A DNA stretch of 64,000 bases from Macrostomum lignano (Eukaryota). Location: the NCBI GenBank assembly GCA_002269645.1, contig NIVC01002278.1, forward strand, positions 123,816 through 187,815, written 5' to 3'. Both the position numbers and the translations under genes were made by a program. Under the pieces are notes generated by a model. That model saw only the letters and a program-made list of their open reading frames with translations. It was not told the origin of the DNA and did no database searches. Shown here one piece after another: positions 1 through 64,000 of the stretch; position 1 is the first letter of the stretch; each line of letters starts with the position of its first letter.

Positions 1-479
1 CTGGCCAAGCAAGCTCCCGTATTTCAGTTTTTATCTGTGAACTTCTCTTTTGCCTTTCCGTGTTTAACGGAACTGGACTGAACTGAACTGGATGTGGGAA
101 CTGAAGCCGGTGGTTGTCACGAGACATAATTCTGGAGGGAGACGGACAGAGAGAGAGAGAGAGAGAGAAGTGTGGGGCCAGCGCGCCAGAGAGGTTCAAG
201 GGTCCGGGTAAAAGGCTTCGCCTGATGAGTGGCAGGCAAATGGCCTGCGATGGAGACTGCGTGAGCAGGGAGAAACTGAGAGATTTGAAGAGAGTCTCGA
301 GCGGGCTTAAGTAGAGACAGGTAGAAGAGTCTGTCTGCCTTTAAAACTTTGATGAAGGGTATTTGCAGGCTGGCGGCGCAGCCTGAGAAATGAGAAGAGA
401 GGCAGCTGGTTGACAACTGCGGGGAAAAAGTTTTGTTTGATGAATTTTAAAGGCTGCGAGGCGCTTGAGTCCCTAATGG

Positions 480-1093
480 TAGCTGATTGATAATGACTCA
501 GTGAGAGATTGATAGCTGAATGTTAATGACTCAGTGAGAGATTGATAGCTGAATGATAATGACTCAGTGAGAGATTGATAGCTGAATGTTAATGACTCAG
601 TGAGAGATTGATAGCTGAATGTTAATGACTCAGTGAGAGATTGATAGCTGAATGTTAATGACTCAGTGAGAGATTGATAGCTGGATGTTAATGACTCAGT
701 GAGAGATTGATAGCTGAATGTTAATGACTCAGTGAGAGATTGATAGCTGAATGTTAATGACTCAGTGAGAGATTGAAAGCTGAATGTTAATGACTCAGTG
801 AGAGATTGATAGCTGAATGTTAATGACTCAGTGAGAGATTGATAGCTGGATGATAATGACTCAGTGAGAGATTGATAGCTGAATGTTAATGACTCAGTGA
901 GAGATTGATAGCTGAATGATAATGACTCAGTGAGAGATTGATGGCTAAATGATAATGACTCAGTGAGAGATTGATAGCTAAATGTTAATGACTCAGTGAG
1001 AGATTGATAGCTGAATGCTAATGACTCAGTGAGAGATTGATAGCTGAATGTTAATGACTCAGTGAGAGATTGATAGCTGAATGTTAATGACTC
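480..1093. repeat. 33-bp minisatellite, about 18 copies
   Basis: Unit aatgactcagtgagagattgatagctgaatgtt; successive starts at 492 and 525 give period 33. Confidence 0.97.
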
Positions 1094-1715
1094 CAGTTTT
1101 ATTTTATTATCTTAAGTACACAGCAATCCGACGAAGTACAACAGCACCGGCGACAAGTGAACTCAACGAGGCGAGTGAATCAAATCAGCCTCAAGCCTCC
1201 CCACCCGCCGCTTTTCTCTTCGCTTCGCCGAGCAGCACTGCCCTTGCGAGCTGCGGGTACCGCGGTGCGTCTCTCGAAGCGCTGACAGACTGGGGGGGGT
1301 TGATTTTGAATTTCGGTTGAGCTCCTCCGCAGGCAAGACAGACGATAGCGAAAGAGAAAAATTGCGGCTTGCGGATGTCGAGACACGGTGGGTTCGCTGA
1401 GCTGAGGCAAATTGGCCTTAACGGGAATGGGAGAACAGGTAACACCTGTGTGCAGGAATGCGATCTTGTGCTCGCCCGAATAAGCGCAGAGTTTAGTCAA
1501 GAAGAAACGAGAAATGAGAGCAGATCAGTGGGTCAAGGATATTCGTAAATTATAAGGGGACTTCAATGGCGTTCAGTGGGTCGCTAGGGTAATCTAAAAT
1601 GTTGGGAGAGGATTAGGAAGGTCAGGAGGGGATCACGCGAGTACAGAAGCTGTTTCTGAGGATGGGTTAGTACGGCTTAGAAGGGTCAGAAGGATCATAA
1701 TCTGTCACAACTTGA

Positions 1716-2236
1716 CACAATCACAGCCTTCCCTGACACAATCACAGCCTAACCTGACACAATTACAGCCTATCCTGACACAATCACAGCTTTCCCTGAC
1801 ACAATCACAGCTTTCCCTGACACAATCACAGCTTTCCCTGACACAATCACAGCCTACCCTGACACAATCACAGCTTTCCCTGACACAATCACAGCCTACC
1901 CTGACACAATCACAGCTTTCCCTGACACAATCACAGCCTACCCTGACACAATCTGAATCTACCCTGACACAATCACAGCTTTCCCTGACACAATCCCAAT
2001 CTACACTGACACAATTACAGCCTACTCTGACACAATCCCAATCTACCCTGGCACAATTACAGCCTACTCTGACACAATCCCAATCTACCCTGACACAATC
2101 ACAGCCTACTCTGACACAATCCCAATCTACTCTGACACAATCACAGCCTACTCTGACACAATCCCAATCTACTCTGACACAATCACAGCCTACTCTGACA
2201 CAATCCCAATCTACCCTGACACAATTACAGCCTACC
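1716..2236. repeat. 21-bp minisatellite
   Basis: Unit cctgacacaatcacagctttc and variants; explains the TQSQLSL and DCVRV ORFs. Confidence 0.95.
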
Positions 2237-3159
2237 ATAGCCAAAATCATATAAAAGCAGATGGCCCTATTTGTTTGACACTTCTCCCTTACCCCAGAAG
2301 CCAAAACTCTACTTCCCACGCTAACAAGCGTTGAAATTGAGTCCCAATTAGAATTTAGTCCTACTCAGGGTATCTGATTGAAGCGCTCAACTCAAAAGAA
2401 GTCGCTAAAGCTATTGTGCAGAAAATTTCTCATAAACCGGGCAAATCAGGCAAATAATTATTCCCTTTGACAACACTAAAGCTCTCATGACCTACTCAGG
2501 CAAATCGCAAAGGCAGACAACTAAAAAAGAGCCGAAAAAGGGACTGCAAATGGAAACACGATGACAAGTGGCTCGAAATTTCAATGCTAAAAAAGCTTCA
2601 ATATGAGAATTTAAAAAGGCGAGACAAAGAGACTACGACGTATGGCTGTGTTGATGGGGCGCTATCAAAGACGAGTCTGCATGAGCCAGCCTTTCTCGAT
2701 AGGGTGGATATTTTCCCTCAGACTAGAGGGGATTAGGGGGATACGAGAAAATCCTAAGCTATAGTCTCGAAATCCCCCGCCTAAAACCCTTGCTGCTGCG
2801 ATTGCCCGCGTTTGTCAGGCCCAGCATCATGGAGGCACCGCGGCGGCAGGACCCGTGGAACTGCCTGCAGGCTTGTAGGAATGCATTGCCGCGATTATTG
2901 CAGGCTCAGACAGTCACGTGCTGTGCTTGCCGGGCTAAGCAAGATATACATAGCCCTTGTCTCGTGCACTCAGCAATGAATCTGTGCAGTGCTTATACAT
3001 GTATAGTTACAGTCGAGAGAAAGTTCTGTACAGCTGCATTGGCTACTTATAACTGAGCGTTGGGTTGCTTTTTACGGACGATAACTATTTAAGATATCGT
3101 TATCGATATCTTAAATATCTTAAATATCTTAAATATTGCGGTATATGATACCAGATAAG

Positions 3160-3664
3160 GTCTGGGAAGCTGGCTGCTCAGCCTGAGGATCTGGGAGAGT
3201 TGCTGCTCAGTCTGAGGATCTGGGAGGCCGGCTGCTCAGCCTGAGGATCTGGGAGGGTTGCTGCTCAGCCTGAGGGTATGGGAGGCTGGCTGCTCAGCCT
3301 GAGGATCTGGGAGAGTTGCTGCTCAGCCTGAGGATCTGGGAGAGTTGCTGCTCAGCCTGAGGGTATGGGAGGCTGGCTGCTCAGCCTGAGGATCTGGGAG
3401 AGTTGCTGCTCAGCCTGAGGGTATGGGAGGCTGGCTGCTCAGCCTGAGGATCTGGGAGAGTTGCTGCTCAGCCTGAGGGTATGGGAGGCTGGCTGCTCAG
3501 CCTGAGGATCTGGGAGAGTTGCTGCTCAGCCTGAGGATCCGGTAGGCTGGCTGCTCAGCCTGAGGATCTGGGAGGCTGGCTGCTCAGCCTGAGGATCTGG
3601 GAGAGTTGCTGCTCAGCCTGAGGATCTGGGAGAGTTGCTGCTCAGCCTGAGGATCTGGGAGGCT
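3160..3664. repeat. 29-30-bp minisatellite
   Basis: Unit gctgctcagcctgaggatctgggagagtt alternating with a ...gagggtatgggaggctg variant. Confidence 0.95.
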
Positions 3665-3777
3665 AACAATCGAAGAGATCGGTCATAACACAACCCGAGA
3701 ATTAGAGAGATAAGTGACTAAAAAATCGAGAAGCCAAAACTCTAAAAAACTATCGACTATCCTGAGAACGTAAAAAC

Positions 3778-3926
3778 GCACAGGCACGCTCACACAGAGT
3801 GTACAGCGGCACTGACTGTCTAATCATCAGGCATGTACACTCTGCGCCTTGGTGGTCCGCTCTCATGGGTGGGAATCGAACCAGGGGTCGCGGCGCAGGA
3901 GTCAGACGCGTTTACCGCTGAGCTGC
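3778..3926 (-). mobile_element. tRNA-derived SINE, family A, copy 1
   Basis: Reverse strand has an A-box-like gcagctcagcggtaaacgcgtctga, a B box ggttcgattccc, and a tail (aaggcgcagagtgtacat...attagac...ctgtgtgagc) homologous to the copy at 37340-37530. Confidence 0.7.
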
Positions 3927-4587
3927 AAAGGTCAGGCGCGACGTTGGATCTCAGGAAATTGGAAAGCACCTCGAGAGGGAGAGAGGAGGTGGCACTAATA
4001 AAGGGCTTCTTAAATCAGAAATCAAATTTGCACACTCGGGGGGAAAAGTCAGAAATGCGATAAAAGGAATTGGCATGAACAGGAAATTTCAGCCACTCGA
4101 TCTCTGCAGCAAAATTTGAGCTGCATCAAAACTGCTTGGGGTTAATAAGTGCCAATTTATTAAAAATGCGAGCATACAAAAATTGAAACACAATTAAAAG
4201 AAGGCGAGCGAAAACAAAACAAAAAAACCGAACAGAAAAATCTAAGAAAAAAGAACAGCGGGGATTGAACAAAAGCAATTCAAGCCCAAAAATGCCTTGC
4301 TAGAATTTTATTAGCTGAAATTGTTTTTGAGGCTTCAATATAAAACTGTGAGTAGATTCTCAGACAGCAATGTGTAAAGAACCCGGGCGGAGAGTGCAAG
4401 CGCACTAAAAATACGAAGACAATAAAATATGCATGAATAAGGAAAGCTGAGCCAACACCAGTTAGGTAACACCGGTAACTGAAAATATTTCAACGATTCT
4501 TTTTCCTCGAATCTCTTTTTTTCTGTCTAGAAAATAAAAACAAAAAATGGAAACGCACTTTTAACTGTTTCAGCAGCAAACGAAAAT

Positions 4588-4713
4588 TTATGCGCGGAAG
4601 CTGAAATCGAACAGCGAGGGCGACTCCTCGTTGGCGGCATCGGCCGCTGCCACTTCCGCTGGGGGAGTCGTGCCTGCCTGTTCGTTCTCCTCGTCTGCTG
4701 CGTCGCATAGCAA
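4588..4713 (-). CDS. Candidate terminal coding exon (LLCDAADEENEQAGTTPPAEVAAADAANEESPSLFDFSFRA*)
   Basis: Acceptor ctgtttcag at 4714, then 42 GC-rich codons ending in TAA at 4588. It may be the last exon of the gene starting at 14045, but the link is not resolved. Confidence 0.5.
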   Translation of the reverse strand: MLCDAADEENEQAGTTPPAEVAAADAANEESPSLFDFSFRA

Positions 4714-4749
4714 CTGAAACAGTGCGAGAGGGACTAAGTGTTGAGTTAC

Positions 4750-6331
4750 TGGGGGCGATTCTACAGGGTGTTTGAGGGGCGATTCTACAGGGGTGTTGGA
4801 GGGGCGATTCTACAGGGTTTTGGAAAAGCGATTCTATAGGGTTTTGGAGGGGCGATTCTACAGGGTGTTTGAGGGGCGATTCCACAGGGTTGTTGGAGGG
4901 GCGATTACACAGGGTCTTGAAGGGCGATTCTACGGGGTGTTGGAGGGGCGATTCCACAGGGTGTTTGAGGGGCGATTCTACGGGGTGTTGGAGGGGCGAT
5001 TCCACAGGGTCTTGAAGGGCGATTCTACGGGGTGTTGGAGGGGCGATTCTACAGGGGTGTTGGAGGGGCGATTCTACAGGGTTGTTGGAGGGGTGATTCC
5101 ACAGGGTTGTTGGAGGGGCGATTACACAGGGTCTTGAAGGGCGATTCTACGGGGTGTTGGAGGGGCGATTCTACAGGGGTGTTGGGGGCGATTCCACAGT
5201 GGCTTGAAGGGCGATTCTACGGGGTGTTGGAGGGGCGATTCTACAGGGTGTTGGAGGGGCGATTCTACGGGGTGTTGGAGGGGCGATTCCACAGGGTCTT
5301 GAAGAGCGATTTTACGGGGTGTTGGAGGGGCGATTCCACAGGGGCTTGAAGGGCGATTCTACGGGGTGTTGGAGGGGCGATTCCACAGGGTCTTGAAGGG
5401 CGATTCTACGGGGTGTTTGAGGGGCGATTCTACAGGGTTGTTGGAGGGGCGATTCCACAGGGTTGTTGGAGAGGCGATTCTACAGGGTTGTTGGAGGGGC
5501 GATACAGGGTTGTTGGAGGAGCGATTCTACAGGGTTGTTGGAGGGGCGATTCCACAGGGGCTTGAAGGGCGATTCTACGGGGTGTTGGAGGGGCGATTCT
5601 ACAGGGTGTTGGAGGGGCGATTCTACGGGGTGTTGGAGGGGCGATTCCACAGGGTCTTGAAGAGCGATTTTACGGGGTGTTGGAGGGGCGATTCCACAGG
5701 GGCTTGAAGGGCGATTCTACGGGGTGTTGGAGGGGCGATTCCACAGGGTCTTGAAGGGCGATTCTACAGGGTTGTTGGAGGGGTGATTCCACAGGGTTGT
5801 TGGAGGGGCGATTCCACAGGGTTGTTGGAGGGGCGATTCCACAGGGGCTTGGAGGGGCGATTCTACAGGGTTGTTGGAGGGGTGATTCCACAGGGTTGTT
5901 TGAGGGGCGATTCTACAGGGTTGTTGGAGGGGTGATTCCACAGGGTTGTTGGAGGGGTGATTCTACAGGGTTGTTGGAGGGGCGATTCTACAGGGTTGTT
6001 GGAGGGGTGATTCCACAGGGTTGTTGGAGGGGCGATTCTACAGGGTTGTTGGAGGGGTGATTCCACAGGGTTGTTGGAGGGGCGATTCTACAGGGTTGTT
6101 GGAGGGGCGATTCCACAGGGTTGTTGGAGGGGCGATTCTACAGGGTTGTTGGAGGGGCGATTCTACAGGGTTGTTGGAGGGGCGATTCTACAGGGTTGTT
6201 GGAGGGGCGATTCCACAGGGTTGTTGGAGGGGCGATTCTACAGGGTTGTTGGAGGGGCGATTCTACAGGGTTGTTGGAGGGGCGATTCTACAGGGTTGTT
6301 GGAGGGGCGATTCCACAGGGGCTTGAAGGGC
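4750..6331. repeat. 24-25-bp G-rich minisatellite
   Basis: Unit ttggaggggcgattctacagggttg; period 25 at 6121-6171. Confidence 0.97.
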
Positions 6332-7540
6332 GAGTTCACAGTGCTGAATTTATAGACATACAAATTTTGGGTTAATAAGCCAAGTTGTCGGTGTTTCTAA
6401 ATGAAAAAAGCGCATTAGATATACCGAACTGGATGAAGCCCCAGTAGAAGTACCCGTTGAAATAATTGAGCAGAAAAAAATTTATCAAAAGAATTCTTAT
6501 ACATACAGCTAAAGTTAATTTTGTTTTTAGAATCTATTTTGGCACTGCTAGAAGTTGAGGCTTGAGAAGCATTCTTATAAATATACACTGTACTGTTGGC
6601 AAACTTCAGCTTCACTTGGCACACTTGCTGCTCCTAGAAGAGGGAGAGAGCCCCCCGATAGTTAGCAATAAATAAGACTGAAGCACGAAAACAGGATGTA
6701 AAGCCTGGCTCGAAATAAATCGTAATGTATGGCTGCATTTCAAAACCAGATGCAAACAGTTTAAAGCAGTCTGTAAATCGAGCTGACTGTTGCTATGCGG
6801 AGTGCTGCAATCGCTTCCGATATGCACAGAAGAATGCAGAGACTTTAAGGCTGTAAAAAGTGTTCCCTTCTACAGCCGGCCAAGTTGCTAGAGAGACTGT
6901 CGCCCTGCACGCGGTTTCCGCCCGGGTTTGTGCCAACACGCCGCCCCCTCCCACCTCCTTCACAGCATCAAGGCAGCGCGGGCAATTCAGTGGGATTATT
7001 TGCCTAACTACGCATATAGCCACAGGCCATGCACTGTCGCGGCGGTCAATTCAACAGTAGGCCGGACGGACAGACAGAACAAGGCGGGAGAGAGTAAGGC
7101 TTGTAAGCAGCAATCGAAATGACCAAAATTGCATGGCCAGCAGGCCTCAAGGGAAAGCCTGAACGGCGGGTCGAGTTAAAGCACCGAATTGGATAGCGGC
7201 AGCTTGAAGATGGCCTCTGGCCCACTTGACTAAATTTGCGGCGCCCGCAAGCGCTCGATGCCACGGCTTAAAATTCACGCTCGAATGCTCGGAATTAGAA
7301 AATATAATAATAATGCTGACTTGTAAGTGCTTCGCTCCCTGCTAGGCTCTGCTTTGAGTTGCAAGGTTGGAACTCGAATTCTTTTAACAGTTTTACTCAA
7401 CAAGTGGCCAGTATTTTTACGAATGAAATTTAAAGCGTCCGCGGAGACTTCCCTACAGACGGAATTTGCTGTGACAATCTAATCAAATCCTTGATTAGAG
7501 AAGGAGAATTCGATTCGGTTTGGAAACTACGCGTTTTTTC

Positions 7541-10056
7541 AATTCATTGAGTACAGCATGATGAAGGACTCAGACTCCGCGGAATCAATTCATTGAGTAC
7601 AGCATGATGAAGGACTCAGACTCTGTGGAATCAATTCATTGAGTACAGAATGATGAAGGACTCAGACTCTGTGGAATCAATTCATTGAGTACATCATGAT
7701 GAAGGACTCAGACTCTGTGGAATCAATTCATTGAGTACAGCATGATGAAGGACTCAGACTCTGTGGAATCAATTCATTGAGTACAGCATGATGAAGGACT
7801 CAGACTCTGCGGAATCAATTCATTGAGTACATCATGATGAAGGACTCAGACTCTGTGGAATCAATTCATTGAGTACATCATGATGAAGGACTCAGACTCT
7901 GCGGAATCAATTCATTGAGTACATCATGATGAAGGACTCAGACTCTGTGGAATCAATTCATTGAGCAACAGCATGATGAAGGACTCAGACTCTGTGGAAT
8001 CAATTAATTGAGCAACAGCATGATGAAGGACTCAGACTCTGTGGAATCAATTCATTGAGCAACAGCATGATGAAGGACTCAGACTCTGGAATCAATTCAT
8101 TGAGCAACAGCATGATGAAGGACTCAGACTCTGTGGAATCAATTAATTGAGCACATCATGATGAAGGACTCAGACTCTGTGGAATCAATTCATTGAGTAC
8201 AGCATGATGAAGGACTCAGACTCCGCGGAATCAATTCATTGAGTACAGAATGATGAAGGACTCAGACTCTGTGGAATCAATTCATTGAGTACAGCATGAT
8301 GAAGGACTCAGACTCTGTGGAATCAATTCATTGAGTACAGCATGATGAAGGACTCAGACTCTGTGGAATCAATTCATTGAGTACAGCATGATGAAGGACT
8401 CAGACTCTGTGGAATCAATTCATTGAGCAACAGCATGATGAAGGACTCAGACTCTGGAATCAATTCATTGAGCAACAGCATGATGAAGGACTCAGACTCT
8501 GGAATCAATTAATTGAGCAACAGCATGATGAAGGACTCAGACTCTGTGGAATCAATTAATTGAGCAACAGCATGATGAAGGACTCAGACTCTGTGGAATC
8601 AATTCATTGAGTACAGCATGATGAAGGACTCAGACTCTGTGGAATCAATTAATTGAGCAACAGCATGATGAAGGACTCAGACTCTGTGGAATCAATTCAT
8701 TTAGCAACAGCATGATGAAGGACTCAGACTCTGGAATCAATTAATTGAGCAACAGCATGATGAAGGACTCAGACTCTGTGGAATCAATTAATTGAGCAAC
8801 AGCATGATGAAGGACTCAGACTCTGTGGAATCAATTCATTGAGCACAGCATGATGAAGGACTCAGACTCTGTGGAATCAATTAATTGAGCAACAGCATGA
8901 TGAAGGACTCAGACTCTGTGGAATCAATTAATTGAGCAACAGCATGATGAAGGACTCAGACTCTGTGGAATCAATTAATTGAGCAACAGCATGATGAAGG
9001 ACTCAGACTCTGGAATCAATTAATTGAGCAACAGCATGATGAAGGACTCAGACTCTGGAATCAATTAATTGAGCAACAGCATGATGAAGGACTCAGACTC
9101 TGTGGAATCAATTAATTGAGCAACAGCATGATGAAGGACTCAGACTCTGTGGAATCAATTCATTGAGTACAGCATGATGAAGGACTCAGACTCTGTGGAA
9201 TCAATTCATTGAGCACATCATGATGAAGGACTCAGACTCTGTGGAATCAATTCATTGAGTACAGCATGATGAAGGACTCAGACTCTGTGGAATCAATTCA
9301 TTGAGCACAGCATGATGAAGGACTCAGACTCTGTGGAATCAATTAATTGAGCAACAGCATGATGAAGGACTCAGACTCTGGAATCAATTAATTGAGCAAC
9401 AGCATGATGAAGGACTCAGACTCTGTGGAATCAATTAATTGAGCAACAGCATGATGAAGGACTCAGACTCTGTGGAATCAATTCATTGAGTACAGCATGA
9501 TGAAGGACTCAGACTCTGTGGAATCAATTCATTGAGCAACAGCATGATGAAGGACTCAGACTCTGGAATCAATTCATTGAGCAACAGCATGATGAAGGAC
9601 TCAGACTCTGGAATCAATTCATTGAGCAACAGCATGATGAAGGACTCAGACTCTGGAATCAATTAATTGAGCAACAGCATGATGAAGGACTCAGACTCTG
9701 TGGAATCAATTAATTGAGCAACAGCATGATGAAGGACTCAGACTCTGGAATCAATTCATTGAGCAACAGCATGATGAAGGACTCAGACTCTGTGGAATCA
9801 ATTCATTGAGTACAGCATGATGAAGGACTCAGACTCTGTGGAATCAATTCATTGAGCAACAGCATGATGAAGGACTCAGACTCTGGAATCAATTCATTGA
9901 GCAACAGCATGATGAAGGACTCAGACTCTGGAATCAATTAATTGAGCAACAGCATGATGAAGGACTCAGACTCTGTGGAATCAATTAATTGAGCAACAGC
10001 ATGATGAAGGACTCAGACTCTGTGGAATCAATTCATTGAGCAACAGCATGATGAAG
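7541..10056. repeat. 44-47-bp minisatellite, about 55 copies
   Basis: Unit aattcattgagtacagcatgatgaaggactcagactctgtggaatc (46 bp) with indel variants. Confidence 0.97.
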
Positions 10057-10306
10057 TACCCAGAGTAATTCAGATCCCAACGGTCTATCGAAAGTGAAAA
10101 CCGAATAAATTTAGCTAGAGATCTGAGATGAATCAAAAGGAAAGCCGGCGCCTTTAATTTGATTTCCAATGTTGGATAGCATGCACAAAGAAGCGGCCAG
10201 CTCTAATCTGTTAATTATAAAAGTACAAGTGCCATGGGCACAGGCTAGACAGATTACTATTAAGAAAAGTAAATTAAACTGCATATTAAATGAGCAGCCC
10301 TCCTAC

Positions 10307-13300
10307 CTCGGATAGAGCATCTCGTATAGTTGGAGTTTTACGACGCAGCCGCAAATTCGATTTACGCTTCGGGGTTGGCGTTAAATCCGCCAGCGGAGGT
10401 TGCGGTTGTGCGCAGACAGGCGCTGGCTGACTGCTAGCATTGGTGTCTGCGGGACAAAGGCAATGCATTGGCTCTGTGCAAAACAAAATTGGCAGCTTTG
10501 TGCTTAATAAATTGCCGATCATTTTGTAAAACACAGCTTGGGTCCCGTATAGAGGGTGACCCAGGCAGGCAGGCGGAACGCAAGAGGACGGATGATGGAT
10601 AGAGGCGGGGTGTGACAGGGGGCGGAAGGTGGATAAAGGCGGGGTGTGACAGGGGGCGGAAGGTGGATAAAGGCGGGGTGTGACAGGGGGCGGAAGGTGG
10701 ATAAAGGCGGGGTGTGACAGGGGGCGGAAGGTGGATAAAGGCGGGGTGTGACAGGGGGCGGAAGGTGGATAAAGGCGGGGTGTGACAGGGGGCGGAAGGT
10801 GGATAAAGGCGGGGTGTGACAGGGGGCGGAAGGTGGATAAAGGCGGGATGTGACAGGGGGCGGAGGATGGATAGGGGCGGGATGTGACAGGGGTGAAGGA
10901 TGGATAGGGGCGGGATGTGACAGGGGTGAAGGATGGATAGGGGCGGGATGTGACAGGGGGTGGAGGATGGATAGGGCGGGATGTGACAGGGGGTGGAGGA
11001 TGGATAGGGGCGGGATGTGACAGGGGGTGAAGGATGGATAGGGGCGGGATGTGACAGGGGGTGAAGGATGGATAGGGGCGGGATGTGACAGGGGGTGGAG
11101 GATGGATAGGGGCGGGATGTGACAGGGGTGGAGGATGGATAGGGGCGGGATGTGACAGGGGGTGGAGGATGGATAGGGGCGGGATGTGACAGGGGGTGGA
11201 GGATGGATAGGGGCGGGATGTGACAGGGGGTGGAGGATGGATAGAGCGGGATGTGACAGGGGTGGAGGATGGATAGGGGCGGGATGTGACAGGGGGTGGA
11301 GGATGGATAGGGGCGGGATGTGACAGGGGGTGGAGTATGGATAGAGCGGGATGTGACAGGGGGTGGAGGATGGATAGAGCGGGATGTGACAGGGGGTGGA
11401 GGATGGATAGGGGCGGGATGTGACAGGGGGTGGAGGATGGATAGGGGCGGGATGTGACAGGGGGTGGAGGATGGATAGGGGCGGGATGTGACAGGGGTGG
11501 AGGATGGATAGAGCGGGATGTGACAGGGGTGGAGGATGGATAGGGGCGGGATGTGACAGGGGGTGGAGGATGGATAGGGGCGGGATGTGACAGGGGGTGG
11601 AGGATGGATAGGGTGGGATGTGACAGGGGGTGGAGGATGGATAGGGGCGGGATGTGACAGGGGGTGGAGGATGGATAGAGCGGGATGTGACAGGGGGTGG
11701 AGGATGGATAGAGCGGGATGTGACAGGGGGTGGAGGATGGATAGGGCGGGAAGTGACAGGGGGTGGAGGATGGATAGGGCGGGATGTGACAGGGGGTGGA
11801 GGATGGATAGAGCGGGATGTGACAGGGGGTGGAGGATGGATAGGGCGGGATGTGACAGGGGGTGGAGGATGGATAGGGCGGGATGTGACAGGGGGTGGAG
11901 GATGGATAGAGCGGGATGTGACAGGGGTGGAGGATGGATAGGGCGGGATGTGACCTGGCGGTAGATAATTTTATAATTGGATAAGTTTAGCAACGCTAAT
12001 AAAAGAAGATATCTGGTAGTCAATGTCGAAGACAATTAATATTCATTATGATACAGCTAATTTACATTATTCACTCACTAAATAAAGTACTATTTTAGTT
12101 ATAGATGTGAGAAATACAGAAGTAGATTAAAATGCAGATTGCAGGATCATAAGCCAGAGAAGTAAACTATGATGATGATATATGGCGACGCGGTTAGGCC
12201 GGCCTCAAAGAGCAACCACACTATAGCAACTTCTTGCCCGAGGTAAATGTATAGCAACAAAAAATCGAAGCCAATATTTCACGCGCAGGCCCAGAATCGG
12301 CAATAAAAAAAGCTCGCAGCCACCCCCCACCACCCCCCTAGCCACGGTCCTAGCGCTCACCGTTGCAGAGTTCAAACACAGTACTTTGCTGAGTAGAATT
12401 GGCCGCCGCGCTAAAACTCATGGCCGCCATGTGGTTGAGCACTGAAATTGATAAAAAAATTCAAATATCCTAATCTGTTTGACAGATCTAGAGAGAGCGA
12501 GAGAACTTATATTTATTCAGATTGCAATATATGCAAAAAAATTTATGCGCAATTAATTTTCAATACGATTTTTATAAAATAACGCTTGTTAACTACTTAA
12601 TAATTATGACTAAGTAGTATAAATAGGGTGCGAAAACTCACACTGGTCGAGTTTGGCGGTGATAGCAGCCAGGCTATGCGCCTGCTGCGCTTCCATAGCC
12701 TGAAACCGGCCGTTCATAAAGTCCCACAGATCCTGCACTGTTGCCTCGCCAAGCTGCAGCAGGCTGGCAGCTGGCACCGACGGCTGACTGCAGTAACGCG
12801 TCCAATCAGTTTGAGTAGCCAGCCCTGGCCTGAACTGTTGCTGACTGTGCCCGGTGCTCATTGCTCCACTGGCTGGAGTGCCTGTGCGCCCAATTGAATT
12901 GCTTGATAGTGTTGTAGCCTGACTGTGCCCGGTGCGGCCTCGCTTGCTGGCTGATTGGTCCTGCTGGCTCATCGATCGCTTCAGGCTCCATGCCTGAGGC
13001 TCCGAGGACCGCTGGCTGAATGCCTGGCTAGCGCTGGCCCGCTGTTGTCCTTGACTGCCGCTGCCGATCTGCTCCGAGGACTGCTGGCTGAATGCCTGGC
13101 CAGCGCTGGCCCGCTGTTGTCCTTGACAACTGGCCCGCTGAGTTGGTCTCTGGCTAGAAGCCTGACTTCCACCTCTAGAGTTTAGTTGCCCTTGACGACC
13201 GCCGGTCTTAGTTACCCTCTGGCTGAAGGCCTCACCAGTAGGAGCAGCGAATGGCATTTGGCTGGAGGAGCCTTGACTAAATCCCCCCATATATTGGCCG

Positions 13301-14045
13301 GCTTGGCGTCCTTGGTTACCATCGGGCGGAGGTCTCTGACTGAAGCTGTCGCCAGCCCAAGCGACTGCTACGCGGCCCTGATAGCCGTCTCGATTTACCC
13401 ATTGATTAAATCCCGCGGGATTCGAATTCCGGACTACTGACGAGCGTCCTTGGTAACCACCGGTTTGCTCTAGGCGTTGACTAAAGCCTAGGCTCTGTTG
13501 CACCGAAGGTATGACCTGAGACGACGGCTGGTACATAGCTGCAATGCAATAGTCATATGGACTGGCTAAAATAAAAGATCTAAGTGATCTAAGACTTGAA
13601 AGGTCTAAATAATGGCCAATACCACTGATTTGACAGAAGCATAGGACTACTAATTGATAGGAACAAGGACTACTAAATCACATTTGGCGAGGACCACTGG
13701 TTTGACAAGACCAAAGACCAATAAATCTCAATGGCCGTGGACCACTGACTTGACAGGGCCGAGGACCACTAAGTTAATAGGACAAGGTCAAGGACCACTG
13801 CATCGAATTGGTCACATTGGTCACAATTACAATGACAGAATATCACAAAAACTACTATAATTAAATTGGCCAAGGACCACTAAAACCAACAAGAGACAAA
13901 AACGCGACTCACAGCCAGACTGCCAGGACATGACGGGTTGCGAGCTGTGCCGAGAAAACAGCGGCCGATCGCGAGTGTCGTCAAATGCCGGCACAGAATC
14001 GCCGCCGCCGATGGCCGCGCCGCGCCTACTGGCATTGAAGTTCAT
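10307..14045 (-). CDS. Uncharacterised multi-exon protein: SQ/FSQ-rich N-terminus, predicted coiled coil, basic segment; 3' end unresolved
   Basis: Exons 14045-13913, 13538-12642, 12441-12361 and 10446-10307 all have GT/AG boundaries (gtgagt, gtgagt, gtgagc, gtagga donors). They join in matching phases (1,1,1,0) with no stop. Confidence 0.75.
10590..11954. repeat. 33-34-bp G-rich minisatellite (intronic)
   Basis: Unit gatgtgacagggggtggaggatggataggggcgg, with a related variant in the first block. Confidence 0.97.
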
Positions 14046-14439
14046 CGGTATGAGCTCAGCAACACCTGGCCAGCATTAAGCCGCTGAAAAAAATAATACT
14101 AAACATATTGAAATTCATTCACTGATACTACTAGCGTTCAATGCTAAAAAAATAACAATATCGTCATAGCTAGAAATGTTAGCGCCATAGATTTGCCAGC
14201 CTGTAAAGCGGGCAATGTTGCGAGAAAAGACAACGGAGCATTTCTGAGCGCATAGAACTGTCCTGTTACCAGGTACAATATTAATGCGTGGCTAGCCATA
14301 TTAACCATATAGCGAAATTTCACTATAATCGAACCGTGCATCACTCAAGACCGGGAGGCAATATGCTGGGCCTAAGGGCGTATTAACTATGCGTGTCTTG
14401 TATTAAGGCCCTCGTCTTTTATTTCATCGGTTAAGGAAT

Positions 14440-14930
14440 CCAGGGGAAGCTATGAGTCAATGGGTCAAGGGATCCAGGGGAATCCATGAGTCAATGGGTC
14501 AAGGGATCCAGGGGAATCCATGAGTCAATGGGTCAAGGGATCCAGGGAACCTATCAGTCCATGGATCAAGGGATCCAGGGGAATCCATGAGTCAATGGGT
14601 CAAGGGATCCAGGGGAATCCATGAGTCAATGGGTCAAGGGATCCAGGGAACCTATCAGTCCATGGATCAAGGGATCCAGGGGAATCCATGAGTCAATGGG
14701 TCAAGGGATCCAGGGGAATCCATGAGTCAATGGGTCAAGAATCCAGGGGAATCCATGAGTCAATGGGTCAAGGGATCCAAGGGAATCCATGAGTCAATGG
14801 GTCAAGAATCCAGGGGAATCCATGAGTCAATGGGTCAAGGGATCCAAGGGAATCCATGAGTCAATGGGTCAAGAATCCAGGGGAATCCATGAGTCAATGG
14901 GTCAAGTTACCCATGAGTCAATGGGTCAAT
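14440..14930. repeat. 34-bp minisatellite
   Basis: Unit ggaatccatgagtcaatgggtcaagggatccagg; period 34 (14481 to 14515). Confidence 0.95.
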
Positions 14931-16129
14931 TCCTCAAATGAATCGAGTTGGGGGTTAATCAGAAAACACTTACTTAGCTGCTCAGTCTAATTTAAAAAGC
15001 CGTGATGGCTAAATAGCATGTCTGGCCAAGCATTTGAAAAAAGGCGCTGGTCACTGATTTGACTGGCAACGCCGCAAAGTCTGAATCGCTTGTCCGGAAT
15101 ATAGTTAATGTGCCCCGCGCAATTGATAAACGGCCATTGTTTTCGTAGAAAAATTGGCATAAAGCCAGCCGCATACCACTCAAGCTTGGGGTAGGCCTAT
15201 TGCTGATATGCAATATAAATGTTTAATTAATAACTAATCTATACCTAAAAAATTTTTTTCAGAAAACAAAATTTATGTAAGAGGCATAAAAATTGAAACA
15301 ATAATAATAAATACAAATAATTTAAATTTGTTTATTTGCACTTGTCCATTTTCAATTCGGCCTACACAGAGAGGCTTAATAATAGTTTAGGGCGCGAGCC
15401 ATCAAGCTGCTGCAATGCTGCTGTTGTAAAAATAGCACAGTTTCTCAGGTACAAAAATATGCGACTAATGCTAACATTAGAAGCTTAGTATTAGATAGAG
15501 AAAATGCATACACAAAATTAGACGGCATCAAAGCCAAAAGCATAATTCATTGGAATAAGTTATTAGCTATTAACTTTCCAGCCTAGATAATACTTGATGC
15601 ACAAAAATTTTGAGCATGGAAGCCATTAGAGAGCTGCACTACTTACTGATAGTAATATAAAGCTTAGCAACGCAATTTAAACAATTTGTACGTAATTCTC
15701 GATTTGAATGATAAATACAACAACAACGAAATAAAAGCGGTAACAGGTAGCAATCAATTAAGACTTTGTGGGGTAATAAATAATTTAAAGTTAAAATACT
15801 AGAATTACTGCATAGATATGTCATTTATGCATATCTACTATTTTTTTCAGTAGCAGTAGCAGGAATAGCGTTTTATCTATTAAAATTTAATGTTATTGAA
15901 ACTAGATTTTTAGATCAATTCTATTTGCATCTTCATCCTGTTTTACGACTGCAGACTGTCTCAGACTAGAAATTATTTAGGATGAAAAATGAATTCAGAC
16001 TGAAGATTTCAGAAAAACTTGAAAAACCGAAATCCAGTGCGTGTAAATAGCAAGCAAGAAAGAAAAGGGGTGGCGCCCCAGCCCGCTCGATAAACAGTTA
16101 GGCTTTTCTCTTGCCCGCTGATTACGCCT

Positions 16130-16345
16130 ATGACCTCTCCCCTCACTGCTCTCTCATTGGCTGAGCCAGATTGGGCCTGTCCCCTAGGCTAAGTTTCGTC
16201 CGCCTGACCCAGACCTCTCCCCTTACTGCTCTCTCATTGGCTGAGCCAGATTGGGCCTGTCCCCTAGGCTAAGTTTCGTCCAGATGACTCAGACCTCTCC
16301 CTTTACTGTTTTTTCATTGGCTGAGCTAGATTGGGCCTGCGTCCT
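16130..16345. repeat. 80-bp tandem repeat, about 2.7 copies
   Basis: gacctctccc recurs at 16132, 16212 and 16292. Confidence 0.9.
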
Positions 16346-17037
16346 AGACACTTGTGTACATCGAGTTAAATACTTGCTGCTAATTCCTAACCCCTATGCT
16401 CCTGAGGCCGCAAACCCGAAGAAGGAAAGGAAATTTTAACTGCCACATTAAATTCAAGTGAAACTGCGCGAACAAACTACAGAAAAGAAGTAGACGCTCT
16501 ACTTTTTTTCACAAATTTAATTGCGAGTGGAACACGTATAGTTAGTCTACTACTAGTATATGTGGCTTTAGATTTAGTTATATAGATTTCAGCGGCTCAT
16601 ACGCCAATCGCATAAATAAATTGTTTATAAACAGCAACATTATACTAGTAGGTAGTAACAAGCTGCATTAATACCAAGAGGCTCGTTATTGACACCAATC
16701 TACTGACTAGCTAGGTCCAATTACCATCCAATTCCTACAAGAATATATGCAGCATTTTCCATTTTAAAGAACTACTTGGGATTTAACTTTTACACTCATA
16801 CGTGCCATGAAATAATTGTCAATGAGAAGGGAGGGAAATGCTTCTGGTACATTTATAATTTTGACAAAGAGCCAAACCTAATAAATAATAAAGCAAATTG
16901 AATGAGAATATATCCAGCAAAATATTATAATTGAACACTCTTATAGTACACAAACGCAGTACGCAAAATTGAAGAGTCCAGAAAACAGTGGTCCCATTTG
17001 TCTGTTTTTAATAGCAATACTGGCTGGCTGGCAGGAT

Positions 17038-18630
17038 TCATCGACCAACGGCGACAATGTCCATCTGCTCGAACTCGTCGACGGTAGCTCCGACGCCGAC
17101 GTTGCCGCCGCCAGGGATGATCACCGCGGCAGCCGCGTCTGTTGGCAGCTGGACTCGGAGCGGCCGGACTGGCGAGGCCGGCAGGCACCAGTCCAGCAGT
17201 GGCGGGCTACCAGCCGGCGGCCGAGCCCGGAACTTGACGCCGCCGTCGACATCATCGTCGGTGTTGCTGTTGTCGTCGTCTCCCATAGTCGGCTCCGGCG
17301 AAACCATGGCAAGGCCGCGGCCAACAGTGTGCCCGACCGGGTCCTCCTCCATGGCCTCTTCAGTGTAGCCTTCGATCTCTTGATCAGCTGCCAAGTCATC
17401 CTCGTCAGATTCGGCCGCTGAATAATTAGACGAAGGCGGCGGCAACGGCCGGCGAAGGCTTCGATAAGGGCTGGGCAGCAGAAGGCCAGGAAGCGGAGGC
17501 GGCGACGGCTGCGGCGCTGCCTGGTGGCCTGACGCGGCCGCGGCCTCGGTGCTGGACGCTGTGGAAGCTTCGCGACCACGTCGGCGACCGCTGTGCGCAG
17601 CCGGCGGACTCGACGACAGCGAGGAGTTCTGCGCTGCCTGATGCTGTTGAGATCGTGTAGCCATTAGTCTACAAGCCAGCACGGATAGGGCTGGCGCTGA
17701 GCATGGACTCACGTACTGATTAGTAACCAAGTGTTCAGCAAGCGAGCGCATCGATGAAAATTCGGTGCCAAGTAGTTTTTGAGCCCATTGGACCACAACG
17801 GAGTCGTGTAAGCCGCCGCCGCCGCTGCTGAGGCTACAATCTTCATCTGAAGAAGCCTGCTGTGCAGCAGCCGCAGCAGCAGCCGTGGCCAAGGAGCCTG
17901 ACGGCGCAAGCAGTTCAGTCAGTCGTGGCTGCGGTGGACAGGCCTGCTTGCGGAGGCCGCCGTAGCAGTACTTGGACTGTCCCCGCTGGCCAAGCCGGCG
18001 AGGTTTAACGCCGGGAAAGGCGCGCTTCATAGCTTTGCCAAAATCGGCCGTGTTTAAAGGCTTACAACCGTGGGCCTCGCAATACTGCTTATAGTCTGAA
18101 TAGACTTCGTCTTTGCGCAGACAGACTGTCGGATCCTCTTCTAAGTGGCTGAGAATCCACGTGTGCGCGTGCGCCTGCTCAGCCTGGTTGCTAAGCTGCA
18201 GCGGTTGCTGATGCTGCGACTGGCCAGACAGGCACTGATCGCCAGGGGCTCCGCCTCCGCCAGGAAGTTGCAGATATAAAAGCAGCTTCTCTAGGTCTGA
18301 TAGAGAGCGTACAGAGTCTAGAATGGAGCAGACTCGCTCCCGCGCTTCAACTGACACGTCAGATTCAAGATCGTCGCGCAGTGTATCCATTAACGGCGTG
18401 GCGCCGCGACTGGAGTGGCTACCGCTGCTGGCGCTAGCACTGGCGCCAGCACATTCGGCTGCTGGCTCAGTAACTTCTCGCTTCATCGAGACAATAGTTG
18501 GACTAAAAATGTTCATATTGCTACTGGCAGTAGCAGACGATAGTACAGAAGAAAATGCTGCATTTTTTTGTTGGGCACTGGCAAAATTGCCGCTGCCTAT
18601 TATTTTAGTTGCGGCGTTGCTGACCGGCAT
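17038..18630 (-). CDS. RFX7: RFX5/RFX7-type winged-helix transcription factor, 530 aa, single coding exon
   Basis: LSDLEKLLLYLQLP N-terminal motif. The RFX DNA-binding domain (WILSHLEEDPTVCLRKDEVYSDY...FGKAMKRAFPGVKPRRLGQRGQSKYCYGGLRK) and the downstream QWAQKLL...LAEHLV segment match the RFX5/7 subfamily as I recall it. Confidence 0.88.
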   Translation of the reverse strand: MPVSNAATKIIGSGNFASAQQKNAAFSSVLSSATASSNMNIFSPTIVSMKREVTEPAAECAGASASASSGSHSSRGATPLMDTLRDDLESDVSVEARERVCSILDSVRSLSDLEKLLLYLQLPGGGGAPGDQCLSGQSQHQQPLQLSNQAEQAHAHTWILSHLEEDPTVCLRKDEVYSDYKQYCEAHGCKPLNTADFGKAMKRAFPGVKPRRLGQRGQSKYCYGGLRKQACPPQPRLTELLAPSGSLATAAAAAAAQQASSDEDCSLSSGGGGLHDSVVVQWAQKLLGTEFSSMRSLAEHLVTNQYVSPCSAPALSVLACRLMATRSQQHQAAQNSSLSSSPPAAHSGRRRGREASTASSTEAAAASGHQAAPQPSPPPLPGLLLPSPYRSLRRPLPPPSSNYSAAESDEDDLAADQEIEGYTEEAMEEDPVGHTVGRGLAMVSPEPTMGDDDNSNTDDDVDGGVKFRARPPAGSPPLLDWCLPASPVRPLRVQLPTDAAAAVIIPGGGNVGVGATVDEFEQMDIVAVGR

Positions 18631-19484
18631 AAATGCGAATTGTGAATCTATAGAACTAGTACCCTATATGCTACAGCATTTAAGCAAACCCCCTTATGAA
18701 TTTCACTTTTACTTTCAACAAACAATTTTAAGATGCTGTAAAGGGGAAGTTTAAAACATCTAAATAAGAAATGCATATGCCAGTCTCTACAACAATTCTA
18801 TGAAGCTCTATAAAGACTTAAAGGCTTATATTAAGTATAATTTACTATCAAGCCTATGATACTGAATACAGAAAAATACTGATTCACTGGGCAGTATGAA
18901 ACTACAATATAACAAATTTTGCAATAGTGCAGTGTAGCATTAAAATTTGAATTTTTGTGACAGACAGTTATATGCTGTCTGCATGGCTATTTGTAGTTAG
19001 GCTTGATTAAGAATATATACTCAGCAACATTGAAAAGTCGCCACTCTATGCGCCATGTGAGCAATTTCTCTTGGACTATTCTGAAATAAAAGATACAAGA
19101 AAACTGATCGAGGTAGCTTTAATCCGTCCAACTCCCGCACACCACTCCCCCCACTTCATTCCTCAACTTAAGTCTGCCACGGCGTAGCTGAGTTGCGTCA
19201 CTCGCCAAGATTGAGACTTTTACCTGCACTCTCAAAAGTGGCAACCACATATGGAATCTTTTTTGATGGCGACTTTTCAGTGCAAAAAAACACTTTTTGT
19301 ATTTATGATGTATGATTCATGGTAAATTGCTCTAGATAGTTGTTTATTGTTTATTGTTTTGTTTATAATTGTTTATAATTTGAATTTTTAGCAAAGTCTA
19401 ATCCCGATGCCAATTAAAGTTCATTGCCACTTTTATAGAATTCTACTAGTCATATAAATGCATTGCTTCAACAATGTTGTGGGA

Positions 19485-19790
19485 AAAAATTATTCCCACG
19501 GCATATATAAAAGATAGAGCAGCTATCTGATCAGTTTGCCATGTGGATAAGCAGAAAATTATTCCCACGGCATATATAAAAGATAGAGCAGCTATCTGAT
19601 CAGTTTGCTATATAGATAAGCAGAAAATTATTCCCACTGCATATGTAGAAGATAGGATAGCTATCTCGTCAGTATGCCATGCAGATAAGCAGAAAATTAT
19701 TCTCACAGCATATATAGAAGATAGGGCAGCTATCTCATCAGTATGCCATGCGGATAAGCAGAAAATCATTCTCATGGAACCATGGGGAGA
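19485..19790. repeat. 69-bp tandem repeat, about 4.3 copies, each with an internal agatag...ctatct inverted repeat
   Basis: tattc(c/t)cac recurs at 19491, 19560, 19629 and 19698. Confidence 0.9.
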
Positions 19791-20241
19791 TAAGCACTAC
19801 CTTAAAATAAAAGGATATTATAATCTTTTAAAATTATACAATATATTACACTATGTATAAACCAACTAGAAGTATTTATTTTTCCTTTTACTTTTTTAAA
19901 ATGAGCAACTCAATTAGGCTCATTGTAATGAATACTAAATAACAAAGCTAGGTAAAGGTACAAATGGGTTATAAGTTAATTTTATTAGCTTAATGTGCCT
20001 GCTAAAACTTTTAGCAATAATGTGGTGAAAGCAATTGAATCCTAGGCAAACCCAGATAAATGCGAATGGAGTTTGAATCTAAATTCTAATGAGCTAATCA
20101 ATGTATATATAGTTGTAATGACCTATTTAGATATTTGAAATTTTTGGCAATCTATTAAGTCTAATATATAGAGAGCAATAGACAATCTCACTCTGAGCTC
20201 CACACAATGCATGCTTAGAAAGAAACCCAACTCAAATTATA

Positions 20242-20909
20242 TGTACAGGGCCCTTCCCGATTTCTTTCTAAAAATAGCTATCGTTTATTACACTTTAAAT
20301 TCACGCCAAAAACTACGACGCATTTTTGTTTTAATATTCGTGTTTTGTATAATATTTTACGCGAACTAATTTTTGTTTAAAATCTACTAGAATTTTACTA
20401 TAAATACAAGCAAATTCGGCGGAGGGAGAACCAACCTCGCGCATCGCGGTTCGCAATCATACCGATTAATAGCAGTTAATAAGAGTTCCGAGAAAATAAG
20501 AATTGAAGAAGTGTTTTCTGTTTTCATTCCTTAAGAAGTAAGAGTGAAGTAGACGAAGGTGTGTACCGTATATACTACTAAGAAGGAAAGTGTTGAGTAG
20601 TAAGAAATACCCAGACCTATTCTAAGAAACATTTCTCGGATTATTCTAAGATTGATAAACTCACAATTTATTAATAGGATAATCCTGGTGGCAGCTACCA
20701 ACCTAAGAAGAACACTTAAGAGATTAGTAAATTAGCCCTGTGATAGCTTTTGGTGACAGTGTGAAATTACTATTAAGAAGAAAGAATCACCCCTGAAACA
20801 ACTTTGGTGGCAGCTAGTAAGGCTAGCAAAAGGAATAATTAAGAGCCCTACGACAGCTTTTGGTACCAGCAGTGGGATAACTAAAGAGGGAAGCAAACCC
20901 CCTGTTACA
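20242..20909 (+). repeat. 5' LTR (668 bp)
   Basis: Starts tgtacaggg and ends ccccctgttaca; TATA box tataaata at 20399. About eight substitutions versus the 3' LTR by eye. Confidence 0.93.
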
Positions 20910-21001
20910 GCTTTTGGTGGCAGCGTAAAGGATCAGAGAAACGGCGAAGAACTCCGACAGTTGAAGATCATCAGTAAGAAATTTTAAGATTAAGAAGAGA
21001 G

Positions 21002-21595
21002 ATGGCTAATGCCAATGATGCAATCGCTAGGCTAGCTGAAGAGCTGTCAAAGAAGCTAGGATTAGGAACGGAGAAGCAATTAGAGATTGAGAAGTACACA
21101 CTTGACAAAAACATCAGGCAGTGGATCAATGCATTCGAGCAACAATGCAGGATGCAAGGACTGAATGGAGAAAAACGAAAAGTAGCCCTTTTCGCCAATC
21201 TGGATATCCCAGAAGAATTGAAGCGGAGGATGAGCCATAGACAAGACCAGCAGCACTATCAAGACATTAGGCGACAAGTTATTGAGCAGTTCGAAAGGAA
21301 GCAGCAGAAGCAGGAGGAGAATGGAGTCCAAGCCCTAGTCGAGTGCTTGATGACCCTAACGGTCATTCTGACAAATGTAAATTTAGGATTAAACCCAGAA
21401 CAGCAGCAGCAGCAGTACCAGTACCAGACAGCGCCAAAACCGCGCCCGCCGCACAGATTCAGTGGCGCCAGACCAGAGCTAAGCCCTGGTCATTGCTTCT
21501 TCTGCGGGAAGCCAGGACCAATCAGGCCACAAGCAGGTCACAGATGCAGAGTGAATCTAGGAGAAGCCAGACAGCGAGCTCAGGAGAAAGGGTGA
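21002..21595 (+). CDS. Truncated Gag-like protein (197 aa)
   Basis: Follows the PBS. Capsid-N-like pattern KY..D..IRQWINAFEQQC..QG.....K; degenerate zinc knuckle CFFCGKPG(P). Confidence 0.7.
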   Translation: MANANDAIARLAEELSKKLGLGTEKQLEIEKYTLDKNIRQWINAFEQQCRMQGLNGEKRKVALFANLDIPEELKRRMSHRQDQQHYQDIRRQVIEQFERKQQKQEENGVQALVECLMTLTVILTNVNLGLNPEQQQQQYQYQTAPKPRPPHRFSGARPELSPGHCFFCGKPGPIRPQAGHRCRVNLGEARQRAQEKG

Positions 21596-22118
21596 GATTA
21601 GAGCCTGTAAGCACGAAGCGATTATGCGAAGAAGATTATACATGTATATAGTATCAATAAAAAAACATAAAAATCTATAAAATCATCTAAAAAGAAAAGA
21701 AAAATGTTAATCATTAGCATTGTATAATGTAGGAAACGCACGCAATTGCTTACTGGAACCCTAAAAGGGCCGTTTTGACAAAGAAAATTCAGAAAATCAA
21801 CAAAAACAGGTTTAATTCGGTTAGTTAGGCTGCTCAGAAAGTAAGATAGGAAGTCTACAATAAGAGTCGGAGTAGTGAGAAGCTCTGTGGAGAAGAAATA
21901 ATTAAAGAATTAATGTAATAAACTCTGACAATAGGCAGTAGAGAGACGCGAATACAGGACGCTGAGAAGTTGAATTGAAGAAGAAGACGAGGGATTTGAA
22001 AAGAGAAGCACGAGAATTTGAGAGGAATTGAGAATTAGAGAAGAAAAGGTGTGTTAGAAGCAAGAGGTAGACTAAAGACTTTTTGTTACCATTGAGTGAC
22101 GTAGTCTAGTCACACCCT

Positions 22119-22928
22119 CAAGCGCTAATAGACACCAAGTTGAAGAAGAGAATCAAGAGTAGTCGAGAAGCGAATTTGAAGAAGTGAATTCATGAGAAGA
22201 ATTCGAAGAAAAATCGAGAAGAAGTACAGAAGCAAAGTCAAAGAAGTGAAACAGAAGAATTGAGAGTTTGATAAAGTGAGGAGACAGGAGAAAATTGTGA
22301 GAAAAAGCCAAGAAAAATCCGATCAGCTATCTTTTTGTGTCCCTCTTTAGATCAGATATCATTGCTGTCTAAATGGATGCGATAGTCTGTGAAGAACAAA
22401 AAAATACGAGAAAATTCGAGAGATGAGAAAAGAGAGAATTTGTCAGAGAAAATCTAAAAATAGAAAGAACGGAAATTTCTTGATCCCGCTTAGAAAGGCA
22501 CGGCTCAGCCATTTTAAAGACCTTTCTCAAGGATCCTGAAAATCGGAAAGAGACATTTGAAAGATGGAATACTGGAAGGAGTGCTCACTGTTCTTTTGGA
22601 GAAAGCAAGGTAGTCCACTGACAGCCAATTTTAGCCCATTCCTGAGAACATAGCATTTTTCGGAAAGTAAAGGCTTGAAACCAAACTAATTCAATAATTG
22701 CATAACTAACTATCGAATAGAGAAGAAATTGAGCAAGAAGATGAGTCAACAGATAGTGAGAAAACTGAGCCAGCCGAAACAGATGACGCATTAGAATTAG
22801 ATAGGAGAGAAAGAAATGAAGACGAAAGGATTGAGCACAGGCCGCATTATAATTTGAGACCAAGAAGTGAGAGAGTTGTCACCTCAGGATTCGCCCCCCG
22901 CAGGCGATACGGCCATTATCTGAAATGA
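22119..22928 (+). pseudogene. Decayed pol remnants
   Basis: ALIDT (protease-like) at 22122-22136. KVVH* near 22620. An ATG-less 72-codon frame at 22710-22928 has an acidic tail and HYNLRPR, typical of gypsy integrase C-termini. No RT is recognisable. Confidence 0.5.
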
Positions 22929-23162
22929 TCGAATTTGTACCATGCCAAGTATTAAATTGTAAATAGAATTTGCTTAAAAAATTGCTCTGTATATAGAAAT
23001 CTGTTGTAAATAATAAAAATTGACAAAAATATAAAAACTTTAAAAATATAAAAACACAAAAACATTGCGCATTACTAGTAGTAGAAATGAGAGAATTGTG
23101 TGAAGGAATCCGAAGACAATAAATAATCCTAGCAACGCTTAGCAACGGTGCGCTGCTCTGAG

Positions 23163-23324
23163 CCAATGAGAGCCCGCGAAGCGAACGCTAGAAAGCCACT
23201 ATGGTTGACGGACACTTGACCCCATTAAAACCCCTTCGAAAGCGCGAACACAACGATGCGGTCCAGTTTCTCGGCTGGCCGCATATAAATACGAAACCCC
23301 ATAGAGCTCCCAGAGCATCATATT
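23163..23324 (+). promoter_or_regulatory. Internal Pol II promoter for the accessory ORF
   Basis: CCAAT at 23163, TATAAAT at 23284, and an Inr-like tcatatt about 30 nt downstream (23318), 40 nt before the ATG at 23365. Confidence 0.55.
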
Positions 23325-23364
23325 TCACAACATTTAGCTATCAATTAAGGAGCTGTCTTGTATA

Positions 23365-24372
23365 ATGAGCAACGTTGACGACATATTAGAAGAATTGCTG
23401 GGCGGAGCTCTGTCCGACAGTGACATCTCGCAAGACGAGGCCCCACAACAGCCGGCGCCGCCGCCGAGAGCGCCAACGCCGCCGCCGAGAGCGCCAACGC
23501 CGCCGCCGAGAGCGCCAACGCCACCGCCAAGGATGTCGACTCCACCACAAGCAGGACCATCATCTTCATCGTCTGCTGAAGCTCCACTCCGTTGTCCGAC
23601 TCGACCACGACCGCCAGTCAACGCAAATAAGAGGCCGAGACCGCCTTCTCCGGTATCTGGCCGACGGCTACAAGGCGACGGACCGACACCGCCCAAGAAG
23701 GCAGTTCTGTTACAGGCCGCAGCCGCTGCCCCAGTCCAGGCCTACGCCGCTCCAGATGGTCGAGGACCGACGGCCGCCGCCGCAGCTTCAGGGCGTCGGA
23801 CAATCCAACTGCACCCAGCCGACGCGCCTCAGCCAAGACGTCCGGCCGCCGCTGCTGCGCGCCCGACAGCCGCCGCTGCACGCCCAACTGCTGATCGTCA
23901 GGTCGCCGCTGCTGGTTCCGGTCGAGCCGCCACCGCTGATCGTCCGGCTGCCGCTGACCACCAGGCCGGCGCTCCCGATCGTCAGGCCGCTGCTGCTGTG
24001 CCTCGACCACCGCGACCTGCACCAGACACGAGCTATCAGGAAGCTGCCCACCGTCTGCTCGAAGCTGGCGAGCATGTCGAGCGTGTCCGATACGGAATCA
24101 GGCAGTACTTGCAGCGAATTGGTCATCTGCGATTGGATCAGGCCTTGCCGCAACGATCTCAGGTCTGGCCTGCTATTCGAGCATTGCGCGAAATCGGCAC
24201 TCAGGCCGATGGCATCGCCCTGTTGCGACACATCTGCGATGAGCTCCAACGCGTCATGCGAGCCGACACCCAGGTTGTACAACGCAGACTTTTGAACATT
24301 GAGATGAGGTGGATTTTTGGACTTTTTGGTTGGCCATATTTCCGCAATCTTCCGGATCCTTGCAATTTCTAA
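23365..24372 (+). CDS. Accessory ORF in the env position (335 aa): Pro/Ala-rich N-terminus plus helical C-terminal domain; function unknown
   Basis: Uninterrupted ATG-to-TAA frame with a 21-bp PPRAPTP triplication; no signal peptide or clear transmembrane helix. Confidence 0.75.
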   Translation: MSNVDDILEELLGGALSDSDISQDEAPQQPAPPPRAPTPPPRAPTPPPRAPTPPPRMSTPPQAGPSSSSSAEAPLRCPTRPRPPVNANKRPRPPSPVSGRRLQGDGPTPPKKAVLLQAAAAAPVQAYAAPDGRGPTAAAAASGRRTIQLHPADAPQPRRPAAAAARPTAAAARPTADRQVAAAGSGRAATADRPAAADHQAGAPDRQAAAAVPRPPRPAPDTSYQEAAHRLLEAGEHVERVRYGIRQYLQRIGHLRLDQALPQRSQVWPAIRALREIGTQADGIALLRHICDELQRVMRADTQVVQRRLLNIEMRWIFGLFGWPYFRNLPDPCNF

Positions 24373-24766
24373 AGTTAGGCTGCTATTCCTGTTGCGATTT
24401 TTAGTGCTTTTACTTTGCAAGTATCTTTTTACCATTGCAATAATACCGCCTTTGCAGCAAAATTCTTTTCTACGCCTTTAATACTCTTTCGTTGTATTTT
24501 ACTACCTAAATCATTGCTTTATCACTTACTAGTATGTTTTCGTATTGACTAGTGTTTATCAGTGCTTTATTAGTAGATCTAATGTTTTTTTTTTGCCTAG
24601 TACGAATAGTAGTGTGATAATTGCTTGTTAGTTATAGAGCACCAACACTTTTCTACACCTATCATGCACTCTTAAAATTTTTCACATTTTGCACAGTAGA
24701 AAATTTTTGCACTCAATTCACTATCAGTATATTTCGTTTAAAAAATTTTTTTTAGAGGAGGTAGGT

Positions 24767-25708
24767 TGTACAGGGCCCCTCCCGATTTCTTTCTAAAAAT
24801 AGCTATCGTTTATTACACTTTAAATTCACGATAAAAACTATGACGCATTTTTGTTTTAATATTCGTGTTTTGTATAATATTTTACGCGAACTAATTTTTG
24901 TTTAAAATCTACTAGAATTTTACTATAAATACAAGCAAATTCGGCGGAGGGAGAACCAACCTCGCGCATCGCGGTTCGCAATCATACCGATTAATAGCAG
25001 TTAATAAGAGTTCCGAGAAAATAAGAATTGAAGAAGTGTTTTCTGTATTCATTCCTTAAGAAGTAAGAGTGAAGTAGACGAAGGTGTGTACCGTATATAC
25101 TACTAAGAAGGAAAGTGTTGAGTAGTAAGAAGTTGCGAAGTAGATCTGAAGTAATACGTGTAAGAATAACCGGAGGCTGTGACCCTCTGATCTCGGTAAC
25201 GCCCAAGGACTTGCAAAGTACATGAAATACATATACCAGTAAGACAAAATACCGCTCAGGCCATTATTAAGTAGAACGCTACCAGAATAATAGAACGCTA
25301 CCAGAATAATCAGAAGAGTACACCTTTCAGGGCTAATAGTTTTTCTAAGAATAATACTCAGACTAAATACTCAGACTAAATACTCAGACTAAATACTCAG
25401 ACTAAATACCCAGACCTATTCTAAGAAACATTTCTCGGATTATTCTAAGATTGATAAACTCACAATTTATTAATAGGATAATCCTGGTGGCAGCTACCAA
25501 CCTAAGAAGAACACTTAAGAGATTAGTAAATTAGACTTGTGATAGCTTTTGGTGACAGTGTGAAATTACTATTAAGAAGAAAGAATCACCCCTGAAACAA
25601 CTTTGGTGGCAGCTAGTAAGGCTAGCAAAAGGAATAATTAAGAGCCTTACGACAGCTTTTGGTACCAGCAGTGGGATAACTAAAGAGGGAAGCAAACCCC
25701 CTGTTACA
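24767..25708 (+). repeat. 3' LTR (942 bp)
   Basis: Matches the 5' LTR except for an extra 274 bp at 25132-25405. Confidence 0.93.
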
Positions 25709-27344
25709 TATACATTATATAAAATATAAAATATAAAGGCTAAATACCTTATCAGCTAATTAGTACTACTTTTAAAATGTTTTGAATATGCATTTTTACA
25801 GTTTACCTGGGTTAGACCCTTGCCAACTAGCTAGATTGGCTTGGTGTTAAATCTAGATGATCTATGACTATATAAGGACAAGTGGCTTAATTATGGTTTA
25901 AGGATTAAAATTCCATATATGGCATATTAATATTTTGAGAATAAAAGAAAAACTATAAATTATATTTTGCAAAACAAAATAATGCAAAATAATCTATAAG
26001 AAAAATGCTAAAAAATAATATATAAGGAATGGAAATCCATTGAATTTGAATAGTTCAAAAGTTATGTCATCTATAACTTGGAAAATCAGACCTTTTGAGC
26101 AAAAATGATCACAGTGCCTTAGCTTATAGGAAAAATGCATTACAGGAATATCAAAAAATGACACTAAAAATATTATAACTTTTTTACTACTTAACTAAAA
26201 TTCAAAAGTAAGGTTTCATTTTTTTTATACAACAAATGTAATGTCTATCATATGGTATCAAAAAGTAAATCAAACTCAAAAAATTTTAAATCTAGAAAGC
26301 CACCCTATTCACTATTGTGCTTTACTTTAAATCCTTTAGCCAGGCTTAGTATACCAAGGTTGGCATACTAAGTACAAGTATATTCTAAGCGTATTAATTT
26401 AAACATCACAAAATATATATTTGCCTATGTAGGCCTAAAACAAAATCTAAAATAAATTTGTTATGTCATTATGAGCATATTTTAAATCTATTTGATAGTT
26501 TGTAGTTGCAATTTATGAAATAAATAGTTGCAATTTATTTTGCTGCTACCAAAGCTGTCAAACTAGGCTTAAAATTTGGTCCTGGACATTTGCACAATTT
26601 GCCATCAGGTGTTTTTTAAGAAAGAACTTGGCAGGTCCTTCAGCTAAAGTTTTTTGCATACTTACGCAAGTTAAGTAGGCCCTTTACTTTAGATATAGTT
26701 ATGCGTCTTGCCTTTACTTCCGCATTTGTTACTTTTAAATATATGCTTCAGTTTAGCTTTGGCCATGCAATGCTGGTCATAAGGCCTTAGAAGCTTAAGG
26801 CATTGGAACCTGTAGTGACAACAACAAATGGCGTTAAAAAGTGTACTCTGTGTACGTGCAAAGCCGACGACGAAAATATATAAAACCATTTAAAAATACT
26901 AACATTTACAACAAATCAAACAGTAAAAAGTAAAAAAGTAATATTTTATTTTATAGTAAACACTTTTTTGTATTTTAAGTATTTACGTAACAATCTTTGT
27001 GTTGAATAATGTTGATATTTTAAACTTTTAGTTTCAAATTTATGTTTTTCAAGGAAATAAAATAAATCAAGTGAAAAACGTTATGGATCTCTTAGACACG
27101 CGGCGGCCATGTCTGTAATATAGAATGCGTCTCACTGGAGAAAGTCAGAGTCAAAGATACAGACAGCAGCTGTGTCAGTAAGCCTGCATAGCGCCAGCGG
27201 CCGTGTCGTTATCATAAAAATATTTCACACTTAGACTTCACACTAGACTAGAGACTGAGACAGAGGGTGGCCGTGTCCCTAATATAGACTCCTGGTAGCG
27301 ATGCTCGTTTTATAAATAGTAGAAAAATGAAGGCCAACACCAAC

Positions 27345-27710
27345 ATATAAGTAAATTATTATATCCAACGCGTTTCGACACAAGCGGTCATCTTCAGGGC
27401 TTGCACTCATGGTTCACAATTCCGTATATTTAAATAAATAAAGAAAATCAAAAACTGTACAGGGCAATAGACGAATGGGTTCAGTCCGGTCGATAATTGT
27501 ACATTAAGAGACGAAAATAAATTAAATTATTAGGCCATCACACAGAACAAACAAACACAGAGCAAACAATATTAGCAGGGAGAGAGCCGCAAACCCACAC
27601 CAAGCCTAGAAAACTTTGAGCTGTAAATTGGCTCCTCCACCAGCAAGCTAAGTATTGAGACTAGGTTTATGATGCTTAATGTGTCGTAGGGCACTTTTAT
27701 TATTCTCTAA
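27345..27710 (-). mobile_element. Penelope-like element 3' remnant with a hammerhead ribozyme motif
   Basis: Minus strand encodes RHIKHHKPSLNT*...LQLKVF* (GIY-YIG endonuclease C-terminal pattern, 27606-27710), followed by ccCTGAAGAtgaccgcttgtgtcGAAAcgcgtt at 27365-27400. Confidence 0.65.
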
Positions 27711-28441
27711 ATCCCACCGCAATCACCAAGTTGTTGTAAGGGGGGGGGTTTGGCTGTAATTCTAGAATTTTATTATATTAGCTTGTTAAATTCGTTATGA
27801 GCTACTAAAATACGGCGTAACTGAGGTAAGACTATGGGCTTTCACGTAAGCACGGATTGCCCTGGTAGCGCGCAGTGCCCGAGTGGCAAGACACTGTTCA
27901 GCTAGGGGGAGAGGGGGAAAGACTAAGTCCTAAAGCAGCGTCCTCCAATGGATCGAGGTTGCCCGGTGAATTTCAATTTCCTCTTACGGATTTGCTCTTG
28001 TCAGGTACGACTTTCTCATTGGTTGTTCAATTCGAATATTTTATTTGGATATTCCTCCTCTTTCTATTGGCTGATTACGCCCCTGCTCTTTGCTAGTACG
28101 CTATTGGCTCTTCGACAATTCGTCTCTTGCTCTTGGTAATTTCTACCTCTAGTCCAATGAGCATTCGCTCTTAGTTTTTAGCAAATGAAGGAAGGTTTGG
28201 AACGCTTCTTCAATTTTATAGGCAATTCGCCTATGAACCAAAAGGTCTAAAACTTCGGTTGCCTCTCTGGGCACAAAATTCGCTTCTATTTATACTAAAA
28301 TTGGGGTGGGGAACAAGACGCGTTTAAACAAAGTTCTAAAAATATACGTTTCCATAGTAAAGGCGGGAATTTAAAACTTGGCCTCTCTCAAATGTGCCAG
28401 GCTTCCAGCACTCTGAGTTTGCCATCAAATCTACATCTATT

Positions 28442-28490
28442 CAGAAGATGACCGCTTGTGTCAGAATGCATTGGCTATAATAATTTACTA
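28442..28490 (+). mobile_element. Degenerate inverted copy of the Penelope hammerhead segment
   Basis: cagaagatgaccgcttgtgtcagaatgcattggctataataatttact matches the reverse complement of 27345-27397. Confidence 0.6.
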
Positions 28491-29292
28491 ACTATAATTT
28501 TTCTAATATACAATTCAAATATATATATATAAAATCGTAGATTTATCGTAGATTTTATATTATTTTTTATAAAACAATATAAAAAATATATATATATTTT
28601 TGAATTGTATATTAGAAAAATTATAGTTTTGAAAATTTTTTTTCAAAAATTAAAAATATTAAAAATTTTTTTATTTATTAAATTTTTAAAAAATTAAGAA
28701 TATTCATAAATTTTCTTAACTTAAACTAGGTCTAGCTTAGTCTATTTTGGTCTAGATATTTATAATTATAGGCCAGGGCCTAGCAATTAAAAATTTATGA
28801 TTTTTAAAAAATTTCCAATTGATGGTTTAAATAGGTCCATAAAAATTGCTTTTAGACAAATTGCCTATTGAAATTTGCCTACCAAGCTTTTCTTGCCAAG
28901 ACTTGCCTATAGTTCATTTTTCCTCTAAGTAAATTGTTTACCAAGATGGCAAGATTTAATTTTAAATTGGATAAAAAGTATAAATGATCCGCAGATCAGC
29001 CCAGGGAAAGGCTCTGCTGCTAGATATATTAGGGACCATATTACCAAGGATATAAAGCCCAGAAGGCCCAGATTAGGACTAGGACTCAAGGCCTAATGAA
29101 ATAGCCTTATTGGATATTACTAGCAGCCTAAGCCTATAGGGATACTAGGGCCTACCAACCTAACAATAGAGTTAGGAGGATGAGTACAAAGACTAATCTA
29201 CCTAAGCTAGCCCCAATGACAGGTCCAAAATATGCACAAAAAGATTAAAATTGGAAATTTTTAGAAAATTAATAGAAACCCAGTCTACAAAA

Positions 29293-31435
29293 GGGTGATG
29301 GTCATTTCGTCAACTGGCGTTTCGTCAACTCGGTTGACGAAGTGACCAAAGTGTTGGGGCGCCTTTACTGGTAGTTGACGAAGTGACCAAGCCTAGGTCC
29401 TTCCAATTTGCTTTTTGACGAAGTGACTAAAATTTTCATTATATGAATGATAACGTATGTAGCTGATACAGCTACATATCTTGTATAGCTTACAATTATT
29501 GTTATATCGATGATTTGTTTTATTAATTGTATTATTTTTAAAAATGAACAAATTTTGCAATACCAGACTGCATGTCCATTAGGTTAAATGTTTCGATGCA
29601 AATATTCTATGCAAATGCGTCACCCCATGCGGGGGAGGCTTCACAAGCGCTAATTTTCATAAGCGCTAACTCACCTACTTTCACAAGCGCTAAACTTCAC
29701 AAACGCTAAACTTCATAACCGCTAACTCACAATTAAGCACTAAACTTCATAATAGCTACAAATTCGCCACCTACTTTCACAAATGCTAAATTTCACAAGC
29801 GCTAAACTTCAGAATAGCGAAACCACCTACTTTCACAACCGCTAAACTTCACAAGCACTAAACTTCACATTAGCTACAAAGTTGTCACCTACTTTCACAA
29901 GCAACCCCCCATGCGCACTCATACCCATATGCGTCCGGGCATTAATGAATATTGAGTATTTGTATGTTATGCGACCATATATGCGACTACATAACATAGG
30001 TATTTCTTCTATCAAAACGCGTCAAGGACTGCTATAAAGTCCCCTATATATGGAGTCGTGAAAATTGGTGGACTGCGTGCGCCTAATTCCCACCCCTCCA
30101 CCCCGCTGTGCACAGTCAACCGAAGCCCCCGCAGCGAATCTTGATATCAGGTATTGCTCTTGATCGGAGTATATAATTACGCACAATTCACGCGTGCTCA
30201 TCGATCGATTATGCCGTACATGTATAAGGTATTTCACTCCCTGTCATGCTTAACACTAAAATGTACAATGCACTGTAAGAAGGCACAAGCAGACACAAGC
30301 AGACAGATGCAAAGGCACAGGCAGATGCGCAAACCGATCGGCGATATTGGGTGCAGTATCACAGCGGCGTGCTCTTGATTTGTGCATTCCTGCTCATGTA
30401 GCTGCACAAGACTTGGCCATGTGCCTAAGCCTATAGTGCTTTTACGTGTAGGGTCAGCAAACTTTTTACCTCAAGGGCCAGATTGAGAACCTAGCGCAAT
30501 GACTGCCCTTCTGGGTCCGCTTCGCTGGGCCCCTAAGCAAAATGCACCCAGGAGTCCCTGATGATTGCAAGCCAAAGGAGGGAGAGAGGATAGGGAATAG
30601 AAAAGAGAAATACAAGCTGGCGTACTCGTAGAAGAAAGGAGATGCGAAGGAATAAGGATAAGAGAGTATACGATCGAGAGGAGAGATGAAATAGAAGAAT
30701 ATCGATCGAGAGGAGAGGAGAGACAAAATAGAGAAGAGAGGAGAGGAGAGGATTGAGAGAGGAGGGAAGGGAGAAGAGAATGGGGAAGAAAAGGTAGAGG
30801 AGAGGTGAGAGATGAGAGGAAAGGAGAGAGGAGAAGAGAGGACAGGTGAGAGAGAAGAGAGAGGTGAGAGAAAAGAGCTGAAAAGACACAAAAATTGAGC
30901 AGTCCGGATTTCTATTGTGAAGATTCAAAGGACCCGAGTGCTGGATAGAGAGGCTTTGCGGGCCACATGTGGCCTGCAAACTGGAGTTTGACGACCCCTG
31001 TTTTAGCCATTCAGCCCTTCTCCTTTGGCGCCTTTGATCGAAATTTCGAGTCTGCCGCAATCCCAAGACTTAATTAAACTGCTGCGGGCGCTGCAACCAA
31101 AATCACTAAAATGCCGTCAGCTAAAAAAATAGACAGTGCCAAGAGATCCAGAAAATTACTGGTCTTGCCCTTGCAATTTTCATTCAATTATGAATATTAA
31201 TTAGCCTGTCGACTTAGTCATTTCAGGGTTCAGTTTTACTTTTTTGCGGCTGGGGGGGTAGTTTATTGGCAGTTGACGAAGTGACCAATGTTGGAACACT
31301 TCCTGTTGGCCAGTTGACGAAGTGACCAAGGTTTGAGATCGCTTCATTGGCTAGTTGACAAAACGACCAGTGATAAAACCGAGTTGACGAAATGGCCAGT
31401 TGACGAAACTCCAGTTGACGAAATGACTAGGACCC
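29293..31435. mobile_element. Non-autonomous DNA transposon with ~38-bp TIRs and subterminal gttgacgaagtgacc repeats
   Basis: Left gggtgatggtcatttcgtcaactggcgtttcgtcaact and right agttgacgaaactccagttgacgaaatgactaggaccc; 8-bp flanks ctacaaaa / ctacagaa (7 of 8 identical). Confidence 0.75.
30449..31000. mobile_element. hAT-like non-autonomous element nested in the previous element, with an AG-rich low-complexity core
   Basis: Ends tagggtcagcaaact ... agtttgacgacccctg resemble hAT CAGGGGT-type TIRs; no TSD found. Confidence 0.5.
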
Positions 31436-32943
31436 CTACAGAAATGGCTTTAAGATTGGAGCAAGTCTAGGTAACTTATTTACCAAGGGCAAGTCTTTTA
31501 TCAGATAGGTTGAAATTAGTAAAGATGTTCAAATTGATTCTCCTATAGGGCTGCAAGCCTTAAGGCTTTTTTACTATCTAGCTTTTTAATAAGCCTAAGC
31601 TAAGGGGTTAGAGAGGTTTTCCTTATTTGGGACAAACTTTTCCCTAGGACATCAATCCACTATCAATGATTAAAGCCAAGAGACAATCAAAGGAGCCAAC
31701 AAATGGACTAGAAAAGGCAGAGCTTATAACATTGGACAGCTACATAGCCAAAAAGGTAAAATGCAAAGCTAAAACAAAGGGATAAAAACAATAAGGAGGA
31801 ACACTTAAACCTTTATTATGGGGCTTAGCCTCAAGGCTAGTATCAATTGGGCTCTACTATACACTTTTGTAAATGGTCATCTTTCTTGCAAGGCAAGTAC
31901 AACTAAGGGGCTCAAGTCCCATTCTACTAGTCATACTGCAATCCAGAGTCACAATTACTCAATGTTTTGTATACCCCCTTCCTTGTAAATGAAAGGAGGG
32001 CCAAAAAAACAGAAAAATAAAGGGTCTATTTTTATATGTGCATATCACCTCGAATAAGGGTATTTAAATATTGAGCTTCTTGAAGGGTAGGTCAATTGAA
32101 TAGCCCACTGAGATTTTCCTACAATGCAATTTGCTTGAGTAAGTTTTTTTCCACTAAGGTTTGCCCACAAAGCTTTTTTCTTATATAAAATTTAGTATAT
32201 TTAGATAGAAGTAGCAACTAACTTGCTTTGTTAGCCAACATTTTTTAGTTATATTGAAATACTAAAAAAATGCATTGATTTTTCTAGTTATATTTTTTAT
32301 TGTAAAAGTTTTAAACCATGTTAAATACATTTAAAAAAATATTTTCCATTGTGGTTGTAAAAATATAAATCTGCCTTCTTACTAAAAGTACCAGGTCATC
32401 TGGACAATTATTGCAAGCTGCTCCAAGCCAAATCTGTGAAATTGCCCATCTTTGGGCACAAAATCCCAATGATCCCCCATTTTTATCTCAAAAAAATAAA
32501 AGATAAGTGCTAGAGGAAATGTCTTGGCTGTAAGCTGGATGCTTAGGTAGTATGCTTATTTAGTACACTGGGCATACATGCGCAACCCCCCTCCCTGATT
32601 TACACTGGCCATGCAACTTACAACCCTAGAGCAAAATTGATGCAATTTTGGGTAAACGGCAGGAGTAACTATTACTGTATTATTAAGGCTAAGTTCCTCG
32701 TCATCTAATTAGTACTACGTCTGTATTCTTTGGGATCCTTGGGATATTCTTTGGGCATTTTTGTAACTTACCCCTGTACAATTTACAGTGGCCAGGTCGG
32801 CCAGCAGTTGCGCATGTATGACACTGAGAAAGTACAGTAACCAGGTAGTCTATTTAATCGGCCTGCATATTTGTACTTAGTCTTGCACTATGCCGCGTAT
32901 ATTCTCATGCTTTTGAAATTCTATTCGGCTGCAACTCAAACAG

Positions 32944-35900
32944 ATGGCGGACCAGCTGCCTATAGACGATGAGGCCGAGCCTCGCTACGAAGATGCCATC
33001 GATGTCGAAGATGCTGGGGAAGCTGAAGCAATGATGGCGGAAGAAGTAGAAGCAGAAGAAGAGCAATTAGAAATGGAAGAAGGTGAGGAAGAGTTTCACC
33101 TGGCGGAAGAAGATTTGCAGCTAGATGATGAAGACGGAGATGAGGAGGCTGATGAGCAGCCTGGCGATCAGATTGGTGCAGCGGCCGGATTTCCCGCTCT
33201 GCTGCGTCTGTTTCCGCGCCGACTGGCCTGGCCGCAGCAGCCGGAGCCCGATGACGCTTCATCAGCAATGGAAGCGGCCAACGCGCCTCACCTCATCACT
33301 TTCAATCGCCAGCTGCCCAGAGAGCACGCCTACCTTGGCGGGGATCTTGAAGCGCCGTCCAATGTCTCCACTTCAACAGTTAATTCGCTGGCCGATTCAG
33401 GCGTGATAGAGCTGCCATGTCTCACCTGCTCGCTGGGCGTCCTGCTGCCCGGCCAGCTGCTGCCGGTGGCGCTGTTCCGCCCGTCTGACGTGGCCCTGGT
33501 GTCCGGGATGCACTCTGGCCAGGTTGGCCCAGTGGCCGTGCTGCACCGCTACCGGTACAGCAGCACGGCCGAGCTGCTGTCCTGCAGAGAGGAAGTTGAC
33601 GACAACGTCGGCTTGACGATGATCCGAGCTAAGCTGATTGGCCGTCGACGATTCGAAGCGTTGAGTGTCCGGCGAGACATTGCCGGCCGATTGTTGGCCA
33701 AAATTCGACTGCTGCCGGAGCCAAAGTGAGTGCCGCTGTGCTGCCGTGTCTTTCATCTTTGCTACCTTAGATAGCTTTGAATGTATTACCATCAACCAAT
33801 TAAAATACTGCAACAAGCAAAAAGAAACTAAGGATTTGATCTGTCTCAGCCAATGGGAAAGCAGTAGTGTACTATGAGAACATGCTAGTTTACCTACTAC
33901 CGCAGGCAAATGAGTCCGTGCTCGTTCAGGCGGCCCAGTCCCCGTCGATCGCTCGCACTGTCAACTTGTCCGTTCCCGTCCTGGGTGGCCGATGCCTACG
34001 ATGCCAGACAGCTGGTCAGCGCGGTGCGGACTGAGCTGGCCTCGTGCAATCGTTCCTGGTCGGAGGTGCAGGTGTGACTGCTGGTTGCATTGAGAATTTA
34101 AGCGACTACCTTTCTTTGTATTTAAGACTTGGGTAGGCTACTGCAGTGCCTCCCTGAGTAGGCTATTGGAGGTCAGTGACCCCCTGAGCATTAACAGGTT
34201 CCTGAATAGGCTATTGGAGGTCAGTGACCCCTGAGCATTAACAGGTTCCTGAATAGGCTATTGGAGGTTAGTGACCCCCTGAGCATTAACAGATCCCTGA
34301 ATAGGCTATTTGAGGTCAGTGACCCCCTGAGCATTAACAGATCCCTGAATAGGCTATTGGAGGTTAGTGACCCCCTGAGCATTAACAGATTCCTTAATAG
34401 TCTATTGGGGAGGGTCAGTGCCCCCACCAACAGTTCCTTAGTCTTACACGTGTTTAGAGTGCTAGGAAGATGCCCTCACCAAGCACAGATCCTCTTATTG
34501 GTTTCTATGGTAACTAAATAAACTTCACATGTCTGAAACCGCCTGTTAAATGTTGGACTCACAGGCCGGCCCAGACGAGCCCACCGCCTTTGCCAACTGG
34601 CTGCTGGAGCAGCTGCCCCTGCCAGATTGGCTCCGCGCTGACCTGCTCGGCTGCCCTCATCCGTCCGGCTGCCTTCGCCGCTACCTCCGCCTGCTCCGTC
34701 GCTGCACCACCCTGCGCTGTGTCCGCTGTTTGAACCGAGTCGCCGACAAATCCGCCATCTTCTGCTTGGCCGCCGGCGGCTCCACAGGCGCCTACGTTAA
34801 TCCTGGCGGCCACGTGCACGAGATGATGACTGTGGCGGCGGCCACCGGGGTGCGGCCGGTTGGCCGGCCCTGCACCGAGCACAGCTGGTTCCCCGGATAC
34901 GCTTGGCAGGTGAGTCTCTTGGCCGGAGCATTGCTCAATTAGCTTCTGAAGAATATTAGAAGCTATTTGATATTTGCACCTGTCCTGAAATTGTTATTAG
35001 CGCGCGCTTACGATAGTGAACATTAATGATAGTGAGCATTTATCATTGTGAGCATTTATCATAGTGAGCATTTATCATAGTGAGCATTTATCATAGTGAG
35101 CATTTATCATAGTGAGCATTTATGATATTGAGCATTTATAATAGTGAGCATTTATGATAGTGAGCATTTATAATAGTGAGCATTATGATATTGAGCATTT
35201 ATCATAGTGAGCATTTATGATAGTGAGCATTTATCATAGTGAGCATTTATGATATTGAGCATTTATCATAGTGAGCATTTATGATAGTGAGCATTTATAA
35301 TAGTGAGCATTTATGATATTGAGCATTTATAATAGTGAGCATTTGTGAGTATAATAGTGAGCATTTATGATATTGAGCATTTATCATAGTGAGCATTTAT
35401 GATAGTGAGCATTTATGATAGTGAGCATTTATGATAGTGAGCATTTATGATAGTGAGCATTTATGATAGTGAGCATTTATGATATTAAGCATTTATCGTA
35501 GTGAGCATTTATGATAGTGAGCATTTATGATAGTGAGCATTTATGATAGTGAGCATTTATGATATTGAGCATTTATGATAGTGAGCATTTATGATAGTGA
35601 GCATTTATGATATTGAGCATTTATCATAGTGAGCATTTATGATAGTGAGCATTTATGATAGTGAGCATTTATCATAGTGAGAATTTATGACAGTGAGAAT
35701 TTATGATAGTGAGCATTTATGATAGTGAGCATTTATGATAGTGAGCATTTATGATAGTGAGCATTTATGTTAGTGAGCATTTATGTTAGTAAGCATTTGA
35801 CGGTGAGCACTTATGATAGTGAGCATTTATATAGCGTGGCATTATCAGCACAGCATTAACTATACTCATCTACAATAGTAAATCTCATCTGTCTTCAACG

Positions 35901-36161
35901 CAGATCCTGGAATGTGCCCAGTGCTCCCGTCACATGGGCTGGCGTTTCTCCGCACAGAGCTCGGACACCCGGCCGGCCGCTTTCTACGGCCTGTGCCGGT
36001 CCTCCGTACAGCCGGATCTGACGGCCAGCCTAGAGGAGGAGCGGGACAACCCGGATGAGGCGCAACTAGCCGAGCTGGAGGCTGGAGCGCGAGTCCAGCT
36101 TCGCAGTGCCGGCCTGGGTGCGGCCGGACCCAGTTTTGCAGATGGCGATGACGCGGACTGA
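32944..36161 (+). CDS. CRBN: Cereblon (LON-N plus CULT domain), 4 exons
   Basis: Exons 32944-33725, 33906-34071, 34565-34909 and 35904-36161 join in phase. Motifs ITFNRQLPREHAYLG, LLPGQLLP, AYVNPGGHVHE, TEHSWFPGYAW and CAQCSRHMGWRF. Confidence 0.95.
34155..34420. repeat. 47-48-bp minisatellite in CRBN intron 2
   Basis: Unit aggctattggaggtcagtgaccccctgagcattaacaggttcctgaat. Confidence 0.93.
35020..35830. repeat. 16-bp minisatellite in CRBN intron 3
   Basis: Unit atagtgagcatttat(c/g). Confidence 0.96.
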
Positions 36162-37339
36162 GCTTCACTATAAGCGCAGTTTAATGTAGTTGTTCTTGGC
36201 AAAGTTGTCTAGTAGCCATGGTCTGATCAATATTGTTATCGATATCGTTCTGTATCTCTGAGTTGGTATTTCCTTCTCTGACAGTTGCGAGGCTTATTAA
36301 TCCGGTTTTGTTCCATCAATCTTTCATCAAATTATCGACTTTTGTACTTTAGATGCTCCTCTGTCATTCAAGTCGTCTCCTTAGCTGTGTGGACAAAACT
36401 ATTTATTGATGTAAATAAATATCATTATTCAACTGCATTCTGTTTTGAGTGATTGCGTGTGAGAATGTATTAGAGCAATGGAAATAATCTAAGATTAGGA
36501 AGACCATAGTGGGTTGTTAACTAAGTTATTATTATAAAATTCAGTAACTAGGAAAAGGGATCGCTAGCCCTGTGGATTAGTGCATATTTGGGGTTGCCCG
36601 TTGAAAACGTCATTGCAAACAATTCACAGATGACTCTAGCGACTCAAATGACTTTAATGCGACTGTTGAGTCACGAGCGCATCACTTGGGTTGCAGAATC
36701 GTAAGAGTCGCAAAAGATTCGTCCCAAGAGTCTCTGTGTTGGCGCTTGGTACAGTAGAAGCGCAATGCGATTCAAATTGATTAAGTGACGCAGGTGCGCT
36801 TTAGACGCAACTCTGATTCTTTAGCGACTCCAGCACGCCTCAGATGCCACTCTACTGCCCCAGAGTTGCAGATAATAAAACGCCTCAAATTGGCTCATGC
36901 GACTCCTATGACGACTTCGAAGACTAGTGGCATTGTCGTTTAAAGAGTCGTCTAGAGCCACTTCTTTCCTATTTTACCTGTGTTACCTGCAACGACTCTG
37001 GGGCGACGCAAGTGACTCTGAGACGCTTCTTGACTTAGGTACCGTTTTCATCGGGTTAGCATTGCAAGTTAAGCAGAGTTGACCGCGGTTAGTATGCAGC
37101 TAGCTATCTGATAAATCGAGCTTGCGTCATCCACAAAGCAGCCATAGCTACCTCCGATCAGCTTTCGGCAATGGCTTGACCCCTTCGTGGCCTGGCCGCC
37201 GACCGGGACTCCATGGAGGATGACACCTATGCCAAGCGCTGGAGTAGCTCTCGGGATGATGCTTGGATAGTTGGACTGGTTTCCTCCTCAGTCAGACGTA
37301 ATTCTGAGTCTCCTCTTATCCATTTACTCTCTGGACATA

Positions 37340-37530
37340 GCAGCTCAGCGGTAAACGCGTCTGAAGCTCACATTACCGGCCCGGGTTCGAATCCGTACGC
37401 GGGCACATTTATTTGGAGCTTGTGCATCGGTGAGGGCCAACTCCTAAGGCACATAGAGTGTACATTCTTGACAATTAGAAATTCAACAAGGGCTGCTTTA
37501 CACCCCCTGTGTGAGCCGTGTGTGAGTGCT
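37340..37530 (+). mobile_element. tRNA-derived SINE, family A, copy 2
   Basis: gcagctcagcggtaaacgcgtctga is identical to the head of the copy at 3926; B box ggttcgaatcc at 37384; homologous tail. Confidence 0.7.
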
Positions 37531-37639
37531 CAGGAGTCTGCGAAATAAATAGAATCGCCCCATAGCCTTGGGCCAGGTTGTCCACAACGCTCCCGTGTAT
37601 AGAATGGCCTAATCAAAACCAAACTGAAACTCTCCTCAG

Positions 37640-39189
37640 CGACCTGTTAGTATTCGAGTTCTGCAGTTCAGCTCTCAGGCGGCGTCTGCGGCGGCTGCTG
37701 CCTCGGCGGCGCCGGGCTCGCATTCGCCCGTGCTGGCGGACGCTGTCACCGAGCTGCTGGTTGGCGCCTGCCAAGGAACTCGCCGCCCCGGCAGCCGGAT
37801 TCTGCTGCTCGACGCCACATTTGGCGCCGGCGGTCACACCCGACGACTGTTAAGAGGGGCGTCCGAAGCGTCGACGCCGATCACAGTGTACGCCAACGAT
37901 CGCGATCCTGCCGCCTACCGGCTTGCCGGACAGCTGTCCGAGTCTTTGCCGCCCGGCTCCGACTCCGCCTCGGTGGTGCCGCTGTTGGGGAAATTCTCCC
38001 AGCTGGCCGAGCACGCTGAGCTGACGGGCGTTGAGGGCATCGATGGCGCCCTGTTTGACCTGGGCCTGTGCTCAGCACAGCTGGATGAGGCAAGGCGCGG
38101 CTTCGCCCTGTCAGCTGACGGGCCGCTCGACATGCGCATGGGCGGCCCGGCCGAGGCCGACTCGCCAACCGCCGCCGATCTCGTCAACGGGCTGGAGACC
38201 GGCGACCTCGCCGCTCTGTTTCGCGCCTACGGCGAAGAGTCAATGGCGCGCCGGCTGGCCCGGGCCGTGGTTGAGCGGCGCAGCGGGCCGCGCGGACCTC
38301 TGCGCACGACGAAACAGCTGGCCGATTGCCTGGCGGACGCTGTGGGCAGCGCGCGTCGGAAAGACAGCTTGGGCCGCAGTGCGCACCCGGCGACGCGAGT
38401 GTTTCAGGTGAGAGGAAACAGATAGTCAAGCCTGATGTTTTGTACCTTTGCTAAGCGTTGTTCTGATACATATCGGCTATTAGTTGATCCGTTTAAAAAT
38501 GATTAGTATGGTGAACATGTTTTTTGTTATCATGTCGGTCTGAAAGGACGGTCTAAATAATTAGACAGAGTTTTCTGTACTTCGATACATATCGGCAAGC
38601 AAAGAATTTGTTTTAAAAATATTCTTAAGTAGTATAAATATATTTTTTGTAAAATTTTGTTCAAGTATATATATTCGTCTAAATTACTATTCTAGGTGCC
38701 TTCAATAGTTTCAATACGCATCGGACATAAATCATTTAAATAGTGTCAGTAGTATAAATGGAGTTTATTGTCATAATATATAAATATGAAAAATAAAAAC
38801 CACAATCGCAGGCGCTGCGGATCGCGGTGAACAACGAATTTATTGAGCTTCTCAGCGGGCTCCAGCTGGCCAGACAGCTGCTCAAGCCCGGCGCGCCTTG
38901 CCTGGTGCTGTCCTTCCACTCGCTTGAGGATCGCCTGGTCAAGCGCGTCTTCGCCAACCGGTCGCTGGACGACCTCTGCTGTCCGGCCGCCTGGGCCGAC
39001 GCTTTCAAGCGGCAACGATCGCCGCAGTCGCTCCACGCCAAGCCGCCGCCGCCGCTGCAGCCGCAGCTCTGGCAGCTGGTGCGGTTCGATTCGAATCGGG
39101 GCGAAGATTACCTGATGGCCGGGCCGGCCGAGGTGGCCGAGAATCCTCGGGCCCGTTCGGCTCGGCTGCGAGTCGGACTGAAACTGTGA
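37640..39189 (+). CDS. METTL15: Mitochondrial 12S rRNA m4C methyltransferase (RsmH/MraW family); start codon not in this exon
   Basis: Exons about 37640-38407 and 38812-39189 join as HPATRVFQ|ALRIAVN. Motifs HSPVL, DATFGAGGH, FDLGLCSAQLD, GPLDMRM, SFHSLEDRLVK and NPRARSARLR. Confidence 0.92.
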
Positions 39190-39696
39190 CAGCGCTTTTT
39201 TCAGAGACAATTTTTAATTGCGCCGTTGCTGTATCTTGTTTTAAAACATTGCTCATTTTGTTATAGTGTCTCAGTAATTTCCGGGTTTACACTCTTCTGA
39301 AGTTAGTGGTGCAGAGGTCGGCAAACTCCGGCCGGCGAAGCCTCTCAAGAGGAAGGCCTGCTCAAGGTTTGCGTCTGCTCAGCTCTCTTCTCTCTAATCT
39401 CCTTTCATCTCTCTCCTCTCCTTTCCTTTCATCTGAAATGTGAAACTTACGGAATATAAACTTTAGCGAATGTGAAATTCTGATATTTTATCAGCTGGTC
39501 TATCCGGCGCAGCCGGCCATCTGTAAACATTCTGTGTAAACATCATTTTCAAGCTAGTTTTCAGTGCTTATATTGGGTAGCAGTTACTGGTGTGTTTGAA
39601 AACCGTCATCACTACGCAACACACGTGCTGGTTGAATTAGCCAGTTTTGAAGTTGTAGCGATGCGTAATATACTCGGCATTCTTCATTAAGCAATC

Positions 39697-40130
39697 CCTG
39701 TCAAATAACTTGCAACAAGTTGACTAACTTGTAGCCTAGTGGCTAGAGCGTTAGACTTACGACTTGAAGGTCGGGGGTTCGATTCCCTATCCCACTGGGA
39801 ACAATTTGTGTCCTTGAGCCTGTCAAATAACTTGCAACAAGTTAACTAACTTGTAGCCTAGTGGCTAGAGCGTTCGACTCACGACTTGAAGGTCGGGGGT
39901 TCGATTCCCCATCCCACTGGGAACAGTTTGTGTCCTTGAGCAAGACACTTAACTCTGCATTGCTTCAGTTCACCCAGCTGTAAAGTTAGGGTGTGTGTGT
40001 GTGTGGCGACCCCCCAGTCCTTGGACTGAACAGCCGTACGCAGCCTTCAGATGCGCCGCGCAATAGCTGCGGCTGAGCTGTCGGTTGCAATCTGGCCATT
40101 AGGACAGGTGTCATCAATTAATTAAGCAAT
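39697..40130 (+). mobile_element. tRNA-derived CORE-type SINE with a tandemly duplicated 122-bp head
   Basis: Two A/B-box heads (tagcctagtggctagagcg...ggttcgattccc). tgtgtccttgagcaagacacttaactctgcattgcttcagttcacccagctgtaaa at about 39927-39985 resembles the MIR/CORE domain. Confidence 0.7.
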
Positions 40131-40814
40131 AAACTCACACAATCTCGAATGCATTTCCAATTCAATTCAATTATTATTAATGCTGCTAATTAGCCTTTCT
40201 GTGCCTACGACTTTGTTTGTTATTATATTGTAACAGATAAAGTTCAGAAAAAAACAGCATTTGAAGTTTGATAGCTAATGTAAATAATGAAGCCAACCGC
40301 TCTAAGAGGAGCCTGCACCGCCTACATGTGCAATGATTTACCAGTTCACACACTACGCAGCACCAGCTTCACTGCAAGGCTGACTGGGTAATTTACAGAA
40401 GTTATATATTATTTCATCATCTTGCTGTTGTGTGTGTGTGCCCAATATCCGTACATGTATTAGCTAAATGTACATGCGGTGCGTGTGTCTGTCTATAGCT
40501 GCCTGTCTATATAAACTGTGTCAAATTAGAACTGTACTGTGCTGACTTCTCTGTCAGTCTCTCAGGCTGGTGAATTCTGTTCCTCACTGCGCGGATTGCA
40601 TATACCGAGGTAGCTGGCTGCAGAACTGCCGAAGGAATTCAGTGCACAATACTGCAACTGTGTCACTTACTGTCTTGGACTCAAGGTTGAAATCGATTGA
40701 ATGCATTGTGCTAGTGCTCACGTGTTTATGTGCTAGCTTACTGGATTTGGAGTTTTAGACATGTACATGCTCTCGTGTACATGTGCATGCCAATGCGTTT
40801 CAAAATGTACAGCT

Positions 40815-43143
40815 TGATAGATTGAGAGCTACATTACAGTGCAAAACATGGTAGATTGAGAGCTAAATTACAGTGTACAACATGGTAGATTGAGAGCTAA
40901 ATTACAGTGTACAACATGGTAGATTCGGAGCTACATTACAGTGTACAACATGGTAGATTGAGAGCTACATTACAGTGTACAACTTTGTAGATTCAGAGCT
41001 ACATTACAGTGTACAACTTTGTAGATTCAGAGCTACATTACAGTGTACAACTTTGTAAATTTAGGGCTACATTAGTGTACAACTTGGTAGATTCAGAGCT
41101 ACATTACAGTGCACAACATGGTAGATTGAGAGCTAAATTACAGTGTACAACATGGTAGATTCGGAGCTACATTACAGTGTACAACATGGTAGATTGAGAG
41201 CTACATTACAGTGTACAACTTTGTAGATTCAGAGCTACATTACAGTGTACAACTTGGTAGATTCAGAGCTACATTACAGTGTTCAACTTGGTATATTCAG
41301 AGCTACATTACAGTGTACAACATGGTAGATTGAGAGCTACATTACAGTGCACAACATGGTAGATTGAGAGCTAAATTACAGTGTACAACATGGTAGATTC
41401 GGAGCTACATTAGTGTACAACATGGTAGATTGAGAGCTACATTACAGTGTACAACTTTGTAGATTCAGAGCTACATTACAGTGTACAACTTTGTAGATTC
41501 AGAGCTACATTACAGTGTACAACTTTGTAAATTTAGGGCTACATTAGTGTACAACTTGGTAGATTCAGAGCTACATTACAGTGTACAACTTGGTAGATTC
41601 AGAGCTACATTACAGTGTTCAACTTGGTATATTCAGAGCTACATTAGTGTACAACATGGTAGATTCAGAGCTACATTACAGTGTTCAACTTGGTAGATAG
41701 AGAGCTACATTACAGTGCACAACATGGTAGATTGAGAGCTACATTACAGTGTACAACATTGTAGATTCGGAGCTACATTACAGTGTACAACTTGGTAGAT
41801 TGAGAGCTACATTAGTGCACAACTTGGTAGATTGAGAGCTACATTACAGTGTACAACATGGTAGATTGAGAGCTACATTACAGTGCACAACATGGTAGAT
41901 TCAGAGCTACATTACAGTGTACAACATGGTAGATAGAGAGCTACATTACAGTGCACAACATGGTAGATTGAGAGCTACATTACAGTGTACAACATTGTAG
42001 ATTCGGAGCTACATTACAGTGTACAACTTGGTAGATTGAGAGCTACATTAGTGCACAACTTGGTAGATTGAGAGCTACATTACAGTGTACAACATGGTAG
42101 ATTGAGAGCTACATTACAGTGTACAACATGGTAGATTGAGAGCTACATTACAGTGTACAACATGGTAGATTGAGAGCTACATTACAGTGTACAACATGGT
42201 AGATTGAGAGCTACATTACAGTGCACAACATGGTAGATTGAGAGCTACATTACAGTGTAAAACATGGTAGATTGAGAGCTACATTACAGTGTAAAACATG
42301 GTAGATTGAGAGCTAAATTACAGTGTACAACATGGTAGATTGAGAGCTACATTACAGTGTACAACATGGTAGATTGAGAGCTACATGTACATTACAGTGT
42401 ACAACTTGGTAGATTGAGAGCTACATTACAGTGTACAACATGGTAGATTGAGAGCTAAATTACAGTGTACAACATGGTAGATTGAGAGCTACATTACAGT
42501 GCACAACTTGGTAGATTCAGAGCTACATTACAGTGCACAACTTGGTAGATTCAGAGCTACATTACAGTGTACAACTTGGTAGATTGAGAGCTACATTACA
42601 GTGTACAACTTGGTAGATTGAGAGCTACATTACAGTGTACAACATGGTAGATTGAGAGCTACATTAGTGCACAACTTGGTAGATTCAGAGCTACATTACA
42701 GTGTACAACATGGTAGATTGAGAGCTACATTACAGTGTACAACTTGGTAGATTGAGAGCTACATTACAGTGTACAACATGGTAGATTGAGAGCTACATTA
42801 GTGCACAACTTGGTAGATTGAGAGCTACATTACAGTGTACAACATGGTAGATTGAGAGCTAAATTACAGTGCACAACTTGGTAGATTGAGAGCTACATTA
42901 CAGTGCACAACTTGGTAGATTCAGAGCTAAATTACAGTGCACAACATGGTAGATTGAGAGCTACATTACAGTGTACACATTGGTAGATTGAGAGCTAAAT
43001 TACAGTGTACAACATGGTAAATTCAGAGCTACATTACAGTGTACAACATGGTAAATTCAGAGCTACATTACAGTGTACACATTGGTAGATTGAAAGCTAC
43101 ATTACAGTGCACACCTTGGTAGATTGAGAGCTAACATTACAGT
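40815..43143. repeat. 34-bp minisatellite, about 68 copies
   Basis: Unit ggtagattgagagctacattacagtgtacaacat, with 31-bp deletion variants. Confidence 0.97.
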
Positions 43144-43187
43144 GTTTATCAGCTATTCAAACATGGCATATCTGAATGCAGGGACCA

Positions 43188-46100
43188 ATGTCCAAGGCTC
43201 GTCAGGACCTGGAAGACCGGGTTACCTGCCCTGTATGCCTGGAGCACTTTGTCGATCCGCGCCACCTGAGCCAGTGCAATCACACGGTGTGTCTGCGCTG
43301 CTACGCCCGAATGCTGGCCGGCGTACCGGAGGGTGTCCGGTGTCCGCTGGGCTGTCCGGGTGTCTGCGACAAGCGGCCAGAAGATTTGGCACCGAATCGT
43401 ACCATGTTGGATCTGCTGGAGCAGGTGACATGCGCGGTTTCTCAATCGAGTCAAAGTGTTGTTACAGGCGCTCAAATTCCACACAACTGACTAGACATTT
43501 AACGACAGGGACTGGCCCCCAACAAAAGGGAATTTTAATTCAACAACAAGGACTGGACATTCAACAACAGGGACTGGCCCCCAACAACAGGGACTGGATA
43601 TTCAACAACAGGGACTGGACATTCAGCAACAGGGACTGGATATTCAACAACAGGGACTGGATATTCAACAACAGGGACAGTTAATTCAACAACAGGGACA
43701 GGATATTCAACAACAGGGACTGGACATTCAACAACAGGGACTGGCCCCCAACAACAGGGACTGGATATTCAACAACAGGGACTGGACATTCAGCACCAAG
43801 GACTGGATATTCAACAACAGGGACTGGACATTGAACAACAGGGACTGGACACCAAACAACAGCGACTGGCCCCCAACAACAGGGACTGGATATTCAACAA
43901 CAGGGACTAGACATTCAACAACAGGGACTGGCCCCCAACAACAGGGACTGGATATTCAACAACAGGGACTGGACATTCAGCACCAGGGACTGGACATTCA
44001 ACAACAGGGACTGGACATTGAACAACAGGGACTGGACACCAAACAACAGCGACTGGACACCAAACAACAGGGACTGGACATTCAGCACCAGGGACTGGAC
44101 ATTGAACAACAGGAACTGGACATTCAACAACAGGGACTGGACAGTCAACAACAGGGACTGGACAGTCAACAACAGGGACTGGACAGTCAACAACAGGCAC
44201 TGTTGGTTTAACAACAATTTTCACACACCTTAAATCCTCAGGCGAACCGCGCCCACTTGCTTGCCGTGGCGCGGCCGAACGGCGCCGCCTGCCAGCGCAG
44301 CGGCTGCTCCCGCGCCAGCCACGGTCGTTGCGAGCACTGCGACGCCGATTTGTGCAGTCGGCACCTGCTCGAAGACGCCTATCTCTATGGCAACGCTTGC
44401 GAGTCACTCTGCCAGACGACGCGCCGCCTCGCTGACGAGGCCGAAGCCGCCTGGCGTCGAATGCTGGCCGGACAGGAGGCTCGGCGCGGCCGTCTATCCG
44501 AGCTGCAGGTCAGTTCATCAGTGCGCGTGCACTTATGGTCTGTGCCAAAGGTGTTGACAAGCCCCGAATATGCTCGTACTCTTGTTGCGTCTTGGCGCAT
44601 CCATTGCGTCTTGACGTGCTCTAGTATCCAACTGTACTAGTGTGCCTCTTTGTGTCTCAAATGGGCTTTGAGTGCGTCTTATCGCGTCCTAGTATCTGCT
44701 TCTGTGCCAAGAATCAATGCAAACCTCACTTTTGCTGAGTGAATCTCTTAACTGCATTGATATTCTCTGTCTCCTTAAAACCCCGGATGTTTTGGCCCCC
44801 GGATTTTTCCCCGGATGTTTTGGCCCCCAGATGTTTTCCCCCTGATGTTTTGCAACCTCCCGGATGTTTTGCCCTGGATGTTTTGGCCCCCGGATGTTTT
44901 TTCCCGGGTGTTTTGCCCCCCCCTGGATGTTTTTCCCCCTGATGCTTTGCACCCTCCCGGATGTTTTGCCCCCCCCCCAAGATGTTTTGCCCCCCGGATG
45001 TTTTGCCCCCCCCCCAAGATGTTTTGCCCCCCGGATGTTTTGCCTCCCCCAAGATGTTTTGCCCCGGATGTTTTGCCTGCCGGATGTTTTGCCTGCCGGA
45101 TGTTTTGCCTGCCGGATGTTTTGCCTGCCGGATGTTTTGCCTGCCGGATGTTTTGCCTGCCGGATGTTTTGCCTGCCGGATGTTTTGCCTGCCGGATGTT
45201 TTGCCTGCCGGATGTTTTGCCTGCCGGATGTTTTGCCTGCCGGATGTTTTGCCTGCCGGATGTTTTGCCTGCCGGATGTTTTGCCTGCCGGATGTTTTGC
45301 CCGTTGGACGTTTGCCCTGTCTGATTTTTTCCTATTAGCCTAGCCTTCACTTCTCTTCTTTAATACGCGACAAGAGCTGTTATTATTAAATAATCTGATA
45401 TTCCGCGGACCGCCAGACCGCCTGTCGCGAGCTGCTCACTCTTGCACGGGACGCCGACGCCGCGGCGGAAGGTCGCGCCAAATCTGCGCTCTCAGCGGCG
45501 CAATCCGAGGCCGACCGGCGCCGCGAGGCCCGCAGCCTGGCCGACCAGCTGGAGCGGGAGACGGCCGAGGGCAACACGGCCGAGATGCGCCGGCTGGCCG
45601 AGCGGCTCCAGCCGCTGCTCGACCGCCTGCGGACGCGTCGACTGGCCGGCGAAGCCGACGCTCGCGCCGAGGCGGCCACGTCGGAAGCGCTTGAGCGTCT
45701 TGGTGAGGCCTGCGCAGAGCTTCGACGCTTAGCAGCTCCGCTGGCGCGTCGGCTGAGCAGTTGCGATGCTGCCGGAGGCGCCTGCGGCGGCGGCGGAGGC
45801 GGCGGAGCAGCCGGCGGCGATGCTGGAGTTCGCTGGCCCCCTAAGAAGATTTTTCACTACCGCTGCACTGACGCTGCGGTTGTGGTGCACTCGGGCCGCG
45901 GCCTGGTGTGCCGCCCCGGCCTTGCCGGCATTCGAATAGCGACAGAGATGGAGCTGACGGACGGCCAGGGCGGCGACTCTGGATGGGAGCCGCTTCCGTC
46001 GCCTGTTGTCTACCTGCTGGCCCAGGGTGGCTCGGTCATCAAGGTGGCTATGGGGATCGATGGGGATGTTGGGATCACGGCCGGCTGTGGGGATCGATAG

Positions 46101-47333
46101 GGATGTTGGGATCAAGGCGAATGCGGGGATGGATAGGGATGTTGGGATCAAGGTGGCTGTTAGGATCGATGGGGATGTAGGGATCAAGGCGAATGCGGGG
46201 ATCGATATGAATGTTGGGATCAAGGCGGCTGTTAGGATCGATGGGGATGTAGGGATCAAGGCGGATTCGGAGATCGATTGGGGATGTTGGGATCAAGGTG
46301 GCTGGAGGATGTGCACGGGGCTTCGAATGGTTCTCAGCTTTTTACATGTGCTTATTCCACTTACCAGGTCCTCAGCTGCTCGGGCCGAAGCCTGACTTCA
46401 CTGCAGTTGGACTCTTCTTCATCGGCGGTAGCTGACGCTGCGATCGCTTCAACCACTGTGGGCAGCCTGACCTGCCTGCTGTACATCGGCGGTCCCGACC
46501 AGCTGCTGGCCGCGGCCGATGGAGGTCGAGTTTACCTGGCCGACTTGGCCGGCCGCCTGCGGCACGCCATCGCCGATGTCGGGAGGCCGTCTGGACTCTG
46601 CGCCGATGCCAGTCGGCGCCGGCTGTTCGTTGCCGACTCCGATCGGCGTAGCATCGCCGTGCTGTCGCTGGAGACTCGCGTCCACCAGATCGTCATTGAT
46701 GTTGTGCCCTTCGCGCAGTCGCTTGGGGCATCGGCATTCTTGATGGTCGACTGTTTCTAGCTGACACAGTTGGCGGACAGGTGCTGACTGACTGACTGAC
46801 TGACTGACTGACTGACTGACTGACTGACTGACTGACTGACTGACTGACTGACTGACTGACTGACTGACTGACTGACTGACTGACTGACTGACTGACTGAC
46901 TGACTGACTGACTGACTGACTGACTGACTGACTGACTGACTGACTGACTGACTGACTGACTGACTGACTGACTGACTGACTAACTAACTAACTAACTAAC
47001 TAACTAACCGCTGTACACCCTCAGGTGGTGGTCCTGGACGCGGACACGGGGCTGCGTCAGCTGGAATTCCGAGTGGACTCGCCCAGCTGGCTGACGGCGG
47101 ACGCAGCCGCAGGCGTGCTCTACGCGGTGACCAGCGGAGGCCAGCGCATCCAGGCGCACTGCTCAGACGACGGTCGTCTAATTGCCAGCGTTGGCGTCGC
47201 CGGGAGCAACGGCCGGCGCCCTGGCGAGTTTCGCGACCTCGGCGGCCTGGCCGTGTGCGCGGGCTGTGGCGAGTTGCTGGCCTGCGATCGGGGCAACGGC
47301 CGAGTGCAGGTGTTCTCGCTGCTGCCCACTTGA
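43188..47333 (+). CDS. TRIM-NHL-like E3 ligase (RING, B-box, coiled coil, NHL/beta-propeller) with one apparent frameshift
   Basis: Exons: 43188-43424 (RING CPVC...CNHTVCLRC...CP), 44242-44508 (B-box-like CQRSGC..CEHC....CSRH), 45417-46043, 46368-46780 and 47025-47333 (NHL-like LLACDRGNGRVQVF). Junctions are phase 0; exon 4 needs +1 nt at 46725-46728. Confidence 0.8.
43500..44200. repeat. 21-bp minisatellite in TRIM intron 1
   Basis: Unit caacaacagggactggacatt. Confidence 0.95.
44775..45320. repeat. 14-16-bp ggatgttttgcc repeat in TRIM intron 2
   Basis: Homogeneous 16-bp gccggatgttttgcct block from about 45065; degenerate units upstream. Confidence 0.93.
46044..46305. repeat. 36-bp minisatellite in TRIM intron 3
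   Basis: Unit gatcgatggggatgttgggatcaaggtggctgttag. Confidence 0.9.
46783..47008. repeat. (CTGA)n then (CTAA)n microsatellite in TRIM intron 4
   Basis: Directly visible. Confidence 0.98.
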
Positions 47334-47624
47334 GTGCCAAGACGCATGCAGTTAGCTGCCAAGGACCACTGGCACAGGTCGTTATACTCGTATATCTAGA
47401 TAGCTTACTGTTTCACACCCAAGTGTAGCTACTCGTAGTTACTACATGTATGTCAGGAGAAACAGCTTCACAGTATCTGATTGAGTTGCTCCCCCGTACG
47501 CTATGCTTTCATACCGTGCATATGTCAACAAGTAGGGAAATACAGTACGAATTTATTAGATGTACTGAGTCAGAATCTAGATTAGATTAGGATAGGACCT
47601 GGCGCAAAGTTGTTGATGTGACAA

Positions 47625-47706
47625 GTCGCGATGGCCGAGTGGTTAAGGCGTTGGACTAGAAATCAAATGGGGTTTCCCCGCGCAGGTTCGAATCCTGCTT
47701 GCGACG
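47625..47706 (+). tRNA. tRNA-Ser(AGA)
   Basis: 82-nt cloverleaf with a long variable arm; acceptor stem GTCGCGA/TTGCGAC; anticodon loop CTAGAAA; TTC loop; downstream T-run terminator. One G:A mismatch in the anticodon stem. Confidence 0.88.
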
Positions 47707-48261
47707 AATTTTTTTATCAAATTTTTTAAATCCCGAATTTCAACATACCAAATGGTAACTAAAAAGATAAATTATTCATAAAAAACTATAGTAGTTTTTC
47801 AACATTTTATATTTGTAATAGCACTTTGTATTTCTCTGTTTTCTTAAAATTATGTAATACGAGCGTAATATCATACTATTACTACTACTTAGATAGTACA
47901 GTAGCTTAACTGCACAAGAAGTGAAAATCAAATATCTTCTGTAGATTCAGTCTGCTAAAGTCGAATTGTTTCGCGCCATTTTAATTTTTTTTTATTTTGC
48001 CTGTATGCAGTGTACACAATAATTCGTATTTTTCACGCTTCAAGCACGCACACTCCTCCAGTTTTTACGCATGCTTTTCACTCGTTTTTATGCCACCTAG
48101 TGAAAAACACCCTAAAGTATTACAACTTAATTCCTATACTGCATAATATGTTTATACATAAGAAACAATTAATAATAAAATATACAAATGAGCTTTGCAA
48201 TAAAATTATTCAAGATGAGTTAGTTTTTGGTTATTCGAGTGTCAAGGTCTGCAAGAGTCTG

Positions 48262-49515
48262 GAGTAAGACAGTCTACAACACCCTGTTGGAGAGCATGAC
48301 AGTCTGTGAAACACCCTGTTGGAGAGCATGACAGTCTGTGAAACACCCTGTTGGAGAGCATGACAGTCTGTAAAACACCCTGTTGGAGAGCATGACAGTC
48401 TGTGAAACACCCTGTTGGAGAGCATGACAGTCTGTAAAACACCCTGTTGGAGAGCATGAGTCTGTAAAACACCCTGTTGGAGAGCATGACAGTCTGTGAA
48501 ACACCCTGTTGGAGAGCATGACAGTCTGTAAAACACCCTGTTGGAGAGCATGAGTCTGTAAAACACCCTGTTGGAGAGCATGACAGTCTGTGAAACACCC
48601 TGTTGGAGAGCATGACAGTCTGTAAAACACCCTGTTGGAGAGCATGACAGTCTGTAAAACACCCTGTTGGAGAGCATGAGTCTGTAAAACACCCTGTTGG
48701 AGAGCATGACAGTCTGTGAAACACCCTGTTGGAGAGCATGAGTCTGTAAAACACCCTGTTGGAGAGCATGACAGTCTGTAAAACACCCTGTTGGAGAGCA
48801 TGACAGTCTGTAAAACACCCTGTTGGAGAGCATGACAGTCTGTAAAACACCCTGTTGGAGAGCATGACAGTCTGTGAAACACCCTGTTGGAGAGCATGAC
48901 AGTCTGTGAAACACCCTGTTGGAGAGCATGGCAGTCTGTGAAACACCCTGTTGGAGAGCATGACAGTCTGTGAAACACCCTGTTGGAGAGCATGGCAGTC
49001 TGTGAAACACCCTGTTGGAGAGCATGACAGTCTGTGAAACACCCTGTTGGAGAGCATGACAGTTTGTACAGCAGACTCTTGGAGATTCTGACAGTTTGTA
49101 CAGCAGACTCTTGGAGATTCTGACAGTTTGTACAGCAGACTCTTGGAGATTGTGACAGTTTGTACAGCAGACTCTTGGAGAGTATGACAGTTTGTACAGC
49201 AGACTCTTGGAGATTCTGACAGTTTGTACAGCAGACTCTTGGAGATTCTGACAGTTTGTACAGCAGACTCTTGGAGATTCTGACAGTTTGTACAGCAGAC
49301 TCTTGGAGAGTATGACAGTTTGTACAGCAGACTCTTGGAGATTCTGACAGTTTGTACAGCAGACTCTTGGAGATTCTGACAGTTTGTACAGCAGACTCTT
49401 GGAGATTCTGACAGTTTGTACAGCAGACTCTTGGAGATTCTGACAGTTTGTACAGCAGACTCTTGGAGATTCTGACAGTTTGTACTGCAGACTGTTGGAG
49501 AGTATGACAGTCTGT
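48262..49515. repeat. 32-bp minisatellite in two blocks
   Basis: gacagtctgtgaaacaccctgttggagagcat up to about 49060, then gacagtttgtacagcagactcttggagattct. Confidence 0.96.
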
Positions 49516-49766
49516 ATAAGAAACAAAAAAGAAAAAAGAACCAAACGCGGGCAAAAGCAGCCCGAGTAGCTTTTTTTTTCATCCAACAAACAGCACAATG
49601 GCTCTTCATATTCAGCTCGGCAAAACCAAGTGTATTTTTAGAGCAAGTGTCACTAGGCACTGCTGACGGTCAACAGTGAACGCACGAAGCAGACAATTAC
49701 TAGTTATGGACTTTAGAAAAGTCCAGAAACACTCCACAGACTGTCTTTTCCCATTCTGTCAATCAA

Positions 49767-51391
49767 TTATTCCTTCTTAATGTGACGCTTCTTGTTTGGC
49801 TTGCGAAATCGAAGCGCGTTCGGCTTGGCCTTGGCCTCCTTGCGGATTTTACCGGCCGCCAGGGCGATGATGCTGTTGCGGATCTGTTGGGGAGAGTTGA
49901 AAGGATTATATGTATGCACGTCTATTTTCAATGCAAGTGGATTACAGATGACTGTTAATTTAATTTGATTAATGTGGGCGATTCTTGAAACAATGGGATT
50001 AGACTTTTAATCCGATCGGATTAGTGGGAGCGATTCTTGAAACAATGGGATTAGACTTTTAATCCGATCAGATTAGTGGGAGGCGATTCTTGAAACAATG
50101 GGATTAGACTTTTAATCTGATGGGATTAGTGGCGGCGATTCTTGAAACAATGGGATTAGACTTTTAATCCGATCAGATTAGTGGGAGGCGATTCTTGAAA
50201 CAATGGGATTAGACTTTTAATCTGATGGGATTAGTGGCGGCGATTCTTGAAACAATGGGATTAGACTTTTAATCTGATGGGATTAGTGGCGGCGATTCTT
50301 GAAACAATGGGATTAGACTTTTAATCCGATCGGATTAGTGGCGGCGATTCTTGAAACAATGGGATTAGACTTTTAATCCGATCAGATTAGTGGCGGCGAT
50401 TCTTGAAACAATGGGATTAGACTTTTAATCTGATGGGATTAGTGGCGGCGATTCTTGAAACAATGGGATTAGACTTTTAATCCGATCAGATTAGTGGGAG
50501 GCGATTCTTGAAACAATGGGATTAGACTTTTAATCCGATGGAATTAGTGGCGGCGATTCTTGAAACAATGGGATTAGACTTTTAATCCGATCGGATTAGT
50601 GGCGGCGATTCTTGAAACAATGGGATTAGACTTTTAATCCGATCGGATTAGTGGGAGGCGATTCTTGAAACAATTGGATTAGACTTTAAATCCGATCAGA
50701 TTAGTGGGAGGCGATTATTGAAACAATGGGATCAAACCTTTAAACCGATGGGGTTAGTGGGGCCGATTCTTGAAACAATGGGATTAGACTTTTAATCCGA
50801 TGGGATTAGTGGTGCCGATTCTTAAAAACAGAGGGATTAGAGACTTTTAATAGGATGGGATTAGTGGAGGCGATTGCTAGTAACAATGGGATTAAGGGTC
50901 CATACTGAATCCTTGGGGGTTCGAATTTTAATCTCAAATGGGTTATAGTGAAGATTCTATAAATAGAGTCGAACTAATTCCCCCGTCAAATACATATGGC
51001 AACAAGGCAAAATGGTTAAGCAGTGCAAGCCGCTAACCTGCTTCGCGCGAGCCAGTTTAAACCGGTCGAAGTCGCTCATGTTAGTACGCAGGCGGCGAGC
51101 CTCCAGCTTCTTAGCCCAGCTGGTCTCCTTCCACTTCTCGTCCAGCTTAGCGGCCGTCCATTTCCGCCTGACAACAGCGGTGCGAGCTGAGTGCGGCAGG
51201 TCGATACAGAATCTAGTCAGGTGCAGGCGCTTCATGTCGCACACCTGCCGGCGAACGCCGCTGCACGGACCGTCAATCAGGACTCGGTTCTGGTCGATAA
51301 TTTCAGCGATTGCGCACACCTTGCCAGAGTCTTTGCCGTTGGCAATGAAGGCCACGCGGCCGACCTCGATGAATTTATCGAGCTTGCCCAT
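49767..51391 (-). CDS. RPL14: 60S ribosomal protein L14, 2 coding exons
   Basis: Exon 51391-51038 (FIEVGRVAF...DQNRVLIDGP...MSDFDRFK) and exon 49883-49767 (IRNSII...KKE*), with GT/AG in phase 0. Confidence 0.95.
49975..50895. repeat. 52-53-bp minisatellite in the RPL14 intron
   Basis: Unit ggcgattcttgaaacaatgggattagacttttaatccgatcggattagtggc. Confidence 0.95.
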
Positions 51392-51484
51392 TTCGAGCTA
51401 CCTTGCCAGCATGCAAATAAGCGTACAATAAAAGCATATATTAGCAATTACTTAAAGTAATTTTAAATTATTAAATAATAAACA

Positions 51485-52292
51485 CGAGGATCTGTGAGAC
51501 CAGGGATCTATCACGAGGCTCTGTGAGAGCAGGGATCTATCACGGGATCTGAGAGCAGGGATCTATCACGAGGCTCTGTGAGAGCAGGAATCTATCACGA
51601 GGATCTGTGAGAGCAGGGATTTAGCACGAGGATCTGTGAGAGCAGGGATCTAGCACGAGGATCTGTGAGAGCAGGGATCTATCACGGGATCTGAGAGCAG
51701 GGATCTATCACGAGGCTCTGTGAGAGCAGGAATCTATCACGAGGATCTGTGAGAGCAGGGATCTAGCACGAGGATCTGTGAGAGCAGGGATCTAGCACGA
51801 GGATCTGTGAGAGCAGGGATCTATCACGAGGCTCTGTGAGAGCAGGGATCTGTGAGAGCAGGAATCTATCACGAGGATCTGTGAGAGCAGGAATCTATCA
51901 CGAGGATCTGTGAGAGCAGGGATCTAGCACGAGACTCTGTGAGAGCAGGGATCTGTGAGAGCAGGGATCCATCACGAGGATCTGTGAGAGCAGGGATCTG
52001 TGAGAGCAGGGATCCATCACGAGGATCTGTGAGAGCAGGGATCTGTGAGAGCAGGAATCTATCACGAGGATCTGTGAGAGCAGGGATCTGTGAGAGCAGG
52101 GATCTGTGAGAGCAGGGATCTATCACGAGGATCTGTGAGAGCAGGGATCTATCACGAGGATCTGTGAGAGCAGGGATTTATCACGAGGCTCTGTGAGAGC
52201 AGGGATCTGTGAGAGCAGGAATCTATCACGAGGATCTGTGAGAGCAGGGATTTAGCACGAGACTCTGTGAGAGCAGGGATCTAGCACGAGGA
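51485..52292. repeat. 29/17-bp minisatellite between RPS27A and RPL14
   Basis: Unit acgaggatctgtgagagcagggatctatc with 17-bp subunits. Confidence 0.95.
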
Positions 52293-52553
52293 TGGAAAAG
52301 AAGGATCTAACACAAATTCTGATAAGCTGAAGCATGCAACGAGAGGATCTAGATTGAGAACTAATCGGGAACAATCTAAAGCCAGTTAAAATATAAACAC
52401 TCATAACGAAAAACTTCTATCCAAACGCTTCAAGCCAACTGTGCATAGTGCATAGGCTTTTTCAGTTTAAAAGAACAGCTTTTATTTATGCGCGAAAAAC
52501 TCGACACTGCCATCAATCACTCTCCAGTTACTTGGTTGAAATCGTCCCGGGAT

Positions 52554-53099
<546 letters not shown>

Positions 53100-56000
53100 T
53101 TATACCTGTAGGCATGAAAACTACATAAAAAGGTGCATGAGCCTTAGCCACGCACTTTTGATCTTTTTTTTCATAACAACTTTATAAATAAAAAGTGGTT
53201 GCATATATAGCAACAATCCTGAATCCCAGTCTAAATAGTTTTCTCCTACATCTAAATTTCAGGACTAAGGCTGCACTTCATGACATCCCAATGTGTCAGA
53301 TAAATGTAGTTTGGTCCTGGCAAGGCAATTTGGCCTAGAAATGTAGCCCTACAAGCACAAAATTCTGAAAATTCACAAACAAAAACGTATTTGGATCATT
53401 TGTCAAAGGGCCTCCAAATTGCCATTATTGCTTTTTTATGTGAGGAGATATCCAAGGTTTGCTAGACTCCTGGCAAGCAAGAGTTTGTGCAAATTGATGA
53501 TAAGATGCGGCAAAAAATGATACCTATGAGTCTTTGTGAGTGCTACCAGCAGAGTCCAATTTATATATTTATCATTCAATTTTGCTAGCATTTGTGCAGT
53601 ATACATTGTATGCCCCTCATATTTTGCATGTACCCTTAACATTGTAAACATTACTGCAACAGGTTCTTTTGAACTACCTAAAGGCAAGGTGGCTACATAG
53701 ACTTACATCACAGCACAAATGGCAACAAAGTGACCTGCTGTTGGCCAACCTCCTACCCTACCCAACCTCAAGCCATCAGTACCCCCTACTGGCCCAAGTA
53801 GGACTAGTACCACATCATCACTTCTGCCTTGGCTGCTTCATAGACCAGGCACACTTCCAGGTAAGGTTAACTGAACCCAACAGTACTTATATATGAAAAA
53901 TATGGCATATTTAGACATTGAGCTCCCTAGGTTTACTAATTTTAACAATTCTGATTTTAATAATTTTTAACTACTTAGAATATATAATAACTTATGCATG
54001 TAGCAACTATGCTGATACAAATGACTACAAAAGTACAAAATCTACACTATGCTTATACTTATTTTTATAGTAAACTTAATGTTTCCTAATGCCTAACTTC
54101 ATTCAATAGGGTATCAAAAAAATTAAGTTGTTGGCTAAGTTTCTTCTAGATTACCATAAAGATGTCTTGCCTATCTATGTAGCAGGAATGAGTCTAATAA
54201 CAATCAAGCTGACTATAGTTCTAGCACAACAGAGATCCTTACTTTTAGGGCTATAGGTTTAAGTGCCTATTTTCTTTATAATCTAAAGTCCTAGATGGCT
54301 AGATATATACAAATAGATAGTTTATATTATATAAAGGGTATAATAAATGTCTCTATCTAATTAGGTTGTTTGGCTATTAATTTATTCATGATAGTTACAT
54401 TTTTAATAAACCAATTATACTACAAATGGGTATATATGAAAACTTATTTTAATAGAGGCTATTGCCAAATTGTTTTATGGAATAATGCACTCTTAGCAAA
54501 AAGTATGGTGGGCAAAGCAACAAGGTCCTATAGCACCATACTAAGCTGAAGTGCATACTGCCTCCCTTGGGTAAAAATGCCTATATTAAGCCATTCTTAG
54601 ACAAGACAATATGCTATATTTTAAGGGTAATATGATATGAAGTGTAGCATCTATAAGTACTATATACTATGCTTTATTAGGCTATACCATGTACTATATA
54701 ATAAGCAAAGTGGTGGATCAGCCAAAGGACCTAACATTGTACAGCAAATGTTTTGGCATAGCAAATAATTATACTTGTATAACATTTTATACACAAGTAT
54801 AAAAAGAAAAAATGAAATTTGTGCATTTTTGCTAAAATTTAAAATTGTTAAAAACATGAAAATCAGTTTTGGGTTATCAAATAGTTATCAGATTTTATGA
54901 TTATAAATTATAATGCAGAGACAAATATTATGACTCTTATTTATAGTAGGGCATAATTTAGAGGCAGAATTTAAACAAGATATATTTGCTTTTTTATTAC
55001 TATCAATAGTTTTGGCCAATGAAAGTAATTATAATGGGGTAGATAGCAAATTTTGGGCTTCTTTATAATTATAAAGCAGTTGAGATTCAGAGAAAAGCAT
55101 TGCATTGTCTTCCATGTGTGGTTTTTTAATTTCTAAATTTCTATCAAAGAACTCAAGATAAAAGAGGAAGATAGGGAACTAAAAATAGGAAATGCACAGA
55201 GTTTTGCACAGAAGAGTCTTGCCTCTAAAACTGGGAGTCTTGCCTAAGCACTTAAGGGAAACATAATATTAAATATAAAACAAACCACATGTATATTAAA
55301 CATTTCTTTTTTAGTTGTTAAACTTGTATTACAACTTAATATTACATTGGTGTCCTGACTCAATCCTTTAACATTAACAATACTAGGGTTAGGGACTATC
55401 AAGAACCTGGTAATAGCATTTTACCAATTCAAATCCACTAGAATAATAAACCAGTAGCATAAACTGCAAACCACAATAATCTATAGTGATAATGTATTTT
55501 TTGGTGCATGTCATATACCAAAATATTAAACATATTCACCAAAACCCAAAATCACTTTTTGAATAACAATATGTACACTAAATTTCTTAAATGTGCCCTA
55601 GAAATTTCTGGTATACATGCCTTTTTCTAGACTTTTCTTGGGTTTTTGTTTTCTTTTGTTTTGCATGCTTTTTGCAATTACGAGTATTACTTTTGTTTGC
55701 TGAACCACTTGTGGCCTCATGGCATGTCCAATGCAATGATAACTACTTATGTGTGTCCTATTTAAAATTGTGTATTGGTTGTAACTTTTAACTTTCTGTT
55801 TACTTCTACAACTTTTTCTAGTTTTCCTATTTTTGTTTGGACTATTTAACCACAGTCCAGATCATGGAAAGCATATGTCAGAATAAAGAATTCTTGTTTT
55901 GGTTATTTTGCAAACATAAAATAAAAAAATTTACATTGAGTCCTGAGTTGTTTATACACTATTTTTTAAAAGAATATGTACTATTAGAAATAAAGGAGTT

Positions 56001-56740
56001 CTAAACTTTAAAACTACCGTTTTTTTGCTAAAAAAACTGATATTGCGGAAGGTTTTCTGTGTACACTAGACATATTTTCATTAAATTTTCAATTGTACAT
56101 CAACAAATATTAAATGTATGCCAACTTAAAAAACAGTAAAAAAATGAAGAATATTTAAATTAAAAATTGTATTACAAAAAAGTGATAATGACATGACGAT
56201 TATTGTGACAATACTGGTAATTAAAATGATTAGTAAATGAGAAAATAGTAGCAAAAAGAACAGTTTTTGAAATAACTTAACATAGAAAAATGCACAAAAA
56301 ATCTTTATATTAATTTGTACACCAGTCTTTTATGCCACACTGTATACAGCTAAGAAATGTATGCCGGTATATGCCACAGAACTCAAGTATATGCCGGAAA
56401 ATTCTAGTGTATATCTCTCCTTCTGCAATATAGCCTGAATATTCTATATACCAAGTGTATGCCAAGATTGTTAGCAAAAGCAAAAATATGCTAGAATTTT
56501 TTGTCATAAAGGCCACTTTCCAGACTATGGCTGCTTAGTAGTACTTAAGTAACCTTTTATTAAACTTAAACTATACCAACTTTCAAATTACTTTATTCCT
56601 AACTAAAGCTTTGCTAGGAGTCTTGTACATGGCCACTTGACTGAATTTAATATAAGACTCTTATTAGGAGTCTTAAGCTAATAATATTTAAACATGTTTA
56701 TTATTGGATCAATAATAAATCTAGCTACTCAATCTTAAGT

Positions 56741-57556
56741 GGGAGTGCTTATTTAGCCGGCACCGGCCGAATAAGTTCGCTACTATTTAGCCGGCAGTCC
56801 TGCCCCACTGCCGGTCAAATAAGCTCGTCACTATTTAGCCGGCAGTCCTGCCCCACTGCCGGTCAAATAATTGCGTCACTATTTAGCCGGCAATCCTGGC
56901 CCCCAATGGCCACGCCCATATATATATTTATTTGAGATATTTAAACTTTGGGCAATACAAAGTATAGGTAAAGCGAATATAAATCAATGCAGATTCAGTA
57001 CAATTTATTACTTGCCTTCAAGTTTGTTTAATTGTTTCTGGAAGTCTTGCATATTCCGGAAATTATTTGTAGCAGCAGAAGACACATTAACAATTAAAAA
57101 ATTAATTATGCATGTTTTACTTTCACTTTAATCTATGAATCAAAAAACTCCAAAATTGTCGGATTAATAATTAGCTTGTGTATGTTAAATTATTAATTTA
57201 AGGTCATGACGAGCAGTGCGCAGTTATAAAATGTATAAATGTATTTTGACCAGCGTGGCCATTGGGGCCAGGACTGCCGGCTAAATAGTGACGCAATTAT
57301 TTGACCGGCAGTGGGGCAGGACTGCCGGCTAAATAGTGACGCAATTATTTGACCGGCAGTGGGGCAGGACTGCTGGCTAAATAGTGACGCGCTTATTTGA
57401 CTGGCAGTGGGGCAGGACTGCCGGCTAAATAGTGACGAGCTTATTTGACCGGCAGTGGGGCAGGACTGCCGGCTAAAAAGTGACGAGCTTATTCGGCCGG
57501 TGCCGGCTAAATAGTAGCAAACTTATTCGACCGGTGCCGGCTAAATAAGCACTGCC
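56741..57556. mobile_element. Mutator/Foldback-type non-autonomous DNA transposon
   Basis: 9-bp TSD atcttaagt at 56732-56740 and 57557-57565; long TIRs built from 48-bp tandem units. Confidence 0.85.
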
Positions 57557-60517
57557 ATCTTAAGTAATTTGTCTATTAGGTAAAAAATAACCAAGTAATC
57601 TCTATTTTGAACAAGCTCTAAGAATCTAACATTTTATAACATAATTTATAATGGTAGCAACACTATGCAACTCTTAGAAAACATTAACAAATTTCAATGT
57701 ATATTAAGTTAATGGTATCTAAGGATCCCAAATTGAACAACTTATGCTTATACATATATAACTACTAGCCAAAATTGTGGTAGACCAGGGTTAAGTTGCC
57801 AAAAAGGGCCAAGAGAATAGACAGAATACTAATTAGATAACAAGGCATTTAGCCTTATAAGATAGTCATAGTTATTCCTATTATTTAAAAAAATTGCTGC
57901 ATGGTCAATGGTTTCTTTTATACTTATGTTGCATTTTTGGTCAAAAAGTAAATCAAATGGCCAGTGTAAATCAGGGGGTGAGCATATGTGTGCCTGTTAA
58001 AGACCACTTAACTACAATCATTATTATCCTACCTACCAGGATGGAATTTTTAAATGAGATAAAATCTTGGGCACATTCTGTGCATGCTGAAAAAATTTGC
58101 ACACTTGCACGCACATTTTTGACAAACTTGCACAACTTAAAAAGGTTCATGGGTCCGCAGCTTATTGTAGCCATTTGTAGGGACTTAAGTGAGGTTACCA
58201 TAAGCTGATAATTACACAAAAAATTGTAAAAGTGTTTTTTTAAAGAAATTGCTAAGCAAAGAAAACGTTTTTAGTAAAAACAAAATCTACACGTTAAAGA
58301 AGAGTCTATACTCGTTCTAATTAGATATAGAAACAAAACTTATATACATTACATGCTGAGTATTGTACCACTGAACTTTGTCTTATTTTGTTTCTCGTTT
58401 TGTTGAAAAGCCAAATTGTCGTAGATTTTAATTTAAAAAGCATTAAATAAAACAAATCAAAAAACTTTGTTTAGTAAGCTTTTAATGAATAAATTGCAGC
58501 GCGTTAAATGCCTGCTATCACAGTTTTATTAAGATCAAAACGTCCATGAAGTTATTTTCGCTTTTTGAATTCGTCTTGTGAGCAATATCTCTGTGAAGCT
58601 ACGTGTAAAACTTGATATACTTAAACCTTCTAAATCTAATGATTAAAGATGATAAACGATGTGGATATGCTAATGAAAATATAATATATTGTGACGAATA
58701 AAGGCGGGAAGACGTACGACTTGTGTAGCGGTTAAATTTAATAATCTAGAGCCAGCAGCTGACTTCCCTTAGCGTAAATTGCAGATATCAGATTTGGTAT
58801 GTTTAATTAAATGTTAGGTTTGGATTGGTAGCTGCTTAATTTTAGTGCGACTAAAGCAATTGAATGCGACGGCTAAGGGGCCCGCGAGAAGCGGAGCGAA
58901 AACCCAGGAGAGAAGGGAGAGAGCGGCGGCTGACTGCAAGCGTATATTTAATTGGTAAGGTAAACAGATAACAAACAACATCCCTAATCCAAAATCCAGA
59001 CAAACCCCTCACGCGGCGGGAAATGTACTTGTACAAATTAATCGATTAATTAATATATCGGGTAAGAATAACATACGCCAGTACATGTACATAGGTAGAT
59101 CTACTGTACGAGAAATAATAACGATATGAATGAAATACAACTAATAGAATAAATACATACGAGGCTACAAAAACAAAGCAATTAACTGTAACATTAGCGC
59201 AATAATAATGCGTATAGAATATTGTTAAAATAAATTTAAAAATACAAGTACGTAGTATGCATGCAATGCGAGATAAGGAAGTACGATCAGATGATTCTAT
59301 GAATTACACTGTCACAATATTATGGAATTTTTTCACATCTCTATAGGAATCAAGAGTGCCATCTATGAGTGTATAGGCCTTCTTTTGCTTTTTACTATTT
59401 TTTTAGTCTCAGCATAACAAAGTATGAATCACGAAACCTAGTTTTTTTGCCTTAAATACCTCTCACTGCATCTACAGACCTCTACTGCGAGCCTCAAAGC
59501 AAGATTGAAATAAGAGCACAGGTTTTTAACCACTTGTGATGAAAGCAGGCTAGCTATCTAAATAAAATAATAATGTTGTTTGCTTTACCGAGTCTACCAG
59601 TGAGAATTAGGCATCAGGATATTCTAACAATGGTCATCTTTTAAATGTAAAACTCAACGAAAAAAATTGGATGAAACAGTTTTTACGCAAGGTGATAAAA
59701 GCTAGAAAAATTTAAAACTATTTTTTATTTTCCGGTAATTTCGTTCAATACAACTTTCTACGAAATTCGAGCTAATTATGCGAAAAGTCTCGAATAAGCA
59801 AACCAATGACCATTTACACGATCAATGTAAAAAAGAAATCAAATTTTGTATACAAACGGTGCGACCACATTGAATTTGGTTATTTTTGATTGCGGTGTGA
59901 ACAAGCCTTTTAGGACTTGCAAAACGTAGATTAATAGAATCGACAACGACATGCTTCAATGAAAAGAACCCATAGGCCATAGCCGCATAAGCATAGTCCT
60001 TCGGCCTATAGGGCCTACTGTCCTTACACTACATAAAAATAAGAGCACAGTAATGACACTAGTTAAGTTTATTTGCAACATTAGCTAAATGACTAAAGCA
60101 AGCTTAAAAAATTGGACTACTGTACTGAGACTGACAGAAGCCTTGCCTTTGGTCTTAATTATTATTGTCTTGTCTTGAAACAAAAATTATTAATTTAGGA
60201 AATCAATTCAATAATCAAATTTCAAGCCAAAACCTCTACTTACTATGGCATAATTGGTTAAATATTATCAAAAAGTATTCAATAGGTCATTTACTTAAAA
60301 AAACAGATTTTCAAATTGCAATTAAACTAGGCCTAATTAATATAAAGCTAGGCCTTTTTATAAAATTTTTATATCATTTAGATAATTTTAATTAATATGT
60401 ATTTCAATTTTGAACTAAGACCCCACCCCTAATAGGCCTACACAGTCTAGAAAAGAGTGTAGAGTATAATATACCATTTTAATTTATACTTGGAAATGTA
60501 TTTAAATTATTTTAAGC

Positions 60518-60628
60518 CTATCCTGTAGTTTCGCACGTTAAATTATTACCCCCACCCCCCCCCACCACCCTTGAATAGAGGGCGAAATAATTCCGTAAAA
60601 TAATTTAACGTGCGAAACTACAGGATAG
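60518..60628. mobile_element. MITE-like element with a perfect 30-bp inverted repeat
   Basis: ctatcctgtagtttcgcacgttaaattatt (60518-60547) and its exact reverse complement (60599-60628). Confidence 0.7.
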
Positions 60629-61994
60629 CCTATTTTAAACCCATAGTCAAGATCATGTCATGGTATACGCTGGAATAAAAAGTCCCCTAAAAAAATCTAC
60701 GCCACTTTATACTGAAATGTATGCCAAGGTCCAAGGAACTTACGCTAGGTTTTCTAGGCTTTGTGACAATAAATGACCTTTTTTGCGTGTTATACATTTT
60801 AACAATAAAAATTTAACAAATGTGTGGTTTTCCTTTAAAGTAAATTGGCTTACAGATAATGCCAACAAAAATCAATTTTTTGTTTAAGTTTTTTTAGAAA
60901 ATCAACACGAATAGTTTGCGTGGAATTTTAAATTTTTATAAATCATAAACAGTTATGAACTTTCATCTTTGCTTACTAGTTTTATGGTTTTTATGATTTT
61001 CTAATAAGATTCTGAGGTTACGGCATTATGCCAACAATTGTTAATATTAACTTTGACGTGAAGGTTGGAGTTGGCATATGCTGCTTGGTGTATTTACAAC
61101 ATGGCATCACACCAAAAGGTACACCAAATATATTTTTTATGCCAATTGTACGCCGGAAATTTCTGGCATAATATACATCATCCTGACTATAGTTTCAAAT
61201 ATATAATATGTTTATAATATAATATTAATATTGATTATTGTATTCAATCCAATGAAATGATCTAGCCTATATATATTTAAGTTTTTTTTTAATGAATATT
61301 GTTGAAGTATAACTTATAAGAAAATAAATAAGCATAGAGTTCTAGGCCCCTAGTTGTTTTTTCTAAACTATTGTTGGCCATATATTGCTAGTAGCTATAC
61401 TGGTTCTATGAGAATTGCCTATAGACAAATTGACTGCCAAGCTTTTCTTGCCAAGATTTGCCTATAGTGCATTTTGCCCATAAGTAAATTGCCTGTGGTG
61501 ATTTGTCTACCTAGGCTAGAATTGCCTGCCAAGTTTTTTTCTGCCAAGGTTTGCCTCCAATGTTTTTTCCTGCAGTGCATTAATGCATTAGCTACATATG
61601 GTAGATTTTGTTTGCATTACCTCTCTAATGCTTAATAAGTTTTAATAAAGAGATTTTCTTAACTTAATCAAAATATTTTTTTAGTAATTGCATATCAAAT
61701 GCATATTTTTAAGACTAAATTATATTTAAGTTTATAAAAAATATGTATATTTTATATTTATAAAAAATTTCTTAATGATTTTGTATAAAACTTCATATCT
61801 TTGCCTATTTGACTATTGAGGCAGAAGGCCTTTTAGTTCAATAGATATAATGGCAGCAAAGATTTTGCGCTACTTTGCGCATATATTTATTTACACAAAC
61901 AGTGTGATATTAAAAGGCCTAGGGAAGTGCAAAAAGGTGGCATGGCATGATAGGCTATGCCAACTCTCCTAGCTTAGCAAGCCAGCTATACAAA

Positions 61995-62670
61995 ACTGTT
62001 GTAGCTGCTAGGCTATGGTGTTGCTGGGCTACAGTGCTGCTGGGCTACAGTGTTGCTAGGCTATGATGTTGCTGGGCTGCAGTGCTACTAGGCTGCAATG
62101 CTATTAGACTATGGTGTTACTGGGCTATGGGGCTACAGTGCTACTGGGCTATGGTGCTGCTAGGCTGGTCTGGGGTTGGTGTCTGGAGTTGGTGTCAGGA
62201 GTTGGTATCTAGTGCTACTGGGCTATGGTACTGTTGGGCTGCAGTGCTACTGGGATATGGTACTGCAGGGCTGCAGTGCTACTAGGCTATGGTGCTATAG
62301 GGCTGCAATGCTACTAGGCTGCGATGCTACTGGGCTACAGTGTGGCTGGGCTGCAATGCTACTAGACTATGGTGCTGCTGGGCTGCAGTGCTGCTGGTCT
62401 GTGATGCTACTAGACTATGGTGCTGCTGGGCTATGGGGCTGCAATGCTACTAGGCTATAGTGCTGCTAGGCTACAGTGCTGCTAGGTTGCAGTGCTGCTA
62501 GGTTGCAATGTTGCTAGGCTATGGTGCTGCTAGGCTGCAATGCTGCTAGGTTGCAATGTTGCTAGGCTATGGTGCTGCTAGGCTGCAATGCTGCTAGGTT
62601 GCAATGTTGCTAGGCTGTGATGCTGCTGGGCTATAGTGCTGCTAGGCTGCAGTGCTGCTAGGTTGCTATT
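61995..62670. repeat. Degenerate ~16-bp minisatellite
   Basis: Unit ggctacagtgctgctg and variants. Confidence 0.9.
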
Positions 62671-64000
62671 GCTGCTATTGTAGTTGGCCAAGCGGCTGGC
62701 TGCCAGGACTGCACAGGGCCAACTAGGTAGGCCCAGCATTCCACATTGGGCTTACCAATGAGGTGGAAGGCCTTTTAGTTCAATAGATGTAATGGCAGCA
62801 AATATTTTGTGCTGCTTTGCACATATATTTATTTACACAAACAGCGCAATATTGAGGGTCCTAGGGAGGTACAAAAGAATGGCATATATGATAGGCTATG
62901 CCAACCCCCCCCCTCCTAGCTTAGCAAGCTGGCTAGCTTGGTGTGTACCTACCCTACCTTAGCTAGACAGAGGTTGGGGGGGGGTTTCAGTGTGGCTGCA
63001 GTTAGTGTTACCGGTTGCATACAGTCTGGCCATCACATTATAGTATATAATTCTAGACTATTTTGTCTATAATGTTAATTATGCTTGCGTAATATATTTA
63101 TAATATTTATATAGTATTAGCACATTAGGTTATATTTAGCTTTTTGATAATAGTATTGCCTTTACTAAAATATATATCATATATAATATGAATTTAATTT
63201 ATAAAATTATATTTTATGCTCATATAACTTTTTTAAAATAAGTATAAGTATAAATTTATAATATTAATATATTTTTTTAAAAACTGTTAAATATTGAATA
63301 ATATGAATCTATCAGTTTCTATCAATGTTTTATTTGCATATCTTTTTTATTGCAAATGTCTAGACTAGAACTATGTTAGATATCCTTATTTTTTATATTA
63401 GATATATATCCTTCCCTTGTATATTTTTATACTTCTTTGTATATCCTTGTAGGCCCTCTTTTTCTCTTTCTCTTTCTATCATATGCCATATATATAATTG
63501 CTATGCATTGATTGCAATAAAGATGTTTTAACTATAATAAAAACTAGGTTTTTATACCAAAAGTTTTGATTTTTTATATGTAGAGATGGTTGCCATGTCA
63601 CTTCAGAATTTTTTTTGGCACCTTAAATTTAGACCCATAGTGCCAAAATGGATATATTTCTATGATAAAGAAGAGATCATTAAAATATAGTATGCATAGC
63701 TATAGTCTTATCTTAACTTTTGTAAGAAAAAAAAGTTATTATAGTCTAACAATTATTTTAATTTTTTTCTAAGAATTTTAGGGTTATCTATAATGATAAA
63801 GATTAAGATAAAAATTGAGCATTAAATGGTTCAACTAAAAATTGAATAAGTGCCAATTAGCACCTGGACCCAAGTGCCAAATGGCAGCAAAATTTTGACA
63901 ATCAAAAATCTAGAATGTAAGGAATTTTAATGCATTTGTATAAACAATTGAATATTGTTAACACATGCATATTTCTATTCTATAGTTTGGTTAGACTTAT

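What the first reader, a model, noticed from the sequence alone, without database searches (positions are those of the whole stretch)
20677..20932. Repeat-spacer array of stacked attachment-site plus PBS modules forming the LTR's U5 end
Seen: TGG-initiated motifs at 20686, 20751, 20805, 20861 and 20915 (spacing 65, 54, 56, 54). Modules 2-5 read ccctgtgATAgcttt-TGGTGACAGT, cccctgaaACAactt-TGGTGGCAGC, ccctacgACAgcttt-TGGTACCAGC and ccccctgttACAgcttt-TGGTGGCAGCG; module 1 keeps only TGGTGGCAGC. The intervening ~25-40 nt are all different. The ccctg..aca part is the inverted repeat of the LTR's left end (tgtacaggg). The 3' LTR carries modules 1-4 (25485, 25550, 25604, 25660) and stops exactly at the ACA of module 5 (25708), followed by the TATA TSD. 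Known: an LTR's right end is set by where the tRNA primes, a few nt after the terminal CA. Inference: module 5 is the working att+PBS, and modules 1-4 are earlier or alternative termini absorbed into U5 by priming further downstream. The LTR would thus keep an ordered, CRISPR-looking record of end/primer modules. These could allow alternative priming or act as decoys for 3' tRNA fragments that silence PBS-bearing RNAs. I do not know of a description of this architecture.
Basis: partly seen in the sequence, partly recalled or inferred. Interest (0 to 1): 0.92.

Follow-up and report, generated by a model that had tools for sequence, protein, structure and literature searches.

The report
Stacked LTR-end plus tRNA-primer-site modules
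A recently inserted flatworm LTR retrotransposon carries five tandem copies of its "LTR end + tRNA-Leu primer site" junction, and sister copies end their LTRs at different copies, so the LTR boundary of this family moves.

Summary
The window is Macrostomum lignano contig NIVC01002278.1. It holds a 5.5-kb non-autonomous Ty3/gypsy element (20242..25708). Its boundaries are proven by a 4-bp TATA duplication and by two paralogous contigs with the empty site.

Its U5 end carries five modules. Each has the form [CCCTG..ACA terminus + 4-5 nt + TGGTGGCAGC...]. The TGG motif is the complement of the 3' end of tRNA-Leu(AAG), matching 19/19 in sister copies. Module 5 is the working terminus and primer-binding site (PBS); modules 1-4 lie inside both LTRs.

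Three further TSD-flanked copies differ in module content:
- L001 and L005 have 4 modules, two of them with perfect 19-nt PBSs.
- L006 has 3 modules, and its LTR ends at module 3, which is internal in the others. L006 is about 99.9% identical to L005 internally.

So modules are real alternative or former LTR termini, and the boundary shifts. The "CRISPR-like record" and "tRF decoy" ideas are not supported or not tested.

Similar arrays occur in unrelated LTR-type elements from metagenomes, some with a 5'-decayed to 3'-perfect gradient. I found no published description. This is a new variant of a known kind, of moderate to high interest.

The parts
20238..20241 (+). Left copy of the 4-bp target-site duplication TATA
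   Evidence: The empty-site paralogues L002 and L004 read ...CTCAAATTATA|CATTATAT, with a single TATA.
20242..20909 (+). 5' LTR (668 bp), TGTACAGGG...CCCCCTGTTACA. TATAAA at 20399. Lacks 274 bp that the 3' LTR has.
   Evidence: It is 98.8% identical to the 3' LTR outside the indel.
20679..20704 (+). Module 1: ATA-ATCC-TGGTGGCAGCtaccaacct. It has 10 contiguous nt of the tRNA-Leu primer-binding site (PBS). The terminus part is degenerate.
   Evidence: It is conserved in L001, L005 and L006, and in similar form in the distant relative L019.
20736..20769 (+). Module 2: CCCTGTGATA-GCTTT-TGGTGACAGTGTGAAATTA. The CA has mutated to TA here (it is ACA in L001, L005 and L006). The PBS is decayed.
20790..20823 (+). 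Module 3: CCCCTGAAACA-ACTT-TGGTGGCAGCtagtaaggc. Its orthologue is the working LTR terminus of L006 and carries a perfect 19-nt PBS in L001 and L005.
20846..20879 (+). Module 4: CCCTACGACA-GCTTT-TGGTACCAGCAGTGGGATA. It matches the tRNA-Leu(AAG) complement at 15/18. It is absent from L001, L005 and L006 and present in the old relic in L001.
20898..20933 (+). Module 5, the working module: LTR terminus CCCCCTGTTACA (ends at 20909), 5-nt gap GCTTT, then PBS TGGTGGCAGCGtaaaggat. The first 11 nt match contiguously, followed by a further GGAT.
   Evidence: The same imperfect PBS tail occurs in L006, and a similar one in L007.
20934..21001 (+). Leader between the PBS and the gag start codon
   Evidence: It aligns with the leaders of L001, L005 and L006 (AGAGAAACGGC...).
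21002..21595 (+). Gag-like ORF1 (197 aa, degenerate zinc knuckle)
   Evidence: 86% identity to M. lignano PAA86674.1. Distant relatives carry Retrotrans_gag and zf-CCHC.
23365..24372 (+). ORF3 (335 aa, Pro/Ala-rich, no Pfam family). Its homologues lie downstream of pol in the autonomous relative L007.
24754..24765 (+). Polypurine tract AGAGGAGGTAGG, one base before the 3' LTR
24767..25708 (+). 3' LTR (942 bp). It carries modules 1-4 (TGG at 25485, 25550, 25604, 25660) and ends at the ACA of module 5 (25697..25708).
25709..25712 (+). Right copy of the target-site duplication TATA

Best explanation
The array is a reiterated junction between the U5 terminus and the primer-binding site (PBS) of a Ty3/gypsy-type LTR retrotransposon family of Macrostomum lignano. 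The window copy is non-autonomous, with gag and ORF3 but no pol.

Each module has three parts:
- the sequence integrase uses as the right LTR end (CCCTG..ACA);
- the 4-5 nt that integrase trims;
- a PBS complementary to the 3' end of tRNA-Leu(AAG).

Shown:
- Module 5 was the terminus and PBS used in the transposition that made this copy.
- Modules 1-4 are carried inside both LTRs.
- Sister copies carry 3 or 4 modules. One uses module 3 as its LTR end.
- The penultimate module of two copies has a perfect 19-nt PBS.

Inferred:
- The cassette arose by tandem duplication, or by reverse-transcriptase template switching, across the LTR/PBS junction.
- Whichever PBS the tRNA primes fixes the U5 end of both daughter LTRs. 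Modules upstream of it become U5.
- Modules are lost when the PBS copies mispair during plus-strand transfer or recombination.
- A PBS that is used can be rewritten to a perfect tRNA complement, because plus-strand strong-stop DNA copies the primer. This would explain why the modules nearest the 3' end are the most tRNA-like.

The family therefore has a movable LTR boundary with spare termini and primer sites.
For: Boundaries:
- Contigs L002 and L004 carry the empty site with a single TATA.
- The LTRs are 98.8% identical, and the polypurine tract is in place.

tRNA identity:
- L001 and L005 read TGGTGGCAGCGGTGGGATT.
- This equals the first 19 nt of the published tRNA-Leu(AAG) 3'-end probe (PMC6103689).
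- It is also the complement of tRF-3001a from tRNA-Leu AAG/TAG (PMC10591036).
- The relative L019 carries about 30 nt of the complement, running into the T loop. Only copying of the tRNA would produce that.

Variable termini:

| Copy | TSD | Modules | LTR ends at |
|---|---|---|---|
| L001 | GTAC | 4 | CCACTGTTACA |
| L005 | CTAA | 4 | CCACTGTTACA |
| L006 | TATT | 3 | CCCCTAGGACA (module 3) |

- This table rests.
- All three copies have LTR pairs at least 99.9% identical.
- L005 and L006 are about 99.9% identical over the 4-kb internal region. They differ by one 52-bp module and by the PBS tail.
- Module 3 of L001 and L005 has the same terminus and gap as the working end of L006, and a perfect PBS.

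Constraint on the modules:
- Cores are 56-84% identical, whereas spacers are barely above shuffles.
- The motif is strongly over-represented.

The architecture recurs:
- The autonomous relative L007-L010 has 2 modules.
- Metagenome contigs L013, L016 and L017 carry 62-bp units, and L015 carries 39-bp units followed by a CCHC gag.
- Matches to the 18-nt tRNA complement along the arrays are 11, 14, 13, 18, 18 in L015 and 16, 16, 18, 18 in L017.

Accessibility: the array RNA is not structured (z = +1.26), which is compatible with accessible sites.
Against: - Only four full copies could be sampled.
- No copy was found with intact modules downstream of its working PBS. That would be the direct product of priming at an upstream module.
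- The difference between L005 and L006 can be explained by deletion or recombination between PBS repeats, without alternative priming.
- The M. lignano tRNA-Leu gene itself was not seen. The identity rests on mammalian sequences and on the L019 T-loop extension.
- In the window copy, modules 1-4 keep at most 10 contiguous PBS nt, and module 2 has lost its CA. They may be inert here.
- In L016 all five modules are near-perfect, so a 5'-to-3' gradient is not universal.
Confidence: 0.7

Rival explanations
1. This is a plain decaying tandem duplication in U5. The LTR/PBS junction was duplicated a few times by slippage. Only the last module has ever mattered, and the upstream ones are neutral relics with no present or past role as termini.
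For: - Modules 1, 2 and 4 of the window copy are decayed.
- The spacers keep weak mutual similarity (p = 0.018).
- The leader of L001 also contains tandem partial repeats (GAT[TC]AGAGAAACGGC x3-4), so the region is generally prone to duplication.
- Differences in module number are what unequal recombination in any tandem repeat would give.
Against: - L006 integrated with module 3 as its LTR end and has a clean TSD.
- Module 3 of L001 and L005 has a perfect 19-nt primer-binding site (PBS), while neighbouring sequence differs.
- Cores are far better kept than spacers.
- Module 1 is conserved even in a relative whose Gag is only 34% identical.
- The same architecture recurs in unrelated elements.
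Confidence: 0.2
2. The repeated motif works mainly as something other than a terminus or primer site. Candidates are a sponge or decoy for 3' tRNA-Leu fragments, a platform that recruits several tRNA-Leu molecules into particles, or a repeated protein-binding or regulatory site such as the repeats in the 5' UTR of insect gypsy-like elements.
For: - 3' tRFs repress LTR retrotransposons through the primer-binding site (PBS), according to the abstract of bioRxiv 10.64898/2026.01.22.698655.
- The working PBS of the window copy, L006 and L007 is interrupted (TGGTGGCAGCG-TAAA-GGAT). That could lower tRF pairing.
- Tandem repeats in the 5' UTR of gypsy-type elements can be regulatory (PMC3286476).
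Against: - No data on small RNAs or protein binding were available.
- The conserved unit is exactly terminus + gap + PBS, with the geometry of a real LTR end, and one module is used as such in L006.
- No Rfam family and no significant RNA structure were found.
Confidence: 0.08
3. The pattern is a chance resemblance or an assembly artefact.
For: None, apart from the fact that Tandem Repeats Finder does not call the array.
Against: - The array is present in both LTRs.
- It is also present in three other TSD-flanked copies on other contigs, and in independent Logan and JGI assemblies.
- The shuffle tests exclude chance.
Confidence: 0.01

Closest known systems
Canonical U5/PBS junction of tRNA-primed LTR retrotransposons and retroviruses (Ty3/gypsy; the Mag clade uses tRNA-Leu or tRNA-Ser)
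   Same: - The LTR is bounded by TG..CA.
- A few nt are trimmed by integrase.
- An 18-nt primer-binding site (PBS) is complementary to a tRNA 3' end, there is a polypurine tract, and the TSD is 4 bp.
- Mag-like elements of Culex use tRNA-Leu (PMC3286476).
- Most M. lignano LTR families belong to the Mag clade (PMC12801592).
   Different: The junction is present 2-5 times in tandem. All but the last copy lie inside the LTR, and the copy that serves as the LTR end differs between sister elements.
Engineered retroviral vectors with two primer-binding sites (MLV- and HIV-based dual-PBS vectors; recalled from memory, Voronin and Pathak 2003/2004, not found in the searchable library)
   Same: Two primer-binding sites (PBS) sit on one RNA. 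Either can initiate minus-strand synthesis, and the choice decides the structure of the product.
   Different: Those vectors are laboratory constructs. Here the arrangement is natural, each PBS comes with its own LTR terminus, and there are up to five.
cqgypsy_1 of Culex quinquefasciatus (Osvaldo lineage): atypical PBS region (PMC3286476)
   Same: tRNA-derived sequence follows the 5' LTR, and a 26-nt direct duplication of the LTR end lies on both sides of it. That is a duplicated LTR terminus associated with tRNA-templated sequence.
   Different: In cqgypsy_1, two whole tRNA copies are inserted once. Here there are only 18-19-nt primer-binding sites, reiterated as modules and carried inside both LTRs.
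Tandem repeats in the 5' UTR or U5 of insect gypsy-type elements (gypsy insulator; Mag-like cqgypsy_24/25/66)
   Same: Repeated units lie close to the LTR/leader border.
   Different: Those repeats lie downstream of the primer-binding site (PBS), are not complementary to tRNA, and act as regulatory sites.
CRISPR repeat-spacer arrays
   Same: Only the visual pattern is shared: a conserved core alternates with variable stretches.
   Different: The host is a eukaryote, the cores are diverged, and the spacers are orthologous between copies rather than acquired. No acquisition machinery is present.

Membership tests
LTR retrotransposon, Ty3/gypsy (Metaviridae-type) | Two direct LTRs bounded by TG...CA, with a target-site duplication | tested here: met
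   LTRs are at 20242..20909 and 24767..25708. The TSD is TATA, and empty sites are present in L002 and L004.
LTR retrotransposon, Ty3/gypsy (Metaviridae-type) | Primer-binding site (PBS) complementary to a tRNA 3' end just after the 5' LTR, and a polypurine tract just before the 3' LTR | tested here: met
   The PBS starts at 20915 and matches 11 contiguous nt. Sister copies match the tRNA-Leu(AAG) complement at 19/19. The polypurine tract is at 24754..24765. The host tRNA gene itself was not seen.
LTR retrotransposon, Ty3/gypsy (Metaviridae-type) | pol with the domain order RT - RNase H - integrase | tested here: not met
   The window copy has no pol, so it is a non-autonomous member. The related element L007 has RVT_1, RT_RNaseH, Integrase_H2C2 and rve in that order, and L019 has gag plus a 1299-aa pol.
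Mag clade of Ty3/gypsy | Placement of the RT domain in the Mag clade by phylogeny | not tested
   No reference RT set was available. The only support is circumstantial: a tRNA-Leu primer-binding site as in Culex Mag-like elements, and Mag is the largest clade in M. lignano.
CRISPR-like repeat-spacer array | Near-identical direct repeats separated by unique spacers acquired from foreign DNA | tested here: not met
   The cores are only 56-84% identical. The spacers are orthologous between the window copy, L001, L005, L006 and an old relic.
Simple tandem repeat (minisatellite) | Head-to-tail units with similarity spread evenly over the unit | tested here: not met
   Tandem Repeats Finder finds no array. 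Similarity is concentrated in the 25-nt terminus-plus-PBS core.
Natural multi-PBS element (works like engineered dual-PBS vectors) | More than one competent primer-binding site (PBS) on one genomic RNA, with products that depend on the site used | tested here: inconclusive
   L001 and L005 have two perfect 19-nt PBSs, each behind a terminus. L006 uses the upstream terminus. Actual initiation at both sites cannot be tested with sequence alone.

The most novel reading that the evidence does not exclude
Reiterated terminus-plus-PBS (primer-binding site) cassettes are a selected and recurrent adaptation of tRNA-Leu-primed LTR retrotransposons.
- Spare primer sites and LTR ends let an element shift its LTR boundary and renew or alter its PBS.
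- They may also blunt host repression aimed at the PBS, for example by 3' tRNA fragments.
- Because a used PBS is overwritten by the primer, the array would also keep a partial record of which tRNA-Leu species primed at each position.
Probability: 0.2. Interest if true: 0.8.

Novelty: new variant of a known kind. Interest (0 to 1): 0.62.

Why it matters
LTR boundaries are normally treated as fixed features of a family. They are set by one primer-binding site (PBS) and one terminus.

Here closely related, very young copies end their LTRs at different members of a tandem set of terminus-plus-PBS cassettes. This gives a natural system for three questions:
- how primer-site choice, plus-strand transfer and integrase end recognition shape LTRs;
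- how U5 grows and shrinks;
- whether redundancy at the PBS helps elements escape PBS-directed host defences.

There is also a practical consequence. LTR annotation tools that expect one PBS directly after the LTR will misplace boundaries or split such families.

M. lignano is transgenic-tractable and its LTR elements can be induced (PMC12801592), so the model is testable.

Tried and rejected
- Tandem Repeats Finder on 20000..26000 reported no array at the site.
- The Rfam scan of 20200..21100 gave no hit.
- The RNA fold of the array was less stable than 91 of 100 shuffles, so there is no structural signal.
- No tRNA-Leu gene was found in the window or in any fetched locus. The only tRNA gene is tRNA-Ser(AGA) at 47625.
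- Assigning modules 2 and 4 to other tRNA-Leu isoacceptors, using the human probes, was inconclusive. Edit distances differ by only one.
- No heat-shock elements were found in these LTRs.
- Exact look-ups of the window ORF1 and of P0038 were not on record.
- Metagenome hits L012, L014 and L018 are an unrelated repeat that happens to contain the 16-mer, not PBS modules.
- Five literature searches for natural tandem or duplicated PBSs found nothing relevant beyond the Culex cqgypsy_1 case. The library is incomplete, so this is absence of evidence only.
- The CRISPR analogy was considered and rejected (see the membership test).

Full report
**Abbreviations.** PBS = primer-binding site. att = the LTR-terminal sequence that integrase recognises.

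**1. What is there**

Reading the sequence confirms the five TGG-initiated motifs at 20686, 20751, 20805, 20861 and 20915. Modules 1-4 recur in the downstream LTR at 25485, 25550, 25604 and 25660. That LTR ends at the ACA of the fifth module (25708).

The exact 10-mer TGGTGGCAGC occurs five times in the 64-kb window, all in these two clusters. The expectation is 0.15, and no shuffle out of 100 reaches 5. A composite terminus+gap+PBS pattern gives 5 hits against 0.06 expected. Tandem Repeats Finder does not report the array, because the units are too diverged.

**2. Host and element**

- The gag-like ORF1 (21002..21595) is 86% identical to a Macrostomum lignano protein.
- The neighbouring RFX gene (17038..18630, minus strand) is 100% identical to M. 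lignano PAA58942.1.
- Locus L003 of contig NIVC01002278.1 is identical to the window.
- Two paralogous or allelic contigs (L002, L004) align to both flanks at 94-99.8% and lack the element. They read ...CTCAAATTATA|CATTATAT with one TATA.

The element is therefore exactly 20242..25708 with a 4-bp TATA duplication, and it is a recent insertion. The LTRs are 668 and 942 bp. They are 98.8% identical apart from a 274-bp segment missing from the 5' LTR. A polypurine tract lies one base before the 3' LTR.

The 3.9-kb interior has gag and a Pro/Ala-rich ORF3 but no pol. Relatives show the family type:
- The Logan contig L007 has RT, RNase H and integrase in the Ty3/gypsy order, followed by an ORF3 homologue.
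- L019 has a gag (34% identical over the matched stretch) and a 1299-aa pol.

The window copy is a non-autonomous member of a Ty3/gypsy family.

**3. Identity of the TGG motif**

In the sister copies L001 and L005 the site next to the 5' LTR reads TGGTGGCAGCGGTGGGATT.
- This equals the first 19 nt of a published probe for the 3' end of tRNA-Leu(AAG), TGGTGGCAGCGGTGGGATTCGAACCCACGC (PMC6103689).
- It is also the complement of the 3' fragment tRF-3001a of tRNA-Leu AAG/TAG (PMC10591036).
- In the distant relative L019 the match runs about 30 nt into the T loop and T stem. That is expected only if the sequence was copied from the tRNA primer.

No tRNA-Leu gene was present in any DNA I could reach. 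The flatworm tRNA itself is therefore inferred, not seen.

The working site of the window copy matches over 11 contiguous nt. It then has an interruption and a further GGAT (TGGTGGCAGCG-TAAA-GGATC). The same variant is the working site of L006, and a similar one that of L007. It is a stable family feature, not post-insertion decay.

**4. Anatomy of a module**

Each module consists of CCC(C)T..ACA, then 4-5 nt (GCTTT or ACTT), then the PBS. This is the geometry of a real right LTR end: terminal CA, a few nt removed by integrase, then the primer site.

Module 4 matches 15/18. Modules 2, 3 and 5 show G-to-A-rich decayed tails.
- Among modules 2-5 the 25-nt cores are 56-84% identical.
- The remaining spacers are barely more alike than shuffled sequence (summed p = 0.018).
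- In the window copy, module 2 has ATA instead of ACA.
- Module 1 keeps ATA + ATCC before its 10-nt motif.

**5. Other copies: the decisive comparison**

Three further full copies lie on other contigs of the same genome, each with a perfect 4-bp TSD.

| Copy | TSD | LTR pair identity | Modules | LTR ends at | PBS state |
|---|---|---|---|---|---|
| window | TATA | 98.8% | 5 | att5 (CCCCCTGTTACA) | working site 11 nt contiguous + GGAT |
| L001 | GTAC | 99.9% | 4 (M1, M2, M3 + a last module orthologous to window M5) | CCACTGTTACA | both M3 and the working site perfect 19 nt |
| L005 | CTAA | 100% | 4, same as L001 | CCACTGTTACA | as L001 |
| L006 | TATT | 99.9% | 3 | att3 (CCCCTAGGACA) | ACTT-TGGTGGCAGCGTAAAGGATT, then the leader |

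L005 and L006 are about 99.9% identical across the 4-kb interior. They differ by one 52-bp module, by the PBS tail, and by a diverged patch in the LTR.

Module 3 is therefore internal to U5 in L001, L005 and the window, yet it is a proven integration terminus in L006. In L001 and L005 it has the same terminus and gap as in L006, together with a perfect PBS.

- An old relic LTR in L001 (minus strand, 6530..6990, about 72% identical) has M1, a fused M2/M3, M4 and a fifth terminus. The multi-module state is therefore old, and modules are lost independently.
- The autonomous relative L007-L010 has two modules.

It contradicts his refutation criterion, that all copies have identical module content or that no tRNA matches.

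**6. Generality**

One scan of metagenome contigs searched for two perfect PBS-Leu 16-mers 20-50 nt apart. It returned seven contigs.
- Three (L012, L014, L018) are an unrelated repeat.
- L013, L016 and L017 carry 62-bp units GTTACA-AATT-TGGTGGCAGCGGTGGGATA-spacer, in 2 to 5 copies.
- In L016 a 359-bp TG..CA-bounded unit with a GCAT duplication consists almost only of five such modules.
- L015 has five 39-bp units ATTACA-T-PBS, followed by a gag with a CCHC knuckle.

In L015, L017 and L001 the modules become more tRNA-like towards the 3' side. Matches out of 18 are 11, 14, 13, 18, 18 in L015; 16, 16, 18, 18 in L017; and 10, 10, 18, 18 in L001. L016 shows no gradient.

**7. How it most likely works**

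Shown:
- the terminus and PBS used by each copy;
- the variable module number;
- the competence of module 3 as an LTR end;
- the tRNA-Leu identity of the motif.

Inferred from the established reverse-transcription scheme (the tRNA primes at the PBS, minus-strand strong-stop DNA defines U5, and plus-strand strong-stop DNA copies 18 nt of the primer up to m1A58):
- Whichever PBS is primed sets the U5 end of both daughter LTRs.
- Modules upstream of the primed site are carried into U5.
- A used PBS can be overwritten by a perfect tRNA copy. This would explain the two perfect sites in L001 and L005, and the gradient.
- With several PBS copies on the strong-stop DNAs, plus-strand transfer can pair the wrong copies and delete modules. 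This fits L006, whose junction keeps the PBS tail of the downstream module.
- New modules probably arise by template switching or unequal recombination across the repeats.

Other observations:
- The array RNA is unstructured (z = +1.26), and no Rfam family matches.
- The patchy divergence between the L005 and L006 LTRs suggests recombination between co-packaged RNAs.

**8. Comparison with what is known**

- The single U5/PBS junction is textbook.
- Mag-like Ty3/gypsy elements use tRNA-Leu or tRNA-Ser (PMC3286476).
- Mag is the largest clade among the 137 M. lignano LTR families, but that study does not treat PBSs (PMC12801592).
- The closest natural analogue I found is Culex cqgypsy_1, where two tRNA copies follow the 5' LTR and are flanked by a 26-nt duplication of the LTR end.
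- Engineered two-PBS retroviral vectors behave in a comparable way. I recall these from memory and did not retrieve them.
- Five literature searches found no description of natural tandem terminus-plus-PBS arrays inside LTRs. The library is incomplete.
- The CRISPR comparison fails, because the spacers are orthologous between copies and the cores are diverged.

**9. Verdict**

- The 'ordered record' is overstated, and the decoy idea is untested.

I rate it a new variant of a known kind, interest about 0.6. The main limits are the small number of copies reachable with these tools, the unseen host tRNA, and the lack of direct evidence for priming at internal modules.

Noticed in passing
window 25132..25403 (3' LTR) versus 20605..20610 (5' LTR): The 5' LTR lacks a 274-bp segment that the 3' LTR and the L001-type LTRs have. 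The segment contains a 13-bp x4.8 repeat (AATACTCAGACTA) and a 19-bp x2.3 repeat. The two LTRs of one young element therefore differ in length by 40%.
   Followed up: partly
window 27710..27745 (minus strand) and 26542..26575 (minus strand): Two isolated relics of terminus-plus-PBS (primer-binding site) junctions of related elements: CTTACAACAACT-TGGTGATTGCGGTGGGATT and GACAGCTT-TGGTAGCAGCA. The second is also present in the paralogous contigs L002 and L004, so it is older than the duplication of the region.
   Followed up: partly
window 17038..18630 (minus strand): An RFX5/RFX7-like DNA-binding protein gene (RFX_DNA_binding, RFX5_N). The retrotransposon sits 1.6 kb upstream of its start codon in this copy only, out of three paralogous copies (BOX15_Mlig002899g1-3).
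   Followed up: partly
window 23456..23528: A 21-bp x3.5 perfect tandem repeat inside ORF3 encodes PPPRAPT repeats. ORF3 is GC-rich compared with the rest of the element. Its homologues (P0033, P0034, P0036) have no Pfam family and lie downstream of pol in the autonomous relative.
   Followed up: partly
L001 6720..6890 (minus strand): A small insertion with terminal inverted repeats (CAGTGGCGCAACC...GGTTGCGCTACTG) and an 8-bp duplication AACAACTT. It interrupts one module of the old relic LTR and looks like a hAT-type MITE.
   Followed up: no
L016 minus strand 2224..2582: A 359-bp TG..CA-bounded unit with the target duplication GCAT in a marine metagenome contig. It consists almost only of five 62-bp terminus-plus-PBS(Leu) modules (PBS = primer-binding site) and begins with an inverted copy of the spacer. 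It may be a solo LTR or a minimal element made of modules.
   Followed up: partly
L019 190..232: The primer-binding-site (PBS) region of this autonomous relative extends about 30 nt into the T loop and T stem of tRNA-Leu (TGGTATGCAGCGGTGAGGATTCGAATACCCAC). This is a sign of read-through past the usual stop at m1A58 during plus-strand strong-stop synthesis. Three 55-bp tandem repeats follow in the leader.
   Followed up: no
L001 9742..9840 (the same in L005 and L006): The leader downstream of the working primer-binding site (PBS) holds three to four further copies of GAT[TC]AGAGAAACGGC, that is, the end of the PBS plus the start of the leader. Partial duplication therefore continues beyond the working module.
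   Followed up: no
window 47625..47706 and 37730..38425: A tRNA-Ser(AGA) gene and an ORF with an MraW-type methyltransferase domain. Neither is related to the finding.
   Followed up: no
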